IMG/VR virus record: IMGVR_UViG_3300021335_000009
Location: 1 to 64,000 of that record
Length of the DNA: 64,000 nt
Reading direction: 5' to 3' (one strand)
From: a virus
Shown here: positions 1 through 64,000 of the stretch, one piece after another
Layout of the letters: the number at the start of each line of letters is the position of its first letter
How positions within the stretch are numbered: position 1 is the stretch's first letter
The notes under the pieces: generated by a model
Told to the model about the DNA's origin: nothing
The model's input: only the letters and a program-made list of their open reading frames with translations
Databases searched by the model: none
Translations under genes and position numbers: made by a program

Positions 1-112
1 TTCTGTTTTTATAAAAATGCTTAAATGTGGCGCGAGCTGTTAAAATGCCAATAGGCATCCATCCGTAATCTAACAGCAGCGTTGTGCGGTCATTGGGTTT
101 TGTTTTATTCAT
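1..112 (-). CDS. 5' part of a probable HNH endonuclease-family protein (runs off window start)
   Basis: Minus-strand ATG at 112, open to position 1: MNKTKPNDRTTLLLDYGWMPIGILTARATFKHFYKNR. Resembles the 'LLLn..y.P..i....Af' N-terminus of McrA-like HNH proteins; the HNH motif itself is outside the window. Confidence 0.45.
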   Translation of the reverse strand, partial: MNKTKPNDRTTLLLDYGWMPIGILTARATFKHFYKNR

Positions 113-656
113 TTTTTAAAAAAATACAAGTTGAGTCACGAACATAAGAAAACCCATAGATTTTAGCGCTCCCATAAACCTTAGCATTCTCATAAACCTT
201 GGCATTCCCATAGATTTTAGCACTCCCATAAACCTTAGAATTTCCAGAGATCCAAGCTTGTTCAGAAACATTAGATTTTCCATAGATTTTAGTGCTCCCT
301 TGTATCCAAGCGTTTCCATAGGTCTTAGCCCACCCATAAACCCGAGCTCGTCCAGAAACACGAACGCTTCCATAAACCCGAGCTTTTCCAGAGACACGAG
401 CTTTTCCAGAGACCCGAGCATTTCCATAGACCCGAGCGTTCCCATAGACCCGAGCGTTCCCATAGACCCGAGCGTTCCCATAGACCCGAGCATTTACACA
501 AATCCAACAAAAACCTTCTTGAGAAAGATTTTTTTCGCTTTGCACAAAGCCTCCCAAATCTCCTTTTTTAATATCGCCGAAGTCTTTTAAAGCTTCGATT
601 CTGTAAAGAGTTTTGTTTCTTATAGTTCTTGTTTCGTTTGTCAGTTTGTATTTCAT
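105..656 (-). CDS. Hexapeptide-repeat (beta-helix) phage protein, paralog 1 (basic repeats)
   Basis: N-domain MKYKLT...LYRIEALKDFG..KKGDLGGFVQSEKNLSQEG followed by (V/I)YGNAR-type 6-aa repeats. Confidence 0.8.
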   Translation of the reverse strand: MKYKLTNETRTIRNKTLYRIEALKDFGDIKKGDLGGFVQSEKNLSQEGFCWICVNARVYGNARVYGNARVYGNARVYGNARVSGKARVSGKARVYGSVRVSGRARVYGWAKTYGNAWIQGSTKIYGKSNVSEQAWISGNSKVYGSAKIYGNAKVYENAKVYGSAKIYGFSYVRDSTCIFLKNE

Positions 657-676
657 TTTTAAAATTATTTAGAAAC

Positions 677-1189
677 TCAAGCTTCGTCAAAAACTTCAGC
701 TTTGCCAGAAACGCAAGTTTTGTCGAAAACCCGAGCCTCGTCAAAAACACGAGCTTTGTCAAAAACACGAGCTTCGCCAGAAACCCAAGCCTCTCCATAA
801 ACCCAAGCTTCTCCATAAACACGAGCTTCGTTAAAAACCTCAGCTTTGCCATAAATCCATGCTTCGTCATAAACACGAGCTTCTCCATAAACCAAAGCTT
901 TGCCATAAATCTGAACTTTGTCATAAATCCGAGCTCTGTCAAAAACCTGAGCTTCTCCAAAAACCTTAGCTTTTTCATAAACCCAAGCTCTGCCATAAAC
1001 ACGGGCTTCTCCAAAAACACAAGCTTCGTCAAAAACCCAACAAGAACCCTCTTGAGAAAGGTTTTTTTCGCTTTGCACAAAGCCTCCCAAATCTCCCTTT
1101 TTAACATTGCCGAAGTCTTTTAAGGCTTCGATTCTGTAAAGAGTTTTGCCAACCACAGTTTTCGTTTCGTTTGTAAGTTTGTATTTCAT
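677..1189 (-). CDS. Hexapeptide-repeat phage protein, paralog 2
   Basis: Same N-domain; VYGEAR/VFDKAR repeats. Confidence 0.8.
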   Translation of the reverse strand: MKYKLTNETKTVVGKTLYRIEALKDFGNVKKGDLGGFVQSEKNLSQEGSCWVFDEACVFGEARVYGRAWVYEKAKVFGEAQVFDRARIYDKVQIYGKALVYGEARVYDEAWIYGKAEVFNEARVYGEAWVYGEAWVSGEARVFDKARVFDEARVFDKTCVSGKAEVFDEA

Positions 1190-1197
1190 TTTTAAAA

Positions 1198-1920
1198 TTA
1201 TTTAGAAACCCAAGCTTCGCCAAAAACGTCAGCTTTGCCAGAAACACGATCTTTGCCAGCAACCCAAGCTTTGTCGAAAACCCGAACTTCTCCATAAACC
1301 TCAACTTCGTCAGAAACACGAGCTTCGTTAAAAACCTCAGCTTTGTCATAAACACGAGCTTCGTTAAAAACCTCAGCTTTGCCATAAATACAAGCTTTGC
1401 CATAAATACGAGCTTCTCCAAAAATACAAGCTTCGCCATAAATACAAGCTTCTCCAAAAACCCAAGCTTCGCCATAAATACGAGCTTTTGCACAAGCCAC
1501 AGCTTTGTCAGAAACCCAAGCTTTTCCAAAAACACAAGCCTCTCCATGAACCTCAGCTTCGCCAGAAACACGAGCTTCGCCAGAAACACGAGCTCTACCA
1601 GTAACCAGAGCTACTTCAAAAACATAAGCTTCGTTATAAATACGAGCTTCTCCATAAACACGAGCTTTGTCGAAAACCTTAGCTTTTTCATAAACCTCAG
1701 CTTTTTCATAAACCCAAGCTCCGCCAGAAACACGAGCTCCTTCAAAAACACAAGCTTCGTCATAAATCCAACAAAAACCCTCTTGAGAAAGGTTTTTTTC
1801 GCTTTGCACAAAGCCTCCCAAATCTCCTTTTTTAACGTTGCCGAAGTCTTTTAAAGCTTCGATTCTGTAAAGAGTTTTGTTTCTTATAGTTCTTGTTTCG
1901 CTTGTAAGTTTGTATTTCAT
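1198..1920 (-). CDS. Hexapeptide-repeat phage protein, paralog 3
   Basis: Same N-domain; start placed at ATG 1920 (MKYKLT) by homology to the two paralogs. Confidence 0.8.
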   Translation of the reverse strand: MKYKLTSETRTIRNKTLYRIEALKDFGNVKKGDLGGFVQSEKNLSQEGFCWIYDEACVFEGARVSGGAWVYEKAEVYEKAKVFDKARVYGEARIYNEAYVFEVALVTGRARVSGEARVSGEAEVHGEACVFGKAWVSDKAVACAKARIYGEAWVFGEACIYGEACIFGEARIYGKACIYGKAEVFNEARVYDKAEVFNEARVSDEVEVYGEVRVFDKAWVAGKDRVSGKADVFGEAWVSK

Positions 1921-1961
1921 TTTTTTATAAAAAACCAAAAAACAACATCTGTCAAGAAAAA

Positions 1962-2035
1962 TGGACTACTAAGTGAATTCTGCCATCACATCTCTTGGGT
2001 TGCAACCAAGCGCATAACTTTTCTGCCATTAGTAG
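1962..2035 (-). tRNA. tRNA-Cys(GCA), atypical T-arm
   Basis: Acceptor CTACTAA/TTAGTAG, U73, encoded CCA; anticodon arm CTTGG-TTGCAAC-CCAAG; T-loop GGCAGAA non-canonical. Confidence 0.8.
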
Positions 2036-2046
2036 CTTAAAAAAAA

Positions 2047-2121
2047 TGGTAGCCCATAAGAGACTCGAACTCTTTCCTCATCCTTGAAGGGGATGCGATC
2101 TACCTATAATACTAATGGGCC
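2047..2121 (-). tRNA. tRNA-Glu(TTC), C33 variant
   Basis: GGCCCAT/ATGGGCT-A-CCA; anticodon arm CATCC-CCTTCAA-GGATG; T-arm AAGAG-TTCGAGT-CTCTT. Confidence 0.8.
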
Positions 2122-2126
2122 TTAAA

Positions 2127-2201
2127 TGGGGGTTCCAGAGGCAATCGAAGCCTCAACTTGGGGTTACAAATCCCGTGTTTTGCCGCTTAAACTATAGAAC
2201 C
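2127..2201 (-). tRNA. tRNA-Thr(TGT), mismatched anticodon stem
   Basis: GGTTCTA/TGGAACC-C-CCA; CGGGA-TTTGTAA-CCCCA; T-arm GAGGC-TTCGATT-GCCTC. Confidence 0.7.
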
Positions 2202-2203
2202 AG

Positions 2204-2281
2204 TGGTGGAGAACGGTCGGAATCGAACCGACGACCTTCTGAGTGCAAATCAGACGCTCTACCAACGTGAGCTACGCCCCC
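2204..2281 (-). tRNA. tRNA-Ala(TGC)
   Basis: GGGGGCGTAGCTCA...TCTGA-TTTGCAC-TCAGA...GTCGG-TTCGATT-CCGAC...ACCA. Confidence 0.92.
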
Positions 2282-2285
2282 AAAA

Positions 2286-2361
2286 TGGTGGAAACTCAGG
2301 GAATTGAACCCTAACCTCTTCGTCTTCAGCGAAGCGTGCAGACCTGCTACACTAAGTTTCC
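2286..2361 (-). tRNA. tRNA-Phe(GAA)
   Basis: GGAAACT/AGTTTCC-A-CCA; CTTCG-CTGAAGA-CGAAG; GGTTCAATTCC. Confidence 0.9.
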
Positions 2362-2363
2362 AA

Positions 2364-2437
2364 TGGCATCGCAAGAAGGGCTTGAACCTTCACAAAGAGT
2401 TTTGGAGACTCTCGTGCTACCATTACACCATTGCGAT
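2364..2437 (-). tRNA. tRNA-Trp(CCA)
   Basis: ATCGCAA/TTGCGAT-G-CCA; AGAGT-CTCCAAA-ACTCT; GAAGG-TTCAAGC-CCTTC. Confidence 0.92.
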
Positions 2438-2447
2438 ATATAAAACT

Positions 2448-2486
2448 AAAAAGAACAAAAAACCCCAAGCTTTTGACTTGGGGCTT
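2448..2486 (-). terminator. Intrinsic terminator (attenuator) between leader ORF and tRNA operon
   Basis: Minus strand AAGCCCCAAG-TCAAAAG-CTTGGGGTT followed by TTTTGTTCTTTTT. Confidence 0.85.
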
Positions 2487-2511
2487 AATATGATTAAAAC
2501 AAAAAAATAAA

Positions 2512-2595
2512 TCACCGTTTCAAAATATTGCACCCCAAACAGAAACTACATTCTGCTGTCGCTGTGGTGGCCCATTCTGTAAATAATTGATTCAT
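2512..2595 (-). CDS. 27-aa attenuator leader peptide MNQLFTEWATTATAECSFCLGCNILKR
   Basis: ATG 7 nt after a TATAAT box; codons 5-16 are exclusively F/T/E/W/A/C, the amino acids of the six downstream tRNAs; 3' end forms an antiterminator arm. Confidence 0.8.
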   Translation of the reverse strand: MNQLFTEWATTATAECSFCLGCNILKR

Positions 2596-2602
2596 CGCTA
2601 AT

Positions 2603-2630
2603 ATTATACACGCAAAAATAAAAAAGTCAA
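2603..2630 (-). promoter_or_regulatory. Sigma70-type promoter of leader/tRNA operon
   Basis: TTGACT-N16-TATAAT on minus strand. Confidence 0.85.
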
Positions 2631-2681
2631 CATTAAAAATCTAAAAAATCACAAACAAAACAAAAAGGTGTAAAAAAAAAT

Positions 2682-4502
2682 ATGGTTACGGCTTCGGATG
2701 AGAGTTATATAATTTTGCAAAATACTTTGTTAACAGGTATAACAAACTTGTCTTTTAGCTATTCCTCAAATCAAGAGGCGACTTATCTTTTGTCCAACAA
2801 AGGGATAAATAGAAAAATAAACAGTCCTCAAGTAATCGATTGTTCTATACGAAAAAAATATTTAGGAAAAGACTTTTTAAAAGACTTGACGGGTTTTGCA
2901 GGATTGTCTGGACAATTTATTTATGGCCAAAATGCTTTAGATTTTAACGATGCTGCTATTTCTAGCTATTCTATAGCAATGAAAACAAATCAATTGCCCG
3001 AAATAAATATTAATTTAAAAATTTTTGGCGATCTATCTCCTACCACAAATCTAAGAAAAGCAACAGCTTTTGCAGATAATGATAATTTAAATTTGGGGCA
3101 GGATTCTATTTTTTTTAATTTTTTAAATAAAAACTCAGCGATTGATGATTTTTCTTTTTCGGCTAATTTTCAAATAGAGCCGACTTACGAAATAGAGTCT
3201 ATAAAATCTTCCAAGGTAAAAATTTTGCCGCCTGTTTCTTATTCTACTTCTGCTTCTATAGAAATGACAGAGCAAGAATACGAAGATGTGACAGGTCTTT
3301 TGCAAAATGAAAATTACGATAGGCAAGTTTCTTTATCCTTTGTTGATTTACAAGCTATAGAAAACGTACAAACAATAGAGCAGGAGTATTTGTCTTTTAC
3401 TGGTAGCGGATTAGAAACAGGCGTTTATAATTTAGAGTTTGATACGGGATTTGCCAATTTAGACACGTTTTCTTTTTCTAAATTTGGATTAAGCTCTCAA
3501 AACATTTCTATAACTCCAAGAGACACTATTAAGCTTAGTGTTTCTTATGATGGATATGATTTGTCTTTGCCTACTGGCAGCGCAAGTTCTGTTTCTTCTT
3601 TTGAGCATCCTTCAAGTGTTGTAAGCGGTATTCAGTCTCAAGTAGACTCTGCGATTCAACATTTTAAAGATTCATATTTCGATATTCCTAAAATTACGGG
3701 AGAAGATTTTGAAAACACTGTTGAAGAAAGACTGTTGTTAGAAAACGAATCGTTCTTGCTTTTAGAGAATGGGGACAGATTTGTTGGAAATTTTGTTTAT
3801 TCTGAGTACGCCTTAACTGGAGCTGAATATTCTGATAGTGGGTATATTTTTGATTTTAATCAAAGGTCTGTTATCCAAAAAGAAGATTTCGAATCTTTTG
3901 AAACGGGGCAAACAAATCAAAATTTACATTTTTTAGCTATAGATGGATTTACTATACAGGATTTCGAAACAGAAATTACAGGACAATTTAACAACCAAAT
4001 TCACGACTTAAATCCATTAATATTTGAACAAGACTTCGAAACAGAGCTCCAAGGAACTACTTTTAAAAATATATATAATTTAAACGAAGCTATGCAAATA
4101 GAGAGCTTTGAAGCTGAAGCTTTAGGGCTTACCAATAAAAATTTATATTATTTAGGATCAGTCACACTTTCTGTTAATCCTCCTGATCCTGAGCCTGAGC
4201 CTATTGACAGCGGAAACTGGCAAGAAGAGTCTATAGAATACTTTCATATAAACTCAGCGCCAAGCGGGGTAGAAAAAACATTTATAACAAATTCTTCTCT
4301 AGAAAGCGGATTTGTAGATAATTTTAGCCCTACTTTAATAAGTATTACAGAAGAAGACGGAAGCACTTCTCAAAAATATTTTTTGACTAAAAATGTAGGG
4401 GGATCGGCTTCCGAAAATATTCCCTCTGGATTTCAAGAAGAAACTATTAACTACGTAGATAACTCTCAATTTATTGAAAAAATATTCTTAACAAAACAAT
4501 AA
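2682..4502 (+). CDS. Putative tail/virion structural protein
   Basis: 606 aa; GTGTAA late motif 8 nt upstream; repeated (E/Q)DFExxxxG motifs and LLLENxxxLLLENGD motif typical of tail accessory proteins. Confidence 0.55.
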   Translation: MVTASDESYIILQNTLLTGITNLSFSYSSNQEATYLLSNKGINRKINSPQVIDCSIRKKYLGKDFLKDLTGFAGLSGQFIYGQNALDFNDAAISSYSIAMKTNQLPEININLKIFGDLSPTTNLRKATAFADNDNLNLGQDSIFFNFLNKNSAIDDFSFSANFQIEPTYEIESIKSSKVKILPPVSYSTSASIEMTEQEYEDVTGLLQNENYDRQVSLSFVDLQAIENVQTIEQEYLSFTGSGLETGVYNLEFDTGFANLDTFSFSKFGLSSQNISITPRDTIKLSVSYDGYDLSLPTGSASSVSSFEHPSSVVSGIQSQVDSAIQHFKDSYFDIPKITGEDFENTVEERLLLENESFLLLENGDRFVGNFVYSEYALTGAEYSDSGYIFDFNQRSVIQKEDFESFETGQTNQNLHFLAIDGFTIQDFETEITGQFNNQIHDLNPLIFEQDFETELQGTTFKNIYNLNEAMQIESFEAEALGLTNKNLYYLGSVTLSVNPPDPEPEPIDSGNWQEESIEYFHINSAPSGVEKTFITNSSLESGFVDNFSPTLISITEEDGSTSQKYFLTKNVGGSASENIPSGFQEETINYVDNSQFIEKIFLTKQ

Positions 4503-4518
4503 AAGTGTAAACAAAATT

Positions 4519-5373
4519 ATGTCAGGCGGAACAATTTATAAAAAACAAGTAATAAGTGGAGCTCAACAAGGAACTGGAGACAACAGTTTGATCATTGGGC
4601 CAAAGCACGCTTACCAAGTGCCTTTTTCCTTTGGGGATAATTGGGAAGAAATTAACATCGGTGCATTTTTTAGTGTAGTAAGCGGAGATTCTCTTAATTC
4701 TGGATTTGGCGTTTCAAACAAAATTTCAGGAGGAACCACAAACGACACATTTACATGGATAGGAATTACAAAAAACGCACAAACAAAAACTCTTCCTTTG
4801 GATGCTGCCAATCAAGGATTTGTAGGGTATAAAGCCGATACTATTTATTTTACAAATTCAAGTGGTAGTCAACACAATAGTCACCATTGTTATGTTTTAA
4901 ACGATTCCAATAGTCAGGCGGAAATAGTGTCTTCTTATGGGGAGTCTGTATTATATGATACTTTTTTTGGTTATAACAATGGACTTATTAATACTAGAGG
5001 ATACACTGACGGAACAGATGGCCCACAAAATTCTGGAAATTTTTGTTCATATTTTGGAATTAAATATACTGTAAACAACAAAGGAGCCTCTAATCAATCT
5101 ATTTCAATAGCAATGTGTAAGCCTAGCGGGTGGTTTGGTAATTTGCACCCTCTTGATGATGAAAATTTTTATTCTAATCCTAGTTCAGTCGAATTAAGAA
5201 GTTTATTAGATGGGGACCAAACAGAAGTAGGCCTTTCCACTCATGGTTTTATTCAAAATGGGGCGGCTATTGATTTGCCAGATTCTTTTTTCTTTTATAA
5301 TGGTTTTGACGAAAGCGCTAACGAAAACGTAAGGCCAAGAATACATGCCTGGGCCGTTAAAAAAATTAGATAA
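4519..5373 (+). CDS. Hypothetical virion protein
   Basis: 284 aa, G/S/N-rich, GTGTAA motif upstream. Confidence 0.5.
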   Translation: MSGGTIYKKQVISGAQQGTGDNSLIIGPKHAYQVPFSFGDNWEEINIGAFFSVVSGDSLNSGFGVSNKISGGTTNDTFTWIGITKNAQTKTLPLDAANQGFVGYKADTIYFTNSSGSQHNSHHCYVLNDSNSQAEIVSSYGESVLYDTFFGYNNGLINTRGYTDGTDGPQNSGNFCSYFGIKYTVNNKGASNQSISIAMCKPSGWFGNLHPLDDENFYSNPSSVELRSLLDGDQTEVGLSTHGFIQNGAAIDLPDSFFFYNGFDESANENVRPRIHAWAVKKIR

Positions 5374-6156
5374 ATGCCAACAGAAACACCCTTTAAAGCC
5401 TTGGGTCTCAAAAATGGGTTTCCAAATTACATATCTCAGGACGTAACAGATTATGACAGTTGGACGACGTTGAGCGGATGGAGTAAAACAAATCAACCAT
5501 CTACACAATCTGCACAATTAGCTAGCATTGAAGAATCAAGGCGACTAGCTATGCTATTATTTTGGAATTTAAGCGAAGTCACTGGAACATTAAATACGTC
5601 AAGCAATGAACATGGTGCATCTAGTTTAAATTCTTCAGGCATAACAGGTCAGCCAAAAAATAGAGTACACTTATCGTCTATTGCAAATTTTGCAGAAGAT
5701 GGCGACGAATATCCTACTCTTGGATCACATTCACAATTAGGAACATTTAGTAATGGTTTTAAAATAGCGGAGCTTTATAACAATTCTGTATTTGTTGGCT
5801 ATGGAGTTGATTATGGTTTTCAAGCTAGAACTGACGCTGCTGCTTATTTAATGAGAGTTGACTCTAGGGTGCAGTTACGTTCTTATTATTCATATACTGT
5901 GAACCAATATGAAGATAGAGCTTACGTAAATTTAACTATAAATAATAACACTTTTTATTTAGTTTGTACGGCAAGAGTATATACGCAGTCATGGCATTCT
6001 ACAGGAACTACAACTGTCAATAAAAATGCGGCTAATTTGTTAGCTGAAGGCACGGCAAGTAGGAAATTTCCACTAGAAAATGGTGAGTATGGTCCGCTTA
6101 CACAAGTAGCAACTTCTAAGGCTCAAATTAATTCTTTAAATTTTTACACTTATTGA
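5374..6156 (+). CDS. Hypothetical virion protein
   Basis: 260 aa ORF abutting the previous gene; S/T/N-rich. Confidence 0.5.
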   Translation: MPTETPFKALGLKNGFPNYISQDVTDYDSWTTLSGWSKTNQPSTQSAQLASIEESRRLAMLLFWNLSEVTGTLNTSSNEHGASSLNSSGITGQPKNRVHLSSIANFAEDGDEYPTLGSHSQLGTFSNGFKIAELYNNSVFVGYGVDYGFQARTDAAAYLMRVDSRVQLRSYYSYTVNQYEDRAYVNLTINNNTFYLVCTARVYTQSWHSTGTTTVNKNAANLLAEGTASRKFPLENGEYGPLTQVATSKAQINSLNFYTY

Positions 6157-6224
6157 CAATTAAAATTTTTTTGGCTTAAGCATTGTTTAGATTTAAAAAA
6201 ATATATTTTATATTATTATAAAAT

Positions 6225-6551
6225 ATGACTAAATTTTGTTTTAATTGCGGACACAAACTAGAGTATAAATTCAGCCCTCCTAATTTTTGCCCTAATTGCG
6301 GCCAAGCTATCAATAATGAAAGTAATAAAGCTCAACCAAAACAAGATGCTTTAAGAGCCTCTGAAGGGTCTAGAACAGTATCTGAAGATTCAGAGGGGTA
6401 CACAGACGCCGATTACGTTCCAAAAATTTCAAAACTGCAATACGAGCTGGATGATTTTGGCGCAAGTATTCAACATACAATAGGGTCTCTTGGAGGCAAA
6501 TCAGCTCCAAAAACCCACAAAGCAAACATTAAAAATATAAATGATTTGTGA
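6225..6551 (+). CDS. Zinc-ribbon domain protein
   Basis: FCFNCG...PNFCPNCG double CxxC. Confidence 0.75.
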   Translation: MTKFCFNCGHKLEYKFSPPNFCPNCGQAINNESNKAQPKQDALRASEGSRTVSEDSEGYTDADYVPKISKLQYELDDFGASIQHTIGSLGGKSAPKTHKANIKNINDL

Positions 6552-7222
6552 TGTATTCTTTTGAGGAAAAATTGCCTGAAATTGAAAAGGCTTTAGAGCG
6601 AAAAAGAATTAAATGGAACTTGGATGCTTTAAACTATATTGATTACGATGATATAAAACAAATCATAATGATCCACATTTATAAAAAGTGGCAATTATGG
6701 GATCAGTCTAAACCTATAGAACCTTGGCTAAGTAGAGTCGTTTCAAATCAATTTAAAAATCTACTAAGAAATCATTATGGCAATTATGCTAGACCTTGCT
6801 TAAGGTGTCCTTTTAATACAGGAGGAGGACATTGTTTAAAAACAAACAGCAAAAATCAAGACTCTTCTTGTGGTGAATATAAGCATTGGGAAAGTAAAAA
6901 AAAGATAGCATACAATATAAAATTAGCTGTCACAATGGAGCATCACTTTCATGAGCTTTTTGAAAAAAAAGACACTTTTCTTGATTTAGAAGGAGCTTCA
7001 AAAAAACTTTCAAAAGAAATAAAAAACGAATTAACGCCGAGACAGTTCAAGGCTTTTCAAATGCTTTTTATTGAAAACAAGACAGAAGAGCAAGTCGCCA
7101 AATATTTAGGTTTTAAAACTACCGAAAAAAAGAGATCCGCAGGCTACAAACAAATAAAAAATTTAAAAAAGATTTTTCAAGAGAAAGCTAAAGACTTAAT
7201 AAGAGAAAAAGACATTATATGA
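6548..7222 (+). CDS. Phage RNA polymerase sigma factor (likely late sigma)
   Basis: Region-2-like YDDIKQ..IHIYKKW..WD....EPWLSRVVSNQFKNLLR; C-terminal HTH (LTPRQ..AFQML......EEQVAKYLG); Cys-rich insert. Confidence 0.65.
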   Translation: MMYSFEEKLPEIEKALERKRIKWNLDALNYIDYDDIKQIIMIHIYKKWQLWDQSKPIEPWLSRVVSNQFKNLLRNHYGNYARPCLRCPFNTGGGHCLKTNSKNQDSSCGEYKHWESKKKIAYNIKLAVTMEHHFHELFEKKDTFLDLEGASKKLSKEIKNELTPRQFKAFQMLFIENKTEEQVAKYLGFKTTEKKRSAGYKQIKNLKKIFQEKAKDLIREKDII

Positions 7223-8265
7223 TAAAGTTAACAAAAGAACAGGAGCTTTTGGTTTTAGACACTTTTCAACAAACTCCAAATATTTTAGAAATCACACAAA
7301 TCGTTTTTAAAGACGAAAAACTTGATGGAAGATCTAAAGAAGGTAAAGCCGTAGCAAAGTTTTTGGCCAAAAATGGGCTAAAAGCGATAACAAGAAAAAA
7401 AGAAAAATTAGAAGACATTATTCTTACAAAAGATCAATTGGCCGAAATTGAAGATCTTAAATTAGAAAATTTTAATACATGTCAAATAGCAAATTCTATT
7501 TTTAAGAAAGATGTCGAAAAACTTTCTAAAGAATGGAGAGCTGTTAACGATATAGTCAATAAAGACAAACAAGAAGAAAGAGATACCTGTAGAGACTCTT
7601 CAGGGAAATATCTTCCACCTCACGCAATATCAAGATTAATAAAAAAAATTAATGATTCTAGCGGGTACGGCCTAGAAGAAAGAAGGCTTTCTCGTAATCA
7701 GAAACTATGCTGTGAAAAGTTAAGAATTAACCTTAGTAATTCTAGATTTGTTGCTATTGTAAATAATTACGAGGATGAAGTCGATAAGGAACTATTTGAA
7801 CAGGAATTTATAAGACTTACTTGGGATAAACCAGATCTTACCGCTGACGAAATAAATCTTTACATGAATGTCTCTAAAGAAATTATCAATCTAGAGTCAA
7901 TAACAAAGAATTTGCAAAAATTAAACGGCATGTTTGAAAGCGCTGAAGATCAAGACGAAATGACCGTTCGTTTGGCCGAAATTATTAAAGCAAAAAGTTC
8001 TGAATATCACCAATGTGAAAGCCGAATAGAAAACCTTACAAAAAAACTTCAAGGAGACAGAGGGGCAAGACTAGCAAACAAGGAAAAGTCAAGCTCTAGT
8101 TTCTTGTCTGTTGTTCAAACATTTCAAGAAGAAGAAGAAAGGCAAAACATGGTAAAAATTGCAGAAGCTCAAAAACAACTAATAAAAGAAGAAGCTTTAC
8201 GTTTAGAGGGAATGTCCGCATGGAAAGCTCGTGTCCTTGGAATAGGTATTGAAGATGTCTTATAG
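7219..8265 (+). CDS. Hypothetical coiled-coil protein, candidate terminase small subunit
   Basis: N-terminal HTH-like segments, C-terminal coiled coil, two genes upstream of TerL. Confidence 0.4.
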   Translation: MIKLTKEQELLVLDTFQQTPNILEITQIVFKDEKLDGRSKEGKAVAKFLAKNGLKAITRKKEKLEDIILTKDQLAEIEDLKLENFNTCQIANSIFKKDVEKLSKEWRAVNDIVNKDKQEERDTCRDSSGKYLPPHAISRLIKKINDSSGYGLEERRLSRNQKLCCEKLRINLSNSRFVAIVNNYEDEVDKELFEQEFIRLTWDKPDLTADEINLYMNVSKEIINLESITKNLQKLNGMFESAEDQDEMTVRLAEIIKAKSSEYHQCESRIENLTKKLQGDRGARLANKEKSSSSFLSVVQTFQEEEERQNMVKIAEAQKQLIKEEALRLEGMSAWKARVLGIGIEDVL

Positions 8266-9178
8266 GTGCAAGGAGTGCGGAGCTACCTTTGATACTGAAA
8301 AGTCCCTACATAGCCATTTAAAGCTCCATAAAATGTATGTGGGAGATTACTACGTAAAGCATTATCCTAGGTTCAACAAATTAAACGGCAACCCCCTGCC
8401 TTTTAAAAACAAAAACGATTATTTTGAAAATGATTTTGCCGATAGAGACCAACTTGTAGAGTGGTGTAAAATAGCGCCAGACCAAGAAGTAAAAAAATAC
8501 ATTATCGAACTTGCGAAAAGAAGGATAAAACAAAAAAAATATACCCACGCTCCATTTTATTTAGAGCTTTTAAAACGTCAGCTCCCTGACCTTGACATGT
8601 ATAAAAAACATTTCGGAACATACACAAAAGCCTGTGAAGAAATGGGAGGCAAACCTATTTTTTTTAAAGGGATGCCTAAAGAGTTCGATCAAAATGTAGA
8701 TGTTGAAGTTCTTATAGATACAAGAGAACAACAGCCGTTAAAATTTGCGAAGTCTAAAATTTTAAAATTAGATTTTGGGGATTATACTTTAGCAGGAGAT
8801 GATTTTTCTAATACTTTTGTTGATAGAAAAAGCGCTGGAGATTTTTTGTCTACTTTTGGGGCTCAGGCAGATAGATTTAGAAAAGAAATGCAAAGATGTA
8901 TTGATTTAAACAGTTACATGTACATAGTTGTAGAAAAGACAATAGCAGACATAGAAAAAGAAGCTATATTTGCGAAAGGAAAAAGGTCTCCAAAATTAGG
9001 GTGGATTTTTTCAAATTTAATTTCTATTCAGCATGAATTTGCTGGAAACTGTCAATTTGTGTTTACTCAAAGTAGACAACATAGCGAAGAGCTAATCCCA
9101 AAACTTTTATATTTTGGAAAAAAACTTTGGAATGTTGATATTCAATATTTCTTAGATAAACAATTAAAAATAAATTAA
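8249..9178 (+). CDS. C2H2 zinc finger + ERCC4/XPF-like nuclease
   Basis: CKECG..F.....LHSHLKLH; IDTREQ, GDY, VDRKS..DF ERCC4 motifs. Confidence 0.8.
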   Translation: MKMSYRCKECGATFDTEKSLHSHLKLHKMYVGDYYVKHYPRFNKLNGNPLPFKNKNDYFENDFADRDQLVEWCKIAPDQEVKKYIIELAKRRIKQKKYTHAPFYLELLKRQLPDLDMYKKHFGTYTKACEEMGGKPIFFKGMPKEFDQNVDVEVLIDTREQQPLKFAKSKILKLDFGDYTLAGDDFSNTFVDRKSAGDFLSTFGAQADRFRKEMQRCIDLNSYMYIVVEKTIADIEKEAIFAKGKRSPKLGWIFSNLISIQHEFAGNCQFVFTQSRQHSEELIPKLLYFGKKLWNVDIQYFLDKQLKIN

Positions 9179-9179
9179 A

Positions 9180-12100
9180 ATGTGTGCTTGGACAAAAGGA
9201 AACCAAAAACCTTTAAAAAAAGAATCTGTCAATGAACAGATTTTAAATCTAGAAGGTTATTTAGAAGATAATCAAGCAAAGGTTTGGCTTTATAAATTTT
9301 TAAAAGAAAATGTAACTTTTTCCACTCAGTTGCTTACTGGTATTGAGCTTTTTCCATTTCAACACATGGCGGTAAAAGCTATGATGGAAAACGATTATTT
9401 TTTGGGGGTTTGGTGTAAATTCCCTGAAGAATATGTCTTGACCACAGAAGGCTATAAAAAAATAAAAGACATAAAAATTGGAGACTATGTTCAATCTAGG
9501 TATTCAACTAATAAAGTTTTAAATAAGTGGACAAATAAAAAAGAAGAAGGTCTAGAAGTTTCTTTTAAAAATGGACTTTCTTTTAAAGCGAAAAAGGGTC
9601 ATAGAATTTTAACTTATAATAAAGATTTGTTAGATTATGAGTTTAAAAAAATCGAAGACCTTGTTGAGGGTGATTTTTTTCCAATAAAGTGCGAAAAGGG
9701 GCATTGGGGAAATAATAACATCTTAAAGCAATACCCGTTTAAAGAAATTAGAAAAACAGTAAATTGCAATTTCCCAAAAGAAAAATTAAAAATTTCTAAC
9801 GAACTGTTTTACACGTTAGGGTATTTTATTGGCGATGGATATTTTAATAAAGAGTCTGGATGTTTTTCTGTAGTTACAAATTCACAAGAAATAGAAGAAA
9901 GGTTATATAAATTTTTCAGATCTTACAGAGATGTAGACCCTTATTTTAGAAAAACAAAAGGATGCAAAGAAATAATTTTAACAAGCAAAAATTTTACTTA
10001 TTGGTTGTCTTCTTTAGGTTTTAACGATAAAAATAAAGCTCAAAACAAAATAATTCCTGATTCGTTATTTTCTTGCAAAAAATCCCAAATAGCGAATTTA
10101 ATTCGGGGTATTTTTGATGCGGATGGCTATTGCTGCGACACAAAAAGAAAAAAAAGAAGCAATCCTCTTGGGTTAAAATCGACTTCGTATGAACTTCTTA
10201 AACAGGTTCATATTTTGCTTCTTAATTTTGGGGTATATTCATCAATAAACAAAGCTGGTGGAAATGCTTTTGATTTAAAGATACAAAAAAAAGATTCTTT
10301 TTTTAATTTTGCAAAAGAAATAGGATTTACATCAAAACACAAAAAACAAAATTTAAATTACTTTTTAAAAAATAATGTTTTTGCAAATCACAATTATTAC
10401 AACATTCCTGGTTTAGAAAAAAAACTTAACAAAAGCCACAATACAAATAGATTTAAAAAGGTATCTTTAGGCAATAAAGATAAATTAAATCGCTTGCGCC
10501 TAGACCAAGAGCAAGAAAATTTTATAAAAGATTTCGAAAAAGAAAAATTTATTTTTACAGAATTTAAAGAATCAAAAAATATTTTTGAAGAGTCTGTTGA
10601 CATAACAGTAGAGAACGAAGAAAATTATGTAGGGAATGGTTTCATTCATCACAATTCTAGAGGAATGAGTAAGTGTAACTGTGGAGAAACAATAGTTCAC
10701 ACAGAAAACGGCAGAAAAAAATTAAAAAACACTTTTGTCGGAGAAAGCATTTTAACAAAAAATGGATACCATAAAATAATCGACAAGTGGGAAGAGGCTC
10801 CTTTTAGTGGATACTCATTACAAGTAGAAACAGAAGACAGATCGTTTTCCATAAGATGCAGAGCTGATCACAAAATTTTTATTAACAAAACTGAATGTAA
10901 GTTTGTTCAAGATTTAAAGGAAAAAGACTTCATTTATATTTATGAAGATTTTGAAAAATGGAATAGCGAAGAGCCTGTAGATTTAGACAAAAAAAATTAT
11001 GTCAAAGCTCAAATAAAATGTATAAAAAATGGGTTTTTTGAAACTGTTGGAATTACGGTAGAAAAAGAACATAATTATATTGGAAATGGATTTATTAATC
11101 ATAATTCCTTTTCTACTGGCATTTTTGCTTTGTTGGATGCAATGATGAACCAAGGCGTTCATATTGGAATCATATCCAAATCGTTTCGCCAATGTATTAC
11201 TCCCGACGCTCTTGTATCAACAAAAAGAGGTTTGATTAAAGCGCGAGATTTAAATGTTGGAGACATGGTTTTCTCAGAAAAAGGCCATAATAAAATTTTA
11301 AACAAATGGACAAATAAGCCAGCTTCCATTTTAAAACTTCAAACAAATCGTGGATACGAAGTCAAAGGCAAAAAGAATCATAAAATTCTATGCTTAGATG
11401 AAGCCAGCCAAACCAAAATATACAAAGATTTGTCGGAAATCAAGAAGGGTGATTATGTAGCGATTCAAATAAAAGACGCTTTTTTCCCAAAAGGTAAAAA
11501 AACTCATCAAGATGGATACTTTTATGGAACCGTTATAGGGGGCGGCTGTGTATCAAAAAATAAATATGGATATGTTTGTATAACAACTAATGATTTAGAA
11601 ACGGTCGATTCTATGAACGATTTCGCCCAAGCTAATGATTTAAATTTACTAAAAAGACAAAAAAACAAAAGTTCAACATTCGAACTAAGAATTAACAACA
11701 AAAAATGGATTAATGACTTTTTTCAAGACTTGGATGATTCTAAAAAAGCTCATGAGAAATTTTTGCCCGAATCTGTTTTAAATGAAAACAGAGAGTTTGT
11801 TGTTGGGTTATTATCGGGCTTGTTTGATACTGATGGATGCGTTAGTAAAGACAGGGTAGAATTAGCCTCACCCTCTTTGAAATTAATAAAACAAATTCAA
11901 ATTCTTTTATTAAAATTTGGAATTATATCCAAAATACAAAAAGAAAAAGCGAAAGGCAGTATTAAAATATGTGGACATAATGCTTTTGGCAGAGAATCTT
12001 ACAAGCTAAGAATCACCTCTTTAGAGATGATTAAAAGGTTTTATAATGAAATCGGATTCAAACTCTCAAGAAAGCAGAAAATACTAAATAGTGCTATTCA

Positions 12101-13907
12101 AAGCGAAGACCGAGAAAACTGCAATATTGTTCCTTGTTCTGGTTTATACTTATCATCAAAATATCGCTTCCCAGAAACACTAGCTAAAAATTTAGGTAAA
12201 AAAAGACTCCTATCTATACTGAATAAATACTCTGAGAAAATATCTTTAGAGGATTCGGAACGATTAAATGAATTGACTTCATTGTATTGGGATAAAGTGG
12301 ATTGCATTTCTCCTTATCAAGACAAAAAAACAATAGATATTGAAGTAGAAAACGAACATTGTTATACAGGCAATGGATTTGTTAATCATAATTCCAAAAT
12401 GATCTTTCGAAAAATTGAAGATATTGCTCAAGATAAAAAAGCAGAATTATTTAGACAATGCATAGGAAAAATAAACAAATCAAATGATGAATGGTCTATG
12501 CAGATTGGTTCAAGCCGCATAACAGCCTTGCCCCTTGGCGATGGAGAAAAACTTCGCGGTTTCCGTTTTCAAAGAATTATTATTGATGAGCTTTTGCTCA
12601 TGCCAGAAAAAGTTTTAAACGAAGTTATTATGCCGTTTCTTGCTGTTGTGGAAAACCCAACAGAGCGTCAAAAAGTCAAAGATATAGAAGACAAAATGAT
12701 TGCGGCTGGAAAAATGAAAGAAGAAGACCGAACAGAATGGCCTTCAAATAAAATGATTGGGCTTTCGTCGGCATCTTACAAGTTTGAGTATCTTTATAAA
12801 ATGTACCAAGCTTATGAAAATATGATTTTTAATCCTGGAGCAAAAAACCAAGGAAGAAGATGTATTATGCAGTTTAGTTATGATTGTGCTCCTAAAGCTC
12901 TGTATGATGAAAACTTAATTAGCCAAGCAAGAGGGACAATGAGCCAATCTCAAATTGATAGAGAATTTAATGCTCAGTTTACAGATGACAGTGCAGGTTA
13001 TTTTAAAATCAGCAAAATGGCAGAATGTACAATTGAAGATGGTGAATCACCAGCAATTGAAGTGGCTGGAGAAGAAGGATCTGAATATATAATGGCTTTT
13101 GACCCTTCTTGGTCTGAGTCTGAAACTTCCGATGATTTTGCTATTCAAATAATTAAGCTTCTTCCAGAAGAAAAGAAAGGGGTTTTGGTTCATAGTTACG
13201 CCCTTCCTGGAACAAATTTAAAAAAGCATATTATATATTTTAAATATATTTTGGATCATTTTAACATTATTATGATTGTAGGAGACTACAACGGAGGCGT
13301 TCAATTTATAAATTCTTGTAATGAAAGTGAAATTTTTAAAAAAGAAAATATAGAAATTGGCATTTTTGAAGCTGAATTAAACAATCCTCATGAATACACG
13401 AAAGATTTAAAAGAAGCCAGAAGAAACTATAACTTATCAAACAATGTAATTTGTCATTTAAGAAAGCCTTTATCAACATGGATTAGAACCTCTAATGAGA
13501 TGCTTCAAACAGCTTTCGATAGAAAAAGAATCTATTTTGCGGCTACAGCAATGGATGATAATTATTCCATTCAAAAGGCAAAAAAAATACCAATTGAGAG
13601 TTTAAAATTTTCAAAATTTAGCGAAGAAAAAAATAAAGGTGCAAAAATGATTGATTTTATAGAGCATCAAAAAGATATGATTGATTTGACAAAAGCTGAA
13701 TGCGCTTTGATTCAAGTCTCTACTTCTACTGGAGGAACTCAAAGTTTTGATTTACCAAGCAATCTAAAAAGGCAAAAAGGTACAGACAGACCAAGAAAAG
13801 ACTCCTACTCAGCTCTAGTGCTTGGAAATTGGGGAATGAATATTTATTATGATATGATGGATATTCCTGAAGAAAGTAATCAAGGATTTACTCCAATGTT
13901 TATTTAA
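9180..13907 (+). CDS. terL: Terminase large subunit with three inteins (about 617 aa after splicing)
   Basis: Spliced motifs LFPFQ, W-SRGMSK-SF (Walker A-like), LRGFR....IIDE (Walker B), C-terminal nuclease (MAFDP, KDSYSAL); upstream of portal. Confidence 0.9.
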   Translation: MCAWTKGNQKPLKKESVNEQILNLEGYLEDNQAKVWLYKFLKENVTFSTQLLTGIELFPFQHMAVKAMMENDYFLGVWCKFPEEYVLTTEGYKKIKDIKIGDYVQSRYSTNKVLNKWTNKKEEGLEVSFKNGLSFKAKKGHRILTYNKDLLDYEFKKIEDLVEGDFFPIKCEKGHWGNNNILKQYPFKEIRKTVNCNFPKEKLKISNELFYTLGYFIGDGYFNKESGCFSVVTNSQEIEERLYKFFRSYRDVDPYFRKTKGCKEIILTSKNFTYWLSSLGFNDKNKAQNKIIPDSLFSCKKSQIANLIRGIFDADGYCCDTKRKKRSNPLGLKSTSYELLKQVHILLLNFGVYSSINKAGGNAFDLKIQKKDSFFNFAKEIGFTSKHKKQNLNYFLKNNVFANHNYYNIPGLEKKLNKSHNTNRFKKVSLGNKDKLNRLRLDQEQENFIKDFEKEKFIFTEFKESKNIFEESVDITVENEENYVGNGFIHHNSRGMSKCNCGETIVHTENGRKKLKNTFVGESILTKNGYHKIIDKWEEAPFSGYSLQVETEDRSFSIRCRADHKIFINKTECKFVQDLKEKDFIYIYEDFEKWNSEEPVDLDKKNYVKAQIKCIKNGFFETVGITVEKEHNYIGNGFINHNSFSTGIFALLDAMMNQGVHIGIISKSFRQCITPDALVSTKRGLIKARDLNVGDMVFSEKGHNKILNKWTNKPASILKLQTNRGYEVKGKKNHKILCLDEASQTKIYKDLSEIKKGDYVAIQIKDAFFPKGKKTHQDGYFYGTVIGGGCVSKNKYGYVCITTNDLETVDSMNDFAQANDLNLLKRQKNKSSTFELRINNKKWINDFFQDLDDSKKAHEKFLPESVLNENREFVVGLLSGLFDTDGCVSKDRVELASPSLKLIKQIQILLLKFGIISKIQKEKAKGSIKICGHNAFGRESYKLRITSLEMIKRFYNEIGFKLSRKQKILNSAIQSEDRENCNIVPCSGLYLSSKYRFPETLAKNLGKKRLLSILNKYSEKISLEDSERLNELTSLYWDKVDCISPYQDKKTIDIEVENEHCYTGNGFVNHNSKMIFRKIEDIAQDKKAELFRQCIGKINKSNDEWSMQIGSSRITALPLGDGEKLRGFRFQRIIIDELLLMPEKVLNEVIMPFLAVVENPTERQKVKDIEDKMIAAGKMKEEDRTEWPSNKMIGLSSASYKFEYLYKMYQAYENMIFNPGAKNQGRRCIMQFSYDCAPKALYDENLISQARGTMSQSQIDREFNAQFTDDSAGYFKISKMAECTIEDGESPAIEVAGEEGSEYIMAFDPSWSESETSDDFAIQIIKLLPEEKKGVLVHSYALPGTNLKKHIIYFKYILDHFNIIMIVGDYNGGVQFINSCNESEIFKKENIEIGIFEAELNNPHEYTKDLKEARRNYNLSNNVICHLRKPLSTWIRTSNEMLQTAFDRKRIYFAATAMDDNYSIQKAKKIPIESLKFSKFSEEKNKGAKMIDFIEHQKDMIDLTKAECALIQVSTSTGGTQSFDLPSNLKRQKGTDRPRKDSYSALVLGNWGMNIYYDMMDIPEESNQGFTPMFI
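9414..10655 (+). mobile_element. Intein TerL-1 (414 aa) with LAGLIDADG homing endonuclease
   Basis: C1 (CKFPEEYVLT) ... GFIHHN/S; LGYFIGDG and IRGIFDADG blocks. Confidence 0.92.
10674..11105 (+). mobile_element. Mini-intein TerL-2 (144 aa), no endonuclease
   Basis: CNCGETIVHTENG ... CRADHKIF ... GFINHN/S. Confidence 0.9.
11193..12392 (+). mobile_element. Intein TerL-3 (400 aa) with partly degenerate LAGLIDADG domain
   Basis: CITPDALV ... GFVNHN/S; YGTVIGGG and LSGLFDTDG blocks. Confidence 0.92.
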
Positions 13908-13963
13908 AAAAGTTAAGAAAGTTACTTTTAAAAAGTGTAATCAACTTTATAATCTTTGCACAA

Positions 13964-15901
13964 ATGTCAAAAAGAAAATACAATAAAAAATCAGACTACT
14001 GGAATAAATTTCCAAAAAACGCTTCACAAAGTCTAGAATCAAACGATGTAGAGCCTATAACAACTGGAGCTCCTTATCATGTATCTGAAGCTTCTTACAG
14101 CAGAAATGGAGCTACAGCGTACTCAAGAACAAGTTCGAGAATTAATAGGTCGTCTGTAACAAACACTTTAAATAAATTTAGTCAAATAAGAGGTGGGCTT
14201 CTTCCTTATGAAATGTCCTCCGATGGAATTAACGTAAGAGATGCTATAGAGCTTTGTCAAAAAGCATACGCAAATGTCCCTATTTTTAGAAACACTGTCG
14301 ATATGATGTCAGAATTCGCTAATGCTGATGTTTATCTCGAAGGAGGAAGCGCGACATCTAGAAGCTTTTTTGAAAAACTTTTTGATAAAATTAAAATTTG
14401 GGATCTAAAAGATCAATACTTTAGAGAGTATTACAGAAGCGGAAATATTTTTTTATACAGGGTTGATGCGAAGTTTAAGTTAGACGACTATAAGAAGTTT
14501 TCAGAAACAATTTCCGAAGGTCCACTCGCTAATAAATTTCCAATAAAATATATTGTTTTAAATCCTTTTGAGATCGTAGCAAAAAGAAGCTCTGTTTTTA
14601 ATACTAAAGATGGGGCTTACGCTAAAATACTTTCTGAGTTTGATATAGAAAGACTTGCAAATCCAAAAAATGAAGATGACAGAGAAATTTTTGAAAGCTT
14701 AGATCCAGAAGTTCAAGAAAAAATAAAAAACAACTCTCATTTCAAAGACGGTTTAATGATAAACCTAAAAAATGAAAAAATTTCGTACAGTTTTTACAAA
14801 AAACAAGATTACGAACCGTTTGCTATTCCTTTTGGTTATCCAGTTCTTGAGGATATTAACGCCAAATTAGAAATGAAAAAAATGGATCAAGCTATTATGA
14901 GAACCGTTGAAAACGTAATTCTTATGATAACTATGGGGGCAGAGCCTGATAAAGGAGGAATCAACCCTCAAAATGTGTCAGCAATGCAAAAGCTTTTTCA
15001 AAATGAGTCTGTTGGAAGAGTTCTTGTTTCTGATTATACAACCAAAGCTGATTTTATTATTCCTGATATTAATAAAGTTGTCGGGCCTGCAAAGTACGAA
15101 GTTATAAACAAAGATATTAAAGAAGGGTTACAAAATATCATTCTTAATGACGATAAATACAATGGAGCTGAAATGAAAGCTCGTGTATTTTTAGACAGGT
15201 TAAAAGAAGCTCGTGAAGCTTTTTTACAAGACTTTTTGCAGCCCGAACTAAAAAGAATTGCTCAAGACTTGGGTTTTAGATCTTGTCCAAAAGCAAAATT
15301 TAAAGACATTGATTTGCGCGATGAGGTCCAATTAATGAGAGTTGCTACTAGACTTATGGAACTTGGCATTCTTACCGCAGAACAAGGAATGGAATTGTTT
15401 CATACTGGTAAATTTCCGCAAGCTGGTGATTTGGGATCTGCTCAAGAAAAGTTTAAAGAGCAAAGAGAAAAAGGTTATTTTAATCCAGTTGTAGGGGGCG
15501 TTCCAATGATTGAAGACAAATCAACTCCTACTCAAAAAAAGAATGGAGACATGCCTGGAAGACCAGAAGGGTCAAAAGACAAATTTTCTAGAGAAAACAT
15601 TCAAGGTACAATTTATGAAGTCGAAGCTTTAAATTCTTTAGCTAAAGAAAAAATGATTGAAAGCCTGTCTTCGGATAAAAAAGAGCTTTCTGAAAGTCAA
15701 GAAAAAATGCTAGCTAAACTTTGTGAGTCGGTAATATGCTCAACAAAAAAAGAAAAATGGACAGAAACTTTAATTTCATGTGTAAATGATTTTAATGTCA
15801 TAGAAACACTTGGAACATTAAATGATATTTTAGAAATTTCTGAAAAACACAAATTAGAAATATACCCTTCTGCTATTTTATACCATTCTAATGAAGCATA
15901 A
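13964..15901 (+). CDS. Portal protein
   Basis: 645 aa after TerL; AY..VPIFRN.VD.M.EF and FREYYRSGN.F.Y portal-like motifs. Confidence 0.75.
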   Translation: MSKRKYNKKSDYWNKFPKNASQSLESNDVEPITTGAPYHVSEASYSRNGATAYSRTSSRINRSSVTNTLNKFSQIRGGLLPYEMSSDGINVRDAIELCQKAYANVPIFRNTVDMMSEFANADVYLEGGSATSRSFFEKLFDKIKIWDLKDQYFREYYRSGNIFLYRVDAKFKLDDYKKFSETISEGPLANKFPIKYIVLNPFEIVAKRSSVFNTKDGAYAKILSEFDIERLANPKNEDDREIFESLDPEVQEKIKNNSHFKDGLMINLKNEKISYSFYKKQDYEPFAIPFGYPVLEDINAKLEMKKMDQAIMRTVENVILMITMGAEPDKGGINPQNVSAMQKLFQNESVGRVLVSDYTTKADFIIPDINKVVGPAKYEVINKDIKEGLQNIILNDDKYNGAEMKARVFLDRLKEAREAFLQDFLQPELKRIAQDLGFRSCPKAKFKDIDLRDEVQLMRVATRLMELGILTAEQGMELFHTGKFPQAGDLGSAQEKFKEQREKGYFNPVVGGVPMIEDKSTPTQKKNGDMPGRPEGSKDKFSRENIQGTIYEVEALNSLAKEKMIESLSSDKKELSESQEKMLAKLCESVICSTKKEKWTETLISCVNDFNVIETLGTLNDILEISEKHKLEIYPSAILYHSNEA

Positions 15902-17450
15902 ATATACAACAACTTTTGATTTTGAAGTTAAAGCCTGCCAAGAAATTGCTGGATTTGATATAAGTCAAGCTAATATTGAAAATTTAAGAGGGTTGATTCC
16001 CGACTCCGTAAATTTAGAAAAAAATATTGATTTAATGGGGGTAGCGTTTAATGCCGCCGTTGTAAATGAATTTAACAAAAACGGAGATGGAATAAATACA
16101 AAAACAGCCATAGAAGCTGTTCAGCAATTTGTCCATAAACCAACAAACATAGAACACAATAAGAAAAAAATTGTAGGACATATTGTTAATGCTGGATTTA
16201 GCGACTATTCAAATAGTGAAATTTTGCTTAATGTAGACGAAGCAGAAACAAATCCTTTTAATATAGCTTTGGGAGCTGTTATTTATAAAGTTGCAGATGC
16301 TGATTTTTTCGAACTTATAAAAAAGAGCACCGACCCTGCAAACAAAATGTATAAAACCATTTCTGCAAGTTGGGAAGTAGGATTTAGTGAATATAAAATA
16401 GCCGTTGGAAGCAAAAACTTAAAAGAAGCCGAAATCATTTCTGATCCAAAAAAAATTAAAGAAATGAAAGGAATGCTAAAAAGCTTTGGAGGCAAAGGTT
16501 TAACTGAAGAGGGCAAGCCTATTTACAGATTAATAACTGGAGATATATATCCCTTGGGAATTGGATTCACTATGAAGCCTGCTGCAAATGTAAAAGGTGT
16601 AATTAGCAGCGAATACAAAAAAGAAAAAACAGAAAAAGAAAAAATTTCAAGCGCTAATTTGGGGCTTAAAAAACATCAAATAAACTACTTAAAAGAAATA
16701 TCAACAAAAAATAAAGGTATAATTTCACAAAAATTAAAAAACGCTGTAAACAATACTAAAATCATGGACTTAGAGAATCTACTACTACAACTTAAAGAAA
16801 GCCTTGCTGAAGACAAATTTTCAAAAGAGGCTGTCGCAAACATGACTTCTACTTTTGCGGAAGCCATTAAACAAAAAGAAAACGAGTATTTAGCTTCTCT
16901 AGAAGCTGCTTCCAAAGAAAAAGAAAAAGTTTCTTTAGCTAACAAAGAGCTTCAAGCTTCAGTAGAAGAAATCAAAAAAGAACTTAGCGAAGCCCAAAAG
17001 AAAATTGATTCTTTTGAAACAGAAAAGAAAGCTGAAGAAGCTGTTGCTCGTTTTAATTCAAGAATGGAAGAAATCGATTCTATTTATGATCTTGAAGAAA
17101 GTGATAGTTCGTTTATCGCTGAAAAAATTAAAGGACTAGATAGTTCTGAAGAATCTTTTGAGTCATTTAAAAAAGAACTTTCTGTTTTTTGGAGCTCTAA
17201 AAATAAAGAAGCCAAAGCAAAGCAAGAAGAAGCTATTGCAAAACGTGTGCAAGAAGAAGTCGAAGAAAAACTTAAAAAACAAGAAAAAACAGACGAATCT
17301 TTGGCTAAAGAACTTAATGTAGAAGAAGCTTTAGATAGCGCAGAAGCTGAGAAAGCTTCTATTCCTAACAACGTAGAGTCTCAAGCTTCTGAAGAGGCTT
17401 TTGTAGATCGATTTAGAGCTGCATTTAGCCGCGAAAACATTCTTAAATAA
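15891..17450 (+). CDS. Prohead protease fused to scaffold
   Basis: NKNGDGI, KPTNIEH....IVGH, ISASWE, PAA protease-like motifs; acidic coiled-coil C-half; between portal and capsid. Confidence 0.7.
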   Translation: MKHKYTTTFDFEVKACQEIAGFDISQANIENLRGLIPDSVNLEKNIDLMGVAFNAAVVNEFNKNGDGINTKTAIEAVQQFVHKPTNIEHNKKKIVGHIVNAGFSDYSNSEILLNVDEAETNPFNIALGAVIYKVADADFFELIKKSTDPANKMYKTISASWEVGFSEYKIAVGSKNLKEAEIISDPKKIKEMKGMLKSFGGKGLTEEGKPIYRLITGDIYPLGIGFTMKPAANVKGVISSEYKKEKTEKEKISSANLGLKKHQINYLKEISTKNKGIISQKLKNAVNNTKIMDLENLLLQLKESLAEDKFSKEAVANMTSTFAEAIKQKENEYLASLEAASKEKEKVSLANKELQASVEEIKKELSEAQKKIDSFETEKKAEEAVARFNSRMEEIDSIYDLEESDSSFIAEKIKGLDSSEESFESFKKELSVFWSSKNKEAKAKQEEAIAKRVQEEVEEKLKKQEKTDESLAKELNVEEALDSAEAEKASIPNNVESQASEEAFVDRFRAAFSRENILK

Positions 17451-17472
17451 ATTAAAAACCCAAAAAAAAATC

Positions 17473-18087
17473 ATGCTAAGATTACTTCCTTTTAGACAAT
17501 ATAACGAGCACGATGTTGTAAACATGTTTGCTCTTCAAGACGCTGATGTTCTTGAATCTACTACTGGAGACGGTAAAGGTTCGAACGGTGTTTTTGTTAA
17601 AATTACCAATGGTAATTTAGATCAAGAAGTTATTACATACGGATCTAACGATTACTTAGGAAAAACAGATTACCCATTTGTAGGTTCGGATATGTACCCT
17701 ACAAACCCTCTTGAAATTGCTGCTGCTGCTTCTGGAGAAGCCCCTCTTGGATTAACTTTGAATCAAACAGCTAAGACTGACGAAAACGGAGAAAAGTTAA
17801 TTTACAACACTACTAAAAAAGAAGAGCTTCAAGCTGTGCTTCCTGGTCAAAGCGTACCAGTAGCAACAAAAGGTATTTTTACTCTTTCTACAAACGGCAT
17901 CGAAGGAGGAAGTGCTAGTGCATTTACAATTGGTGGAGGTTTTGAAGTTGCTGGTGACGGAACAATTGGTCCTGCTGATGCAAATTCTGCTGAGTCAATT
18001 GGAATGATTCTTGCAACTGGTTCTCGCAGCTCTAACGGAGTTACTGATCAGTTTGCTGGCGATTATGTTGTTGTTAAATTAGGTTAA
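17473..18087 (+). CDS. Capsid decoration/cement protein (putative)
   Basis: 204 aa immediately before MCP; PLG.TL, VPVATKG.F motifs. Confidence 0.55.
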   Translation: MLRLLPFRQYNEHDVVNMFALQDADVLESTTGDGKGSNGVFVKITNGNLDQEVITYGSNDYLGKTDYPFVGSDMYPTNPLEIAAAASGEAPLGLTLNQTAKTDENGEKLIYNTTKKEELQAVLPGQSVPVATKGIFTLSTNGIEGGSASAFTIGGGFEVAGDGTIGPADANSAESIGMILATGSRSSNGVTDQFAGDYVVVKLG

Positions 18088-18106
18088 TAAAAAAAACATT
18101 TATAAT

Positions 18107-19198
18107 ATGAAAATTACTTTAAAAAACACCCCAGAACAAGTCCAGCTTATCAAAGCAATGGCTTCTAAGGACAAGCATGTTGCTTATGAAGCTCAAACAG
18201 CTTTAGCTGAGTTTATTGGCCCTGTTCTTTCAGAAGTTATTAATAACGCCCCAGCGTTATCAAATCTTTTTACAAGCGTTCAATATAATTCAGAAGATAA
18301 TCCTTCGATCCCTTTGGATTTGTATTATGACGTTTCTGACGAAGATTACATTCAAGTTTTTAGTCAAACAAGAGCGGGGGGCCTTCCAACTTCGGAAGTT
18401 CATCCTACATCTTCAGAGCTTAAAATCGCTACATACTCTCTTGATTCTGCGGTAAGCTTTGATCGTCGCTATGCCGCCAAAAGCAGAATGGATGTTGTTG
18501 CTAAAACAATGACTCGTGTAGCTCAAGAAATCCTTTTGAAGCAAAACACTATTTCTGGAAATGTTATTATGAAAGCTTTAGGTGGGGCAACTACTAACGG
18601 CTTGTCTCATGTTATTTCGGCTAATACAGCAAACAGATTTACGCTTGCTGATTTAAACGCTCTAATGACACGATCAAAAAGAATCATAACTTCTTTTGTT
18701 GGAGGCACTCCTGATGCTCGCCAAGGACGCGGAATTACTGACATTATCACTTCTCCTGAAATTGTTGAAGAACTTCGTGCTATTGCTTACAACCCAATCA
18801 ATACTAAAGTTGCTCCTGCTGGATCTGGAACAGACTCTGTAAGAACTGCTGATGTGATTGCAGAACAAGCTTTTAGCGCTGCTGGAGCTCCTGAGTTTTA
18901 TGGAATTAATGTTATTGAGCTAAACGAGTTTGGCGACAACCAAAAATTCAACAAACTGTTTAAAGCTAATTATGCAGGATCATTTACTCAAGCTACGGAT
19001 CAAATTGTAGTAGGCATTGACCGCAGCCGCGAATCTTTAATTAGACCAATTGCTGTAGATGCCGAAAACGGATCAGATTTTAGCCTTGTCGCTGATGATC
19101 AATATAGCATCCGTCAAAAGAAAATCGGTTACTTCGGGGGTCTTGAAGAAGGCCGCGTAGTTGTTGATAATCGAGCTCTTCTAGGAGTCATCGTTTAA
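18107..19198 (+). CDS. Major capsid protein
   Basis: 363 aa, canonical position, followed by strong terminator; HK97-like C-terminus (IGYFG..EEG..V.DNRAL). Confidence 0.75.
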   Translation: MKITLKNTPEQVQLIKAMASKDKHVAYEAQTALAEFIGPVLSEVINNAPALSNLFTSVQYNSEDNPSIPLDLYYDVSDEDYIQVFSQTRAGGLPTSEVHPTSSELKIATYSLDSAVSFDRRYAAKSRMDVVAKTMTRVAQEILLKQNTISGNVIMKALGGATTNGLSHVISANTANRFTLADLNALMTRSKRIITSFVGGTPDARQGRGITDIITSPEIVEELRAIAYNPINTKVAPAGSGTDSVRTADVIAEQAFSAAGAPEFYGINVIELNEFGDNQKFNKLFKANYAGSFTQATDQIVVGIDRSRESLIRPIAVDAENGSDFSLVADDQYSIRQKKIGYFGGLEEGRVVVDNRALLGVIV

Positions 19199-19218
19199 TC
19201 TAAGTTAATTTAAAAACC

Positions 19219-19249
19219 AAAGCTACCTCGAAAGGGGTAGCTTTTTTTT
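19219..19249 (+). terminator. Rho-independent terminator after capsid operon
   Basis: AAAGCTACCTC-GAAA-GGGGTAGC + T8. Confidence 0.9.
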
Positions 19250-19284
19250 GTTTAATATTTAATTTTTTATTTTATAATATCTTT

Positions 19285-19818
19285 ATGGAAGATTTAAGCA
19301 ACCAAATTAACGAAGAAGGTCAAAAATACATTTCAACAGCAATTGAAGAAGAAAAGCCTGATATTTCTGATTTGCAATATACTGATGGAAAAGAAAGAGA
19401 CAATGTAGATGCAATAGAAGAAAAAGAAAAAATGCTAGGCATAAATAAAATATCTCCTTTTGGCGCGGGAAATATTTTAGTTTTTAAGAAAAAATTAGCC
19501 AGAATGAAGATGCCTCAAAAAGTAAGCCTTGCTGAAAAAACATCAACTAGGGTTTTTAAAGATGAAAGCCTGCAAGATAATGCTTTAATTAGAGCTTTTC
19601 ACGAATGGAAAATGACTAATTGGGATTCTGGCAGAACTATGATTCAAGCCCAAGTTGAAGAACTTTCTTCTGATTCTGTTGAAGACTTCGAATCTAAACT
19701 GCGAAAAAAAACACTATCAGAGCTTCAAGAAACAGCTATGAAATTAGGGCTTACTCCTTCTTTTGATAGAGTTAGAATTATAGCAGCATTAAAGCAACAG
19801 TTTTTGGATCAAATTTAA
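19285..19818 (+). CDS. Hypothetical protein
   Basis: 177 aa; C-terminal 'TLSELQETAMKLGL' resembles Rho-N/HeH small domain. Confidence 0.55.
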   Translation: MEDLSNQINEEGQKYISTAIEEEKPDISDLQYTDGKERDNVDAIEEKEKMLGINKISPFGAGNILVFKKKLARMKMPQKVSLAEKTSTRVFKDESLQDNALIRAFHEWKMTNWDSGRTMIQAQVEELSSDSVEDFESKLRKKTLSELQETAMKLGLTPSFDRVRIIAALKQQFLDQI

Positions 19819-19839
19819 TTTTTGGTGTAATGTACTTTA

Positions 19840-20304
19840 ATGAGTCGTTTAATTGATTTAGCTAATTCCATTTATATAAATGAATTTGATTCTAGTAATA
19901 TAACACTAGAGTCGATTTCTGGTTGGTTGGAGACTAACCTTGGCCAGCTTAATAACTCTATTTATTCAAGTTTTTCAGGAGTAAGTGGAGAAGTTAGTGG
20001 GCTAAATTTAGAAGAGCAAAACATTTACAAAGAGATGTTTTTATACCACTACTATCAGAAACAAACTCGAAACACTATTCGAGGGATAGCTAATGATACA
20101 AATGGTAACATTCTAAGCGTCAGAGACGGCGATAACGCCATTACATTTGTCAATAAGAATGAAGTGTCCAAAGTCTATAAATCTTTAGCTGAGGACTCTT
20201 ACAATAAGATGCAAGACCTGATTCATTCTTACAATGTTTACCAAGCAGGCCCAAGACAAGTTGGGGGAATTGAATCTGTAGCCCAACCAACAGGAACTAA
20301 TTAA
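19840..20304 (+). CDS. Putative head-tail adaptor
   Basis: 154 aa, GTGTAA motif upstream, position after capsid. Confidence 0.5.
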   Translation: MSRLIDLANSIYINEFDSSNITLESISGWLETNLGQLNNSIYSSFSGVSGEVSGLNLEEQNIYKEMFLYHYYQKQTRNTIRGIANDTNGNILSVRDGDNAITFVNKNEVSKVYKSLAEDSYNKMQDLIHSYNVYQAGPRQVGGIESVAQPTGTN

Positions 20305-20371
20305 TTTCTTCCAGAGTTTATCTCTGATAGCGTGATCACTGCATAGCGGGGGTTGCGCTTTTTTGTGCAAT

Positions 20372-20408
20372 AAAAAACCCCTTCCCGAAAGAAGAGGTTT
20401 TTGTTTTT
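20372..20408. terminator. Bidirectional terminator between convergent structural operons
   Basis: AAAAAACCCCTTC-CCGAAA-GAAGAGGTTTTTGTTTTT. Confidence 0.75.
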
Positions 20409-20422
20409 ATTAATTATTTTGA

Positions 20423-21562
20423 CTAAGCCTCTCTTGAGTTTCCAAGAACCGCTCCAGCATTAGAGCCAGAAAAGAATACATTATTTACTGTATCTTCTGG
20501 ACCACCAATCGAAAGAGAAAAAGTTAAATCAACTGTTTTGTTTGGCCCGATGCTAGAACTAAATGACTCCGTATCAAGTTTTAAGTTTGTCATTTTGTAA
20601 GAAGCTCTTGGCGTGTTTCCTGTATCAGAATCCTTAAAAGTAAATTGAAGCTCGCTAATGAACCCGTCATCATTAATAATATCAGTTAAGGCTCTTGTTT
20701 GAGTTTCGGAAACAATAGCAGAAACAGAAAGAGTTGGATTAATTGGAAAGTCAACAACACGAGCAAAAGAAAAACGAGTTCCTAACCTGTCAATTGGGCT
20801 TCTTCCAAGAGGGATTGACATAGAAACACTTTGTACGTGAGCCCCACCAGCGCCATCTAAATCAACAATTGTGTCTCCATCTGCATTTGCAAAAGACAAC
20901 TCAATATCTCCAGGTCTTAAAGCAGAAGGAATGTTTGCACCTGTTCCTTCGGAAGCGGCAGGAAAAACAACGCCTAAAGCTTGGTCTGCTAAAACTGTGC
21001 CAACTTCAGGATCAATACCAACTCCAGAAATGCCAGAATACCCATTGCTTGATCCAGATACATCTGCTGTAGCGTTCATATTTGTACCTTCATAAGATAC
21101 TGTGATTGTTGGAATTGAACCTACCGAAGCCTCAAGGGAGTAGTCAGTTAAGAATGCATTACCAACTCCAATAGTATTATAATTTGCAGAAGTTGTATTG
21201 AAGTTTGCGTCAACACCTTCTGGAGCGGTTAAAATGTAAAGATTTTGCCCACTTGTCGAAGAAATTTGTCCAGAAATAAATCCAGCATCAAGACTTGCTC
21301 CGTTTTTGAATTGAAGAGCCTGCTCGTTAAAGCCGTCACCTAGAAAGTAAGACATGTCAAAAGAAACAGTGGGAGCTTCAAGAATGATAGATTCAAGTCT
21401 TGCAAGCTGACCAAACTGATTAACGTCCTGACGAGGAACATTAAAAGAATAATTAGCAGATTGTACTCTGCGAAGTTGTGCGTGTTCGCTATCTCCAGTA
21501 GAATTTACTGTTTGACTTGCGAACAATGCGTCGGATTGATAAATAACTCTATTTTTAGCCAT
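20423..21562 (-). CDS. Major tail tube protein (putative)
   Basis: 379 aa S/G/T-rich; RVQSANYSF..RQDVNQFG motif with two internally similar halves. Confidence 0.6.
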   Translation of the reverse strand: MAKNRVIYQSDALFASQTVNSTGDSEHAQLRRVQSANYSFNVPRQDVNQFGQLARLESIILEAPTVSFDMSYFLGDGFNEQALQFKNGASLDAGFISGQISSTSGQNLYILTAPEGVDANFNTTSANYNTIGVGNAFLTDYSLEASVGSIPTITVSYEGTNMNATADVSGSSNGYSGISGVGIDPEVGTVLADQALGVVFPAASEGTGANIPSALRPGDIELSFANADGDTIVDLDGAGGAHVQSVSMSIPLGRSPIDRLGTRFSFARVVDFPINPTLSVSAIVSETQTRALTDIINDDGFISELQFTFKDSDTGNTPRASYKMTNLKLDTESFSSSIGPNKTVDLTFSLSIGGPEDTVNNVFFSGSNAGAVLGNSREA

Positions 21563-21604
21563 AATAATTTATTGTATTTACAGTTAATGTTTGTGAATGT
21601 GAAA

Positions 21605-22426
21605 TTAAGACCTTGGAAATCTTGCCGTCGAAACATCAAAATCTATAAAGCCTACTTTAAGACTTCCAGGAATGCCGTTTTGAGCTCTTTCTGAAAATTT
21701 TGAAACAGTTACATCTTCTATGTAGTATGTTCCATTATGAGAATTATTTTGGCAAATATCGGCGTAATTATATGAGCCATTTTTAATATCTCCATACTCA
21801 GTTGAAGGGTGTCCAGTAAAGGGAATTTTATTAATATACGCCCTTGAAGAATCTGCAAATATAGACAAAACGCCGTCGAGTTGATAATCATTTTCTGCTA
21901 AAACTACTGCTTTGATTGTACTTGTGGTTAAATCTTCGCCCCCAAAAGCAAACCCTTCATTTTTCATAAATTCGCAATTTATAAAAATAGCTGGAATCAT
22001 TTGGTCATAAGGAGCAACTCCACTAGGAACTTGATCGTATCTAGAATTTAATTCAAATTTGCCTTCTAGTATTAAGTTCTCTTCGGTTTCATTAGTGATA
22101 TAAATGTTAAAATCTTTTACGCAAAAAGATCCTGTAATAGTTTCGCTATCAGAAAAATTTCCTCCTGTTTCTATTATTCTCCCATTTTCAAAATCAAAAA
22201 TTAAATCGTCGCTTCTTCCGCTTCCGTTAAATCCTGTCGGTATAATTGGATTTGTGTCTCCAGAAACAGAAGAATCATTTACCCATTGTTTGTAAGGGCT
22301 TGCGTACGCTTTGTAAGAAGACGGGAGCCTGCTGTCTTCAAAATGATAAAAAGCTCCTGTTTTGTTTGAATAAGCCTCTCCTTTTTGTAAAAGGTTGTTA
22401 TCAAACCATAAAGAAAAGCTTGTCAT
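21605..22426 (-). CDS. Putative tail terminator/neck protein (possible ATC start at 22453)
   Basis: 273 aa adjacent to tube gene; perfect SD upstream of in-frame ATC. Confidence 0.5.
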   Translation of the reverse strand: MTSFSLWFDNNLLQKGEAYSNKTGAFYHFEDSRLPSSYKAYASPYKQWVNDSSVSGDTNPIIPTGFNGSGRSDDLIFDFENGRIIETGGNFSDSETITGSFCVKDFNIYITNETEENLILEGKFELNSRYDQVPSGVAPYDQMIPAIFINCEFMKNEGFAFGGEDLTTSTIKAVVLAENDYQLDGVLSIFADSSRAYINKIPFTGHPSTEYGDIKNGSYNYADICQNNSHNGTYYIEDVTVSKFSERAQNGIPGSLKVGFIDFDVSTARFPRS

Positions 22427-22485
22427 TAATTCGTGTTGATATTGCGGTTTGATAGATACCTCCTTGTTTAAAATATGTTTTACAC

Positions 22486-23070
22486 TCAGAATTGAAGTGC
22501 GGAAAATTCTTTTTCATATCTTTTTATAAAATCAGATATGTATTTTATGTTTTTGAATTTTATTCCTTTTTGTGTCCTATATTGACTTTGAATACCAAAG
22601 CCAGCTCTACTACTGTCGCTTGTTTTTGCTATGTACCACCCAACTCCAGAAATTCCTGTTTCTATTCCTTTCGCCCAACTACGTCCAGGAGCCCAAGGCA
22701 TAGGAGTTACTTGAAAAATATCTTTCGCTGTCGGCAAATTGACTCTATATTTTAAAGTTTTTCCCGAATATCCAATGTAACTTAAAAATGTACTTTCTAA
22801 AAGGGTTAATATAGGCTTAATAGGTTCTTCTCCTGAATCAAAACCAATAAAAGAAAACAAATTACCTCTTTTCCCTGATAAAGTTTTGCTTATGTTTTTT
22901 GCTGTAATTCCTTCTGAAAGCTCTAGAGTCACTGGATGATCCAAAAATTCTTCAATCATTTCTCTTTTTTTATTCTCAAAAGATCTTTCTACTTCAACTG
23001 TTATTAAAGACTGAGAATCTTTGACTAATTTTGAGGTGATTTCTTTTTGTAATTGAAAATTTTTCATCAC
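22486..23070 (-). CDS. Putative neck/tail-completion protein
   Basis: 194 aa basic protein in the head-tail joining block. Confidence 0.45.
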   Translation of the reverse strand: MMKNFQLQKEITSKLVKDSQSLITVEVERSFENKKREMIEEFLDHPVTLELSEGITAKNISKTLSGKRGNLFSFIGFDSGEEPIKPILTLLESTFLSYIGYSGKTLKYRVNLPTAKDIFQVTPMPWAPGRSWAKGIETGISGVGWYIAKTSDSSRAGFGIQSQYRTQKGIKFKNIKYISDFIKRYEKEFSALQF

Positions 23071-23525
23071 TCTTCAATTGGCGATAAATAAAAATGATAA
23101 TATTGTGGCCCAAAAATACCAGTAGGATTTCCTTTGCTGTTTATAGTGTATTTTCTACCTTCAAATTCGCATCGTTTTGCTTTTTTTAATAATCTAAATC
23201 CATCTTCATCTACAGTAATCCTTACAGAGCCGCTAATTAATTGAATATCTAATTGAGAATCAATATCTCCGTCTGTTAGTCTTTTTTCTTTTGAATTTAT
23301 ATATTTGATTCTTGCTTGAATTGTATGACTTACTACGATTCTTTGGACTGTTTCAGCTCCGCTTGAGTTTCTTGAGTATATACTATTAAACTCGGAGCTT
23401 GAAGAAATTAATACTTTTTCGCCATCTTCGAAGACTTTAATCTCTCTAGCAAAGGTGCTATGTATATCATCTATAATACTTTTGATTGTATTTTTTTGAG
23501 AATCCGAAATTAAAGAATTTGCCAT
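23067..23525 (-). CDS. Putative head-closure protein
   Basis: 152 aa beta-rich, 'EFEGRKYTI' C-terminal motif; GTGTAA 8 nt upstream. Confidence 0.5.
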   Translation of the reverse strand: MANSLISDSQKNTIKSIIDDIHSTFAREIKVFEDGEKVLISSSSEFNSIYSRNSSGAETVQRIVVSHTIQARIKYINSKEKRLTDGDIDSQLDIQLISGSVRITVDEDGFRLLKKAKRCEFEGRKYTINSKGNPTGIFGPQYYHFYLSPIEE

Positions 23526-23533
23526 ATCTGTAT

Positions 23534-23553
23534 TTACACAAAAAAAAGTGTAA
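23534..23553. promoter_or_regulatory. Back-to-back divergent late promoter motifs
   Basis: TTACAC-A8-GTGTAA between divergent structural operons. Confidence 0.7.
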
Positions 23554-23577
23554 CCTATTACAGGAAAAAGGAAAATT

Positions 23578-23868
23578 ATGATAGCAAAGGATTTTTTAAA
23601 TGATCGTTCAGACCATTATATACGTTTTTTATTTAAATCGTTTTTAAATATTTTAGAAGACTTACAATCTCACCATGAGATAAATTTTGAAAAACTTTAT
23701 GACAGTTTGCCAAAAGAATATCACGATTTGATTGATATGGCAGACTATTTTGACGAAGATTATTTTTCAAACTACAGAAAAAAAGTATTAGATCTTGGAA
23801 ATTCTGTTTTAAGGGATTATAATAATGAAGTAGAGAATCTAACTGTTGAGTTCAGATTTAAGCAATAA
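23578..23868 (+). CDS. Hypothetical protein
   Basis: 96 aa ORF, AG-rich RBS. Confidence 0.6.
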   Translation: MIAKDFLNDRSDHYIRFLFKSFLNILEDLQSHHEINFEKLYDSLPKEYHDLIDMADYFDEDYFSNYRKKVLDLGNSVLRDYNNEVENLTVEFRFKQ

Positions 23869-23873
23869 ATATT

Positions 23874-24596
23874 ATGAAAACTATTTACGAATTCACCTTA
23901 AAGAAAAAAGTCAAAAAACAAGTAGAGCAAAAAAGAACGACAAAAGATGGAGAAGAAGAAATTGTCCTTGTCAATAAGACTGTTTCTGTTCCTGTAAAGT
24001 TTGTCGTAAAAAAACCTACTAGAAGGCTAGTAGATGACGCTGAAGTTTTTTATTCCGTTCAATTAAGCAAAGCTATTAAAATGGGTATTGTTACAAAAGC
24101 AATGCTTGTCAAAAAATATGCCGACAATGGAGGGGCTTTGTCAGAAGAAGAGAATAAGCATTTATTAAAGTCTTTGAAGGCTTTAAATGATATGCAAAAT
24201 GAATATCAACTATTAGAGGTTTCAAAGAAAAAAGAAGACGAGCAAAAAAAAGAAGAGTTAAAATTAAAAATAGTTTCTCTTCAAAGGGAAATGCAAGAAT
24301 TAGAAGCTTCTCTTCAATCTGTTTACGAACACACTGCTGATGCAAAAGCAGAGCAAGAGACTCTTTTGTGGTATGCCTCAAATCTAGCACAAATAGAAAC
24401 AGAAGGAGGATTTAAGGACTTTTTTGAAGGAGATGATTTCGAAGAAAAAAGAGAAGATCTTTATGAAAAATTCGAAGATGAAAAAGGGTTTGATTACGAA
24501 GCTACTTCTATAATTTGCAAAGTAATTGGTTATTGGGTTTATAATCAAAATTGCGAAAAGAAGGATATAGAAAAGTTCATCAAAGATGGACAATGA
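23874..24596 (+). CDS. Putative tail assembly chaperone
   Basis: 240 aa charged coiled coil upstream of tape measure. Confidence 0.45.
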   Translation: MKTIYEFTLKKKVKKQVEQKRTTKDGEEEIVLVNKTVSVPVKFVVKKPTRRLVDDAEVFYSVQLSKAIKMGIVTKAMLVKKYADNGGALSEEENKHLLKSLKALNDMQNEYQLLEVSKKKEDEQKKEELKLKIVSLQREMQELEASLQSVYEHTADAKAEQETLLWYASNLAQIETEGGFKDFFEGDDFEEKREDLYEKFEDEKGFDYEATSIICKVIGYWVYNQNCEKKDIEKFIKDGQ

Positions 24597-25560
24597 TCTA
24601 AGCCTAGAGATAGTTTCTGAAATTTTGCAAGGAGTTACTGTACTAAGTAGCTCCTTTGGTTCTTTATACCTAAAACACTTGTCCCAATTCGACCAAAGAG
24701 AGTTAATATCTAAATCCAAGCTATTTAAAAAAGAAGCTTTGTCAAAAGGATTATCTACCGAAAAAGACGCTTTACAAGATTTGATAAAACACGAAATTTG
24801 GTCAGAAAAAAACGAGGAAAAAATTAAAAATCTAAATTTAGAAATAGAAAATTTAAAAAAAATAAATTCTCAGTTAATTTTGCCATCCAAAAAAAAGGAG
24901 ATGCAAAAACAATTAAAAGATAAGCAAAACGCTTTGATTTTAATTAGCGCCGAAAAAGAAGACCTACTTGGACTTACAGTAGAAAAATATTCAAACAACA
25001 AAATACAAAAAAATATTGTAAGCAATATGCTTTTTTACGATAAGCAGTTTACAAAAAGTGTTTTTGAAGATTTGTATGTTGATGAAATGTCCAAAGAAGT
25101 AGAGGTTTATAAAATTCAAAAAAGTTTTTTCGAAAAATTTAATGACGATTCTATATCTAAGGCTGCTTTAAGTGATAATTTTTCAGTTTATCTTCCTTTT
25201 TGTGAGGATGTTTTAGGTGTTTTTGGCAAGCCCTTGTCGCAATTAACCACTTATCAATTAAAGTTAATATCTTTTGGTAGGTATTTTTTAAATATTTTTA
25301 AAAACTCTACTAAAGAAATTCCTGAAAACGTAGCAAAAGACCCAGAGCTTTTAATAAGTTTTTACGAAAATCAAAAAGAAGGGTCAAAAAGACATACTTC
25401 AAAATCAGATGAAGGAGGATCTACTTATTTTGGGGCAACAAAAGAAGATTTAAAGTCAATTAAAGCTGATGATGAAAATGTTGTTGTTTTGTCAGAAGAA
25501 ATAAAAAAACAAGGAGGATCTTTAAATATGCAACAAATGATGGATTTACATAAAATATAA
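24586..25560 (+). CDS. Putative tail assembly chaperone
   Basis: 324 aa directly before tape measure. Confidence 0.45.
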   Translation: MDNDLSLEIVSEILQGVTVLSSSFGSLYLKHLSQFDQRELISKSKLFKKEALSKGLSTEKDALQDLIKHEIWSEKNEEKIKNLNLEIENLKKINSQLILPSKKKEMQKQLKDKQNALILISAEKEDLLGLTVEKYSNNKIQKNIVSNMLFYDKQFTKSVFEDLYVDEMSKEVEVYKIQKSFFEKFNDDSISKAALSDNFSVYLPFCEDVLGVFGKPLSQLTTYQLKLISFGRYFLNIFKNSTKEIPENVAKDPELLISFYENQKEGSKRHTSKSDEGGSTYFGATKEDLKSIKADDENVVVLSEEIKKQGGSLNMQQMMDLHKI

Positions 25561-25574
25561 GTGTAATAATTTTT

Positions 25575-28500
25575 ATGTCGGTTCAAGTAGGAGTAAGTTT
25601 AAGTCCAGTAGATACAAGAAAAGTTGACGCTGCTTTAGTAAGAATTCAGTCTGCGGCTAAAGGTGTTAGTTTTGGAGGCGGAGCTAAGTCTATTGAAAAG
25701 CTGTCAAGACCTCTTGGCAAAATCACTGGGCAAGCCACAGAGTTTCAAAAATCACTAGAAGCTTCTAATGCCCGTGTTATAGCTTTTGGTGCTTCTGTCG
25801 CTGTCATAAATAAACTTTCAGAAGCTTTTGCGGCTCTTGTTCAAAATACAGTTAAAGTTGAAGCTACTTTTGCAAAAATAAATATTATTCTTGGAGGAAC
25901 TCAACAGCAATTAGAAGAATTTGGAAATGGTATTTTTTCCGTAGCAAAAAAAACAGCAACTTCTTTTGACGAGGTTGCTGAAGGGGCTTTAGAATTAGCT
26001 CGTCAAGGTTTAGGTGTTGAAGAATCTTTATCAAGGGTTGAGACTGCTTTAAAACTTGTTCGCGTATCTGGTATAGATTCTAAGCAGGCTGTTGAAGGTT
26101 TAACGGCTGCTGTTAAAGGCTTTTCTGACAGTGGAATAACAGTGGCTCAAATTGCAGATAAACTGGCAGAGGTTGATACTAAATTTGCTGTTTCTACTGA
26201 AGATTTAATTAATGGTCTAGAAAGAGCCTCTGCTTCCGCTCGTGTTGCTGGGGTTTCTTTTGATGAACTTCTTGCTGCTGTAACCACTGTTCAAGAAAGA
26301 ACTCAACGTGGCGGTGCTGTTATCGGTAATGCTTTTAAAACTATTTTTGCTAGATTAGGAAGAGTAGATACCTTGGCCGTATTAGAAGATTTAGGGATTA
26401 ATGTTTTAGACGTACAAGGAAATGTTAGAGCGGCGGTCCCTTTATTTGAAGAACTTGCTGCAAAACTAGAAGGAATTGGTCTAAAAAGCGTAGAAGCAGG
26501 CAAAATTATACAAGAGGTTGCTGGTGTTAGACAGAGAGATATTTTAATTAGTTTAATTGAAGATTTAAATTCGGGCCAAAGTCAATTTGCTGCGGCTTTA
26601 AACGTGTCTGCTACTGCTGCTGGAGGTTTAGATAAAAAAAATGAATCTTTAAATAAAACTCTAGAAGCTTTAATTAACAATTTAACAGTCGGATCTCAAA
26701 AACTAGCTTCTGTTATTGGGGATTTAGGATTTACAGAATCAGCAAAAGACATTTTAAAAGCAATTTCTTCTGTAGTAAATGGAATTACTGATTTACTAAA
26801 AGGGGATTCAGTAGGGGCTAAATTTGCACAGGGAATTGTTAAGGGGATTGGTAGTATTTTAACTGGACCTGGAATAGCTTTAATTGGAGCAATATTTGTA
26901 AAACTTTTTGTTGATTTAACTAGGTTCGGAGCAAATTCACTAAAAAATATTTTAGGAGTTAATAAAGCAGCTCAAGAACAAAAAGCTCTTCAATCGTCTG
27001 TTCTTCAAACTCTTTTGCAAAACGAAAACATCCAAAAAGAAATTTTAAATCTTGAAGGAAATAAAGTAGCGCAAGAACAGCTTCTTTTAAGAATCTACAA
27101 TGATCAAATTAAAGCCTTAGAAAAAGTTAAAAAAGCTGCGGCGACTGTAACCCCTGGTCTTTTTGCTGCTGGCCTTAAAGGAGGCGAAAAAGGTGTTACA
27201 AAAAGAGCTGCCGATGGATACATAGCTTCAGAAAAACGCGATGTGGCCAATGGTGTTGGCGGAGCTCCGTCAAGTGCAAAAGTAGTATCTATTCCTAATT
27301 TTGCTTTCGGAGGTGGTAAAAAAGGAACAATGATAGCTAATACTAGCGAGTATTATGTTCCGAATTATGCTGGAGGTGGAGACGCTATATTTAATCAAGA
27401 CATGGTTAAAACAATGGGTCTTCCTGCTGGAGCTAAAAAAATAAATGCGGCTGGAGGATTTATTCCTAATTTTAGTATTTATTCTGATTTGTTAAAAAGA
27501 GCGCAAGACAGAAAAAGAGGCATAGACTCTAGTATCGCATCTAACCTTAGAAAAAACAAAATAACACAAAAAGAAGCTGAAGAATTAACCAAAATAGCTC
27601 AAGATGCTAGATCTGGCGCTGCCCCATCGATAGCTGTACAGCAAAAACAAAGAGAGAAGAAAAAAGAAGAAAAAGAAGCTTCTACTCTTTTTGATCGTAG
27701 AACTTTAATGATAATTCCTAGAAAAAGTAAAAAATTACAGGATGAGTATGGAATTCATAAAGGGCGACGAGTTGGATTTAAAGTAGCTGGATACGACAGC
27801 TATGAACAAGCTAAAGGCAAGCTTTTAAATGACGAGGAAATAGATAGAAAATTAGAAAATTTTGCATTAAATCTTGCTAACTCCGAATCCGCCAAAATCG
27901 GAAGCCCAATAAAACCAGAAAGATTAAGAGAAATTCCAAACAAAGGAGCTTTATCAGCCTTATCGGGAGTTATATTTGAAGCTTCTTTGGCGTCCATTAT
28001 AAAATCAAAAGATTTTGTAACAAACAATGCTAGATTTGATTTCGTAGGAAAAGATAAAGCGTCTAAGTTAAGAAAATCTTTGTTTTCTACAATACCAAAT
28101 ACAGCAACTCATATAGATGCGAAAATTAGACCATCTAAAGACAACAATGAAAGCTTTGCTAGTAAGGTTTTAAGTCTAAACGCTTCAAAAGGATACATTC
28201 CTAATTTTGCGTCTAATCCATTAGAAGATGCTATAGCCAGAGAAAAAGCCGCTGGACTTCCAATTAATCAAATCAGGATTAATCAAAGCGGAAAACTTCG
28301 AAATTCTCAAAACCCAATGGGTCTTGCTGTAACTAATACAAGAGATGAGCCAACTGGAAGAATTCCAAATTTTGCACAAATGTCTCTGGAAGAGGCTAAA
28401 AAAAACATGTCTCCAAAACAAATTTTATCTGGCTTTGCAGGCACACAAGCAAAGTTGGACTTTGCTGACGAATTATCAAAAAGCGCTGAAAAAGCATCTT

Positions 28501-30668
28501 CATCTTTAGACACTTCAGTTACAAAAATTCTTGCTTTTCAGCTTGCGATGTCAGGCTTAACTAGCACGATAACAGATCAAGACGGAAAATTTGCAACTAT
28601 TGGCAAAGAAATGTCTGGATTAGTAAATACCCTTCTTACTTTGCAGCTATTAGGAGCTGCTCCAAAAATACCTAAATTTGGAGGAAAAGAAGGTGGGAGC
28701 GTTTTAACAAAAACAAAAGAATTTGGCAAAAAAATTTTTAACAATAAGCCTATTTTGCAAGCGGGGGTTTCTTTTAAAACTTTAGCTTCAAATTTTGCAA
28801 AATTTGTTCCTGTTTTAGGGGGGCTTGTATTAGCCGCACAGGGCTTAAGTTCTGTTTTTAAAGTTTTTACTGGAAAAGGTATTTTAGAAGCTTTTGGATC
28901 TGAAGTTAAAAAAGCTTCTGATAATATAGAAGAATTTTCTAAAACAATAAGTTCTCAAAACGAAAAACAATTAAAATCAACAATAGAAGAAAAGCAAAAT
29001 CTTGTAAACTCTTTAATAAAAAGGCAAACAAAACTTCAAAACGAAGCCAATTTGCAAGAAAAACAAACAACAAAACAAAGAGTGTCATCTTTTGAGCAAA
29101 GAAAAGAAAGAAGTCGAAATCTTGAGCAAAAACAAATAGCCGAAGAATTAAAAAAAGCTACAGAAGAACTAGAAATAGTTAGACAAAGATTTAAAGATAT
29201 AAATTTAAGCTCCAAAACAGAAGGAGAACTTAAGAGTATAATTCAAGAAAGAAAAAATCTTGTTGAAGCTTTAAAACAACAACAACAAAATCTTGTTCAA
29301 ATTATATCAATTCCAAAAACAGGCCCAACAAAAGGGAAAAGAAAAGGAGTTAGCGTTCCTTTATCAGAAAGCCAGATTACCGCTAGCGCACAATTAAAAG
29401 AGGTTGAAGTAAAATTAAAAAAAGCTGAACAATCTTTATCGCTTGCAGAAAAAACCCAAGAAAAACAATCTAATGATTTAAAGTTGGCTTTAGGAGTTTC
29501 AAAAAGACTTCAAAAAGGGGCTGTTCCAAAAGGAAAGCTTAGTGTAGAAGGTGTTGGAGCTTCAGGAGCAACAGGAGATAGAAAAAAGTTATTAACAGAA
29601 GAATTAAACCTAGCCAAAGCCGCAGGAACAATTGACAAAATTAATACAGAAAACAGAATAGCTCAGTTAAAATTTGAAATAGAAAAAAGAAAAGAAGGTT
29701 TCAAAATTACACAAGATTTTGTGAAAGCATTAGCAGAAGCGGATAATCTTAGCTTAGAAGCTCAAGAAATTATTGATGCTAGAGTGGCTGCTGGAGATAA
29801 CCTACTTGCAATACAAGAAGAGCTTAACGAAAAAAATATTGAATTAACTGATAAAGTTAAAGAAGTTTTAGATTTAGGAATAGGACAACAAAAACAATTA
29901 GATTTAAGACTCGCCGCAAAACAAGAAGAGGTAAACTTACAAAAGGAAATAAACGACCTAGGAAGAGACACTTCTTTTACAGGCGGATTAACAAAAGGAT
30001 TTAAAGACCTTGAAAATAAAATAAAATTTTTCAAAAAAGATCTTGGGGAAGATATTCCTTTGCAGTTTGCTGACGGACTAGGAAACGCTTTAACTCAAGC
30101 AATTACTCAAGCTGAAACTCTTGGAGATGCATTGTCTCAAGCAGGAAGAGACTTTTTGGGTTACATGGTAGAAGCTTTTGCCCAACAAGCTGCTATGCAG
30201 GCCGTTTCAGGAATAAAAAGTTTAATCCCTGGTTTTTCAAATGGGGGGTCAGTAAGAGGGTATGCAACTGGAGGATTTATAAATTCATCAAACAGCTCAA
30301 TAGCTCCTAGCGACACTGTTCCAGCAATGCTGACTCCTGGAGAATTTGTAATCAAAAAATCTTCTGTTGATAAATACGGAGCTTCTTTTTTATCAAGCTT
30401 AAACGAAGGAACTTTACCAATGAAAGGATTTAATAACGGAGGGTCTGTTTCAATGATCTCTCCAGAAGCAGGGGCTCCAACTAGAGAATCTATAACAAAT
30501 CATTCTGAATTTACTTTTAATATAGAAAAGGGCAGCGCAAAATCTGAACAAGGATCTATCGAAAACGAGCAAGATTTAGCGTTTTCTAAAAAAATAAAAC
30601 AAGCAGTAACAACAATTGTTCAAGAAGAATCTAGAAGAGGTGGATCTTTAAATTACTTATACAGATAA
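25575..30668 (+). CDS. Tail tape measure protein (TP901-like core)
   Basis: 1697 aa; ELARQG, GAVIGNAFKTIFARL, AGVRQ core; C-terminal SDTVPAMLTPGEFVI motif. Confidence 0.9.
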   Translation: MSVQVGVSLSPVDTRKVDAALVRIQSAAKGVSFGGGAKSIEKLSRPLGKITGQATEFQKSLEASNARVIAFGASVAVINKLSEAFAALVQNTVKVEATFAKINIILGGTQQQLEEFGNGIFSVAKKTATSFDEVAEGALELARQGLGVEESLSRVETALKLVRVSGIDSKQAVEGLTAAVKGFSDSGITVAQIADKLAEVDTKFAVSTEDLINGLERASASARVAGVSFDELLAAVTTVQERTQRGGAVIGNAFKTIFARLGRVDTLAVLEDLGINVLDVQGNVRAAVPLFEELAAKLEGIGLKSVEAGKIIQEVAGVRQRDILISLIEDLNSGQSQFAAALNVSATAAGGLDKKNESLNKTLEALINNLTVGSQKLASVIGDLGFTESAKDILKAISSVVNGITDLLKGDSVGAKFAQGIVKGIGSILTGPGIALIGAIFVKLFVDLTRFGANSLKNILGVNKAAQEQKALQSSVLQTLLQNENIQKEILNLEGNKVAQEQLLLRIYNDQIKALEKVKKAAATVTPGLFAAGLKGGEKGVTKRAADGYIASEKRDVANGVGGAPSSAKVVSIPNFAFGGGKKGTMIANTSEYYVPNYAGGGDAIFNQDMVKTMGLPAGAKKINAAGGFIPNFSIYSDLLKRAQDRKRGIDSSIASNLRKNKITQKEAEELTKIAQDARSGAAPSIAVQQKQREKKKEEKEASTLFDRRTLMIIPRKSKKLQDEYGIHKGRRVGFKVAGYDSYEQAKGKLLNDEEIDRKLENFALNLANSESAKIGSPIKPERLREIPNKGALSALSGVIFEASLASIIKSKDFVTNNARFDFVGKDKASKLRKSLFSTIPNTATHIDAKIRPSKDNNESFASKVLSLNASKGYIPNFASNPLEDAIAREKAAGLPINQIRINQSGKLRNSQNPMGLAVTNTRDEPTGRIPNFAQMSLEEAKKNMSPKQILSGFAGTQAKLDFADELSKSAEKASSSLDTSVTKILAFQLAMSGLTSTITDQDGKFATIGKEMSGLVNTLLTLQLLGAAPKIPKFGGKEGGSVLTKTKEFGKKIFNNKPILQAGVSFKTLASNFAKFVPVLGGLVLAAQGLSSVFKVFTGKGILEAFGSEVKKASDNIEEFSKTISSQNEKQLKSTIEEKQNLVNSLIKRQTKLQNEANLQEKQTTKQRVSSFEQRKERSRNLEQKQIAEELKKATEELEIVRQRFKDINLSSKTEGELKSIIQERKNLVEALKQQQQNLVQIISIPKTGPTKGKRKGVSVPLSESQITASAQLKEVEVKLKKAEQSLSLAEKTQEKQSNDLKLALGVSKRLQKGAVPKGKLSVEGVGASGATGDRKKLLTEELNLAKAAGTIDKINTENRIAQLKFEIEKRKEGFKITQDFVKALAEADNLSLEAQEIIDARVAAGDNLLAIQEELNEKNIELTDKVKEVLDLGIGQQKQLDLRLAAKQEEVNLQKEINDLGRDTSFTGGLTKGFKDLENKIKFFKKDLGEDIPLQFADGLGNALTQAITQAETLGDALSQAGRDFLGYMVEAFAQQAAMQAVSGIKSLIPGFSNGGSVRGYATGGFINSSNSSIAPSDTVPAMLTPGEFVIKKSSVDKYGASFLSSLNEGTLPMKGFNNGGSVSMISPEAGAPTRESITNHSEFTFNIEKGSAKSEQGSIENEQDLAFSKKIKQAVTTIVQEESRRGGSLNYLYR

Positions 30669-31711
30669 TGAGTTTAAATTTTGCAGTTTACGACAGAGAT
30701 CAAAACGTAAGTGGAGATGTCCAACCTTTTTCTTTTGTACCAGAGTATGAATCTTCTATTATTTTTAATTATAAGAATCCATATTCTTATGCATCGGACA
30801 ATCACTATATTAAAAATTGTAAAAATTTAAACAATACCAGTTTATCTTTTGATTTAAAATTCACAAACAAGACTGAAGAAGAAGCTAAATCATTTTTGCA
30901 CCTATTAGAAAATACTCATTTAGAGGCTAATGGGATTTTAAACTTCAATCAACTCACTAATCAAAATGTAGAGTTGGCATTTCCAACAGGAAATATTTAC
31001 AAAAACTTATCTGGATTTTTGATTAATGATTACTCATTCCAGTATAATAAAAACTTATTAGACATAGATTTAAGTTTACAAAAAAATGGATACTCTTATT
31101 TGTTTGATTGGGGCGGGTCTTCTTATTTAAATACTGACAACTTTAACACAGGATGGTCTACAGGAGTTTCTTATGAAAAGTTTGATGTCATATATTACCC
31201 AGAGTACGTAACGGGCTCTAACCCTAATTTTTATCCAAAGACGAACAGAATAGAAAAGTTTTACTATTGCAATTCTGACCACTTATCGTCAGAAGACAAT
31301 AGCCCAACTGGAATAAATGGAAATGTTTGGAGCAGATCTTTTTTTTACGATATAGATGACGGCATTTCTATTTCTACAGATAGGTCTAATTCTGTTTATG
31401 ATGATAATTATTCATTTTCTCAATTTAACAAAAAAAACGCAAACGAGGGTTTAATAAAAGACCTGAAAATTTCTTTAAAAAATAGATCAGATAAAGAAAC
31501 AAGATCCATAATTCATTTTATGGAAAAACATGAAAATTCTTTACCTTTTGAGTTAAAACTTACGCAACTTTACGTAAAGAAAAAGTTTTTTATCGCAAAA
31601 CAAATGAAACATACATTTGTTTATAAAGACTGTAATACTATCGAAATAGTGTTAGATGAAATTTTAAAATTTAAAGAAGACCAACTTTTAGATTCTTTTT
31701 ATGTCAGTTAA
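30668..31711 (+). CDS. Distal/minor tail protein
   Basis: Overlaps TMP stop; duplicated 'F.N.T..EA..FL..LE' distal-tail-like motif. Confidence 0.55.
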   Translation: MSLNFAVYDRDQNVSGDVQPFSFVPEYESSIIFNYKNPYSYASDNHYIKNCKNLNNTSLSFDLKFTNKTEEEAKSFLHLLENTHLEANGILNFNQLTNQNVELAFPTGNIYKNLSGFLINDYSFQYNKNLLDIDLSLQKNGYSYLFDWGGSSYLNTDNFNTGWSTGVSYEKFDVIYYPEYVTGSNPNFYPKTNRIEKFYYCNSDHLSSEDNSPTGINGNVWSRSFFYDIDDGISISTDRSNSVYDDNYSFSQFNKKNANEGLIKDLKISLKNRSDKETRSIIHFMEKHENSLPFELKLTQLYVKKKFFIAKQMKHTFVYKDCNTIEIVLDEILKFKEDQLLDSFYVS

Positions 31712-32828
31712 TTTAGACAGACCTATTATAACATACGAAACATCTGCTTTTTTTCAAAGTAGCAGCCCGTCGTATGATTTAGCTTCAAACAGTGGAGAAA
31801 ACTTATCGTTTGTTCCTTTTGTTCAGGGCGTTGATTTTTCTTTTGATGTTCCTATGGATAGCGTAGCGTCAATAGGGACAAAAAGCTTCATAAATAGATC
31901 AAATACAATTTCTCCAGATATTAATTTTTCAATTAAAACTTTAGAAAATTTTGAGCACTTGTTTTCTAATTTGTTTGTTAGCGGGGCAATAAAAGATGAT
32001 TTAGACGATGATACAAATTTTTATGCAGTGATTGGAGATAAAAAAGGATTTGATGTGTCAAATCGAAGTTTGTCTGGAATTGATGTTTTGGGGTTTGGAA
32101 ATTGTTTTTTAAAAAATGTACAAATTTCTCAATCAATAAATGGTTTAATGACTTCCAATTACTCGTTTACGGCAAGTAATATTCAAGCACAAAAATTAGA
32201 ACAAAATGGCAATTTTTTTAGTGGGGATTGCCCAGCTATTAATTTAACAGGAGACCAAAAACAAGAAACAAAAGTTTTGTTTAATGAGATTGACGATTAC
32301 TACACTGGAGAAAGTAGCGGAATTATTCCTTCTTACTCTACTAATGTTTTAATTAGCGGTAGCGATTCTGTAGGTAGTTTTTTAGTAAAAACAGAAACCG
32401 TGCAAAATTTTAATCTTAATTTAGAAATACAAAGAAAACCTATTTACTCTATAGGCAAAAAATACCCATTAACGAGAAAATCAGTATTTCCAAGCGAAAA
32501 TTTATTTACTTTTTCTTCTAAAGTTTCAGATTTTGAAGTAAACGAAGAAAGATCTAATTTAAAAAATTTTTTAAATTTAAACGATAATTATACTTTAAAT
32601 ATAAGCGGCCAAAATAAAAGCGGAGAGGTTTTTGATTATGTTATTAAAAATGCAAAACTAGCTTCTAAAAACAACGCTATTTCAATAGAAGGAGATTTTG
32701 AAACAACTTTGAATTTTAAATTTGAGATTAATGAATTCAAAAGAAAAAATCATTTTCTTAAATTAGCAGATGGAGGGTTTTTGCTACAGCAAAATTTTTC
32801 AAAATTAATTACAAAACGAAACGCCTAG
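31701..32828 (+). CDS. Tail-tube-like minor tail protein
   Basis: Motifs parallel to the 20423-21562 gene (VQ...FSF.VP, G.GNCFL..., VQ..NL...I.R.PI..IG). Confidence 0.5.
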   Translation: MSVNLDRPIITYETSAFFQSSSPSYDLASNSGENLSFVPFVQGVDFSFDVPMDSVASIGTKSFINRSNTISPDINFSIKTLENFEHLFSNLFVSGAIKDDLDDDTNFYAVIGDKKGFDVSNRSLSGIDVLGFGNCFLKNVQISQSINGLMTSNYSFTASNIQAQKLEQNGNFFSGDCPAINLTGDQKQETKVLFNEIDDYYTGESSGIIPSYSTNVLISGSDSVGSFLVKTETVQNFNLNLEIQRKPIYSIGKKYPLTRKSVFPSENLFTFSSKVSDFEVNEERSNLKNFLNLNDNYTLNISGQNKSGEVFDYVIKNAKLASKNNAISIEGDFETTLNFKFEINEFKRKNHFLKLADGGFLLQQNFSKLITKRNA

Positions 32829-32843
32829 TGTAATACAATAAAC

Positions 32844-34826
32844 ATGAGCAACGAAAGAGACAAAACAATTTTAGAACTTGTAGAACTCACTTCGGTAGAT
32901 AAAGTAAATGATTTTATTCCTATTGTAGAGCAAGCGTCCAATGAGACAAAAAAAGTTTCAGCATCTAACTTGCCAGTATCGACAGCGCAGCAGACAGCGC
33001 TTGACTTAAAAGCAGATGATGCAGATTTAACAGCGCACACTGGCAACACAAGCAACCCGCACAGCGTTACAGCAACGCAGGTGGGGCTTGGCAATGTGGA
33101 TAATACAAGCGACGCTGACAAGCCAGTAAGCACGGCACAGCAGGCGGCGCTAGACCTAAAAGCGGACGATGCAGATTTAACTTCACACACTGGCAACACA
33201 AGCAACCCGCACAGCGTCACAGCGGCGCAGGTGGGTCTTGGCAACGTGGACAACACAAGCGACGCTGACAAACCAGTGAGCACGGCACAGCAGACAGCGC
33301 TGGATTTGAAAGCAGATGCAACGGCATTGACGACGGAAACAAATGCGCGGATCGACGCTGACAACCGCAGAGAGTTTGCGGGTGGGGTGGCTTTGGATGG
33401 AGCGAGCGGATTATTTAATGTGCAGTCTTTAGCGGGAGCTACTGCGATTGATCAAACGCCGACAATATCTTTTAATTGGGATGCTCAAAACACTAATAAT
33501 AATCAAAGAATTGTAAATTTTGGAAATTGGCCTGTTTCGGGTGGGTTTTCAATCAATGCTTTTTCTTCTAATGTAAAACAAATATATTTTAATTTCAAAC
33601 AAAGTGGATCTAATAATGATTATTCACAATTTGTTTCTGATTCAAATGTATTTGATTTTGGCAAAATTGTACAAATCACTGCCATAATAAATCCATTAGG
33701 CCCGACACTTTATATTAATGGGTCATTAGTTAATTTAACTCAACTAACTGCACCGAATGGAACTTACGGTGAAGGGTCAACTAATTTATATATAGGCAAC
33801 TCAGAAACTTCTGTTTTAAACAGATACACTAAAGGCAGCATTTCCAACGTTGCCATATTCAACACCGCCTTAACCGCAACCCAAGCTGCCGAGCTATACC
33901 AGCAAGGGCTGCAACCTTGGCTCGCGGCAAATCCTGAGTATCGGCGGGGCTTGTCAGATCCAACTTATCAATCAGATTTTAGTTCTGGAACTGACGGTTG
34001 GGGTGGATTAGGTGATGAAGACGGAGTTACAGTTTCTCAAAACAGCACTGGAATCGGTGGAGAAATTAATACTCTTGTAGCAACAGTTGACACAAGCAAC
34101 GGAGTTCATGTGTTTTGGGATGATTTAGACCGCTACAATGGAACAGGATTATTCAAAATTAAATTTGATGTATATATACCTAGCAGTCAAAATATAAAGG
34201 GAGTACAAGTTTTAGTATCTTCAGGAGGATCAAATGTTTTTCAACCTACTTTAAATCCTACGTTGGACTCTTGGACTACATACCAAAGCAATGAGTTTAT
34301 AAGGACGGCAGCCGATTCTAATAGAATACTTTTTTATTTAAGAGATGAAAACGGGCGTGAATTTACAGGAAACGGAACAGATTTTGCACATTTTAAAAAC
34401 ATTGAAATAACGCAACTTGGCTCACTAGCAACCTTGCCACTAAACGACGACTGCCGACAGCTAAAAGACATCAGCGGCAACCGCAACGACGCAACGGCCA
34501 GCGAGTCAGGAGTCACGCATTTGAAGCAAGCAAACCAGCACTCATTCCGAGACGATCACGCCGACGGCACAGGCGGCAGCTACTTGATTGCCAATGCTGA
34601 CATACTCGCAGAAAATGAAGTCATAACAGGCGTGACAGTGGACGGCAGATTTCATGCAGCCAGCGGGGACCAGGACTTAACAAAGCGCAGGATCAAGCTA
34701 GAAGATCACGGCTCGCACGTTGACATCAAACGATCAAACGGCACGACAGACGATGCAGCAATTGCGGTGACAAATCCAAGCGATGGAACTGACTTTGCAA
34801 TCACAGTATTAACTCAACGCATTTAG
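32844..34826 (+). CDS. Tail fibre/receptor-binding protein with LamG/concanavalin-like domain
   Basis: Two HTGNTSNPHSVTA.QVGLGNVDNTSDADKPVSTAQQ repeats; LYING...LYIG...GSISNVAIFNTALT LamG motif. Confidence 0.75.
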   Translation: MSNERDKTILELVELTSVDKVNDFIPIVEQASNETKKVSASNLPVSTAQQTALDLKADDADLTAHTGNTSNPHSVTATQVGLGNVDNTSDADKPVSTAQQAALDLKADDADLTSHTGNTSNPHSVTAAQVGLGNVDNTSDADKPVSTAQQTALDLKADATALTTETNARIDADNRREFAGGVALDGASGLFNVQSLAGATAIDQTPTISFNWDAQNTNNNQRIVNFGNWPVSGGFSINAFSSNVKQIYFNFKQSGSNNDYSQFVSDSNVFDFGKIVQITAIINPLGPTLYINGSLVNLTQLTAPNGTYGEGSTNLYIGNSETSVLNRYTKGSISNVAIFNTALTATQAAELYQQGLQPWLAANPEYRRGLSDPTYQSDFSSGTDGWGGLGDEDGVTVSQNSTGIGGEINTLVATVDTSNGVHVFWDDLDRYNGTGLFKIKFDVYIPSSQNIKGVQVLVSSGGSNVFQPTLNPTLDSWTTYQSNEFIRTAADSNRILFYLRDENGREFTGNGTDFAHFKNIEITQLGSLATLPLNDDCRQLKDISGNRNDATASESGVTHLKQANQHSFRDDHADGTGGSYLIANADILAENEVITGVTVDGRFHAASGDQDLTKRRIKLEDHGSHVDIKRSNGTTDDAAIAVTNPSDGTDFAITVLTQRI

Positions 34827-34828
34827 AT

Positions 34829-35071
34829 ATGGAGCTATCAAAAATCAATCAAATCGGATTTTATTTCAGAAAGTCTAATTGTGAATGGACCGTACGACAC
34901 GATCCAGACACATTTCCTAATAATTTTACATTTGATGATTTTAACATGGAAGCGCTAGAAGTATCGGGCGCAGTACCAAGCGAAACCGAGGGCGAATATT
35001 TAGAGCTAGTGGTTGCATTTACACCAGAACAGGTCGAGGCAGCAAAACAAACTATATATTCAGAAATTTAA
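34829..35071 (+). CDS. Small hypothetical protein (possible fibre chaperone)
   Basis: 80 aa directly after fibre gene. Confidence 0.55.
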   Translation: MELSKINQIGFYFRKSNCEWTVRHDPDTFPNNFTFDDFNMEALEVSGAVPSETEGEYLELVVAFTPEQVEAAKQTIYSEI

Positions 35072-35096
35072 TTTATTTTTAGTGTAATAATAAAAA

Positions 35097-36527
35097 ATGA
35101 GCGACAAAAAAATTTCTCAACTTACAGAGCTAACTTCGGTAGATGGAGTAAATGACTTTATTCCTATCGTAGACTCAAGTTCGAGCGAGACAAAAAAAGT
35201 CTCTCCGTCTAACTTGCCAGTATCGACAGAACAACAGACGGCGCTTGACTTAAAAGCGAATGATGCAGATTTAACAGCGCACACTAACAACACAAGCAAC
35301 CCGCACAGCGTCACAGCGGCGCAAGTGGGTCTTAGCAATGTGGACAACACAAGCGACACTAACAAGCCTGTATCAACAATACAGCAGACGGCGCTTGACT
35401 TAAAGTCTGACGTTACAGAACTAAATGACGAGATCGATGCTCGTAAAGCTCAATCTTTTCCTTATACTGTAGATTTTCAATCTGGAGTTAGTCAAAAAAG
35501 AGATTTGAGCAGTATTACATCTTCAGATGGGTATTATTACAATTCAAATCTTACTAGCATTTATGTGGGAAGTAATGTGACTTCGATTGGGAGTAATGCT
35601 TTTAGAGGCTGCTCAAGCCTTACCAGTATAACTATTCCTGATGGTGTGACTTCGATTGGGAGTTATGCTTTTGGATACTGCTCAAGTCTTACCAGTATAA
35701 CTATTCCTGATAGTGTGACTTCGATTGGGGATTATGCTTTTGGATACTGCTCAAGTCTTACCAGTATAACTATTCCTGATAGTGTGACTTCGATTGGGGA
35801 TTATGCTTTTAGGAACTGCTCTAGCCTTACCAGTATAACTATTCCTGATAGTGTGACTTCGATTGGGAGTGGTGCTTTTTATTCCTGCTCAAGCCTTACC
35901 AGTATAACTATTCCTGATAGTGTGACTTCGATTGGGATTTATGCTTTTGGCGGCTGCTCAAGCCTTACCAGTATAAATATTCCTGATAGTGTGACTTCGA
36001 TTGGGAGTGGTGCTTTTAGCATCTGCCCAAACCTTACCAGTATAAATATTCCTGATAGTGTGACTTCGATTGGGGGTTATACTTTTTACGGCTGCTCAAG
36101 CCTTACCAGTATAAATATTCCTGATAGTGTGACTTCGATTGGGAGTTCTGCTTTTTTCTCCTGCTCAAGCCTTACCAGTATAAATATTCCTGATGGTGTG
36201 ACTTCGATTGGGAATTATACTTTTTACGGCTGCTCAAGCCTTACCAGTATAAATATTCCTGATAGTGTGACTTCGATTGGGAGTTCTGCTTTTTTCTCCT
36301 GCTCAAGCCTTACCAGTATAAATATTCCTGATGGTGTGACTTCGATTGGGAATGGTGCTTTTAGCAGCTGCTCAAGTCTTGCTACAATTAACTGTTTAGC
36401 TACAACTGCTCCTAGTTTAGGTTCTAACGTTTTTCAAAGCGTGTCAGCAACTCAAATACACGTTCCCGCAGGAGCCACTGGATACGGAACTACTTATGGA
36501 GGATTGACAGTTGTTGCAGATTTGTAG
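35097..36527 (+). CDS. Tail fibre with BspA/TpLRR (LRR_5) repeats
   Basis: MSDKKISQL anchor shared with 32844 gene; 12 x 23-aa IPDSVTSIGxxAFxxCSSLTSI repeats. Confidence 0.85.
   Translation: MSDKKISQLTELTSVDGVNDFIPIVDSSSSETKKVSPSNLPVSTEQQTALDLKANDADLTAHTNNTSNPHSVTAAQVGLSNVDNTSDTNKPVSTIQQTALDLKSDVTELNDEIDARKAQSFPYTVDFQSGVSQKRDLSSITSSDGYYYNSNLTSIYVGSNVTSIGSNAFRGCSSLTSITIPDGVTSIGSYAFGYCSSLTSITIPDSVTSIGDYAFGYCSSLTSITIPDSVTSIGDYAFRNCSSLTSITIPDSVTSIGSGAFYSCSSLTSITIPDSVTSIGIYAFGGCSSLTSINIPDSVTSIGSGAFSICPNLTSINIPDSVTSIGGYTFYGCSSLTSINIPDSVTSIGSSAFFSCSSLTSINIPDGVTSIGNYTFYGCSSLTSINIPDSVTSIGSSAFFSCSSLTSINIPDGVTSIGNGAFSSCSSLATINCLATTAPSLGSNVFQSVSATQIHVPAGATGYGTTYGGLTVVADL
35577..36390 (+). repeat. About 12 tandem 69-bp LRR-coding repeats
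   Basis: GTGACTTCGATTGGG recurs every 69 nt. Confidence 0.95.
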
Positions 36528-36530
36528 TTT

Positions 36531-36941
36531 TTAAAAAGAGATATTTATTCCTTTTTTTTCTGCCTTTTTTTTCACTTTTTCAAAAATTTCTTTTTGTTTT
36601 TGCGGGTGAGTTTTGCCATTAGTCATTTTAGAATAGTCGGAATAGTATTTTTCTTTTACGGGGTCTTTCCCATGTATTTCGGATCTTTTTTGTGAAGCTT
36701 CTTCACTTCTTTTAAAAAGATCTCCATAACTATCTTTTTTGTTTATAGTAGACTGCTTGAATGATTCTTTGTTAAATGGATCAACCTTTGTATCGCAAGA
36801 TACATTAGGATTAACATAAATACGCCTCCAGAGCCCTTTCTCTGTTTTGTCCTCCCCATGATACTCGTGAACATCTTTCATTCCTTGAAAGACTTCTCTG
36901 ACTTCTCCAGTTTTTTTATTTTCGTAAATGTATAGAGGCAT
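36531..36941 (-). CDS. FmdB-like regulatory protein (Cys-less variant)
   Basis: MPLYIYENKKTGEVREVFQGMKD N-terminus matches FmdB pattern without zinc cysteines. Confidence 0.55.
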   Translation of the reverse strand: MPLYIYENKKTGEVREVFQGMKDVHEYHGEDKTEKGLWRRIYVNPNVSCDTKVDPFNKESFKQSTINKKDSYGDLFKRSEEASQKRSEIHGKDPVKEKYYSDYSKMTNGKTHPQKQKEIFEKVKKKAEKKGINISF

Positions 36942-36955
36942 GATAAGTTAATAAA

Positions 36956-37300
36956 TTATGATATAGGAATTTGAAAATCTTTTGAAAGTTTTGATTTAGG
37001 AATTTTAATTTCTAAAATGCCATTTTTAAGTTTTGAAGAAATTTCAGAAACCTCTACATAGTTAGGATCAATTTTGACAGAATAAACTTCGATTGGTTTT
37101 TGTTTTTCGTTATTAATCCATATTCTTAAAATGCTTTTACGCACATTAGCTACAATCTCTTTAGAAGAAAAGCCTACAATTACACATTTAATCAAAAAGT
37201 AATCTTCTTCTTCTTTTGTTAGCGCGGGTCCAAGATAGCCTTTTCCATGTTTTAAAAGACTATGCTCATTTTGAATTTCATTAAATAGATTCATATTCAT
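36956..37300 (-). CDS. Small heat-shock protein (Hsp20-like)
   Basis: GFSSKEI, ISSKLKNGILEIKIPK alpha-crystallin motifs. Confidence 0.75.
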   Translation of the reverse strand: MNMNLFNEIQNEHSLLKHGKGYLGPALTKEEEDYFLIKCVIVGFSSKEIVANVRKSILRIWINNEKQKPIEVYSVKIDPNYVEVSEISSKLKNGILEIKIPKSKLSKDFQIPIS

Positions 37301-37311
37301 AAAAAAATAAA

Positions 37312-37328
37312 TGCAAAATAAATGCCAA
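37312..37328 (-). promoter_or_regulatory. Sigma54 (-24/-12) promoter of hsp20
   Basis: TTGGCATTTATTTTGCA: GG-N10-GC, 12 nt before ATG. Confidence 0.7.
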
Positions 37329-37330
37329 TT

Positions 37331-38419
37331 TTATAAATTATCTTGAACCCTTTTAATTAAAAGGTCTACAGAGTTGCTGTAAGAAAATTTTTGTTTTAGT
37401 TTTTCCCCTTCTGTGTTTAATTGTCCCTTTTTTGAGACTGCAATATCCATGCATTGCGCCACATTGTCACTGTCCCAAGTGTAAATACTTCCTTGATTAA
37501 ACTCAGACCCTTCTTGAAAAAACTTATTGTCGTAACAGGGCTGCTTTCCATTGGGCTCTACAAGGATAGAGTTTGTATTATCAGCCCAATCTTTATGAGC
37601 AGTAGCATTTAAAACAATAGACCATTTTCCAAGGCAGGTAGCATTAAAGCTTGGCAAGTTAAACCCTTCTGCTCCACTTAATCCAGTTAAATCAATATCA
37701 ATTGCATTTAAAAAGTCATTAACTTCGGAATTCTTTTTTAAGTAAGGCAAAAAATTTATATTGCTGTACCTTTTTCCTTCTAAGCAGTTTGAAAGTAAAT
37801 TTTTATTTTCTTCCTTGTTAAAGAACGGATTCGTGACAAGAACACTCAATTGATATTTGTTGTTGTTTCCGTATTTTGAAAGCCACAGCTTAATTATCTT
37901 TTCTGTATGTTTTCTTTTTTCGAATTTGCCCATCAAACCAAAATGAACAACATCTGGATTTAAGTATCGCTTTTCTGTTTTGTAAAAACTTTTATCAAAT
38001 CCACAAGGAATAACTCCAGCGTCTACGCCTTTTTCTTTAAATTTATCTGCGGCATAATGACTAGAAAACCAGACTTTGTTTTGAAATTTTGCTAAATTTA
38101 CTTCAGAATCAGTAGGTTCGTCGAGCTCGTAAAAGCTATACAAAAATTGTTTTGCGCCAATTCTTTTTTGAGATCCGTTTAAGTGCCACAATTTTAAACA
38201 AGGAATGTCTGGCTTTATTCTTTTGTTTATATTTGAAGATGCTGACTGTAGCCATTTTTTAAAATCTTCTTCAATTTCAAAAGCAGAAAAATCAACATTA
38301 TTTGAAGTAGGGAACCATATTGTATTTATATCTTTACGATAAAGTTCTTGTAAAATATTAAAAGATACTTGACCAAAAGATAAGGCGTTTGCAGGGCAAT
38401 CTAAAATAAGTTGATTCAT
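37331..38419 (-). CDS. Glycosyltransferase (GT-B, GT4-like)
   Basis: GKFEKRKH, SGAEGFNLP motifs. Confidence 0.8.
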   Translation of the reverse strand: MNQLILDCPANALSFGQVSFNILQELYRKDINTIWFPTSNNVDFSAFEIEEDFKKWLQSASSNINKRIKPDIPCLKLWHLNGSQKRIGAKQFLYSFYELDEPTDSEVNLAKFQNKVWFSSHYAADKFKEKGVDAGVIPCGFDKSFYKTEKRYLNPDVVHFGLMGKFEKRKHTEKIIKLWLSKYGNNNKYQLSVLVTNPFFNKEENKNLLSNCLEGKRYSNINFLPYLKKNSEVNDFLNAIDIDLTGLSGAEGFNLPSFNATCLGKWSIVLNATAHKDWADNTNSILVEPNGKQPCYDNKFFQEGSEFNQGSIYTWDSDNVAQCMDIAVSKKGQLNTEGEKLKQKFSYSNSVDLLIKRVQDNL

Positions 38420-38431
38420 TTTTTAAGGTAT

Positions 38432-38471
38432 GAAAAATAAAAGCTTGGGCGAGATTAAAACCCGCCCAAGC
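38432..38471 (-). terminator. Terminator downstream of ssb
   Basis: Minus: GCTTGGGCGGG-TTTTAAT-CTCGCCCAAGC-TTTTATTTTT. Confidence 0.8.
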
Positions 38472-38497
38472 AAAAAAAATAATTTAAAAATTAAAAC

Positions 38498-38875
38498 TTA
38501 AAATGGGACATCATCATCATAATTTTCACTTGAAGAATTTGATCCTTCCTTAGATGAATCTTGAGGATTTTCATTTCTGCCTCCAATAAACTGAACATTA
38601 TCAGCTTTTACGTAAATCTTAGATTGAGACTTTCCATCCTTTTCCCAAATATCCTGAACAAGCCTTCCGTCTACAAGAACTTTTCTTCCTTTCTCTAAAT
38701 ATTTTTCGCAGATTTCTCCAAGCTTTCCCCACGCTTCAGCATCAATAAAAGATACCTTGTCTTTTAGGTAAGGGTCATTTACTGCCACTACCAAGCGAGT
38801 GACTTTTGAGTCTCCCGCAGTTCTTGTTTCAGGATCTCTTGCTAGATTTCCTACTAATACTGATTTGCTATACAT
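38498..38875 (-). CDS. ssb: Single-stranded DNA-binding protein
   Basis: LVGNLARDPE, AWGKLGE, KGRKVLVDGRL, acidic DDDVPF tail. Confidence 0.95.
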   Translation of the reverse strand: MYSKSVLVGNLARDPETRTAGDSKVTRLVVAVNDPYLKDKVSFIDAEAWGKLGEICEKYLEKGRKVLVDGRLVQDIWEKDGKSQSKIYVKADNVQFIGGRNENPQDSSKEGSNSSSENYDDDVPF

Positions 38876-39521
38876 GTTTTTTTATTTCTGTTAGGTGTCT
38901 ATTGTGAATATTAATACAAGCTTGAATACTTATATTTAACTTTTTAGCTATTTTTTTCCAAGGTGTCAATTTTTTTTCATTTTGATACCTCATTTTAAAG
39001 ATAGTTTCTAATCTTTTGTCTTTGTGGTTTTCTACAAAGGAAAAAATTTTATCTAAATTTTCTTCATCTTCTATCGATTTAATATTAAAATTATAAGACT
39101 CTAATGGTGCAAATTCTTGAAAAAAATCTCCCGATTCATTAGATTCTTTTTTTGATTTAAACAAAAGATTTTCGTTTTCTTGATCTATTGAAAAGCTTTG
39201 AGTTTTAATGCTTTTGTTAAAAATATTAAGGCATTTCCATCGAGCTACGTTTCCAACATAAGTGCTGAATTTTGTGTTTTTTCTTTCGTCGTATTTTATG
39301 ATAGCATCGTAGATACAGAAGTCCTTGTCTTCAAGTATATCTTCTTTATTTACTCCTGCAAAGTGACTAGGGATATATCTATTTACCATTTCCACGTAAA
39401 TCCCAGAATGCCTGCTCAATAACTCCTTAAAGCTTTCGGAGTCTTGATTTTTTTTAACTCTTTTTATCAGCAGTAAATCTTTTTCCATATTTTCCCGTGT
39501 GTTTGCTTTGCCATTTGCCAT
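38868..39521 (-). CDS. Sigma-70-family phage sigma factor (probable start MEKD at 39488)
   Basis: YDAIIKYD.....KFSTYV (region 2); IFKMRY......WKKIAKKLNIS (region 4 HTH). Confidence 0.75.
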   Translation of the reverse strand: MANGKANTRENMEKDLLLIKRVKKNQDSESFKELLSRHSGIYVEMVNRYIPSHFAGVNKEDILEDKDFCIYDAIIKYDERKNTKFSTYVGNVARWKCLNIFNKSIKTQSFSIDQENENLLFKSKKESNESGDFFQEFAPLESYNFNIKSIEDEENLDKIFSFVENHKDKRLETIFKMRYQNEKKLTPWKKIAKKLNISIQACINIHNRHLTEIKKHV

Positions 39522-40045
39522 AAAATCTCAGCATGATCCCTGCAATTTTTTAATTCGCTTGATCTGTAATTTGGCCAAGTATGCTTTAAATTAGAGACTT
39601 TACTAACCAAAGGGTCATTTTGTTTTTCTATTTCATTTGGGGCTAAATTTCCAATTTTTGAAATATGAATTACTACTCCATTTTGTTTTTGAATAGCCTC
39701 TGCTTCAAAATCAAATCTAACGTCCGTTATTATTGGAAAAGTTTTTGAAGATTCTTGATGTATTTTTTTAAACAAAAGATCTAACCAAATGGATTTGCCA
39801 TAGACCTTTTTCATTGTTTCTGCATGCAGCAAAACAAAGTCTCTTATTGTTTTTTTATCACTTTGGTCTTCCGTAAAAGCAGAAATTCCGTAATGAGATT
39901 TTAAAAAATCGTCTAAGTGTTTTTTTGGCTCAAAGGCAGAAGCAAAAGTTTTTACTTTAACGCCTAAATCTTCAGAAATCACTTCGGATAAATTTTCGGC
40001 TAAAGTATTTTTGCCAGACCTAGCTAATCCAGATACGCCTATCAT
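39467..40045 (-). CDS. Deoxynucleoside monophosphate kinase
   Basis: IGVSGLARSGKNT P-loop; IITDVRFDFEA motif. Confidence 0.85.
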   Translation of the reverse strand: MIGVSGLARSGKNTLAENLSEVISEDLGVKVKTFASAFEPKKHLDDFLKSHYGISAFTEDQSDKKTIRDFVLLHAETMKKVYGKSIWLDLLFKKIHQESSKTFPIITDVRFDFEAEAIQKQNGVVIHISKIGNLAPNEIEKQNDPLVSKVSNLKHTWPNYRSSELKNCRDHAEILWQMAKQTHGKIWKKIYC

Positions 40046-40332
40046 TTTGTTATATTTTTTATAATTTCAGAGATTGTTTTTGATTGTTCGTACATTCCTA
40101 AATCGGCAAAGACTTTATCTATTTTAACCAAAGAATCTGAATCTTCAAATTTTTCTTTAACTTTTTTTACTCTGATGCATGGAGAAACTTCAGCTTTTTT
40201 GTTTAAAAACTTAATCGAAGAGTCTAAAGCTAATTGGCAGGCTTGGTTTTTATCTTCGGCCAAAACAACGGTAGACCAATTTGCGGAAGTGCAAAAGTAA
40301 AAATTTTGCTTAGAGGTTTCTAACTTAATCAT
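40042..40332 (-). CDS. Hypothetical protein
   Basis: Start set at ATG 40332, 7 nt after TTGACT-N16-TAAATT promoter. Confidence 0.6.
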   Translation of the reverse strand: MIKLETSKQNFYFCTSANWSTVVLAEDKNQACQLALDSSIKFLNKKAEVSPCIRVKKVKEKFEDSDSLVKIDKVFADLGMYEQSKTISEIIKNITK

Positions 40333-40365
40333 TCTTATGAATTTAAACAAAACTTTGAAAAAGTC

Positions 40366-40534
40366 AAGTCAAAAATTTTTTGACTTATATATTTATATAT
40401 ATAATTAATATATAATTATTAAATATATTAATAATAATAAATATTTTATATATATAATTTATATTACTCTCTCTCTCGCTTCGCTCGTTCGTTCGTAATT
40501 AACTTAATTATACGCCGAATACACCAAAAGTCAA
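40366..40534. other. Putative replication origin region
   Basis: 21-bp palindrome, 82-nt pure A/T tract, CT/TCG strand-biased repeat, inward-firing consensus promoter; lies at a transcription divergence point. Confidence 0.5.
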
Positions 40535-40570
40535 GTAAAAAAAAATTTTTTTCAAATTTAGCAAAAATAA

Positions 40571-40598
40571 TTGACAATCAGGTTTGTTTGTGTAAGAT
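40571..40598 (+). promoter_or_regulatory. Sigma70-type promoter of RNR operon
   Basis: TTGACA-N16-TAAGAT, 6 nt before ATG. Confidence 0.75.
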
Positions 40599-40604
40599 GG
40601 TTGT

Positions 40605-41573
40605 ATGCTATTTGAAGAACAAATTTCTAGAAAACCTAACTTGTATCCTTGGACAGAAGAATTTATTCATGCCATGTGGAATGGCCACTGGACAGACCGA
40701 GAATTTTCTTTTAAATCGGACATTCAAGATTTCAAAGTCAAGCTTTCTAATCAAGAAAAAGAAATGGCTTCTAGGGCTTTGTCCGCTATCGGGCAAATAG
40801 AAGTTGCGGTAAAAACTTTTTGGGCAAAATTGGGCGACAATTTACCTCACCCTTCGATTCAAGACATGGGTTACGTCATGGCGAATATCGAATGTATTCA
40901 TAATTCGGCCTACGAAAGACTGCTGAAAGAGTTAGATTTAAACGATCTTTTTGAAGAAAATTTGAAATTAGATTGGATAAAAGGAAGGGTTAAATATTTA
41001 AAAAAATACACTCACAAATTTCACGCAGACAACAAAAAACAATTTATTTATTCTTTGATTTTGTTTACTTTGTTTGTCGAGAATGTTTCTCTTTTTTCGC
41101 AGTTTTATGTTATCCTCTGGTTTGGTAGAAAAAATTTATTAAAAGACACTTGCCAGCAAGTTCTTTATACCCTAAAAGAAGAAGATATTCACGCCAAAAT
41201 AGGGATGAAGTTAATCAACGCGATTAGAGAAGAGTATCCTGACTTATTTGACGAAGGCCTCCAAAAAAGAATTCTCGAAGAGGCTAAAGAAGCTTACAAA
41301 GCAGAAGAAAAAATGGTAGATTGGATGGTAAATGGCAAAAAAGGAGATTACTTAAACGCCTCTTTGCTTAAAGAGTTTATCAAAAACAGAATAAACGATT
41401 CTTTAGCAGAAATTAAATATCCTAAAATATTTGACATCGACAAAAAAATCATAAAGAATACTCAATGGTTTGACGAAATGGCTTACGGAAACAACATGGT
41501 AGATTTTTTTAACCAAAGGCCTACAGAATACTCCAAAAAAAGCCAATCATTTGAAGAAGAAGATTTATTTTAA
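40605..41573 (+). CDS. nrdB: Ribonucleotide reductase beta subunit (NrdBi/class Id-like)
   Basis: QIEVAVKTFW, ECIHNSAY, ENVSLFSQF, EEDIH, DFFNQRPTEY. Confidence 0.93.
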   Translation: MLFEEQISRKPNLYPWTEEFIHAMWNGHWTDREFSFKSDIQDFKVKLSNQEKEMASRALSAIGQIEVAVKTFWAKLGDNLPHPSIQDMGYVMANIECIHNSAYERLLKELDLNDLFEENLKLDWIKGRVKYLKKYTHKFHADNKKQFIYSLILFTLFVENVSLFSQFYVILWFGRKNLLKDTCQQVLYTLKEEDIHAKIGMKLINAIREEYPDLFDEGLQKRILEEAKEAYKAEEKMVDWMVNGKKGDYLNASLLKEFIKNRINDSLAEIKYPKIFDIDKKIIKNTQWFDEMAYGNNMVDFFNQRPTEYSKKSQSFEEEDLF

Positions 41574-41579
41574 TAACAC

Positions 41580-43247
41580 ATGGAACAAGAAAAAAAAGAT
41601 TTTTACTGGTTAAATGAAGAATCCAAGATTTTTTTAACAAAAAATGAAGGGTATTTAAAAAAAGGAGTTGATCCTATAGATAGGTTGCAAATTATTGCAG
41701 AAAATGCAGAGAAAATTTTAGGAGTTTCTGGTTTTGCTTCTAAATTCATGAGGTACTTGGCCAAGGGGTATTATTCTTTGTCTACTCCAGTTTGGACTAA
41801 TTTTGGGAACGATAGAGGTCTTCCTGTTAGTTGTTTTGGGTCTTACATTTCTGATGAATTAACCGAGATTTTAGGTAAGGTTTCAGAAATTGGAATCATG
41901 ACAAAATATGGTGGAGGCACATCTGGATACTTCGGAGACCTTCGCCCAAGAGGGTCAAAAATCAAAACTTCAGGAGGGGAATCTACAGGTGTTGTTCCTT
42001 TTTTGGAGTTATACGAAGTGGCTTCAGAAGTCATTACTCAAGGCAATGCAAGAAGAGGTTTTTTTGCTGCTTATTTAAACATTGATCATCCAGATATTGA
42101 AGAATTTTTAAAAATCAGAGAAGATGGAAATTCAATTCAAAACCTTGCTATTGGAGTCACTATTACAGATGACTGGATGCAAGAAATGAAAAATGGAGAT
42201 AAAGAAAAAAGAAAAATTTGGGGCAAAGTGATCAAAAAAAGATATGAGTCAGGATTTCCTTACATCTCTTTTATTGATAACATGAATAATAATGCTCCAA
42301 AAGCTTATAAAGACAAAAATTTAAAAATAAAAGCTTCAAATTTATGCAATGAAATTTCTCTTTTTTCCGACAAAGATAATTCATTTGTTTGTGTTTTATC
42401 TTCCATTAATCTTTTGCATTGGGATGAGATTAAAAAAACGGACGCTGTTGAAACATTAACTTGGTTTTTAGAAGCTGTTAATGAAGAATTTGTCAAAAAA
42501 TCTTCTACCGACAAAAACCTGAAATCAGCTTATAATTTTTCAAAAAATCACAGAGCTTTAGGTTTAGGAGTTTTAGGGTGGCACTCCTATCTTCAATCAA
42601 AAAATATTGCTTTTGAATCTATGCAAGCAAAGCTGCTTAACTCAGAAATATTTTCTGAATTAGACAAAAAAACTTTAAAAGCGTCTCAAGAAATGGCGCA
42701 AAAATATGGAGAGCCAGAACTTTTAAAAGGATACGGAGTTAGAAATGTTACCAGAATGGCTATAGCGCCAACAACATCATCTTCTTTTATTCTTGGGCAA
42801 GTTTCTCCTAGCATTGAACCGTTAAATTCAAACTATTTTGTTAAAAATTTAGCTAAAGGAAATTTTACATACAAAAATCCATACTTAAAAGAAGTTTTAA
42901 AATCTTACGAAAAAGATAATCAAGAAGTTTGGAAATCTATATTAACTCGCGGAGGATCTGTTCAGCATTTAGACTTTTTATCAGAAAATGAAAAAAATGT
43001 TTTTAAAACTTTTGGAGAAATTTCCCAAAAAGAAATAATTATACAAGCATCTGCAAGACAAAAATACATTGATCAAGGGCAATCTTTAAACATTATGATT
43101 CCCCCAAAAACTCCAGCAAAAGAAGTTAATCAATTGATGATTGAAGCATGGGAAATGGGAATAAAAGGTTTATACTACCAAAGAGGGGCAAACCCATCCC
43201 AAGAATTAAGTAGGAGCATTTTAGAATGTCAATCTTGCTCAGGTTAA
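41580..43247 (+). CDS. nrdA: Ribonucleotide reductase alpha subunit (no ATP cone)
   Basis: PVSCF, SNLCNEI, CVLSS, AIAPTTSSS, IDQGQSLN, LYY, C-terminal CQSC. Confidence 0.95.
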   Translation: MEQEKKDFYWLNEESKIFLTKNEGYLKKGVDPIDRLQIIAENAEKILGVSGFASKFMRYLAKGYYSLSTPVWTNFGNDRGLPVSCFGSYISDELTEILGKVSEIGIMTKYGGGTSGYFGDLRPRGSKIKTSGGESTGVVPFLELYEVASEVITQGNARRGFFAAYLNIDHPDIEEFLKIREDGNSIQNLAIGVTITDDWMQEMKNGDKEKRKIWGKVIKKRYESGFPYISFIDNMNNNAPKAYKDKNLKIKASNLCNEISLFSDKDNSFVCVLSSINLLHWDEIKKTDAVETLTWFLEAVNEEFVKKSSTDKNLKSAYNFSKNHRALGLGVLGWHSYLQSKNIAFESMQAKLLNSEIFSELDKKTLKASQEMAQKYGEPELLKGYGVRNVTRMAIAPTTSSSFILGQVSPSIEPLNSNYFVKNLAKGNFTYKNPYLKEVLKSYEKDNQEVWKSILTRGGSVQHLDFLSENEKNVFKTFGEISQKEIIIQASARQKYIDQGQSLNIMIPPKTPAKEVNQLMIEAWEMGIKGLYYQRGANPSQELSRSILECQSCSG

Positions 43248-43255
43248 AATAAAAC

Positions 43256-43286
43256 AAGTCCCGATTTAAAAAGTCGGGATTTTTTT
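43256..43286 (+). terminator. Terminator after nrdA
   Basis: AAGTCCCGATTT-AA-AAAGTCGGGA + T7. Confidence 0.8.
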
Positions 43287-43309
43287 ATATATTAGTGTAA
43301 TATTATATT

Positions 43310-44047
43310 ATGGGAAGTTTTCACCTACATGATATACAGAGAAAAACAGGAAAATTTATTAGAAAATTTGGCACGCATGACAATGTAAGTCAAAACACTA
43401 CTAATGAGTCAATTTGGAGCTATGCAGATGTTGCGGGAGACTATGTTTTTCCTAATGATTTAGGGGAAATAATGTATGTTTCTAGCAACAATTCCTTAGA
43501 CACTATGCCTGTAAAGATCGAAGGGTTAGACGAAAATTTTCAAGAAAAAACTCAAACCATAAACCTTCAAGGAAATAACTTATTGCAGTTAAGTGGAAAA
43601 TGGTCTCGTATAAATCGAGCTTATAATGATGACACTAACGATGTATCTGGAAATGTTTTTGTTTATACATCTGGAGAGAATACAAATGGAACGCCAGATA
43701 ACCCAAGCGATGTAAAAGCCATAATTGAAAATGGACACAATCAAACAATGCAGGCTATTTATACATGCCCCATTGATAGACAATTAAACATATCTTCTTA
43801 TCATCTTTCTTGTGACGCAAAGACGGCAAATACAACAGCAAATTTAACAATAAAAATGATTGTAAGAAAAAAAAGCTCAGTTTTTAGAACACAAGAAATT
43901 ATAGCTTTATCTAATCATTGTCCATCAATAGTTAAATTTGACATGCCTTTGGATATTGCAGGAGGAAGTGACGTAACATTTCAAATAGTTAGCTCTACTT
44001 CTAACAATATGCATGTACATTGTGTTTTTGAAGGAATGCTTTTGTAA
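43310..44047 (+). CDS. Hypothetical virion protein
   Basis: 245 aa; KFG..N...ESIW, IEGLD.NF, NQT.QAIYTCP motifs common in phage structural proteins; GTGTAA upstream. Confidence 0.55.
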   Translation: MGSFHLHDIQRKTGKFIRKFGTHDNVSQNTTNESIWSYADVAGDYVFPNDLGEIMYVSSNNSLDTMPVKIEGLDENFQEKTQTINLQGNNLLQLSGKWSRINRAYNDDTNDVSGNVFVYTSGENTNGTPDNPSDVKAIIENGHNQTMQAIYTCPIDRQLNISSYHLSCDAKTANTTANLTIKMIVRKKSSVFRTQEIIALSNHCPSIVKFDMPLDIAGGSDVTFQIVSSTSNNMHVHCVFEGMLL

Positions 44048-44094
44048 AAATTTATTTTTTTTGTGTTTTTCTCTTTTAAAAAGTGTAATTTTAT

Positions 44095-44571
44095 ATGCAC
44101 AAATTAAAAAACATGGATAAAAATACAATAGTGTCATTAACTATAGGAGTTCTTTATTTGGCTGGGATTGCTGGCGGTTTTCTTGTTTACGACTCGATTA
44201 CAGAAGTCAAAGAAATAAAAGAAGACTTGAACCCCAGAATGAATGTTGTTGAACATAGAGTTAAACAGTCAGAATTAAAAAACAAAGAATTAGAAAAAGA
44301 GCTCAAAGAAAAAATTAAAGAAAAAAACGAAACAGAGACAGAAATTATGCGGTCTCTGTATGAATTAGTAAGAAACCATGATTCTGATATTAAAATTATA
44401 GCCGCAAAAGTCTCAGAAAACAAAGAAGATATTCAAACACTAGCAGAAGAAGTGAAATACAGCGTAAAAGAAATCTCCAGCGATATAAAAAAACTTTTGC
44501 AAGACTCAACACAATCAATTGAAAAAATAAATTCTATAAAAAAAGAATTAGATGGCAAAAAAAATAAATAA
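44095..44571 (+). CDS. Membrane-anchored coiled-coil protein (possible lysis accessory)
   Basis: One N-terminal TM helix (IVSLTIGVLYLAGIAGGFLVY) then coiled coil. Confidence 0.55.
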   Translation: MHKLKNMDKNTIVSLTIGVLYLAGIAGGFLVYDSITEVKEIKEDLNPRMNVVEHRVKQSELKNKELEKELKEKIKEKNETETEIMRSLYELVRNHDSDIKIIAAKVSENKEDIQTLAEEVKYSVKEISSDIKKLLQDSTQSIEKINSIKKELDGKKNK

Positions 44572-44581
44572 TTAAAATAAA

Positions 44582-44920
44582 ATGCCAGCAGACACATACA
44601 ACATAACAATTGAAAAACGGGCTACTTTTTTTGTAACCTTGACAATAAAAAATTCTGATGGTAGCGCATTTGATCTTACTAATTGTTCTTTAGCGTCTCA
44701 AATAAGAATAGATCAATCAAACGCTTTACAAGCAGATTTTACGACTGCTATTGTTGGAAACCCTACGGACGGAGTAGCAAGCCTTTCTTTATCAAAAGAG
44801 CAATCGTCCTCGCTATCTACAGCTCAAAGTTCTTATGATTTGTTTTTAGATAAAGACGATGGAACTTCTGAAAAAATTTTAAAAGGGTCTGTGACTATTG
44901 AAGAAAATGAAACCCAATGA
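44582..44920 (+). CDS. BppU-N-like virion adaptor protein
   Basis: YNITIEKRATF...DLTNC....QIR...YDL....KILKGSVTI pattern. Confidence 0.6.
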   Translation: MPADTYNITIEKRATFFVTLTIKNSDGSAFDLTNCSLASQIRIDQSNALQADFTTAIVGNPTDGVASLSLSKEQSSSLSTAQSSYDLFLDKDDGTSEKILKGSVTIEENETQ

Positions 44921-46434
44921 ATTTGTCAGTAACAGTTTCTGGAGAAAACCCAACTTCAGTTTCTCTTGTAGAAGAATTAAATAATAATATTTTCATATCA
45001 GGAAACGCTTCTTTTGAGGCAAAAAAAACTGATATAAAAAATATTTTGGTAATTGTAGGTGAAAAAGACAATATTAATGTTCACTCTCAAAACACCATTT
45101 ACGTTACTGGGGATGTAGTTAGACCTTCTGAAATAGCACCCATTCAAACCGCAATAAGCGATCTCGATTCAAGAGTCGCTTCCAACGATTCGGACATTGG
45201 AGCTCTACAAACTGCGACGGGCGATCTTGATTCAAGAGTCGCTTCCAACGATTCGGACATTGGAGCTCTACAAACTGCGACGGGCGATCTCGATTCAAGG
45301 GTCGCCTCGAACGATTCGGACATTGGAGCTCTACAAACTGCGACGGGCGATCTCGATTCAAGGGTCGCCTCGAACGATTCGGACATTGGAGCTCTACAAA
45401 CTGCGACGGGCGATCTCGATTCAAGAGTCGCTTCCAACGATTCGGACATTGGGGCTCTACAAACGGCTACGGGCGATCTCGATTCAAGGGTTGCCTCGAA
45501 CGATTCGGACATTGGGGCTCTACAAACGGCTACGGGCGATCTCGATTCAAGGGTTGCCTCGAACGATTCGGACATTGGAGCTCTACAAACTGCGACGGGC
45601 GATCTCGATTCAAGGGTTGCCTCGAACGATTCGGACATTGGGGCTCTACAAACGGCTACGGGCGATCTCGATTCAAGGGCTGCCTCGAACGATTCGGACA
45701 TTGGAGCTCTACAAACTGCGACGGGCGATCTCGATTCAAGGGTCGCCTCGAACGATTCGGACATTGGAGCTCTACAAACGGCTACGGGCGATCTCGATTC
45801 AAGGGTCGCTTTGAACGATTCGGACATTGGGGCTCTACAAACGGCTACGGGCGATCTCGATTCAAGGGTCGCCTCGAACGATTCGGACATTGGAGCTCTA
45901 CAAACGGCTACGGGCGATCTCGATTCAAGGGTTACCTCGAACGATTCGGACATTGGAGCTCTACAAACGGCGACGGGCGATCTCGATTCAAGAGTCGCTT
46001 CGAACGATTCGGACATTGGAGCTCTACAAACGGCGACGGGCGATCTCGATTCAAGAGTCGCTTCGAACGATTCGGACATTGGAGCTCTACAAACGGCGAC
46101 GGGCGATCTCGATTCAAGAGTCGCTTCGAATACAAGTGGTGTAAACACACTAACTGGAAATTTTTCCAAAACACAACTCAACCTAAAATACAAAGAATAT
46201 CAACAAACTTATTTCAAAGATTTTATAGAAATTTCTGGAGATTTGTCAAAAATAGAAATTTATGAATCATCTTCAAAAAACACAAAATTTTTCACTCAAA
46301 ACTTTTTTTATAATTTTTCTGGAGATTTAACAGGAGTCTTAATAACCGATCATTTAGACAACAAAACATTAACTAAAAATTACGTGTATAACATAAGCGG
46401 AGATTTAGTAAATATTTTAGAAAATTATTCATAA
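44917..46434 (+). CDS. Coiled-coil fibre protein with 21-aa tandem repeats
   Basis: About 15.7 x QTATGDLDSRVASNDSDIGAL. Confidence 0.75.
   Translation: MNLSVTVSGENPTSVSLVEELNNNIFISGNASFEAKKTDIKNILVIVGEKDNINVHSQNTIYVTGDVVRPSEIAPIQTAISDLDSRVASNDSDIGALQTATGDLDSRVASNDSDIGALQTATGDLDSRVASNDSDIGALQTATGDLDSRVASNDSDIGALQTATGDLDSRVASNDSDIGALQTATGDLDSRVASNDSDIGALQTATGDLDSRVASNDSDIGALQTATGDLDSRVASNDSDIGALQTATGDLDSRAASNDSDIGALQTATGDLDSRVASNDSDIGALQTATGDLDSRVALNDSDIGALQTATGDLDSRVASNDSDIGALQTATGDLDSRVTSNDSDIGALQTATGDLDSRVASNDSDIGALQTATGDLDSRVASNDSDIGALQTATGDLDSRVASNTSGVNTLTGNFSKTQLNLKYKEYQQTYFKDFIEISGDLSKIEIYESSSKNTKFFTQNFFYNFSGDLTGVLITDHLDNKTLTKNYVYNISGDLVNILENYS
45145..46131 (+). repeat. 63-bp tandem repeat array, about 15.7 copies
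   Basis: GATCTCGATTCAAG...AACGATTCGGACATTGG recurring every 63 nt. Confidence 0.95.
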
Positions 46435-46499
46435 TGGCGTCAACCTGTACAAACTTTGTTTCGTTCTTCCTTACTGGTAGAGCAATGCGTATTCGATAA
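46434..46499 (+). CDS. 21-aa mini-ORF MASTCTNFVSFFLTGRAMRIR
   Basis: TAATG stop/start overlaps at both ends. Confidence 0.35.
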   Translation: MASTCTNFVSFFLTGRAMRIR

Positions 46500-49400
46500 T
46501 GAGCTTTAGTTATTCAGGCGGAGTAATCACACAAACAGGCACGGAAACAGGCAATGATCAGCTTGCTGGATTATCTGGTTTGACAGGCGTTACTACTTCA
46601 ACATTAGGAGAACGTACCGTTTACAGCATAGATAGTAGCACTCGCATAATATTTAATGGCACTTGTGTTATCGACCCAAGATATTGTGAGCTGGAAACTA
46701 ATCGCTTGGGTGGTAGTGGAATCGTGGTAAATGGCACGCTTGATTTAGGCAAAGAGCTTGCTTACGCATACGGCACACAATACACAAGTGGCCGAGCTTT
46801 GAATATATTAGGAGGTAGTGCTGTACCGTGGGGGGCTATGTTTGATGTAAATGGGACTCTAAATTGGTATGGCTGCGAGGTAGAGACAGGTTCAGGAATA
46901 CGAGTCAAGAATGGCGGTACTATTAAAATACGAGATGGCGTATTTATTAGTAGACTAGGTAATCATACTATTCAACAAGGCAATACGATTATTTTTGATG
47001 CAGGTAGCACGTCAGACATTATAGGATTAAAGAAAACGCTTACTGGATCATTAACAGTGGATAATAATGCTATTAACATTTTAGGAGCGTTTACGACTAT
47101 AAATCTTTCGGGCGTTGTAAGTACGGGGCCAATGACTCCTGACAACAGGTCATCTACATTAGCTCCAGTGCCTTTTGCGGTTGTTTCAAATTGGCAAAGA
47201 TTGCAAAGTCGTATCGCGTCTGTATTTACTAATTTAAGTCACTTTATTGATTGCGCTTCTTGGGATACGACTTCGCCAGTTGCTCTTTTTAGACGTACAG
47301 CGTACGGAACCGTAACAAGGCAAGGACAAGCAGAGTTTTATCGAAACTGTAACGGTAAAATTCTGTTTAATAATTCTGGATTGCAAGGCGTTAAATTATA
47401 TTGGAAGGATGTTGACAACGGAAACAGAGGCGTAACAGCAGCTACCGAGTGGGGACAAACTTACAATACTTATCGCGAATACACTACTACGACTGACGCA
47501 AACGGTGATTTTAGTAAGCAAGTTTTAGAAGCAGCGGTTTATAATACAAATCCGAACGTAGGCGAAGGAGTTGCACCTACAGTTGACGACCGCACTGAGT
47601 CAGGTCACAAAATTACATTTAAGGGCTTTAAATACGGATACAGTCTTTTTGACATCCAATTTCAGGGCAACAGGATTGTGGCTGCTGAAGCGACTCAGCC
47701 AGTTATTGCGGACGCTAATATCACTGAGTCAAACAAAGTAACAGTTGATGCTTATACAGAGATTGATACGGCTGTAAAATTTTACGACCGAGCAGCGTCA
47801 CACTTGGAAGATAATTTAGGAACATACCTTGATTTTATTGTTACTCGATCAGGTAATCAAATAGATGCAGGGAGCTACAATGTAACAATAGACGCAACAG
47901 CATCAACAGCTTTTAATTTAACAGGTAACTTAATAACAATCAAAGCCAGCACGTTTACTGGCGACATGGTAACCACAGGTCTTATTACCCTTACCAATGG
48001 TGCTACGTTTGATGGTGTGCGTACAGACGCTAACGGAACAGTGTATCCTCCTATTAATGTAACTTTCACTGATATTGAAGCAGGTTCTCAATTAGCGGTG
48101 TATCTAACAGAAACAACTACTGAAAAATTTAGAACAAATAATAGCTCAACAACAGAGCAGTGGACCGAAGCTTATACTTCTGACATTACTTATGATGTCA
48201 CAATAATAAAAGCAGGATTTTTCCCTATTAGATTAACAGGGTTAGTTGCATCCACATCAGCGACATCTATATCAATAAATCAATTAATAGATAGAGCTTA
48301 TCAAACGTCTAGCGGATTAACTTATAGTACAAATACAAATCTAAATATCAATACAAAAGAATTTAGTGTTTCTGTAGCGACAACAGTGCAAAACTATTAC
48401 AGTTTTTGGATAGAGCAATGGATAAGCAATTCAGCGCTTAGAAATGTAAAATTCCCAATATCAACTTTTGGAGGAAACAGTTTTTCTTTTGACGATGGTT
48501 ATGAGTTTACAAGTTCTAGTTTACAATATTTAAGCAGGGACGGTTTTAGGTATTTTTCTAACAACTCAGTAACTGCTAGGTACGCAGCTATTTTAAGTCA
48601 GGGAGTTGCAGCAGGCACACAACCCGAATATCAGCAGCTACAAAATGGAAGCGTTACAGATACACAAAATACAGGAAACGTAGATCAAGTAATACAAATA
48701 TATGGAGATGCAACACATGGAAATTTTGATTATACAAACTATTTAAAATTTAAAGTACAAGCAAATGGCTACAGGCAAGCTGAAGCAGATATTGTTTCGG
48801 TTTTTGGAACTTTAGAAGAGCAATTTTATGTTACGTCTTTAAATACTTTACAAATTTCAAATTTTACAACTGGAGATCCTCAAGTTACAGGTTTAAGCAT
48901 TACGGACAATAGTTCAAGTCCCGTTAGTTGGGATGCAGGAGATGGAACATCAAGAAATTATAGCCTCACCATAACAGACACAAATAATAATTCAGGCGAA
49001 GATATATTAAGATGGTTAAATTACAATCTTAGCTTAGATGTTGTGTTTGAAGGCAAAGAGCCCTTTTATTATCCAGAAATGGTTATTGACAATGGATCTT
49101 CTTACGAAACAATAAGAGGTGTTTTGTATGGGACAACGTCAAATACATTAGTAGGAGTTCGAGTAATAGATGGAAACGGAGACGCTCACAGAGATTTTGT
49201 TCGTTTTCAATCAGACAATGGAAGTTATGGGATTCCAGTTGAAATAAAAACAGGATCTGTTACGCAAATTTCACAAGGATCAAGATTAAGAATATATAAT
49301 ATTACGACATCTCAAGAAGTTTTTAATGACATTGTTTCGGGAACCTCTTACACAGAAGAATATGAAGAAGGAAACAACTACTCACAAGGAGATCAATTAG

Positions 49401-49936
49401 AAATAAGAGTTTCTAAAATTAACAAGTTAGAATTTGAAAGAGTTGTGATTGTTGGCAGTGATGGATGGTCACAATTAGTAAGCCAAGAAGATAATAATGT
49501 TTATATAGAATATGGTAAAGATGGATCTACTGTTTCTGGAATTGCGTGGGATAGTGGAAACATGCAGTTTGATTTTTCAGATTCTGATAATGAAATAGAA
49601 GGCGCAGATATAGCAGCTTGGTACTTTTACTTTATTACTACTTCTACTGGCATTTCAGAAGCCTTTGAAGCTATAAGTTGGCCTCAAATTAATAGAGTCA
49701 TCAATAGAGCTTCTGTGTCTCCAATTACTTTTGACAATACAAAAACAAACCCTTTGATTATTAAAAATTGTTGGATTAATAGAGACGATGGAGTTTCAAT
49801 TATTGCCGCTTCTTCTAATTCTATTCAGATTGACCCTCCAGCAGTTTTCACTTCAAATATAGATGATGTAGAGCAAATCCTTGAAAACACAGAAAAAATA
49901 CAAAAAAAGACCAAACTAATTACAGCTTTATTGTAG
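46499..49936 (+). CDS. Large virion/fibre-like protein
   Basis: 1145 aa T/S/G/N-rich beta-structured protein in late accessory block. Confidence 0.6.
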   Translation: MSFSYSGGVITQTGTETGNDQLAGLSGLTGVTTSTLGERTVYSIDSSTRIIFNGTCVIDPRYCELETNRLGGSGIVVNGTLDLGKELAYAYGTQYTSGRALNILGGSAVPWGAMFDVNGTLNWYGCEVETGSGIRVKNGGTIKIRDGVFISRLGNHTIQQGNTIIFDAGSTSDIIGLKKTLTGSLTVDNNAINILGAFTTINLSGVVSTGPMTPDNRSSTLAPVPFAVVSNWQRLQSRIASVFTNLSHFIDCASWDTTSPVALFRRTAYGTVTRQGQAEFYRNCNGKILFNNSGLQGVKLYWKDVDNGNRGVTAATEWGQTYNTYREYTTTTDANGDFSKQVLEAAVYNTNPNVGEGVAPTVDDRTESGHKITFKGFKYGYSLFDIQFQGNRIVAAEATQPVIADANITESNKVTVDAYTEIDTAVKFYDRAASHLEDNLGTYLDFIVTRSGNQIDAGSYNVTIDATASTAFNLTGNLITIKASTFTGDMVTTGLITLTNGATFDGVRTDANGTVYPPINVTFTDIEAGSQLAVYLTETTTEKFRTNNSSTTEQWTEAYTSDITYDVTIIKAGFFPIRLTGLVASTSATSISINQLIDRAYQTSSGLTYSTNTNLNINTKEFSVSVATTVQNYYSFWIEQWISNSALRNVKFPISTFGGNSFSFDDGYEFTSSSLQYLSRDGFRYFSNNSVTARYAAILSQGVAAGTQPEYQQLQNGSVTDTQNTGNVDQVIQIYGDATHGNFDYTNYLKFKVQANGYRQAEADIVSVFGTLEEQFYVTSLNTLQISNFTTGDPQVTGLSITDNSSSPVSWDAGDGTSRNYSLTITDTNNNSGEDILRWLNYNLSLDVVFEGKEPFYYPEMVIDNGSSYETIRGVLYGTTSNTLVGVRVIDGNGDAHRDFVRFQSDNGSYGIPVEIKTGSVTQISQGSRLRIYNITTSQEVFNDIVSGTSYTEEYEEGNNYSQGDQLEIRVSKINKLEFERVVIVGSDGWSQLVSQEDNNVYIEYGKDGSTVSGIAWDSGNMQFDFSDSDNEIEGADIAAWYFYFITTSTGISEAFEAISWPQINRVINRASVSPITFDNTKTNPLIIKNCWINRDDGVSIIAASSNSIQIDPPAVFTSNIDDVEQILENTEKIQKKTKLITALL

Positions 49937-49969
49937 ACTTTTAAAAAAAAACGTGTAACATATTTATAT

Positions 49970-50854
49970 ATGCAGTTAGATTTCTCTAAACAAATAAAAG
50001 CGGCCAGATCAGGTCCAAAAAGCGCAGCGCAAACCCCTGCCGAACCAGAAGAAAGAAAAAAAGGATCTGCTGTTAATGAGCCCAACTCTGCTGCTAGCTC
50101 TATTACATTCAGCGAAAAAGTAACGCAATCTTTAAAAAATAAAGTAAAAGAACATAACGAAAAACACTCTAAAAAAGTTACTCTAGGAATGCTTAAAAAA
50201 GTTTATCGTAGAGGGGCTGGAGCTTTTTCAACTTCTCACCGACCTGGACAAACAAGAGGAAGTTGGGCAATGGCTCGTGTAAATATGTTTCTAAAAATGA
50301 TGAGAGGGGGCAAGGTCAAAGACTCTTATCGAAAAGCAGACCAAGACGTAGCTAAAGCTTCCGAAGAGGAAGTGATGAATTTGTCTGAAATTTGCGCGTT
50401 TTTTGACGAATATTCGGACATAGAATTTTCTTTGGCAAAAATAGATTTGCTTTCTTCAAAAATCTCAGAAGAAGAAATGTATTTATATTCAAAAGCTGAA
50501 GACTGGGAATGTGAAACAGAAGCGGAAAAAAAGACTTTAAACAAACCTTTTAGAACTCCAAAAGGTTCAAAAAAATTTGCTGTTTATGTAAAAAACGACA
50601 AAGGAAATGTCATAAAGCTTCCTTTTGGAGATAAAAACCTCTCAATAAAAAGAGATAACCCAAAAAATAAAAAAGCTTTTAGAGCTAGGCATCAATGCGA
50701 TACTAATCCTGGCCCTAAATGGAAAGCTAGATATTGGAGTTGTAAATTTTGGAGCAACAAGCCAGTTTCAGAAATACTTAAAGCAGAAGAGGATCTTTTA
50801 AAAATGAATCCTAGCCTTTCTCAAGCCGAAGAAGTTTTAGACGAAGATTATTAA
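49970..50854 (+). CDS. Basic modular phage protein (possible head-associated/nucleic-acid binding)
   Basis: KVYRRGAGAFSTSHRPG..WAMARVN module and LNKPFRTP..KKFAVYV..FRARHQC..ARYWSC module; GTGTAA upstream. Confidence 0.6.
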   Translation: MQLDFSKQIKAARSGPKSAAQTPAEPEERKKGSAVNEPNSAASSITFSEKVTQSLKNKVKEHNEKHSKKVTLGMLKKVYRRGAGAFSTSHRPGQTRGSWAMARVNMFLKMMRGGKVKDSYRKADQDVAKASEEEVMNLSEICAFFDEYSDIEFSLAKIDLLSSKISEEEMYLYSKAEDWECETEAEKKTLNKPFRTPKGSKKFAVYVKNDKGNVIKLPFGDKNLSIKRDNPKNKKAFRARHQCDTNPGPKWKARYWSCKFWSNKPVSEILKAEEDLLKMNPSLSQAEEVLDEDY

Positions 50855-50856
50855 AA

Positions 50857-51042
50857 ATGACCAACGATTTTGCAGCTAAATCAATTTTATATAAAAATTT
50901 TCTAAAAGAAAAAGAAGAAATTTTAAAAATAAAAAAAATAGAGTCGCAAAAAAAAGGGAAAAAAATAAGCTCTAATGAAGCTTTTTGCATTTGGCTTACA
51001 AAATACAAGTCAAAGTGGAAAAAAACGCAAAATAAAAATTGA
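50857..51042 (+). CDS. Small hypothetical protein (DUF4032-like)
   Basis: EKEEILK.K.IESQKKG..I....A...W..KY..KW pattern. Confidence 0.5.
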   Translation: MTNDFAAKSILYKNFLKEKEEILKIKKIESQKKGKKISSNEAFCIWLTKYKSKWKKTQNKN

Positions 51043-51072
51043 CTTTACTTTTAACAAGCATAGTATATTTCT

Positions 51073-51711
51073 ATGTCTGTTAAATTAGTATCTATTTCCC
51101 AACCAAAAGCTGAAAATATAAAATCAGCAGAAGATCTTGTTGCTTATTGCGCGAGAGTTTCTAACCCATCTAATCAGATGAACACAGAAACAGCGCCAAA
51201 ATTATTAAGATACTTGATCAAACATAAACATTTTTCGCCATTTGAAATGGTGTCAATGACTGTTGAAATTAAAACAAGTAGAGCTATTGCCGCTCAGATT
51301 TTGAGGCATAGATCATTTTCTTTTCAAGAATTTAGCCAACGATATAGCAAGTCTACTAATTTTACAAATGTTGAGTTAAGACTTCAGGGAAAAACAAATA
51401 GACAAGTTGGAGATTGCCCAATAAATGATGAAGGCCTAGAACAGGAAATAGAAGATGTTCATAATCATTGCTCCGATTTATACAACTATCTGATTTCAAA
51501 AGGAGTAGCTAAAGAATCAGCAAGAATGATACTTCCTCTTTCTACAGAAACTACTATGTATATGGCAGGAACTCTACGTTCTTGGATTCATTACATAGAG
51601 TTAAGATCACAACAAGACACTCAAAAAGAACATAGAGAAATTGCCGAAAAATGTAAAACTTTATTTTGTCAAGAGTTTCCTGTTTTAGCGGAAGCTTTAG
51701 AATTTATTTAA
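51073..51711 (+). CDS. thyX: FAD-dependent thymidylate synthase
   Basis: HFSPFE, QILRHRSFSFQEFSQRY; TTGACT-N16-TAGTAT promoter upstream. Confidence 0.97.
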   Translation: MSVKLVSISQPKAENIKSAEDLVAYCARVSNPSNQMNTETAPKLLRYLIKHKHFSPFEMVSMTVEIKTSRAIAAQILRHRSFSFQEFSQRYSKSTNFTNVELRLQGKTNRQVGDCPINDEGLEQEIEDVHNHCSDLYNYLISKGVAKESARMILPLSTETTMYMAGTLRSWIHYIELRSQQDTQKEHREIAEKCKTLFCQEFPVLAEALEFI

Positions 51712-51720
51712 CAATAAACA

Positions 51721-51978
51721 ATGGCTGAGTTTTTAGGAGTAGTATATACTATTTGTTTTTCTGTTTGTATATGGCCTCAAATTTTTAAAAGCATTAAAAC
51801 AAAAAAAGTAGAAGATGTGAGCGTTTCTCTTTTTATTTTTTCAATAATTGGGTACGTTTCAGCCATATTTTACACCATTATAAAAGTAGGGTTTGATTTT
51901 TGGTGGATTTTAAATTACAGTTTAAGTTTGTTTTCTGCGCTGGTAATGTTAATTGTTTTTTTTAAATACAAAAAATGA
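51721..51978 (+). CDS. PQ-loop/SemiSWEET-like membrane protein
   Basis: 85 aa, 3 TM helices, WPQIFKSIKTKKVEDVS. Confidence 0.8.
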   Translation: MAEFLGVVYTICFSVCIWPQIFKSIKTKKVEDVSVSLFIFSIIGYVSAIFYTIIKVGFDFWWILNYSLSLFSALVMLIVFFKYKK

Positions 51979-52940
51979 CACAAGAAAAATTAATAGAATA
52001 TTCTTTAAATCTTAATACTGGGTACATTAGCCCAAAATTTTTAAAATACATAAAAAATCCAGAATTAAAAAATGGACATGTGTTTTTAAGTGTGGATAAA
52101 GGTCAGTTTTCTTTTATTTCGGCAAATCCAAAAGTAGACAAGCATAGACTTAATAACGCTTTATTTTTTATAAAAAAAGTAATTGATGATTTTGGCTTGA
52201 ATTTAAATTTTAAGTTTATTTTAAACACTTATGACGAGCCCTCTATTGAAGATATTCCTATCTTTGGGTTTTGTGGGAACAGTTTCGAAAAAAAATCAAA
52301 TATTTTAATTCCAGATCCTCATATAACAGGAAAGTATTTAGGAGTTAAAATTAAAGATGAGTTAAACTTTCAAGAAAAAAAAGAAAGCATTGTTTTTAGA
52401 GGTTCTGATACGGGGTCTTTTCCCATTGCTCGAAAAAACGAAAGAATAAATGCTTGCTGGAAAACAAAAGATGATACAAAAATTGATTTTAAAATTTCGA
52501 ATTTCGTAAGATACTCAAAAGATATTTTAAAAGAATCAGGAGTAAATATTGACAAAATTAGCTCTCCGTATTTGTCCTTTAAAGACCAACTCCAACATAA
52601 ATACATAGCAGATATAAATGGAAATTCAGCAGCGTGGGATAGACCTTGCTGGGTACTAGGGTCTAACTCTATTTTGTTTAAAATACAGACAGAAACCAAA
52701 TCAGATGAAACTTGGTATTCAAGATACATGCTTCATCAAGGAATTGTGCCTAGACTAAATATAGAAGAGTTGAAAAAAGCTTCAAAAGAAAATTTTAATT
52801 TTTTAAAGTTATTGAACATATCTCCTACTACTTTAAATTCAAAACAAAAACAATTTAGTAAAATTCTTTTAGATTACTCCACTCATCAAATTTATTTAAA
52901 AGAGGTTTTGGTCAAGTATAACAAACAGTATAATTCTTAG
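51975..52940 (+). CDS. Glycosyltransferase family 90 (CAP10-like)
   Basis: IVFRGSDTG, QLQHKYIADINGNSAAWDR. Confidence 0.75.
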   Translation: MTQEKLIEYSLNLNTGYISPKFLKYIKNPELKNGHVFLSVDKGQFSFISANPKVDKHRLNNALFFIKKVIDDFGLNLNFKFILNTYDEPSIEDIPIFGFCGNSFEKKSNILIPDPHITGKYLGVKIKDELNFQEKKESIVFRGSDTGSFPIARKNERINACWKTKDDTKIDFKISNFVRYSKDILKESGVNIDKISSPYLSFKDQLQHKYIADINGNSAAWDRPCWVLGSNSILFKIQTETKSDETWYSRYMLHQGIVPRLNIEELKKASKENFNFLKLLNISPTTLNSKQKQFSKILLDYSTHQIYLKEVLVKYNKQYNS

Positions 52941-52952
52941 TTTTTAACAAAA

Positions 52953-53618
52953 GTGAGTAGCTCAAAAATTAAATTTGGATCTAAAACAAATGGGCTAGGA
53001 GACATTTTGCTTCTGACTTCTATTTGTAAGTATGCTCCTAAACAATTTGTTATACAAATTCCAGAAAAACAAAAAAGATTCGCTTGTTTATTTGAAGGTT
53101 TAGCAGAAACGGAAATAACAGAAGCTATAAATACTTTAAGAGATCTGGGTGGAGGCCACTACTCTACAAGAAAATTAAGATGTTTTTTTAGAGAAGCCGA
53201 TTTATTAGATAATAGACCCCTTGTCATTTATTCGGATTATGAATCTGAAGTTTGGGCGGATAACTTTTTAAAAGAAAATTGTTTTAATAAAAAACCTGTT
53301 GTATTTCAGCCTGATTGCAGCCCTCAATGGAGATCTGTTAGAAAAATGCCAGAACCTGTAGCAGACAAAGCAAAGCAAAATCTTTTAAAGCAGGGTTATT
53401 TTATTATAGATGTGTCTGCTATAAAAACAATAGATTTAAAAAAATACATTTGCCTTCTTAGAAAAGTTGGTTTTTATGTCGGGGCAAATACTGGAGATTT
53501 TCATTTAGCTGTTTCTGTTGGGGCTGTATGCAATGTTTATGAACCTTCAAATAATCAATTTTTTAAAGACTACGAGTGGGATTATGAACATTCTTCAATA
53601 AAATATATAAAATTTTAA
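52953..53618 (+). CDS. Glycosyltransferase family 9-like
   Basis: GLGDILLLT, YVGANTGDFHLAVSVG. Confidence 0.7.
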   Translation: MSSSKIKFGSKTNGLGDILLLTSICKYAPKQFVIQIPEKQKRFACLFEGLAETEITEAINTLRDLGGGHYSTRKLRCFFREADLLDNRPLVIYSDYESEVWADNFLKENCFNKKPVVFQPDCSPQWRSVRKMPEPVADKAKQNLLKQGYFIIDVSAIKTIDLKKYICLLRKVGFYVGANTGDFHLAVSVGAVCNVYEPSNNQFFKDYEWDYEHSSIKYIKF

Positions 53619-53622
53619 AAAC

Positions 53623-54138
53623 ATGAAATTAAATTTAGGATGCGCCAAAGACATAAGAAAAGGGTATAAAAATGTAGACCTTCACTACAAACACCCCGAA
53701 GTAATAAACGAAGATATATCGAACTTATCTTTCGTTCAGAACAATACTGTAGAAGAGATTGTCGCCCATGATATTATAGAGCATTTGCCTCTTAATAAAT
53801 CTGCAAAATGTCTTAAAATATGGTTTGATTACTTGCAAAAGGGAGGAAAAATAAGCATTCAAACAACAAATTTTAATTTGATGATAAAAGCTTATTCTGA
53901 AAAAGTTTGGGATATTTGCGCTTTAAATTACATGCTTTTTGCAGGAATAAATTATACAGATGTAGGCTCTCAAGAATGCGATTTCCATAAAAGCGTTTAT
54001 TCTTCTGAGTTTATTTTTCATTTATTAAAAAATATAGGGTATAAAAACATCAAAATAAAAGAAGACTCTATTGATGAAAACTTAAAATTTAATGCTTTTT
54101 CTCACAATTTAAATTTATATGTAACTGCTGAAAAATAA
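53623..54138 (+). CDS. SAM-dependent methyltransferase (type 11-like)
   Basis: KLNLGC, NVD, AHDIIEHL, LQKGG. Confidence 0.8.
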   Translation: MKLNLGCAKDIRKGYKNVDLHYKHPEVINEDISNLSFVQNNTVEEIVAHDIIEHLPLNKSAKCLKIWFDYLQKGGKISIQTTNFNLMIKAYSEKVWDICALNYMLFAGINYTDVGSQECDFHKSVYSSEFIFHLLKNIGYKNIKIKEDSIDENLKFNAFSHNLNLYVTAEK

Positions 54139-54175
54139 ATAGAATTGTAAAGCTTTTTAAATAACATACATTTGT

Positions 54176-55201
54176 ATGAAAAAAGTAATTATTAGCGGAG
54201 CTTCGGGTCAAGATGGCTCATATATGATAGATCACCTTTTGGAAACTACTGATTATGAAATCATTGGATGCGTAAGAAGAAAAACTTTAGAGCTTGATAA
54301 TTTTTTCAAAAAACATTATAACAATTCAAGGTTTAGACTTGTTCATTTTGATCTAACAGACGTCCATTCTATAACTTCTTTAATAAAAGACGAACAGCCT
54401 GATTATTTTATCAACTTTGCAGCTCAAACTTTTGTTGGAGATTCGTGGGAAATGCCCACGTTACATTTTAAATGCAATGCAGAGTCAGTTCTTCACATGT
54501 TGGAAGCTATTCGCAATTTTTGCCCACATTGCAGGTTTTATTCAGCAGGCACTTCTGAGCAGTATGGAGACGTAGATTACAGCCCACAGGACATTAGACA
54601 CCCATTTAAGCCTAGAAGCCCTTATGGAGCCGCTAAAGTCGCAGCAAACATGCTTGTAAAAGTCTATAGAGAAAGTTATGGCTTATATGCAGTTCATTCA
54701 ATACTTTTTAATCACGAAAGCTCAAGAAGGCCAGAGTGTTTTGTTTCAAAAAAGATAACAAAAGCTGTAGCCAGAATAAAACGAAGCATAGACAAAAAAG
54801 AATCTTTTGAACCTCTTGAGCTGGGAAATTTAAATGCTCAAAGAGACTGGAGCCATGCCAAAGATTTTGTCAAAGGAGTGTGGCTAATGCTTAATAAAGA
54901 AAAACCTAGAGACTATTTATTAGCTTCAGGAGAGACTCATACTGTTAAAAAATTTGTAGAGCTTTCTTTTAAACATGTTGGTGTTTTTGGAGACTGGAAA
55001 GGAGAAGGGGATCAAGAAACCTTTATCTTAAAAAATTCGAGTCAATGCCTAGTGAAGGTTAATAAAAAATTTTACAGACCAGCAGAAGTCTCTTTATTAC
55101 TAGGAGACCCTAAAGAAGCAGAAAAAGAATTGAATTGGAAAAGGGAAATTTCATTTGAAGACTTAGTTAAAAATATGGTGGATGACGACCTTGGTGTTTA
55201 A
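54176..55201 (+). CDS. gmd: GDP-mannose 4,6-dehydratase
   Basis: GASGQDGSY, PRSPYGAAK, LFNHES, LGNLNAQRDW, YRPAEV.LLLGD. Confidence 0.93.
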   Translation: MKKVIISGASGQDGSYMIDHLLETTDYEIIGCVRRKTLELDNFFKKHYNNSRFRLVHFDLTDVHSITSLIKDEQPDYFINFAAQTFVGDSWEMPTLHFKCNAESVLHMLEAIRNFCPHCRFYSAGTSEQYGDVDYSPQDIRHPFKPRSPYGAAKVAANMLVKVYRESYGLYAVHSILFNHESSRRPECFVSKKITKAVARIKRSIDKKESFEPLELGNLNAQRDWSHAKDFVKGVWLMLNKEKPRDYLLASGETHTVKKFVELSFKHVGVFGDWKGEGDQETFILKNSSQCLVKVNKKFYRPAEVSLLLGDPKEAEKELNWKREISFEDLVKNMVDDDLGV

Positions 55202-55246
55202 TTTTTTTGTATTGACATTTTTCAAACAAAAATTAACATAAAAAAA

Positions 55247-55612
55247 ATGACATCTGACAAGGTTAAAAAAATAACCCCGCATAGAAGAAAATTAAACATT
55301 TTAAGCAGGCTTCTTGACATTCCAGAAAAACAAAAAAGGTTTTTTTATGCTAGGGAAATGAAATTTTTAAAAATTTTAGAAGAAAGATATTCTTTAGATT
55401 TTTTAGAAATAATTACTTTTCCAAAAAAATATGACAGTTTGGCCATTTTAGTTTCAAAAGAGCTAAAACAAACTATGAATAAAAAATGGAATAATTTTAA
55501 TTTTAAAATTGACACTTCAAAATACCAAAAGTATAATATAGGAAAAAAATCAGGAGAAGATTTTGTACCTACAAAAAAACAATTAAAAAGAACAAAAGAT
55601 TTATTTAAATGA
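55247..55612 (+). CDS. Hypothetical basic protein
   Basis: 121 aa; TTGACA-N16-TAACAT promoter 7 nt upstream. Confidence 0.6.
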   Translation: MTSDKVKKITPHRRKLNILSRLLDIPEKQKRFFYAREMKFLKILEERYSLDFLEIITFPKKYDSLAILVSKELKQTMNKKWNNFNFKIDTSKYQKYNIGKKSGEDFVPTKKQLKRTKDLFK

Positions 55613-56721
55613 GCGACAAAGATTCACAACTACTAGAAAAATTCTTAAAAGAAACAAAAGGCCAACATTATAATTTTGAAGATACTATTGATTATAAAGT
55701 CTCAAGCGGTTCTTTGCAGCTCGATTTAGTTTTAGATGGTGGACTTGGGCCAGGACTACATAGATTTGTAGGAATGAATGAAGGAGGAAAAACTTCATCA
55801 GCTTTAGAGTTTATGAAAAACATGCTTAACAGTGTTCCAAAATCAAAAGGATTTTATATCAAAGCAGAAGGAAGGCTTTCTCCAGAAATGCAAAAAAGAT
55901 CTGGAGTAAAATTCGTTTTTAGCGCTAAAGATTGGGTAGAAGGAACATGTTTTGTATTTGAAAGTAATATTTACGAAGTTGTTGTTGACGCTATACACCA
56001 ACTTGTAGAACAAAACGAGGAAAAAAATAAATATTGTTTTTTGCTTGATTCTGTAGATGGCTTGATTTCTAAACAAGATATTGAAAAGTCTTTTTACGAC
56101 TCTAATAAAGTTGCTGGGGGAGCAGTAATCGCAGCCAACTTTATGAAAAGAATGTCTATTAAGCTTGCTAAAAGAGGACACATGGCTTTTTTTATTAGTC
56201 AAGTAAGGGCTGATATTACTTTAGATCCATACTCAAAAGCTCCTGTTCGACAAACTACGGCTACAGGAGGAAATGCATTGCTCCATTTTGCTAATTACAT
56301 TATGGAATTTGAACCTAGATTTAAAACAGATTTAATTGTTCAAGATCCAACTAAAAAAACTGTAGATTTAAAAACGAATCCTATTATTGGTCATTGGGCA
56401 AAAGTAACAATTAAAAAGTCTCCAAACGAAAAAACAAACAATAAAATTCTTTATCCTATTAAGTATGGAAGAGTAGGTGGAAAATCTATTTGGGTAGAAA
56501 AAGAATTAATTGATTTAATGTACATGTGGGAATTTATTAGGAAAAAGGGAGCGTGGATCATGATAGAAGAAGAATTAAAAGAATTAGTCAAAGAAGTTGC
56601 TCCAGATCTTCCCAACAGTATTCAAGGCGAAAATAACCTTTTTAAAACGATAGAAGGTAACGAAAAGCTTTCTAAATTTTTAGTTGATTATTTTAAGTCA
56701 AACATACACGAATCTGTGTAA
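55609..56721 (+). CDS. recA: RecA/UvsX-like recombinase
   Basis: SSGSLQLDLVLDGG, GMNEGGKTS, LLDSVDGL, ISQVR, TGGNAL.HFA. Confidence 0.9.
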   Translation: MSDKDSQLLEKFLKETKGQHYNFEDTIDYKVSSGSLQLDLVLDGGLGPGLHRFVGMNEGGKTSSALEFMKNMLNSVPKSKGFYIKAEGRLSPEMQKRSGVKFVFSAKDWVEGTCFVFESNIYEVVVDAIHQLVEQNEEKNKYCFLLDSVDGLISKQDIEKSFYDSNKVAGGAVIAANFMKRMSIKLAKRGHMAFFISQVRADITLDPYSKAPVRQTTATGGNALLHFANYIMEFEPRFKTDLIVQDPTKKTVDLKTNPIIGHWAKVTIKKSPNEKTNNKILYPIKYGRVGGKSIWVEKELIDLMYMWEFIRKKGAWIMIEEELKELVKEVAPDLPNSIQGENNLFKTIEGNEKLSKFLVDYFKSNIHESV

Positions 56722-57363
56722 TAGTATATAATATGGCCTTGACCTCTTGCATATCTATAGTTTTGATTTTTTAGATCTTTATGTAACGTCAAGGTTCTTC
56801 TGTTCTTTCTCATCTCTGGCCCTTGATCCTCCTATCCAGTCCTTAGCGATTGTGAAGAGCCTTGGGCATTCTTAATGCTGCGCGGCAGATCCTCCAAGCC
56901 TTATGGCTTTGGATATGGCTTTTTCCTCTTTCGCCCGATAAGTAAAGAGGCTTCTTTAAAAACCGACTAACAAACCAGAAACAGAACTGGGACAGCTTTA
57001 AGTGCTTGGAAACAAATGTAACGAGGTTTTCATTGTTCGGTTCCTCAGCTTTTTTAGACTTCCTGCAAATGTCTTTTGAGCGTTGCAGTGCCCGTAGATT
57101 CGCAACCTATGGGTTTAGTAGGCCCCCTGCGCCTCTGGCTTCCAAATTGGTTGCTAATTCCTTCCCAAGTGCTGACGAGTGCGTTAGGGTTGGTGCGTAA
57201 TTCAGGGGGTGTTTTCTTTATCAAACTTCCCACGCCACTCAATGAAGCGCAATTTGGGAGGTGGTTCTTTTTACAAATAGACCCCAGAACTTGTAACAAA
57301 ATAAGACTTAATATATTATATAAATAACTGAGTATCGAGCGTTTACTTATAATATGTTATTCA

Positions 57364-57439
57364 CTAGCCTTCCTCTAATAGCGATAAGACTCCATGCTTG
57401 ATCATGGTGAATGTGGGTATGCGAATTCCACAGGCTAGC
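57364..57439 (+). ncRNA. tRNA-like element 1 (6-nt anticodon loop)
   Basis: CTAGCCT/AGGCTAG acceptor; CCATG-CTTGAT-CATGG; GTGGG-TATGCGAAT-TCCAC; no CCA. Confidence 0.55.
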
Positions 57440-57444
57440 CCTTT

Positions 57445-57516
57445 AGTTCCATAGTTTAATCGGCAAAAATCCCGTAGTCACATTCGGAGTCCCCAGTTCA
57501 AATCTGGGTGGAACTT
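57445..57516 (+). ncRNA. tRNA-like element 2 (irregular anticodon arm)
   Basis: AGTTCCA/TGGAACT; D-arm TAGTTTAATCGGCAAAA; T-arm CCCAG-TTCAAAT-CTGGG; no CCA. Confidence 0.65.
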
Positions 57517-57624
57517 ACACAATAACACCTCTCACGCCTTTGGTCTGCATTGCGGACGCTTAATGGACTGAGCTTTTCTCGGTCGGGCGCACCAGAGGGG
57601 CTACTTTTAAAATAAAATAAAAAA

Positions 57625-58035
57625 ATGAAATTTAAATCCATCACATCTGGAAAAGAAAAATATTTAAAAAATCCATTTAGATTCAAGATAAAATGGAACG
57701 GCAAATGCAGAAGCAAATTTCAGTCTGAAGTGAGAAAGTATTTGTATAATTATTGGAAATACGATAGCGTTTACGAAGAATTTCCCATAATAGGAACCAA
57801 GCTTTCTTTGGATTTTTACAATCACACAAAAAAAATAGCAATAGAAGTTCAAGGAGCTCAACATTTTAAGTTTGTAAAACACTTTCACAAAACAAAAGCT
57901 AATTTTTTAAGACAAATTCGCAGAGATGATAAAAAAATGGAATTTTGCGAATTAAACGACATCAAACTTATAGAAATTTATCCAGACGATGAATTATCTG
58001 AAGATTTTTTTATAAAAATGCTGCATTCGGTGTAA
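57625..58035 (+). CDS. PD-(D/E)xK / DUF559-like endonuclease
   Basis: LSLDFY....IAIEVQGAQH...RDDKK..FC. Confidence 0.8.
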   Translation: MKFKSITSGKEKYLKNPFRFKIKWNGKCRSKFQSEVRKYLYNYWKYDSVYEEFPIIGTKLSLDFYNHTKKIAIEVQGAQHFKFVKHFHKTKANFLRQIRRDDKKMEFCELNDIKLIEIYPDDELSEDFFIKMLHSV

Positions 58036-58045
58036 TATAACACAA

Positions 58046-58285
58046 ATGGAAAAACCTAAATTTAAACAATTTCAGCTTCCAGAAGCTATTTTAAACCAAC
58101 TGTACGAACTAACTGGAGGCGCAGATTGTTACAAAGGTTTTTTTATTGCTTATTGCGATGAAGAAGGTAGTCCAATAATATACACAAGTTGTGATTCTCA
58201 AATTACTGAATCGGGGCTACTTAAATCAATGGAAAATTTTTTAAAAAATTACAGTCAAAACAATCTTGAAATAAGCCAGCATTAA
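58046..58285 (+). CDS. Hypothetical protein
   Basis: 79 aa; GTGTAA 10 nt upstream. Confidence 0.6.
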   Translation: MEKPKFKQFQLPEAILNQLYELTGGADCYKGFFIAYCDEEGSPIIYTSCDSQITESGLLKSMENFLKNYSQNNLEISQH

Positions 58286-58326
58286 AAACTTCTTGACTAT
58301 TTTGCCTTTTGTGATAATATAAGAGG

Positions 58327-60513
58327 ATGATATATAGTCTTGAAATTGAAAAACAAGTTTTAGCAGCTTTCATACAAAAGCCCAAGCTTTTAGTAAATTT
58401 TAATCATTTGATTAGCGAGGCCGATTTTCACAATGGCTCTCTTTTACATAAGACTCTTTTTGCTGTTTTAAAAAAAGCCTGCCAACAAGAAGAGTCTATT
58501 GACGAAGTTGTATTGGTTCAAAGAGTTAAAGAGCTTGGAATAAAATTCGAAGAAGATCTGTCTCTTATTGATTATGTAAAATCATTGTCGATGAGAAAGA
58601 TTCATTCCGAAGAAAAAATCAAATCTGTTGTCCAAGAATTAAAAAAGTATAGCGTAAGGCGAGAAATATACAAAACAGCAAAAGACATAGCTGATTCGAT
58701 GAAAACTATGTCTCCAAATGAATCGTATTTAGGCATAATTGAATCTGCGGATAAAATTTACAACGATAAAGTAAATTTATTTGAAGTGGGCAACGATGTT
58801 CCAGAAAACATTTACGACTCAATGGAGGAATTCATTGAAGAAAGAGGAAATAACCCTATTGAAGAATTTGGCATGATGGGGCCACATAAAAAAGTTAATG
58901 ATATTTATGGCTCTCTTTTAAGACCAGGGAATATTACGGTATTTGTTGCTCGCTCAGGAGTCGGCAAAATGAACCCTTTATACACAAAGGTATTAACTCC
59001 TGACGGTTTTACTGAAATGAGAAATATTTCAGTAGGGTCTGAGGTTGTTTGTCCTAATGGAAAAATTTCAAAAGTTTTAAAAACATTTGACCATAAGAAT
59101 AAAGATGTCTATAGAGTGACTTTTGAAGATGGAAGATATAGTGATTGTGGATTAGAGCACTTATGGAAAGTCTCTTACAAAAACAAAAGTTTTAAGTCTA
59201 ACTGGGTAGTTTCAGATACGCAACAAATTAAAAATGTATTAAACGAAGGCCATGAAGTTTACATTCCTTTAGTTCCTGAAATCAAAAATTATGAAGAAAA
59301 ACTAAAAAAATTAAAACTCTTTATTAAAGAAAGGACGGAATCTTCTCAAGAAGATCCTAACAGTTTAAATTACCTAACAAAAACAAAAACATTAGCAGAA
59401 AAAGTTCAAAAATTTGCATGGGCTTTGGGGGCAAAAGCAAAAATTTCAAGTTTAAAAATTTCTGACGATGACATATTCAAAGTTAAAATTGAAATCCCTG
59501 ATTTTAGAAACGAAAACTCTACAAAACTTCAAATTGTAGCCGTTCAAAAACTAGAAAAAAAAGAAGACTGCCGATGCATACAAATTGACGAAAAAGAGCA
59601 TTTATACATTATTGATGAATTTATTGTTACGCATAACACTCAATTATGCATGGATTATTCCACTAAGGTTTCCGCAAAATATGATGTACCTGTATTGCAT
59701 TTTGATAATGGAGAAATGAGCAAAGATGAACTGGTAATTCGTCAATGTGCAGCTCTTTCTGGAGTTCCTCCCCACTTATTAGAAAGTGGCAAATGGAGGC
59801 AGGCTGGAGACGAAACCGTTCAAAAAGTAAGAAGCGTTTGGAAAAAAATAAAAAATTTAAAATTTTACTATTATAATGTAGGAGGAATGGAAGTAGATTC
59901 CATGATTAACACATTAAAAAGGTTTTATTATTCTAAAGTGGGCAGAGGAAACAAAATGATATTTTCTTTTGATTATATTAAGACCTCTTCAGATAGCGGA
60001 TTTGGCAATAAAAATGAATGGCAGCTTGTAGGAGAAATGGTAGACAAGTTTAAAAAAACCATCCAAAAAGAAATTTTGGAAGACGGAGCTCCAGTAATAC
60101 CAATGATTACATCTGTGCAGTCCAATAGAAGCGGAATAACAACAAACAGAAATAGCTCTAACATTATTGACGACGAATCTGTGGTTTCTCTTTCTGACAG
60201 GATCACTCAGTTTTGCTCTCACATGTTTATTTTAAGACAAAAAACTAATGACGAAATGGCAGAAGAGGGTAGTCAATTTGGGACGCACAAATTAATTAAT
60301 GTAAAATCTAGACACTTGGGTAAAGATGTTGCTGGTGCGGTAGAGCCTGTTCAAGTAGGAGACGATCTTAGAAAAAACTTCATTAATTTATCTTTTAGAA
60401 ACTTTAACATAACAGAATGTGGGGATTTAAGAGATATTGTTTATTTTAGAAATTCTTCTGAAGATTTATCTACAGATTCTGTCGATAATGTTCCTTCGTT
60501 TGATGATTTATGA
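58327..60513 (+). CDS. dnaB: DnaB-like replicative helicase with intein
   Basis: EIEKQVLA N-domain; ARSGVGK/T Walker A split by intein; GEM, FDYIK, VQSNR. Confidence 0.9.
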   Translation: MIYSLEIEKQVLAAFIQKPKLLVNFNHLISEADFHNGSLLHKTLFAVLKKACQQEESIDEVVLVQRVKELGIKFEEDLSLIDYVKSLSMRKIHSEEKIKSVVQELKKYSVRREIYKTAKDIADSMKTMSPNESYLGIIESADKIYNDKVNLFEVGNDVPENIYDSMEEFIEERGNNPIEEFGMMGPHKKVNDIYGSLLRPGNITVFVARSGVGKMNPLYTKVLTPDGFTEMRNISVGSEVVCPNGKISKVLKTFDHKNKDVYRVTFEDGRYSDCGLEHLWKVSYKNKSFKSNWVVSDTQQIKNVLNEGHEVYIPLVPEIKNYEEKLKKLKLFIKERTESSQEDPNSLNYLTKTKTLAEKVQKFAWALGAKAKISSLKISDDDIFKVKIEIPDFRNENSTKLQIVAVQKLEKKEDCRCIQIDEKEHLYIIDEFIVTHNTQLCMDYSTKVSAKYDVPVLHFDNGEMSKDELVIRQCAALSGVPPHLLESGKWRQAGDETVQKVRSVWKKIKNLKFYYYNVGGMEVDSMINTLKRFYYSKVGRGNKMIFSFDYIKTSSDSGFGNKNEWQLVGEMVDKFKKTIQKEILEDGAPVIPMITSVQSNRSGITTNRNSSNIIDDESVVSLSDRITQFCSHMFILRQKTNDEMAEEGSQFGTHKLINVKSRHLGKDVAGAVEPVQVGDDLRKNFINLSFRNFNITECGDLRDIVYFRNSSEDLSTDSVDNVPSFDDL
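58969..59637 (+). mobile_element. Class 3-type intein (223 aa) beginning with Met, with endonuclease remnant
   Basis: GK/MNPLYTKVLTPDG ... CGLEHLW ... DCRCIQID ... FIVTHN/T. Confidence 0.85.
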
Positions 60514-61556
60514 GCTCTTACAAATCCTCATTAGAAAAATTAGGGTACAGGCTTCAAGATTTTGGAGATCATTGGAGAACTCGCGCTGTTTACAGAAATG
60601 GAAAAACAGCAACGTCAGTCCTCATTTACAAAAACTCTGGAGTTTGGAGAGATTTTGGAGGGGATGAACAATCAAAGCCTTTTGAACTTTTAGTTCAAGA
60701 AACTTTAAAAACAAAAGACCCTAAAATACTAAAGCAGTATTTAATTAATGGCTCTCAAAGCAACCAGCCCAAACAAGTAATTTATGAAAGAATAGAAATG
60801 GAAAAAATTTATCCAAAAGAATATTTGCAAGAACTTTTGCCAATTACTGAGTTTTACGAAAAAAAGAAAATACAAATTTCTGTTCAAAAAGAATTTGATT
60901 GCGGGTATGCAGGCTCAGGAAAAATGTATAGGCGCATTGTTTTTCCTATTTATAATTTAGATGGGCAAATACATGGCTTTTCGGGAAGAACTGTTGCAAC
61001 TCAGAAAGACTCTTCGACAGGAATTCAGCCTCCAAAATGGAAACATATAGGCAAAAAACATAATTGGATTTATCCACATCATATTTCACGAGACCACATT
61101 AGCGAAAAAAAAGAAGTTATTTTGGTCGAAAGCATAGGGGATTGTTTAGCTTTGAATCAGTCTGGATACAAAAATGTTCTTGTTACATTTGGTTTAACTG
61201 CGTCATCAAAACTTATATCTTATTTAAATGCATTTGATTTAGATAGGATTATAATATCTACAAATGACGATTCTTCAAAAGAAGAGAATGGAGGTCAAAT
61301 TGCTGCAATAAAAACAGCAGCTAAGTTATCTCAAATTTTTGACTTAGACTTAATAAAAATTAACCCTCCAACAAGTAACGACTTTGGAGACATGCTTCAA
61401 GAAAATGAATGTTTTGAAACATGGTATCAAAGAAAAGACCGTTGGGCTTTAAGCGATCCAAAAATTCAGCTTTGGATAGTAAAAAAAATACAAACGTCGG
61501 AAAAACTAAGTAAAAGTGTCGATTGCAAAAAGTTAATAAAAATTTTAAAAAAATGA
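60510..61556 (+). CDS. dnaG: DNA primase (TOPRIM)
   Basis: RRIVFPI....G...GFSGR, PKW, ILVESIGD, STNDD, NDFGDM. Confidence 0.85.
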   Translation: MSSYKSSLEKLGYRLQDFGDHWRTRAVYRNGKTATSVLIYKNSGVWRDFGGDEQSKPFELLVQETLKTKDPKILKQYLINGSQSNQPKQVIYERIEMEKIYPKEYLQELLPITEFYEKKKIQISVQKEFDCGYAGSGKMYRRIVFPIYNLDGQIHGFSGRTVATQKDSSTGIQPPKWKHIGKKHNWIYPHHISRDHISEKKEVILVESIGDCLALNQSGYKNVLVTFGLTASSKLISYLNAFDLDRIIISTNDDSSKEENGGQIAAIKTAAKLSQIFDLDLIKINPPTSNDFGDMLQENECFETWYQRKDRWALSDPKIQLWIVKKIQTSEKLSKSVDCKKLIKILKK

Positions 61557-62545
61557 AAGTAAAATTATCTGCTAGTAGAATAAAAACAGCTCAATCTTGT
61601 AGTTGGAGGTACTATTGTTCTTATATCTTAAAACTTCCAGACAAGAGTAATGATGGAGCGAGCAGAGGATCTGTGTGTCATAATGTTTTTGAGTATTTAT
61701 CAAAATTAAAAACAAAAAATTACTACAATAAGATTGTAAAAAATCAAGACCCTTTTTGCGTTCCTGCCGTGAAAAAGATGATAACATCTATGGCCAAAGA
61801 GCTAAAAGTAGATGACGAAGAAAACATGGCTTTGATTAAAGAAATGATTCTTAATGGATTAAGTTGTGATTTTCATGGAGAAGAACTAGGCGTTCCTGAC
61901 GAAGCTCATGCAGAGTTAAATTTTGATATAGAAGCTAACGGCTATCACATTAGAGGTTTTATTGACCAGCTTTTTTTGTACAAAGATAAAAAAATAGCGT
62001 TGATAAGAGACTACAAAACTTCAAAATCAGTATTTCAAGGAAAAGAAATTTCAGATAACTTGCAAGACTACATATATTGTTTAGCTATAAAACATCTTTT
62101 TCCAGAATATGAGAACAGGCAATCAGAATTTTTGTTTTTAAAATTCGACTTAAAAAATAAAGGAAGATTAAAAATGGAATCCATTGAAGAGGATGATATG
62201 GATGGATTCGAAATACAACTATCTTCTATTCAAAACTGGTTAGAAAACTTCGACGAAAATGACGCAAAATCTAATTTTGCAGCAAAAAAGAGGTATCCTA
62301 CCGATAAGAGCTTTAGCGGCCCTTTAATGTGCGGTTTTGCCAAAACAAAGGGGCAATTAAAAATAGATGGATCTCCAATGTGGGCATGCCCAATGAGGCA
62401 TCCGTTTTCTTATGTTAAAATTTTAGATTCAAAAGGTAATTTTTTAAAATCTGTTTTTGAAGAAGATTTTTCAGAAGAAGATGTTCCAGAAAACGGAAGT
62501 TTTGAAAAACAAGAATATTTAGGATGTCCACACTTTTATAATTGA
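61553..62545 (+). CDS. PD-(D/E)xK RecB/Cas4-like exonuclease
   Basis: LSASRIK....CSW.Y, RGS.CH..FE, RGFIDQL...IRDYKTSK, Q..IY, C-terminal Cys residues. Confidence 0.85.
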   Translation: MKVKLSASRIKTAQSCSWRYYCSYILKLPDKSNDGASRGSVCHNVFEYLSKLKTKNYYNKIVKNQDPFCVPAVKKMITSMAKELKVDDEENMALIKEMILNGLSCDFHGEELGVPDEAHAELNFDIEANGYHIRGFIDQLFLYKDKKIALIRDYKTSKSVFQGKEISDNLQDYIYCLAIKHLFPEYENRQSEFLFLKFDLKNKGRLKMESIEEDDMDGFEIQLSSIQNWLENFDENDAKSNFAAKKRYPTDKSFSGPLMCGFAKTKGQLKIDGSPMWACPMRHPFSYVKILDSKGNFLKSVFEEDFSEEDVPENGSFEKQEYLGCPHFYN

Positions 62546-62576
62546 CTTTGTGTAAAACCTAAATAACATAAGAAGT

Positions 62577-63251
62577 ATGTTACCTTTGTTCAAAACACAT
62601 GCTTCGATTGGCAAAAGCATTCTTCGTATTGAAGATGTAAAACGAATATCTGACCAAAACAAACTTGATGAAGTTTATTTTGTAGAAGATACTATGGTTA
62701 GTTTTCCAGAAGCCTTTAGGGTATTTGGAGAAAAATTGAGATTTGGATATAGGTTTTTTGTTTTTAATGATGACGAATCAGAAGATTCAAAAAGCAGAAT
62801 GGTTGTCTTTGCTAGTGGGGACGATGGATGCAAAGAGTTATATGATCTTTACACAAGAAGTTTTAATGAAAAGTTAAAAACCCCTTGGGATGATTATAAA
62901 AACTTAAAATTTGTAGTTCCGTTTTATGACTCCTTTCTTCATAAAAATTTAGTTAGTTTTTCTAACTGCATGCCAAGCATACCAGATAAAATAATTTTTT
63001 TTATAGAACAAAATAACTTACCTTTTGACCAGTTTATTGAAGAAGCAGTAAAGCGCTGCGTTATGTCAAACCCCAAAAGAAAAATAATTAAATCAAAGTC
63101 AATTTATTACGAAAAGAAAAAAGATATTGAAGCTTTTCAAACTTATAAAGTGGCTTGTAATAGACAAATGGGTAGAAATTTTGATTTATCAAACCCAAAT
63201 CTTGAGGCTTTTGGGAGCGATTGTTTTTGCATAGAAGATTGGGAAAAATAA
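62577..63251 (+). CDS. Stand-alone PHP-like domain of DNA polymerase III alpha (split DnaE)
   Basis: PLFKTHASIGKSILRI, G.KELYDLYT, SIYYEKK.D..AF resemble the DnaE N-terminus; TTGACT-N16-TAACAT promoter. Confidence 0.65.
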   Translation: MLPLFKTHASIGKSILRIEDVKRISDQNKLDEVYFVEDTMVSFPEAFRVFGEKLRFGYRFFVFNDDESEDSKSRMVVFASGDDGCKELYDLYTRSFNEKLKTPWDDYKNLKFVVPFYDSFLHKNLVSFSNCMPSIPDKIIFFIEQNNLPFDQFIEEAVKRCVMSNPKRKIIKSKSIYYEKKKDIEAFQTYKVACNRQMGRNFDLSNPNLEAFGSDCFCIEDWEK

Positions 63252-63928
63252 TGGAAGACTTATTAAGATTTAAATTTAATCAAAAATATATTAATTTTGA
63301 CGCGGAAACAGAGGGTCTCAACCTCGTTTCTTCTCGCCCTTGGCAAATTAGCTGGATAGAAGCAGTGGGAAAAAAAATAACCGCCAGAAAAAATAAATTT
63401 ATTTGGTGGGATGATTTAGACATCAGCAATGCGGCTGCTATAGTAACTAGATTTGACAAAAGATATTACTTCGATGAAGGTTTGCAAAACAAAACATATC
63501 GGATTGATGAAAAAGTTTTTAAAACAGAAAGTCCTCTGTCTGTATATTCAGAAATAATAAACAAATTAAATCAAAAAGATTTTATAATTGTCGGCCAAAA
63601 TATTCTTGGCTATGACATCTATATTTTGGGGGTATTAGCAAAAAAATTAGGATTAAAAATTGACTACTCTTTTGTTAGTAGAATTTTTGACACAAAGGCC
63701 GTGGCAATGGCACTTGCAAAAGAAAATAAAACTCCTGATAAAGAAGATTTTCTATCTTGGCAAATTAAATTTTTAAACCATAGAGAAAGAAAAATAAAAA
63801 CAAATCAAAAATTTTTGCTACAAAAATACGAAATAGACTTCGAAGAATCAAAACTTCACGATGGTATTTATGATGTTGAAAAAAACTTTGAGATTTTTCA
63901 AAAACAAATTTGGGAATTAGACATTTAA
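63251..63928 (+). CDS. DEDDh 3'-5' exonuclease (DnaQ-like)
   Basis: FDAETEGLN, GQNILGYD, FDT, LHDGIYDV; start at TAATG overlap. Confidence 0.85.
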   Translation: MEDLLRFKFNQKYINFDAETEGLNLVSSRPWQISWIEAVGKKITARKNKFIWWDDLDISNAAAIVTRFDKRYYFDEGLQNKTYRIDEKVFKTESPLSVYSEIINKLNQKDFIIVGQNILGYDIYILGVLAKKLGLKIDYSFVSRIFDTKAVAMALAKENKTPDKEDFLSWQIKFLNHRERKIKTNQKFLLQKYEIDFEESKLHDGIYDVEKNFEIFQKQIWELDI

Positions 63929-63956
63929 AAAACAAATACAGAACTAAATTTAAATT

Positions 63957-64000
63957 ATGGACAAAGTAGACTCAAGATACCCTCATACTTACGCCTGCGA
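63957..64000 (+). CDS. 5' end of hypothetical protein (runs off window)
   Basis: ATG 63957, MDKVDSRYPHTYAC..., open to end. Confidence 0.4.
   Translation, partial: MDKVDSRYPHTYAC

What the first reader, a model, noticed from the sequence alone, without database searches (positions are those of the whole stretch)
1962..2630. Multi-tRNA-sensing attenuator: a leader peptide whose codons match the phage's own tRNA operon
Seen on the minus strand: a consensus promoter (TTGACT-N16-TATAAT, 2630-2603), then 7 nt later a 27-codon ORF missing from the ORF track (2595-2512, MNQLFTEWATTATAECSFCLGCNILKR), then an intrinsic terminator (2486-2448), then tRNA-Trp, Phe, Ala, Thr, Glu and Cys. Codons 5-16 (TTT ACA GAA TGG GCC ACC ACA GCG ACA GCA GAA TGT) encode only F, T, E, W, A and C, and all six are represented, exactly the six tRNA specificities. 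Each anticodon has a perfectly cognate codon in the leader (TGG, TTC, GCA, ACA, GAA, TGC). Established: amino-acid operon attenuators (trp, his, thr, ilv) use this leader/terminator logic. Inference: ribosome stalling on any of these codons, through host tRNA cleavage by anticodon-nuclease defences or through starvation, lets transcription read through and supplies replacement tRNAs. This would be an inducible, self-limiting counter-defence circuit working as a six-input OR gate. I do not know of this being described for phage tRNA operons, but could not search.
Basis: partly seen in the sequence, partly recalled or inferred. Interest (0 to 1): 0.95.

Follow-up and report, generated by a model that had tools for sequence, protein, structure and literature searches.

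The report
Leader-peptide attenuator gating phage tRNA genes
A marine phage places a tiny, probably translated test gene and a transcription stop signal in front of its tRNA genes; the test gene is spelled in the amino acids those tRNAs carry, so the phage probably makes the tRNAs mainly when ribosomes read those codons slowly.

Summary
The observation largely holds. On the minus strand there is a strong promoter (2630-2603), a 27-codon ORF (2595-2512) and a canonical intrinsic terminator (2486-2460 plus U tract). Then come five canonical tRNA genes: Trp, Phe, Ala, Thr and Glu. The sixth, "Cys", is only a non-canonical tRNA-like element.

Codons 5-15 use only F, T, E, W and A. That 11-codon run is unique in the 84-kb genome, where the next longest is 7. 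None of 20,000 random 300-nt windows reached it.

- The ATG lies 7 nt after the -10 box, as in five real genes of this phage, so the mRNA is probably leaderless.
- No second promoter feeds the tRNAs.
- Four natural variants keep the frame, and their changes inside the run stay within the set.
- Related phages carry a different leader (KTTETNNRPQSS) before a different tRNA set.

Weak points:
- The antiterminator pairing is not better than in shuffles.
- The relatives' leader is only marginally significant.
- Nothing here is experimental.
- The counter-defence purpose and the "six-input" claim are unsupported.

Unchecked notes from this scan report the same design on many other phage genomes. 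Seven paper searches found no description of it.

Verdict: probable translation-coupled attenuator of tRNA genes, a new variant of a known kind.

The parts
2603..2630 (-). Sigma-70-type promoter TTGACT-N16-(TG)TATAAT; the only promoter upstream of the tRNA genes on this strand
   Evidence: 11 of 12 matches, the best of 16 sites in 1-6000; same hexamers and 16-nt spacer as promoters of five protein genes in this genome. Relatives have TTGAC[AT] promoters before their tRNAs.
2512..2595 (-). 27-codon leader ORF, probably on a leaderless mRNA (ATG 7 nt after the -10 box)
   Evidence: ATG at +6/+7 after the -10 box also for the genes starting near 40605, 51073, 55246, 58327 and 62577; only 3 of 69 ORFs of 100 aa or more have a Shine-Dalgarno-like motif; the frame stays open in four natural variants (27, 27, 27 and 26 codons).
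2551..2583 (-). Control-codon run, codons 5-15: TTT ACA GAA TGG GCC ACC ACA GCG ACA GCA GAA (F T E W A T T A T A E). Together with the A-U-rich flanks it forms region 1, which pairs with region 2
   Evidence: 11-codon run, next longest in the genome is 7; 0 of 20,000 random windows reach it; pairs with 2541-2529 in the minimum-free-energy fold.
2532..2538 (-). Region 2, the 5' arm of the predicted antiterminator (UUGGGGU, inside codons 20-22)
   Evidence: in the nascent RNA lacking the terminator's 3' arm it pairs with 2484-2478; the pairing is not stronger than in shuffles (p 0.08 and 0.14).
2451..2486 (-). Intrinsic terminator: 11-bp stem AAGCCCCAAGU/GCUUGGGGUUU, 5-nt loop, U tract. Its 5' arm is shared with the antiterminator
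   Evidence: two substitutions seen in all four variant contigs (2481, 2484) keep pairing in both helices (G.U to A-U, C-G to U.G).
2364..2437 (-). tRNA-Trp (CCA); starts about 13 nt after the U tract, leaving no room for a promoter
   Evidence: 63.6 bits.
2286..2361 (-). tRNA-Phe (GAA)
   Evidence: 62.7 bits.
2208..2281 (-). tRNA-Ala (TGC)
   Evidence: 58.9 bits.
2127..2201 (-). tRNA-Thr (TGT)
   Evidence: 51.6 bits.
2047..2121 (-). tRNA-Glu (TTC)
   Evidence: 46.6 bits.
1962..2035 (-). Non-canonical tRNA-Cys-like element (GCA anticodon loop, U73, CCA; aberrant D and T arms); membership of the unit is doubtful
   Evidence: found only in ARAGORN's metazoan-mitochondrial mode; not found; the X4 contig replaces 1987-2040 by 9 nt.

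Best explanation
This is a translation-coupled transcription attenuator that gates the phage's own tRNA genes.

Host RNA polymerase starts at the TTGACT/TATAAT promoter, at or next to the A of the AUG, giving a leaderless mRNA. A ribosome begins translating the 27-codon leader while the RNA is still being made.

- If Phe, Thr, Glu, Trp and Ala codons are decoded quickly, the ribosome leaves region 1 (the control run). Region 1 then re-pairs with region 2 (UUUCUGUUUGGGGUG), or the ribosome at the stop codon sits between regions 2 and 3. The terminator hairpin (2486-2460) forms and transcription stops before tRNA-Trp.
- If the ribosome lingers on the control codons, region 1 is masked. Region 2 is free to pair with the terminator's 5' arm (GCCCCAA), the terminator cannot form, and the polymerase reads into the Trp, Phe, Ala, Thr and Glu genes.

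The extra tRNAs speed up decoding and shut the gate again, so the device is a demand-driven, self-limiting tRNA supply.

Shown from sequence: the parts, their order, the compositional match, the shared start geometry, the absence of another promoter, and the variation pattern in nature.
Inferred: translation of the ORF, stalling, the switch between helices, and the physiological trigger. Candidate triggers are a codon-usage mismatch with the host, loss or cleavage of host tRNAs, or starvation.
For: 1. Composition. The 11-codon run uses only the five amino acids of the five canonical tRNAs, and all five are present.
   - The genome-wide next best run is 7.
   - 0 of 20,000 random windows in two backgrounds reach 11.
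   - Extrapolating the roughly five-fold drop per added codon gives about 0.005 such runs expected in the whole genome (my arithmetic).
   - Seven of the 11 codons are exact complements of the anticodons (ACA x3, GAA x2, TGG, GCA). TTT and GCG fit by wobble.
2. Specificity control. 0 of 29 tRNA blocks in six unrelated cultured-phage loci show an in-set run with p below 0.2; the lowest is 0.24.
3. Start geometry. A 16-nt spacer and an ATG at +6/+7 after the -10 box are shared with five protein-coding genes of this genome. Only 3 of 69 ORFs have a Shine-Dalgarno-like motif, so a start without one is normal here.
4. Wiring. The terminator lies between the only promoter and the tRNAs, and tRNA-Trp starts about 13 nt after the U tract. 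The upstream gene is divergent. The tRNAs can therefore be made only by read-through.
5. Structure.
   - The leader folds better than shuffles (z -3.1; 2 of 200 shuffles fold as well).
   - The fold pairs the control run with region 2.
   - The nascent RNA folds an antiterminator.
   - With a ribosome mask at codons 9, 11, 12 or 13, the full-length minimum-free-energy fold switches to the antiterminator.
   - With no ribosome, or with a ribosome at codons 22, 27 or the stop, it is the terminator.
6. Natural variants in four marine metagenomes.
   - The ORF stays open (27, 27, 27 and 26 codons).
   - Changes inside the run are A9T (stays in the set), ACC to ACA (synonymous) and a 3-nt in-frame deletion removing one Thr codon.
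   - TGC to TGT at codon 22 is synonymous.
   - The two changes in the shared arm keep both helices.
7. Relatives. Nine viral contigs carry a different 21-codon leader whose run is KTTETNNRPQSS. It has the same layout: a promoter motif at gene-like distance, a GGGG segment near the ORF's end, and a terminator. It stands before tRNA sets drawn from Met, Glu, Thr, Ser, Tyr, Asn, Lys, Gln, Arg and Pro.
   - The two runs share only T and E, the two isotypes common to both sets.
   - L035 has N9S (AAT to AGT) and carries a tRNA-Ser(GCT).
Against: - No experimental or RNA data exist for this phage.
- The antiterminator complementarity is not better than in dinucleotide shuffles: duplex energy p 0.08 of 2,000 shuffles, folding gain p 0.14 of 500.
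- With a ribosome mask, only 4 of 12 control-codon positions give an antiterminator as the minimum-free-energy fold.
- GCC and ACC in the run are not read by UGC/UGU anticodons under standard wobble.
- The relatives' leader is weak evidence taken alone. With each locus's own tRNA set, p is 0.08-0.5. With the pooled set, a run of 12 or more occurs in 988 and 1,081 of 20,000 windows. Its full-length fold always keeps the terminator.
- In those relatives the leader does not track tRNA content closely. L014, L018 and L027 keep CCA without a tRNA-Pro. L018 keeps Ser codons without a tRNA-Ser. L027 has R11G although tRNA-Arg is present.
- In those relatives a TTGACA promoter follows the terminator, so their tRNAs do not depend on read-through.
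- The closest relatives (L001, L002, L004, L010, L012, L017, L023) have no leader ORF at all.
- The X9 variant's nascent fold does not show the antiterminator, although its list of differences is incomplete.
Confidence: 0.66

Rival explanations
1. An independent small transcript (small RNA or small-peptide gene) with its own terminator. The tRNAs are then made by a fixed, unregulated leak through that terminator, and the codon match is coincidence or irrelevant.
For: Relatives carry, at the same place, units of about 100 nt from a GTGTAA motif to a terminator with no credible ORF: L002, L004, L013, L015, L017 and L023. A small terminated transcript before the tRNAs is therefore a family habit. 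The antiterminator is not beyond shuffles.
Against: The compositional match is far beyond chance and sits exactly here. In those relatives a promoter follows the terminator, whereas here none does, so a plain stop signal would silence five intact tRNA genes. Natural variants keep the frame, including a 3-nt deletion.
Confidence: 0.14
2. The ORF encodes a functional small peptide, for example a Thr/Ser/Cys-rich modified-peptide precursor or a metal-binding CxxCxxC peptide. Its composition reflects that function, not sensing.
For: The peptide has 4 Thr, 1 Ser and 3 Cys in a C-x2-C-x2-C arrangement. The ORF is kept open in variants.
Against: The residues vary in nature (A9T, S17I, L20S, loss of one Thr), while membership of the run in the tRNA set is kept. 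Trp, Phe and Glu also match the tRNAs. I saw no modification enzyme beside the ORF: the neighbours are a 606-aa protein with no PHROG hit and beta-helix repeat paralogs. I did not screen the whole genome for such enzymes.
Confidence: 0.06
3. Translation-independent sensing. The codon run acts as a row of specifier triplets that pair directly with the anticodons of uncharged or charged tRNAs, in the manner of a T-box, and so shift the terminator/antiterminator balance.
For: Seven of 11 run codons are exact anticodon complements. A terminator/antiterminator pair is predicted.
Against: No T-box or other leader family matched at E<=1. The element is about 110 nt and I saw no T-box-like features. 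The ATG sits at the same distance from the promoter as in real genes. An in-frame 3-nt deletion and synonymous changes point to reading as codons.
Confidence: 0.04

Closest known systems
Leader-peptide transcription attenuators of enterobacterial amino-acid operons (trpL, hisL, pheL; the multivalent thrL and ilvL). Textbook knowledge, recalled; for pheL I saw only the listing and the start of the abstract of PMC3082878.
   Same: A short ORF at the 5' end of the transcript with a run of codons for the sensed amino acids. It is followed by mutually exclusive 1:2, 2:3 and 3:4 helices and an intrinsic terminator before the regulated genes. The multivalent leaders sense more than one amino acid.
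   Different: The regulated genes here are tRNAs, not biosynthetic enzymes. Five amino acids are sensed, chosen to equal the downstream tRNA set. The mRNA is probably leaderless. The unit is in a phage. The output (tRNA) acts directly on the sensed step, decoding speed.
   Same: Leader-peptide attenuation applied to a gene of the translation apparatus. It responds to the supply of charged tRNA rather than to a biosynthetic need.
   Different: One amino acid only; the product is a synthetase, not tRNAs; it is cellular, not viral.
Leaderless polycysteine short ORFs of mycobacteria (Canestrari et al., bioRxiv 10.1101/834739; abstract read).
   Same: A leaderless short ORF at the head of a polycistronic transcript in which ribosomes stall on a codon tract and so change downstream expression.
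   Different: According to its abstract, the stalled ribosome there unmasks a ribosome-binding site (translational control). Here a transcription terminator is the predicted switch, five amino acids are involved, and the targets are RNA genes.
T-box riboswitches (family name recalled).
   Same: The status of tRNAs decides between a terminator and an antiterminator upstream of translation-related genes.
   Different: T-boxes bind tRNA directly without translation and control synthetase and amino-acid genes. No such family matched here at E<=1.
Phage-encoded tRNAs as a means to evade tRNA-targeting defences (Nat Commun 2024, PMC11555353; listing and start of abstract only).
   Same: Gives a reason why a phage might need to replenish particular tRNAs during infection.
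   Different: What I saw of that work concerns the tRNAs themselves, not a leader-peptide control of their transcription. Nothing here links this phage to such a defence.

Membership tests
Leader-peptide transcription attenuator | Short ORF at the 5' end of the same transcription unit as the regulated genes | tested here: met
   Promoter 2630-2603, ORF 2595-2512, tRNAs 2437-2047, all on the minus strand with no intervening promoter.
Leader-peptide transcription attenuator | Run of codons for the sensed amino acid(s), beyond chance | tested here: met
   11-codon run within {F,T,E,W,A}; next best in the genome is 7; 0 of 20,000 random windows in each of two backgrounds.
Leader-peptide transcription attenuator | Intrinsic terminator between the leader ORF and the regulated genes | tested here: met
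   11-bp stem plus U tract at 2486-2451.
Leader-peptide transcription attenuator | Antiterminator helix mutually exclusive with the terminator, and a 1:2 helix that involves the control codons | tested here: inconclusive
   Predicted and kept in the X3/X5 and X4 variants. Its complementarity is not beyond shuffles (p 0.08 and 0.14), and only 4 of 12 masked positions switch the minimum-free-energy fold.
Leader-peptide transcription attenuator | The leader is translated | not testable with these tools
   Indirect only: promoter-to-ATG geometry as in five real genes; frame kept in four variants, including a 3-nt deletion.
Leader-peptide transcription attenuator | Read-through rises when the cognate charged tRNAs are scarce | not testable with these tools
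   Needs a coupled transcription-translation assay or infection data.
T-box riboswitch | Match to the family's covariance model | tested here: not met
   Rfam scan of 1800-2800 at E<=1 returned 12 matches, none of them a T-box.
Canonical bacterial-type tRNA (for the 'tRNA-Cys' at 2035-1962) | Detected by ARAGORN in bacterial mode or by the Rfam tRNA model | tested here: not met
   Not found (standard and lowered thresholds). Found only by the metazoan-mitochondrial mode.

The most novel reading that the evidence does not exclude
Phages have turned the classic leader-peptide attenuator into a demand sensor for their own tRNA genes. A short 'checklist' ORF, written in the amino acids of the tRNAs behind it, lets ribosome speed decide whether the tRNA block is transcribed. 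The window holds a minimal, leaderless, five-input version in which read-through is the only route to the tRNAs. A related phage lineage holds a second version with another checklist, and unchecked notes from this scan report the design in many other phage genomes. If this is general, it is an unreported class of viral gene control. It would let a phage read the state of the host's translation apparatus in real time.
Probability: 0.6. Interest if true: 0.88.

Novelty: new variant of a known kind. Interest (0 to 1): 0.8.

Why it matters
Phage tRNA genes are usually discussed in terms of codon usage or escape from tRNA-cleaving defences. How their expression is controlled is largely unknown. A leader that senses the decoding speed of exactly the codons served by the downstream tRNAs would be a closed feedback loop on translation capacity.

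It would also extend a textbook mechanism, known for amino-acid biosynthesis genes, to RNA genes and to viruses. It makes a clear and cheap prediction: recode the run or limit single tRNAs, then measure read-through. It also suggests a way to read from sequence alone which tRNAs a phage finds limiting in its uncultured host. Seven full-text searches found no description of it.

Tried and rejected
- **Closer relatives with the same leader.** A back-translated leader pattern and the terminator pattern each found 0 viral contigs. The metagenome scan returned only the contigs already held plus one 1.6-kb piece. The genome-contig scan found no relative. No cultured phage is close. The host stays unknown. 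I can only say that the phage is marine (best-holding runs), poor in Shine-Dalgarno motifs and uses TTGACA/TATAAT-type promoters.
- **Contigs that encode homologs of the 606-aa neighbour.** I used an alignment-based scan of viral contigs instead.
- **RNA evidence.** No RNA holder was listed, so nothing can be said on expression.
- **Is the antiterminator more than chance?** No.
- **Is the relatives' leader significant by the run test?** Only marginally.
- **Are the two leader families alignable?** Only at the terminator.
- **Is the leader run derived from, or complementary to, the tRNA genes?** No similarity was found; the only hits were to A/T-rich stretches.
- **Rfam families for the leader or for the conserved inter-tRNA element of relatives.** None matched.
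- **Empirical p for the window.** The value of 0.002 reflects random windows that overlap the leader itself. One search, with the leader removed, is the proper figure.
- **Rows dropped.** In some searches I left out L003, L005, L006, L008 and L019 as duplicates of L002, L002, L001, L001 and L018. I also left out loci without tRNAs (L007, L009, L024). L011, L016 and L020 were not scored because L010, L018 and L027 stand for them.
- **X9 variant.** Only 21 of its contig's 37 differences were listed, so its leader may carry further changes.
- **Supplementary files of papers** were not consulted.
Full report
**What is there**

The window is the first 64 kb of a single 84,169-bp phage contig of about 33% G+C. 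It has a tape measure, tail fibre, helicase and an intein-bearing terminase-like gene.

Between 2630 and 1962, on the minus strand, the sequence reads as follows:
- TTGACT, 16 nt, TG-TATAAT;
- 7 nt, then an ATG that opens a 27-codon ORF, MNQLFTEWATTATAECSFCLGCNILKR;
- 25 nt rich in U;
- an 11-bp G+C-rich hairpin followed by a U tract;
- about 13 nt later, tRNA-Trp(CCA), Phe(GAA), Ala(TGC), Thr(TGT) and Glu(TTC), each ending in an encoded CCA.

These are the only canonical tRNA genes in the whole genome. The gene upstream (2682-4502) is divergent. The promoter at 2630 is therefore the only visible source of minus-strand transcription into the tRNAs, and the terminator stands in its way.

**The sixth tRNA**

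Only ARAGORN's metazoan-mitochondrial mode calls it Cys(GCA).

By eye it has a perfect 7-bp acceptor stem, U73, CCA and a normal anticodon stem-loop. Its D stem has 3 bp, and its T loop lacks the usual T-loop sequence.

In one natural variant (contig of run X4), 1987-2040 is replaced by 9 nt. This removes the D and anticodon arms. The leader of that variant still has all three Cys codons.

I therefore treat the unit as five tRNAs plus a doubtful tRNA-like element.

**Is the match more than chance?**

Codons 5-15 (F T E W A T T A T A E) use only the five amino acids of the five tRNAs, and all five occur.
- In all six frames of the 84-kb genome, runs within this set fall about five-fold in number per added codon. 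The longest other run is 7.
- With the leader removed, 0 of 20,000 random 300-nt windows of the genome reach 11. The same is true for 0 of 20,000 windows from relatives.
- As a control for bias near tRNA genes, I scored 29 tRNA blocks in six unrelated cultured-phage loci. None had an in-set run with p below 0.2.
- The run shows no sequence similarity to the tRNA genes themselves.
- Seven of the 11 codons are exact complements of the anticodons, and TTT and GCG fit by wobble. GCC and ACC do not fit under standard wobble.

**Is the ORF likely to be translated?**

There is no Shine-Dalgarno sequence, but that is the rule in this genome: only 3 of 69 ORFs of 100 aa or more have one.

More tellingly, promoters of the form TTGAC[AT]-N16-TAnnAT are followed by the ATG of a real gene at +6 or +7 five times in this genome. 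These genes are 322, 212, 121, 728 (DnaB-like) and 224 aa long. The same is seen in relatives. The leader ORF has exactly this geometry (N16, ATG at +7).

The phage thus appears to use leaderless mRNAs for its sigma-70-type promoters, and the small ORF starts like its genuine genes. It fits an attenuator well, because a 5'-terminal AUG can be engaged as soon as it emerges.

**Structure**

- The 161-nt leader folds better than shuffles (z -3.1; 2 of 200 shuffles fold as well). The control run pairs with UUUCUGUUUGGGGUG (region 2), and the terminator forms separately.
- Without the terminator's 3' arm, the nascent RNA pairs UUGGGGU (2538-2532) with GCCCCAA (2484-2478), closing a branched antiterminator.
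- With a ribosome-sized mask at codons 9, 11, 12 or 13, even the full-length minimum-free-energy fold is the antiterminator.
- With no mask, or with a mask at codons 22, 27 or the stop, it is the terminator.
- At the other eight control-codon positions the terminator also wins.

The pairing of region 2 with the terminator arm is not stronger than in dinucleotide shuffles (p 0.08 and 0.14). The structural argument is therefore consistent but not independent proof. Cys codons 19 and 22 lie in or beside region 2, so a stall there should favour termination, not read-through.

**Natural variation**

Contigs from four marine metagenomes of four studies cover the leader.
- All four carry C>U at 2481 and G>A at 2484 on the minus strand. 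These turn C-G into U.G and G.U into A-U in the terminator, and they keep the corresponding antiterminator pairs.
- All four carry the synonymous change TGC>TGT at codon 22.
- The two more divergent contigs (X4, X9) have GCC>ACC at codon 9, which is Ala to Thr and stays inside the set.
- X9 also has the synonymous ACC>ACA and a 3-nt in-frame deletion that removes one Thr codon.
- Outside the run there are S17I (X4, X9) and L20S (X4).
- Applied to the window's sequence, these changes give ORFs of 27, 27, 27 and 26 codons with the same stop. The runs read FTEWTTTATAE(C) and FTEWTTTAAE(C).

The frame and the set membership are kept, while individual residues are not. That is what a sensor of codon identity predicts and what a functional peptide does not. 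The sample is small, and X9's list of differences is incomplete.

**Relatives**

Homologs of the 606-aa neighbour mark the syntenic place in 22 viral contigs. Most carry tRNA blocks there, with varied content.

- *No leader.* The closest relatives (L001, L002, L004, L010, L012, L017, L023) have a TTGAC[AT] promoter directly before the tRNAs, or before a 77-aa ORF and then the tRNAs. They have no leader ORF.
- *A second leader.* A second group of nine contigs has a GTGTAA motif, 12 nt, then a 21-codon ORF, MLIKTTETNNRPQSSIGAFVV (leaders read in L014, L015, L016, L018, L027, L030, L034 and L035).
  - Its ATT GGG GCT codons can pair with the 5' arm of a following terminator.
  - After the terminator comes a TTGACA promoter, and then the tRNAs: Met, Glu, Thr, Ser, Tyr, Asn, one with an odd anticodon loop, Lys, Gln, Met and Arg.
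  - Pro(TGG) is present in L015, L034 and L035.
  - Every residue of the run K T T E T N N R P Q S S belongs to the pooled tRNA set of this lineage.
  - AGA, CAA, TCA, CCA, GAA and ACA are exact complements of the anticodons.

The two leader families share only T and E in their runs, and these are the two isotypes the two tRNA sets share.

It is weak in three respects.
- The run is not significant with each locus's own set (p 0.08-0.5). It is only marginal with the pooled set (about 5% of random windows).
- The leader does not follow recent gains and losses of tRNAs. CCA is kept without tRNA-Pro in L014, L018 and L027. Ser codons are kept without tRNA-Ser in L018. R11G occurs in L027 despite a tRNA-Arg.
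- In the other direction, L035 combines N9S (AGT) with a tRNA-Ser(GCT), and T8M in L015 and L034 stays in the set.

**How it most likely works**

See Best explanation. The window's version is the cleaner case, because read-through of the terminator is the only route to the tRNAs. The trigger for slow decoding is not determined. Possibilities include a mismatch between the A+T-rich phage's codon demand and the host's tRNA pool, loss or cleavage of host tRNAs during infection, and amino-acid starvation.

**Comparison with what is known**

The device works like the multivalent leader-peptide attenuators of enterobacterial amino-acid operons (recalled textbook knowledge). It resembles the leaderless polycysteine short ORFs of mycobacteria in its start (abstract of 10.1101/834739). 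It is not a T-box.

Seven full-text searches found no description of leader-peptide control of phage or cellular tRNA genes. Subscription journals and supplements were not covered.

**Earlier notes of this scan**

After forming my reading I looked them up. Unchecked AI notes report the same design on many other phage genomes, mostly assigned to Bacteroidota or Flavobacterium-type hosts. One note on this window describes the antiterminator. I count them as leads, not evidence, and I could not test them.

What I tested myself is the window, its natural variants, its relatives and the six control loci. The host assignment in those notes does not obviously apply here, because this phage's promoters are of the TTGACA/TATAAT type.

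**Verdict**

This is a real and statistically striking feature. It is most likely a ribosome-mediated attenuator that gates five phage tRNA genes (confidence about 0.66). It has five inputs rather than six. Its purpose (homeostatic tRNA supply) is inferred and its trigger is unknown. It is a new variant of a known kind and is of high interest.

Noticed in passing
window 40571, 51039, 55212, 58293, 62542 (+) and 2630 (-): TTGAC[AT]-N16-TAnnAT promoters are followed by the gene's ATG 6-7 nt after the -10 box. This phage, and relatives L001 and L002, therefore seem to express their sigma-70-type transcription units as leaderless mRNAs. Only 3 of 69 ORFs have a Shine-Dalgarno-like motif.
   Followed up: partly
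L002 5840-5940, L004 1580-1690, L013, L015, L017, L023 (minus strand of each locus): Relatives carry a unit of about 100 nt running from a GTGTAAC motif to a strong terminator (AGCCCCAA...TTGGGGCTTTTT). It has no credible ORF and lies just upstream of the tRNA promoter. It is a candidate small RNA of unknown role. L015 has both this unit and the leader ORF unit.
   Followed up: no
L001 2620-2700, L002 5390-5470, L004 1185-1270, L010, L014, L018 (minus strand): A conserved element of about 85 nt (…GTAATTCCTCTGCGACGGCGGGGGTTGATAATGAGGATAAGGA…CTCCCTCACACTTT) directly precedes tRNA-Lys, tRNA-Gln or tRNA-Met in many relatives. No Rfam family matches at E<=0.01 in L014.
   Followed up: partly
window 1962-2040: The Cys-like tRNA element contains a 9-nt direct repeat (ATGGCAGAA on the minus strand). 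One natural variant contig (X4) has what looks like a deletion between the repeats, leaving an acceptor-stem minihelix with CCA.
   Followed up: partly
L014 4594-4676 and L027 (record G005): ARAGORN reports a tRNA of about 83 nt with a four-letter anticodon (ccat) and no assigned amino acid. Rfam scores it as a tRNA (48.5 bits). It could be an Ile/Met-type tRNA with an odd loop or a frameshift-type tRNA.
   Followed up: no
window 105-1920 (-): Three tandem paralogs (183, 170 and 240 aa) of a beta-helix repeat protein lie just downstream of the tRNA unit. They match phrog_7964 and phrog_5070, annotated elsewhere as polymer-forming cytoskeletal or LpxA-like. The first has its own TTGACA promoter at 1955-1950 and an ATG close behind it.
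   Followed up: no
L001 3400-3600, L002 5600-5800, L010, L012, L023 (minus strand): A conserved 77-aa ORF (MIIEEI…GFVVCF) sits between the TTGACA promoter and the tRNAs in several relatives, where the window has the 27-codon leader.
   Followed up: no

What the first reader, a model, noticed from the sequence alone, without database searches (positions are those of the whole stretch)
2461..2539. Mutually exclusive antiterminator and terminator helices overlapping the leader's 3' end
On the minus-strand RNA, leader codons 19-27 (UUUGGGGU-GC-AAUAU-U-UUGAAAC) pair in three segments with downstream GUUUUAA-UC-AUAUU-AA-GCCCCAAG. GCCCCAAG is also the 5' arm of the terminator, where it pairs with CUUGGGGU. 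A ribosome reaching the stop codon would mask the antiterminator's 5' arm, so transcription terminates. A ribosome stalled at codons 5-16 would leave it free, so transcription reads through. The polarity is the one needed for induction on tRNA shortage, which supports the attenuator model independently of codon content.
Basis: partly seen in the sequence, partly recalled or inferred. Interest (0 to 1): 0.8.

Follow-up and report, generated by a model that had tools for sequence, protein, structure and literature searches.

The report
Switchable terminator before phage tRNA genes
A marine phage puts a tiny gene, spelled in the five amino acids that its own tRNAs carry and wired to an on/off transcription stop, in front of those tRNA genes, so it probably makes them only when ribosomes run short of them.

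Summary
On the minus strand, 2539-2515 (leader codons 19-27) pairs in three helices with 2500-2477. The stretch 2484-2477 is also the 5' arm of an 11-bp terminator (2486-2460 plus a U tract). The antiterminator folds at -20.7 kcal/mol (z -3.7, 0 of 200 shuffles) against -16.3 for the terminator.

The context makes it a full trp-type attenuator:
- a promoter matching 11 of 12 consensus positions
- an ATG 7 nt after the -10
- a 27-codon ORF
- the terminator
- 22 nt later, tRNA-Trp, Phe, Ala, Thr and Glu

Codons 5-15 (FTEWATTATAE) use only those five amino acids. This is the longest such run in all six frames of the 84-kb contig; the next longest is 7.

Ribosome-mask folding places the switch exactly at the end of that run. 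Stalls up to codon 15-17 keep the antiterminator, and later positions or the stop codon give the terminator.

Contigs from three other metagenome studies keep the ORF and all three helices. Four more distant relatives lack the leader altogether.

My searches found no published case of leader-peptide attenuation of tRNA genes. Earlier unchecked notes of this scan report the same design in other phages, and I re-checked one phiCbK block. Function remains inferred.

The parts
2603..2630 (-). Sigma-70-type promoter, TTGACT-N16-TATAAT
   Evidence: It matches 11 of 12 consensus positions and is the best of 16 promoter-like sites in 1-6000. The scan as a whole is not above shuffles (mean 14.4). It is the only minus-strand site upstream of the tRNA array.
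2512..2595 (-). Leader ORF of 27 codons plus stop: MNQLFTEWATTATAECSFCLGCNILKR. The ATG lies 7 nt after the -10, so the mRNA is leaderless or has a very short 5' UTR.
   Evidence: Two other promoters in the contig have the same promoter-to-ATG spacing and open 322-aa and 121-aa ORFs. The frame, length and stop are kept in contigs of three other studies.
2551..2583 (-). Regulatory run, codons 5-15 (FTEWATTATAE), made only of the five amino acids of the downstream tRNAs
   Evidence: It is the longest such run in all six frames of the 84,169-nt contig. The next longest is 7, seen twice. The chance is about 1e-6 per 27-mer.
2506..2596 (-). 1:2 hairpin (protector, possibly a pause hairpin). Codons 1-12 pair with codons 19-27 and the stop region, and a U run follows.
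   Evidence: -24.3 kcal/mol. It is part of the full-length MFE.
2515..2539 (-). Region 2: the antiterminator 5' arm, inside leader codons 19-27
2477..2502 (-). Region 3: the antiterminator 3' arm. Its last 8 nt (2484-2477) are shared with the terminator 5' arm.
2452..2486 (-). Intrinsic terminator: an 11-bp stem (2486-2476 with 2470-2460), a 5-nt loop and a U tract
   Evidence: -16.3 kcal/mol. It is -13.3 in the other haplotypes.
2364..2437 (-). tRNA-Trp (CCA)
   Evidence: ARAGORN. Rfam tRNA model, 63.6 bits.
2286..2361 (-). tRNA-Phe (GAA)
   Evidence: 62.7 bits.
2208..2281 (-). tRNA-Ala (UGC)
   Evidence: 58.9 bits.
2127..2201 (-). tRNA-Thr (UGU)
   Evidence: 51.6 bits.
2047..2121 (-). tRNA-Glu (UUC), followed by a run of 8 T
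   Evidence: (46.6 bits).

Best explanation
This is a ribosome-mediated (leader-peptide) transcription attenuator of the trp/thr/ilv type, but it gates a five-gene tRNA operon of a marine phage.

Inferred sequence of events:
1. Host RNA polymerase starts at the promoter 2630-2603. The transcript begins at or just before the AUG at 2595, and a ribosome translates the 27-codon leader.
2. If decoding of the Phe, Thr, Glu, Trp and Ala codons (codons 5-15) is slow because those charged tRNAs are scarce, the ribosome stalls there. This covers region 1 and leaves region 2 (2539-2515) free to pair with region 3 (2500-2477). The terminator 5' arm is then sequestered, and the polymerase reads through into tRNA-Trp, Phe, Ala, Thr and Glu.
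3. If decoding is fast, the ribosome runs onto region 2 and the stop codon, the terminator 2486-2460 forms, and transcription ends 14 nt (U tract) before tRNA-Trp.

The result is demand-driven negative feedback on the phage's tRNA supply.

Shown here: the sequence elements, their geometry, their energies, the statistical outlier status of the codon run and of the alternative pairing, and their retention in near-identical strains. Inferred: translation of the ORF, the transcription start, termination and read-through, and the physiological signal.
For: Architecture:
- The order is promoter, ORF, terminator, then five tRNAs. Only 22 nt separate the terminator stem (14 nt after the U tract) from tRNA-Trp, and no other minus-strand promoter is present, so tRNA expression must pass the terminator.

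Codon mirror:
- Codons 5-15 use only the five amino acids of the five tRNAs, and all five are present.
- The run is the longest in six frames of the 84 kb: 11, against the next longest of 7.
- Chance is p^11 = 8e-8 to 2e-7 per position, times 0.25 for all five being present.
- By my reading of the codons against the anticodons, 9 of the 11 codons are read by the phage anticodons by Watson-Crick or standard wobble pairing.

Switch:
- Antiterminator -20.7 (z -3.68, 0 of 200 shuffles).
- Terminator -16.3, 1:2 hairpin -24.3, full MFE (1:2 plus terminator) -42.0.
- It is the strongest upstream competitor among 7 terminator-like hairpins in the contig.

Geometry:
- The antiterminator survives stalls up to codon 15-17 and collapses right after the run, in three haplotypes and for three footprint assumptions.

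Leaderless start:
- 3 of 25 promoter-like sites in the contig have an ATG 6-7 nt after the -10 that opens an ORF. These are the leader, a 322-aa ORF and a 121-aa ORF.

Natural variants, from contigs of 3 other studies:
- There are no indels in the leader and the ORF is kept.
- Of 8 substitutions in the transcribed leader, 4 fall in the 33 of 143 positions that never pair, 3 keep pairing in every helix they belong to, and 1 breaks a pair.
- The one change inside the run is Ala to Thr, which stays in the set.

Independent analogue:
- In cultured phage phiCbK, the block Phe-Val-Ile-Ile-Val-Gln-Gln sits behind a promoter, a 32-codon ORF and an annotated terminator. In that ORF, 9 of residues 7-18 belong to F, V, I or Q. 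The terminator has an in-ORF alternative partner and shows the same polarity.
Against: - There is no experimental datum of any kind.
- Conservation is shown only among strains about 98-99% identical over the laid stretch. The variant pattern is in the right direction but not significant (P = 0.09 for the excess at unpaired sites; 3 of 4 paired-site changes kept, against about half expected).
- The relatives found through the neighbouring 606-aa gene (47-60% identity; 3 of 3 loci read, plus L004, which has the same tRNAs at the same coordinates as L003) carry other tRNAs at the same place. Their tRNAs sit directly behind promoters, or (L002, L003) behind a 78-aa ORF with no terminator. None has a leader or a terminator.
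- There is no Shine-Dalgarno sequence, so translation rests on an inferred leaderless start.
- Two run codons (GCC, ACC) need extended wobble by the U34 tRNAs.
- Phe and Trp are each sampled by one codon only in the run.
- Before region 4 emerges, the untranslated RNA also prefers the antiterminator (-29.9 against -24.3). With region 4 present the two states are within about 2.5 kcal/mol, so the outcome depends on kinetics I could not model.
- One natural change (L20S in X5) shortens the outer antiterminator helix.
Confidence: 0.65

Rival explanations
1. The hairpin is a constitutive, partly leaky terminator or an insulator/stability element that sets a fixed low level of tRNA transcription. 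The short ORF is untranslated or irrelevant, and the alternative pairing has no regulatory role.
For: Relatives express tRNA arrays directly from promoters with no leader. There is no SD sequence. The whole-region promoter and terminator scans are not above shuffles: 16 against 14.4, and 6 against 4.7.
Against: An 11-codon run limited to exactly the five cognate amino acids is unique in six frames of 84 kb. The alternative helix is a z -3.7 to -4.0 outlier. The switch boundary coincides with the end of the run. The ORF is kept intact in three other strains.
Confidence: 0.12
2. The switch works through translation but reports general translation status (ribosome availability, host shut-off, amino-acid starvation) rather than the supply of these five tRNAs. 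The codon content is secondary.
For: Ribosome stalling reports charged tRNA, so it cannot by itself tell amino-acid starvation from tRNA loss. Any slowing on codons 1-16 gives the antiterminator in the model.
Against: It does not explain why the run is built only from the five cognate amino acids, with all five present, nor why the one natural replacement stays in the set. Making more tRNA would not relieve amino-acid starvation.
Confidence: 0.12
3. The ORF encodes a functional 27-aa Cys-rich micro-protein with its own terminator. The tRNAs are made by incidental read-through.
For: There are three Cys in CSFCLGC. The ORF length is conserved in close strains.
Against: Three of four changes in the X5 ORF are non-synonymous (A9T, S17I, L20S), which does not suggest a constrained protein. 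No homologue of the peptide pattern was found in viral contigs. The codon mirror and the in-ORF antiterminator remain unexplained.
Confidence: 0.05

Closest known systems
E. coli trp operon attenuator (trpL). Textbook knowledge, recalled, not from a call.
   Same: Promoter, short ORF, and four regions forming 1:2, 2:3 and 3:4 with a U tract. The regulatory codons lie in region 1 and the stop codon lies next to region 2. A stall gives read-through.
   Different: The regulated genes here are tRNAs, not biosynthetic enzymes. Five amino acids are sampled instead of one. The start is leaderless with no SD. It is a phage element. There is no sequence similarity, and Rfam gives only a sub-threshold trpB-motif hit of 24.1 bits against a cut-off of 59.
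Multivalent leaders of the thr (Thr, Ile) and ilvGMEDA (Ile, Val, Leu) operons. Recalled.
   Same: One leader mixes codons of several amino acids, so shortage of any of them relieves termination.
   Different: Those mixes mirror the end products of a pathway. Here the mix mirrors the tRNA genes placed behind the terminator.
pheM leader of the pheST operon and pheL of pheA. pheL is from the search listing and abstract of PMC3082878. pheM is recalled.
   Same: Leader-peptide attenuation is used to control a component of the decoding apparatus according to tRNA charging.
   Different: That system controls a synthetase protein gene through a single amino acid, in a cellular genome.
T-box riboswitches. 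Recalled; also mentioned in passages of PMC2965389.
   Same: A terminator/antiterminator choice reports tRNA status.
   Different: A T-box binds uncharged tRNA directly and has no ORF. No T-box hit was found here even at E up to 10.
Anabaena trn operon (26 tRNA genes) induced under translational stress. PMC8421152, passages. PMC10272220, abstract.
   Same: An accessory tRNA array is switched on when translation is impaired.
   Different: Control there is at the promoter, by the repressor TrcR acting on direct repeats. The words attenuat-, leader and terminator do not occur in PMC8421152.
Leader/terminator cassettes before tRNA arrays noted earlier by this scan in other phages (AI notes), such as phiCbK-like Caulobacter phages
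   Same: The same design: promoter, mini-ORF built from the amino acids of the array, and a terminator with an in-ORF alternative partner. I re-derived this for one phiCbK block.
   Different: Those phages are unrelated in sequence and host. In my own look at four phiCbK blocks, two leaders showed clear enrichment, one did not, and one block had no terminator. The notes are unpublished and mostly unchecked.

Membership tests
Leader-peptide (ribosome-mediated) transcription attenuator | A promoter followed by a short ORF that can be translated | tested here: inconclusive
   The promoter matches 11 of 12 positions and the ATG lies 7 nt after the -10. Sibling promoters with the same spacing open real ORFs. 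There is no SD and no expression data.
Leader-peptide (ribosome-mediated) transcription attenuator | A cluster of regulatory codons cognate to the regulated product | tested here: met
   Codons 5-15 use only the amino acids of the five downstream tRNAs. The run is unique in six frames of 84 kb.
Leader-peptide (ribosome-mediated) transcription attenuator | An intrinsic terminator between the leader and the regulated genes, with no promoter after it | tested here: met
   An 11-bp stem plus U tract at 2486-2452, with tRNA-Trp starting at 2437. No other minus-strand promoter is present.
Leader-peptide (ribosome-mediated) transcription attenuator | An antiterminator that shares a strand with the terminator and is energetically competitive | tested here: met
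   -20.7 against -16.3 kcal/mol, z -3.68. In the variants the values are -18.2 against -13.3 and -16.0 against -13.3.
Leader-peptide (ribosome-mediated) transcription attenuator | Geometry: a stall at the regulatory codons frees region 2, and a ribosome at the stop codon masks it | tested here: met
   In the ribosome-mask folds the boundary falls at codon 15-17.
Leader-peptide (ribosome-mediated) transcription attenuator | A 1:2 protector or pause hairpin | tested here: met
   -24.3 kcal/mol and part of the full MFE. Pausing itself is not testable here.
Leader-peptide (ribosome-mediated) transcription attenuator | Conservation or covariation in relatives | tested here: inconclusive
   The element is kept in 3 near-identical strains, and 7 of 8 substitutions are compatible with the model, but this is not significant. 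It is absent from relatives at 47-60% identity.
Leader-peptide (ribosome-mediated) transcription attenuator | Read-through that responds to charged-tRNA supply | not testable with these tools
   This needs in vitro transcription, reporters or 3'-end mapping.
T-box riboswitch | A match to the T-box covariance model (specifier loop, T-box sequence) | tested here: not met
   There is no T-box hit among the 19 matches listed at E up to 10 for 1900-2660.
Rfam RF04312 trpB ncRNA motif | A score at or above the gathering threshold of 59 bits | tested here: not met
   24.1 bits, E 0.66. The match is to a generic hairpin plus terminator.

The most novel reading that the evidence does not exclude
The attenuator is a counter-defence sensor. 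When a host tRNA-cleaving immune nuclease depletes Phe, Thr, Glu, Trp or Ala tRNAs, ribosomes stall in the leader. Only then does the phage transcribe its own replacement tRNAs, some with unusual anticodon arms that might escape cleavage. Examples are C33 in tRNA-Glu and two non-canonical pairs in the tRNA-Thr anticodon stem. More broadly, codon-mirrored leaders would be a general, portable control module that travels with phage tRNA cassettes.
Probability: 0.15. Interest if true: 0.9.

Novelty: new variant of a known kind. Interest (0 to 1): 0.78.

Why it matters
Why phages carry tRNA genes has long been debated. The two main ideas are codon compensation and escape from tRNA-targeting defences (PMC10264068 and PMC11555353; I saw the search listing and abstract starts). 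A leader whose codons mirror the tRNA genes behind a switchable terminator would mean the phage measures decoding speed and supplies tRNAs on demand. That would extend the classical attenuation logic from amino-acid and synthetase genes to tRNA genes themselves. The leader codons also give a direct read-out of which tRNAs the phage expects to be limiting. The module is small, about 180 nt, and could serve as a portable tRNA-supply sensor. It is directly testable with reporter fusions. The analogous cassette that I re-derived in cultured phage phiCbK offers a laboratory system.

Tried and rejected
Searches for homologues of the leader gave no covariation beyond near-identical strains:
- An IUPAC back-translation of codons 5-15 found 0 hits in viral contigs.
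- The terminator arms as a pattern found 5 loci, none with a tRNA. I rejected these as chance.
- Segments of tRNA-Trp, Glu and Phe found 0, 0 and 0 hits.
- blastn of 2000-2700 against cultured phages found tRNA-length matches only, with 0 of 238 records covering 80%.
- tblastn of the 606-aa neighbour and of a 363-aa ORF (18107-19198, which I only guessed to be the capsid gene) against cultured phages found no match, so the host stays unknown.
- The metagenome scan with alignment A1 returned 3 loci. Two are the same contigs as L002 and L003, and one is a 1.6-kb fragment.
- The search for homologous proteins showed a gap between 97% and 62% identity. Cluster members on longer contigs (up to 129,634 nt) could not be fetched.

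- There is no Infernal hit at E up to 10.
- Relaxed ARAGORN finds nothing.
- The fold has z -0.25.
- The stretch is replaced in strain X5.
I therefore count Cys16 as outside the core run.

The RNA run X20 holds one 169-nt contig identical to 2173-2341, across the tRNA-Thr, Ala and Phe junctions. DNA may be present in that library and the leader has no cover, so I draw nothing from it.

Faults in my own scripts:
- One search used a regex that missed the promoter at 2630. One search replaces it.
- In one search the P_anti column used a wrong pair register and should be ignored. The pair counts and P_term stand.
- allowed pairs to span the ribosome. One search replaces it.

Literature. Seven full-text searches, plus term look-ups in PMC2965389, PMC8421152 and PMC10264068, found no leader-peptide attenuator before tRNA genes. 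The library lacks most subscription journals. Supplements were closed and I did not open any. Supplementary Fig. S9 of PMC8421152 (promoter mapping) could bear on the Anabaena comparison.

Full report
**What the window is.** The window is the first 64 kb of an 84,169-nt uncultivated virus record that CheckV puts at about 62% complete. It is AT-rich, 30-40% G+C. It carries ribonucleotide reductase, a DnaB-like helicase and tail-fibre-like genes. Contigs about 98-99% identical over the laid stretch occur in a coral-reef metagenome, a marine metagenome and a viral metagenome from three studies. No cultured relative was found.

**The observation.** The minus strand of 2640-2430 holds these elements in order:
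- TTGACT-N16-TATAAT at 2630-2603, matching 11 of 12 consensus positions. It is the best of the 16 promoter-like sites in 1-6000, although that scan as a whole is not above shuffles.
- An ATG at 2595, 7 nt after the -10.
- A 27-codon ORF, MNQLFTEWATTATAECSFCLGCNILKR, ending at 2512.
- A terminator with an 11-bp stem (2486-2460), a 5-nt loop and a U tract.
- tRNA-Trp (CCA) starting 22 nt after the stem (14 nt after the U tract), then Phe (GAA), Ala (UGC), Thr (UGU) and Glu (UUC), down to 2047.

RNAfold returns them as MFE and centroid for 2545-2476: -20.7 kcal/mol, z -3.68, 0 of 200 shuffles as good. The eight bases 2484-2477 are shared with the terminator 5' arm. The ORF carries a near-copy (2539-2532) of the terminator 3' arm (2469-2462). 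That 8-mer class occurs only 6 times on both strands of the window. Of the 7 terminator-like hairpins my script found in the contig, this one has by far the strongest upstream competitor: -20.7 and z -3.99, against -11.4 and z -1.1 for the next.

**A complete four-region attenuator.** The leader also folds on itself. Codons 1-12 pair with codons 19-27 and the stop region at -24.3 kcal/mol. The full-length MFE is this 1:2 hairpin plus the terminator, at -42.0 with z -3.06. I then folded only the RNA downstream of a ribosome, ending before the terminator 3' arm has emerged:
- The antiterminator holds for A-site codons 1-16, with 6-8 of the terminator 5'-arm bases paired to region 2.
- It drops to 3, 2, 0 at codons 17-19.
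- With the ribosome at the stop codon, only the terminator forms (P_term 1.0).
- The boundary shifts by one codon for leading edges of +10 or +16 nt, and it holds in all three natural haplotypes.

There are caveats. The evidence is thermodynamic, not kinetic. Untranslated RNA before region 4 emerges also prefers the antiterminator (-29.9). With region 4 present, the two states lie within about 2.5 kcal/mol.

**Codon content.** This is a neighbouring point, but it decides the reading. Codons 5-15 (FTEWATTATAE) use only the five amino acids of the five downstream tRNAs, and all five are present. Across all six frames of the 84-kb contig, the longest run from this set is this one at 11. The next longest is 7, seen twice. 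The set frequency is 0.23-0.25, so p^11 is about 1e-7 per position, times 0.25 for all five being present. By my reading of the codons against the anticodons, nine of the eleven codons are read by the phage anticodons by Watson-Crick or standard wobble pairing. GCC and ACC need extended wobble. The run ends exactly where the ribosome-mask model says stalling stops being productive.

**Translation start.** There is no Shine-Dalgarno sequence. In the same contig, 3 of 25 promoter-like sites have an ATG 6-7 nt after the -10. Besides the leader, these open ORFs of 322 and 121 aa. Relatives show the same close promoter-to-ATG layout. A leaderless start is therefore plausible, but it is inferred.

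**Related sequences.**
- *Close strains.* Contigs from X3 (861 nt aligned, 5 differences), X9 (378 nt, 3 differences) and X5 (860 nt, 19 differences) cover the leader without indels. All three differ from the window at 2481, 2484 and 2530. X5 has six further changes between 2508 and 2599. On the RNA, C2481U and G2484A keep pairing in both the terminator and the antiterminator. C2530U is a synonymous Cys codon change that adds a pair to the antiterminator. A2508G keeps a 1:2 pair. Three changes lie at positions that never pair. U2537C (L20S) breaks a pair in two helices. Seven of the eight changes in the transcript fit the model, but this is not significant (P = 0.09). The single change inside the run is Ala to Thr, which stays within the set. 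The other replacements (S17I, L20S) lie outside the run. Energies keep their order in all haplotypes: antiterminator against terminator is -20.7 against -16.3, -18.2 against -13.3, and -16.0 against -13.3.
- *More distant relatives.* Loci found through the neighbouring 606-aa gene (47-60% identity) have different tRNAs at the same place. Their tRNAs sit directly behind promoters, or behind a 78-aa ORF with no terminator. None has a leader or a terminator. The attenuator is thus specific to this lineage or travels with the cassette. No other copy of the cassette's tRNAs was found in IMG/VR.

**Comparison with what is known.** The design matches the textbook trp attenuator and the multivalent thr and ilv leaders (recalled). 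The regulated genes are the novelty.
- Rfam gives no T-box hit and only a sub-threshold trpB-motif match of 24.1 bits against a cut-off of 59.
- Seven full-text searches and three in-paper look-ups found no leader-peptide attenuator before tRNA genes.
- The nearest case in print is the Anabaena trn operon, which is induced by translational stress. It is controlled at the promoter by the repressor TrcR.
- Earlier unchecked notes of this scan describe the same design in other phages.
- I tested one such lead myself in phiCbK. The block Phe-Val-Ile-Ile-Val-Gln-Gln follows a promoter, a 32-codon ORF and an annotated terminator. In that ORF, 9 of residues 7-18 are F, V, I or Q. The terminator's 5' arm pairs with an in-ORF copy of its 3' arm, and it shows the same stall polarity. 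Of the four phiCbK blocks I looked at, two leaders show clear enrichment, one (Glu, Asp) does not, and one has no terminator.

**Verdict.** The most likely mechanism is demand-driven, ribosome-mediated attenuation of a phage tRNA operon (confidence 0.65). I class it as a new variant of a known kind. The main gaps are the lack of any expression or termination data and the lack of informative covariation.

Noticed in passing
window 1962-2036 (minus): A tRNA-Cys(GCA)-like stretch with a 7-bp acceptor stem and an anticodon hairpin. It is not called by Infernal (E up to 10) or by relaxed ARAGORN, and its fold has z -0.25. In strain X5, 1987-2040 is replaced by 9 nt, and the X3 contig diverges at 2040.
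   Followed up: partly
window 2047-2201 (minus): tRNA-Glu has C where the near-universal U33 normally sits (loop CCUUCAA). tRNA-Thr has two non-canonical pairs in its anticodon stem, as seen in the cmscan alignments. This may be relevant to escape from anticodon nucleases.
   Followed up: no
window 105-1938 (minus): Three tandem paralogues (183, 170 and 246 aa) with long ARVYG-type repeats. They match phrog_7964 and phrog_5070, both of unknown function. They lie directly downstream of the tRNA operon and might be partly co-transcribed with it.
   Followed up: no
L002 about 835-905; L003 about 3395-3470; L005 about 1185-1265 (minus): A conserved element of about 80 nt lies immediately upstream of a tRNA gene (Lys, Lys, Gln) in three relatives. 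It has no Rfam family at gathering score and is absent from the window.
   Followed up: partly
L002 about 1525-1545 and L005 about 1520-1545 (minus): A shared box (TTGATCTTTGATAGTTT) lies between the promoter and the first tRNA of the array in two relatives, at the place where the window has the leader ORF. It may be a processing or regulatory site.
   Followed up: no
window 40571-40605 and 55212-55248 (plus): Promoter-like sites with an ATG 6-7 nt after the -10 open ORFs of 322 and 121 aa. Leaderless mRNAs may be common in this phage.
   Followed up: partly
window 57445-57516 (plus): ARAGORN calls a tRNA of undetermined identity with a two-base 'anticodon'. The Rfam tRNA model does not reach its gathering score there.
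   Followed up: no
L015 (phiCbK JX100813, 47000-53000): Annotated rho-independent terminators sit directly before three tRNA blocks. gp083 (45 aa, 51% P/K/L/S) precedes the Pro-Lys-Leu-Ser block, and an unannotated 32-codon ORF precedes the Phe-Val-Ile-Gln block.
   Followed up: partly

Follow-up and report, generated by a model that had tools for sequence, protein, structure and literature searches.

What occupies the space between a recombinase gene and the next long reading frame of a marine virus, where the DNA becomes richer in GC and poor in ORFs? We addressed this question in a window of 64,000 nt, the whole stretch of DNA analysed, which belongs to an 84-kb marine virus record that is 62% complete. 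The original prediction had described a long GC-richer gap downstream of a recA-like gene and had seen in it, at 56716–57300, either one ornate RNA of GOLLD or ROOL size or a series of small RNAs, for instance decoys or mimics of antitoxins. The gap is indeed present: 903 ORF-poor nucleotides (56722–57624) lie between a UvsX-like ORF that ends at 56721 and the first downstream ORF of at least 100 aa, which begins at 57625 and is endonuclease-like. In 200-nt windows, the GC content was 0.41–0.48 over 56700–57299, compared with 0.27–0.33 in the flanking genes and 0.333 in the whole record. The ORFs within the gap (42, 64, 83 and 81 aa) had no Pfam match at E ≤ 1. A GTGTAA motif at the recA stop had also been pointed out; it is there, but it is simply the end of the recombinase frame, and the relatives end in GTGTAA as well. 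Elsewhere in the window, a GC-rich stretch at 100–2000 was considered as a candidate RNA and rejected, as it consists of beta-solenoid repeat genes. The two flanking genes are as follows.

55609–56721, plus strand: gene for a UvsX/RecA-like recombinase, upstream flank (Pfam RecA, 7.1e-10; phrog_97, UvsX-like, 2.9e-34)
57625–58035, plus strand: endonuclease-like ORF, downstream flank (phrog_559, HNH endonuclease, 6.8e-17; phrog_9084, homing endonuclease, 7e-13)

The recombinase has 43 related loci with 66–84% identity. The endonuclease-like ORF was without a match in the Pfam search, and the synteny comparison showed that every relative keeps it, whether or not the site carries an insert. The two genes overlap with zero gap in 26 of the 42 syntenic loci, 61–230 nt of similar GC-rich hairpin modules occupy the site in nine, and a 237-aa ORF is found there in seven. 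Our reading is that cargo has been inserted at a hot spot between these two genes and that 56716–57300 makes up the front of the insert. Searches of cultured-phage records matched neither the gap (blastn) nor the recombinase (tblastn). Only three of ten further phage proteins matched PHROGs, none of them as a capsid or packaging marker, so that a placement of the phage was not possible.

All helices listed in the original prediction were found at their positions and in the minimum-free-energy folds. Nevertheless, the gap is not a single RNA but is pieced together from cassettes (M1, C, D, M4, M5, M6, M7 and A). The elements of the array are listed below; the last two lie outside the predicted stretch.

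56735–56796, no strand assigned: M1, long hairpin with an AT-rich core, just 3' of the recombinase stop (fold z; no homolog in the loci)
56800–56873, plus strand: module C, nested hairpin (alignment A7, 9 distinct copies)
56874–56956, plus strand: module D, first hairpin variable, then about 60 nt that hardly vary (20-mer scan, covariation)
56957–57061, plus strand: M4, AT-richer filler of 105 nt (skipped in contigs of X20 and X2; fold z 0.2)
57063–57088, plus strand: M5, hairpin CUGCAA/UUGCAG (kept in L076, L080 and L084, immediately 5' of M6 and M7)
57090–57114, plus strand: M6, hairpin (stem retained despite sequence differences in relatives)
57122–57210, plus strand: M7, abiF-like element with an expanded loop (model R1; 15 distinct copies)
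57216–57225, plus strand: linker UUUAUCAA(A/C), 5' of phage abiF hairpins (15 of 15 distinct contexts)
57226–57262, plus strand: module (cassette) A, assigned to the abiF-motif RNAs (Rfam RF03085), with no toxin gene (cmscan, homologs, covariation)
57263–57299, plus strand: tail of the abiF cassette (swapped along with the cassette in a variant contig)
57291–57319, plus strand: sigma-70-like promoter match before the tRNA-like cassettes (TTGTAA-N17-TATTAT, 9/12; count in the region at chance)
57364–57516, plus strand: two tRNA-like cassettes of the same array (Rfam tRNA, ARAGORN)
57529–57600, plus strand: M12, closed two-hairpin element (counterpart in L085)

The same cassettes turn up, singly and reordered, in viral contigs and metagenome contigs unrelated to this one, where tRNA genes on their strand are often their neighbours. 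The orders seen were C-A-B, A-B, A alone, X-B-D, D-E-B, E-D-C, C-A-D3-M7, C-M5-M7-A, C-A-M7 and M7-F-B, and the modules were co-oriented in every locus. Variant contigs join what the window keeps apart: one DNA contig fuses 56873 to 57062 and lacks D and M4, an RNA-library contig fuses 56956 to 57062 and lacks M4, and in one further contig the cassette at 57215–57299 is swapped for 82 other letters. Because the parts occur separately and reordered in other genomic contexts, and contigs join across some of them, they do not form one RNA, and the large-RNA version of the original prediction fails on this point as well as on the lack of any Rfam match to GOLLD or ROOL. Its other version, a string of small RNAs, fits the modular cassettes and the abiF-class hairpin described below. 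The comparison shows that the tRNA islands of phages draw on common cassettes that are conserved, are not tRNAs and are absent from Rfam 15 (C, D, M7, B and E). When the surroundings of 25 array-bearing loci were compared, they had no protein family in common beyond lineage synteny.

Contigs from three metatranscriptome runs cover the cassettes, which attests to their presence only, without strand. The longer of two such strandless contigs (454 nt) connects D, M5–M7 and the tRNA-like cassette, and the other (283 nt) covers 57062–57282, from M5 to A. The flanking genes had no contig in the three RNA libraries, though variant flanks might simply fall short of 85% likeness, so that this is not taken as a sign of selective expression. 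A terminator scan of the region returned 0 sites and a promoter scan four, with 3.8 expected; with promoters at chance and no terminators, no transcription unit can be drawn for the front of the array. The predicted preference for the plus strand was supported by the energy asymmetry between the strands, by abiF and tRNA model matches on the plus strand, and by the constant orientation of the modules across loci.

Fold energies singled out only part of the array. The hairpin at 56735–56796 had low z-values on both strands (-3.9 plus, -3.1 minus), 57063–57212 gave -2.6 on the plus strand versus -0.9 on the minus strand, and the hairpin at 57088–57116 gave -2.9. In contrast, 56800–56873, 56874–56956, 56957–57061 and 57215–57299 fold like their shuffles (z -0.2, 0.06, 0.2 and -1.0). 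Pieces lacking an energy signal draw their support instead from relatives, through covariation or conservation.

The original prediction had recognised no known family, and for one cassette this was wrong. Cassette A aligns without gaps to positions 1–37 of the Rfam abiF model RF03085, with 31.4 bits (cut-off 37) and an E-value of 0.0023, or 3.5e-5 per record. This match is below threshold in the window, whereas homologous copies exceed the cut-off in L002 (42.2 bits), L038 (39.2), L069 and L081 (45.1), L079 (47.8), and L080 and L084 (40.2); those in L085 and L087 remain below it with 34.1 bits each. The proposed cmscan check thus yielded the sub-threshold abiF match and a tRNA match, but nothing for GOLLD or ROOL, whether the window was scanned at the gathering score or 56500–57800 at E ≤ 10. 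The geometry of cassette A is that of abiF: a 6-bp outer stem, an unpaired A, a 3-bp inner stem, an 11-nt loop, a 6-nt 3' bulge and a trailing U. Among 11 distinct phage copies, five of the nine pairs showed changes in both partners, with 99% of cells paired. The covariation score of 0.491 was reached in 0 of 500 shuffles, and slid controls gave at most 0.255. The stems covary while the letters of loop and bulge stay constant. As far as sequence comparison can establish it, cassette A belongs to the abiF RNA class. It also scored 53.1 bits with model R1, which we built from phage abiF hairpins, but this very copy was in the training set of that model.

Directly 5' of the phage abiF hairpins, the linker UUUAUCAA is kept whatever lies upstream of it, and it is absent before three bacterial abiF RNAs. 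It could serve for processing or as a single-stranded handle.

M7 resembles an abiF RNA whose loop has grown. Its outer stem (CCCCCUG/CAGGGGG), inner stem (CGC/GCG) and UAAUU 3' bulge enclose two hairpins in place of the 11-nt loop. Positions 1–37 of R1 align end to end to 57123–57210 with 58 nt inserted in the loop (21.7 bits); the corresponding E-values, which are rough for this model, are marginal, namely 0.07 over 577 kb, 0.012 over 102 kb and 1e-4 over 941 nt. The M7 copies as a group reached 21.7–29.3 bits (rough E-values of 0.0013–0.086 over 577 kb). At E < 0.1 over the same 577 kb, R1 had seven matches besides its training sequences: six M7 copies and one degenerate abiF-like hairpin in the L085 array. 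Rfam's own abiF model did not match M7 at E ≤ 10, and an R1 search with filters off gave only a partial match of 3.6 bits. The 15 distinct copies are 96.8% paired and almost invariant, with no significant covariation. They differ in length by 16–17 nt, which argues against coding. Seven of the 15 have an abiF hairpin within about 60 nt (six complete, the one in L083 cut by the contig end), L087 carries one on both sides of M7, and in the window M7 and cassette A are 15 nt apart. An 18-mer from the first inner hairpin of M7 was found in 0 viral stretches. M7 may be an expanded relative of the abiF RNA.

Covariation among homologs, the second check proposed for the array, was seen for cassette A and module C, but it was not significant for M7 and in module D it was limited to the first hairpin. 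Module C, usually the first in an array, consists of an outer stem GCCC/GGGC, an inner stem CUCC/GGAG and the conserved loop CCAGYCCYUAGCGRYUGUGA. Within 56819–56870, three of 15 pairs changed on both sides, a score that 0 of 500 shuffles reached, and alignment A7 was 94.8% paired versus 35–48% when slid. In module D, three pairs of hairpin 1 covary and the invariant remainder, which ends in CCYCUUUCGCCCGAUAAGUAAAGRGG, is compatible with pairing. A 20-mer scan found module D in 14 viral stretches of unrelated contexts, three of them in or beside tRNA arrays and on the tRNA strand. A loop-loop pairing of CUUAU with AUAAG in module D, proposed by eye, was dropped, as one variant breaks it. Three versions of M6, folded singly, had z-values of -2.9, -3.2 and -3.4. 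It is our guess that C, D, M5 and M6 are further stable decoy or processing elements. M4 had no homolog among the compared loci and is absent from variant arrays. M1, found only in this array type and likewise lacking a homolog among the compared loci, may be a terminator or boundary element.

Downstream of these cassettes, L069 and L079 keep the promoter-like sequence at 57291–57319 together with the cassette. Of the first tRNA-like cassette, the 3' part (57407–57438) recurs in L069, L087 and L089. The second (57445–57516) folds as a cloverleaf with 43.1 bits in the Rfam tRNA model; as a standard tRNA it does not qualify, since ARAGORN reads a two-letter anticodon and assigns no amino acid. 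M12 is possibly a second expanded abiF-like RNA: the element in L085 that we matched to it by eye (1565–1638) had an R1 match of 19.1 bits (rough E 0.051), and the window copy of M12 had none.

Does the abiF-class RNA come with its toxin? We found no match to Abi_2 (PF07751) at E ≤ 1 in the 84-kb record, in which a toxin gene could lie in the missing part, and none in three other array-bearing records. In a Bacteroidota control genome, by comparison, an abiF RNA lies about 120 nt upstream of each of three Abi_2 genes (3/3) and on the same strand. With no Abi_2 gene downstream, the viral RNA stands outside a complete AbiF type III toxin-antitoxin system. A search of 151 Bacteroidota genomes with R1 returned nothing, but it also missed G007, which has three Rfam-positive copies, and is hence uninformative.

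Taken together, these results lead us to favour, with modest confidence, a cassette array that carries toxin-less abiF-class antitoxin mimics acting as putative decoys against host AbiF. The similarity to abiF RNAs suggests that the phage probably uses such an RNA to disarm AbiF defence. The structured-RNA cassettes of the array, all on the plus strand, come from a repertoire shuffled among marine phages and often interleaved with tRNA genes. In the proposed mechanism, a plus-strand transcript of the array would be cleaved into separate pieces, with the UUUAUCAA linker and the tRNA-like elements as possible cleavage sites. A host AbiF/AbiD-family HEPN RNase would then be bound by cassette A and probably also by M7, 15 nt upstream of it. 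There the phage RNA would sit on the active site of the toxin, like the host's own labile abiF RNA, so that the toxin would stay silent after phage shut-off of host transcription and abortive infection would fail. Cassette A alone, or M7 plus A, are clonable candidates.

A wider version of this proposal, which we regard as speculative and rather unlikely, treats the whole 903-nt insertion as a multivalent anti-defence island built of RNA, in which every conserved cassette would serve as decoy for a host defence protein of its own that binds or cuts RNA. M7 and M12 would form an undescribed enlarged class of AbiF-family antitoxin RNAs. The cassettes concerned are C, D, M5/M6, the two tRNA look-alikes, M7 and perhaps M12. 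If this were true, phages would trade RNA cassettes much as they trade the protein anti-defence genes of accessory regions.

Somewhat less probable still is that the cassettes are cis-acting or selfish intergenic elements (terminators, stability hairpins, processing signals or mobile repeats) spread by recombination, with the abiF-like hairpin as an inherited passenger. GC-rich hairpins followed by U-rich runs, intergenic and in many contexts, would look like this; several cassettes do end in U-rich runs, and those that do could be plain terminators. The near invariance of D and M7 is what recent spread predicts, and most cassettes lack an energy signal. However, the terminator scan found no site in the region, and a terminator would need neither the constant loop nor the constant bulge letters that cassette A keeps while its stems covary. 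The conservation of the 5' linker in 15 of 15 contexts and the position of cassettes inside tRNA arrays on the tRNA strand also speak against this explanation.

It is doubtful, too, that the abiF-class RNAs partner an unrecognised phage-encoded protein and thus form a phage-borne toxin-antitoxin or exclusion module, as in a C. difficile prophage. AbiF systems do occur on prophages, as the available text of PMC12373285 describes, the record is only 62% complete, and many phage proteins match no family. Against such a partner stand the Abi_2 searches of this and three other records and the finding that arrays of different lineages share no protein family. Moreover, the bacterial control RNAs lie about 120 nt upstream of their toxin genes, whereas the next ORF here also exists in relatives that have no RNA.

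We give even less weight to base-pairing regulatory small RNAs or sponges acting on host or phage transcripts. In their favour, 60 nt of module D hardly vary across unrelated phages, which suggests constraint on sequence rather than on shape. Yet an 18-mer of the D core occurred in eight stretches of 185,579 species genomes, about the chance estimate and none with the flanks of the motif, and the literature already describes protein binding by RNAs of the class of cassette A. Finally, a single large RNA of the GOLLD/ROOL kind over 56716–57300 or the whole gap is very improbable: its length, its GC content, a neighbouring tRNA-like element and a global fold that pairs distant parts are outweighed by the missing Rfam match, by parts that are separate and reordered elsewhere (with variants lacking D and M4, lacking M4, or with the abiF cassette swapped) and by the lack of covariation for any long-range pair.

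Decoy RNAs encoded by the array would have close counterparts among known systems. Most known phage counter-defences are proteins, and bench work has established RNA decoys that mimic ToxI or CRISPR repeats. Should the decoy reading be true, a lytic-type marine phage with a toxin-less abiF RNA would add the AbiF/AbiD HEPN family, from which Cas13 is proposed to descend, to the targets of RNA mimicry. Among the papers searched, none proposes that phage abiF RNAs act as decoys, though the primary work on AbiF and Cas13 (Zilberzwige-Tal 2025), which was outside that set, or supplementary files might mention it.

[quoted passage not shown] The accessible portions of two reviews state that the AbiF ncRNA blocks the HEPN active site (PMC12737573, PMC13064643), and according to one of them (PMC12737573), Cas13 guide RNAs are held to derive from this ncRNA. 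The viral locus differs in that no toxin gene follows, in contrast to the 3/3 bacterial controls, in that the RNA is part of an array with unrelated cassettes and tRNA-like RNAs and has a 5' linker lacking in three bacterial copies, and in the 41–58 extra nucleotides in the loop of M7. GOLLD and ROOL are similar in size range and in their phage or tRNA neighbourhood, but the stretch studied here is a chain of separable units. The estuarine or marine cyanophage S-CREM1 likewise has a cluster of structured RNAs, in which an abiF small RNA lies beside wcaG and manA RNA motifs; in the text available from PMC9964418, abiF is reported as present (51.6 bits) and no decoy role is proposed. The wcaG and manA motifs had no Rfam match in our window.

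The closest functional parallels are RNA mimics carried by other viruses. In the accessible text on Racrs (RNA anti-CRISPRs; PMC10651486), solitary viral CRISPR repeats likewise serve as decoy copies of the RNA partner of a defence protein; cassette A is no CRISPR repeat, and Racr candidates are given there for all CRISPR types except type VI. Pseudo-ToxI of phage PhiTE, as covered by the available text of PMC3475682 and PMC3594212, is also a phage-borne, toxin-less mimic of an RNA antitoxin and defeats ToxIN abortive infection. ToxN is not a HEPN protein, the repeats of Pseudo-ToxI are 36 nt long, and the PhiTE mimic was demonstrated at the bench, whereas the mechanism that we propose for the abiF-class cassettes, which would be the same, is inferred.

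The window comprises the first 64 kb of an IMG/VR virus record of 84,169 bp (estimated 62% complete, 33% GC). The gap between its recombinase gene and an endonuclease-like ORF, at 56722-57624, was confirmed to be ORF-poor (longest ORF ≤83 aa; no Pfam match for the ORFs inside) and GC-richer (0.41-0.48 compared to about 0.30 in the surroundings), and all seven helices named in the original prediction were found in the sequence. The features of this region are as follows.

Upstream of the recombinase gene, +: GDP-mannose dehydratase gene, then a 121-aa ORF
55609-56721, +: UvsX/RecA-like recombinase, upstream flank of the gap
56735-56796: cassette M1
56800-56873, +: cassette C
56874-56956, +: cassette D
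56957-57061, +: cassette M4
57063-57088, +: cassette M5
57090-57114, +: cassette M6
57122-57210, +: cassette M7
57226-57262, +: cassette A
57529-57600: closed element, outside the predicted RNA region
57625-58035, +: endonuclease-like ORF (136 aa; homing and HNH endonuclease PHROG matches, no Pfam family matched), bounding the hot spot downstream
Downstream of it, +: 79-aa ORF, then DnaB-type helicase, primase and exonuclease

Three pieces of the gap, and no more, stood out in folding energy alone; the remaining pieces were no more stable than shuffles. M1 (z -3.9) scored similarly on both strands, as expected of a near-palindrome, 57063-57212 gave z -2.6 on the plus strand versus -0.9 on the minus strand, and the small M6 hairpin gave z -2.9. 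Cultured-phage records contained no match for the gap (blastn) or the recombinase (tblastn), and 7 of 10 further phage proteins, including large ones, had no PHROG match. Elsewhere in the window, the GC-rich stretch 105-1938 (minus strand), which adjoins a five-tRNA array and has open frames on both strands, was rejected as an RNA candidate, as it encodes beta-solenoid repeat proteins (YdcK-type, bactofilin-like). The helicase (58327-60513) carries about 223 extra residues (215-437; window 58969-59637). Residues 214 and 438 abut, without the insert, in all related loci that have the join on the contig; from the sequence, the insert is probably an intein.

A scan with the recombinase yielded 43 related loci (66-84% identity), in 42 of which both flanking genes could be placed. 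In 26 loci the flanking genes share 4-14 nt, leaving no gap; nine have the site filled with 61, 137-141, 194-195 or 230 nt (44-54% GC), and seven (L030-L034, L042, L043) with 734-805 nt encoding a 237-aa protein (e.g., L032 5150-5863). This ORF, with a hydrophobic N-terminus by eye, is an alternative cargo to RNA cassettes at the site. Since the site is empty or otherwise filled in relatives, the 903 nt of the window are accessory cargo and not conserved in the phage lineage. The ORF downstream of the array was kept in all relatives, including the 26 without RNA. Cutting nearby by the endonuclease-like product could explain the turnover of cargo at this hot spot.

The short inserts are built from few units: hairpin A alone (61 nt), A with a second hairpin, B (137-141 nt), C, A and B (194-195 nt), or another hairpin with B and D (230 nt). 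When the gap was compared with the related loci by BLAST, only two short pieces matched, corresponding to C and D. An exact 20-mer of D occurred in 14 viral stretches whose settings vary widely: on the tRNA strand beside an eight-tRNA array (L047), within an 18-tRNA array (L050) and immediately 5' of tRNA-Met (L049), as well as immediately 5' of an ORF resembling, by eye, a clamp-loader subunit (L046). Loci bearing D also carry C, B, a further cassette E and abiF-like hairpins in other orders. The arrays in L049, L053, L069 and L084 lie near one large ORF common to all four, possibly a terminase; no protein family was common to array neighbourhoods across lineages. Scanning for two words of M7 returned 3 viral and 19 metagenome stretches, 17 of the latter being true copies (L075 and L088 were not). 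The window has the order C-D-M4-M5-M6-M7-A; the other orders seen were C-A-D3-M7-tRNA, C-M5-M6-M7-A, C-M5-M6-M7-tRNA, C-A-M7, A-M7-A, M7-F-B and M7 alone, always with the same relative cassette orientation. In a contig from a DNA run 56873 is joined to 57062, and in one from an RNA library 56956 is joined to 57062 and 57215-57299 is swapped for 82 other letters; another contig has 57383-57526 swapped for 147 letters. These junctions and array orders fix the cassette borders and rule out the single large ornate RNA that had been considered, as cassettes occur apart, in other orders and with variant junctions.

No known family had been recognised in the region. This does not apply to cassette A: all 37 positions of 57226-57262 aligned to the abiF motif (Rfam RF03085, E-value mode) at 31.4 bits, below the cut-off of 37, and a search of the whole record gave the same result. 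Copies above the cut-off were found at the recombinase/endonuclease site (L002, 42.2 bits; L038, 39.2 bits) and in other arrays (L079, 47.8; L069 and L081, 45.1; L080 and L084, 40.2 bits). Paired substitutions in the outer stem account for most of the differences between the L069 copy and that of the window. Among 11 distinct phage copies, aligned without gaps, five of nine pairs changed on both sides, the covariation score was reached by none of 500 shuffles, and 99% of cells were paired compared to 38-60% in slid controls. In all 15 distinct contexts a conserved UUUAUCAA(C/A) lies directly 5' of the hairpin, regardless of what is upstream; it is missing before three bacterial abiF copies.

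Of the other cassettes, C combines stems that covary with a 20-nt loop that is conserved, D consists of a single covarying hairpin and, 3' of it, about 60 nt without variation, and M6 keeps its hairpin despite sequence change. M4 is filler, and variants without it occur. None of these four matched Rfam 15, and the D core was absent from species genomes beyond chance. A 60-nt tRNA-like element (L083 2391-2450, L085 960-1019, L089 502-561; 43.3 bits, Rfam tRNA) sits directly 3' of M7 and has acceptor, D and T arms, with, by eye, only a stub for the anticodon arm. In L049, a phage tRNA island holds a further small RNA of a named family, DUF3800-IX (11000-11062, 57 bits), 3' of tRNA-Met and D on the same strand. 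Near the arrays there are also matches to the tmRNA model (L047 5833-5899, L070 1859-1926, L072, L073, L077), which score 52-60 bits, above the model cut-off; because they are 67-68 nt long against 374 model positions, they are not full tmRNAs and can span just a fraction of the model, probably its tRNA-like portion.

A covariance model, R1, was built from the 11 phage abiF copies. Of its 26 matches below E 0.1 in 577 kb of loci, 19 were training copies and their duplicates (50-62 bits); the other seven were six M7 copies (21.4-29.3 bits) and one degenerate abiF-like hairpin in L085. The M7 alignments span model positions 1-37, with outer stem CCCCCU/AGGGGG, inner stem CGC/GCG, a loop starting CUCU, a bulge (C/U)AAUUC and 41-58 inserted nt. 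The insertion forms two hairpins, one varying by 16-17 nt at its tip among 15 distinct copies. In these copies 96.8% of cells were paired versus 41-50% when slid; covariation was not significant, as the sequences are too alike. The window copy matched at E 0.07 over 577 kb, a marginal value on a rough scale; M7 was not matched by Rfam's own abiF model and was missed by R1 with filters off. A canonical abiF lies within about 60 nt of M7 in 7 of 15 distinct copies (in L083 only its 3' half, at the contig end) and on both sides in L087, which counts toward an abiF-like reading. M7 may be a second, enlarged abiF-like RNA. The closed element at 57529-57600 may be a third: L085 1565-1638, matched to this place by eye, scored 19.1 bits (E 0.051) with R1, and the window copy gave no R1 match.

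Contigs from three metatranscriptome libraries of three different studies covered array-type cassettes: one of 183 nt over 56824-57006, one of 283 nt over 57062-57282, and one of 454 nt that connects D with M5-M7 and with the first tRNA-like cassette. These strandless contigs show presence in RNA libraries and are no proof of transcription.

As a control for the usual arrangement of abiF with its toxin, we used a Bacteroidota metagenome-assembled genome (G007, loci L090-L092) reached through a chance locus. Its three genes for Abi_2 (PF07751), the AbiF-family HEPN toxin, are each preceded, at about 120 nt and in the same orientation, by an abiF RNA (54.2, 39.8 and 27 bits), which is followed by a U-run. 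By eye, a promoter motif of the Bacteroidota type lies immediately 5' of each RNA. The 84-kb record (62% complete) contained no Abi_2 match, and neither did three further records that bear arrays, one of them rated complete. Cassette A is of the abiF class, stands without a toxin in the examined 84-kb record and belongs to a cargo array that is shuffled and also contains tRNA-like RNAs.

AbiF is an HEPN RNase that processes its own ncRNA, which occupies its active site, and Cas13 is thought to be its descendant, according to reviews (PMC12737573 and PMC13064643). Of the original ideas, a string of decoys or antitoxin mimics is the best supported, and we favour, with moderate confidence, the reading that the array carries a toxin-less AbiF antitoxin mimic that would act as a decoy. 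The array would be transcribed from the plus strand and its transcript processed; the RNA would bind a host AbiF/AbiD-type RNase, and abortive infection would thereby be suppressed. In kind, the finding would be a variant of the phage-borne RNA antitoxin mimic. It is accompanied by a putative enlarged relative of the abiF RNA and by several conserved cassettes that bear no family name and merit proper family building.

The 15 nt between M7 and A in the window recall the C. difficile ncRNA RCd22, whose two abiF motifs lie 19 nt apart. [quoted passage not shown] In cyanophage S-CREM1 an abiF small RNA lies beside other RNA motifs and is listed with no proposed role in the passages and Table 4 of PMC9964418. 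The proposed decoy has its nearest precedents in phage PhiTE, with its pseudo-ToxI, and in the RNA anti-CRISPRs, which were reported for every CRISPR type but type VI (PMC10651486).
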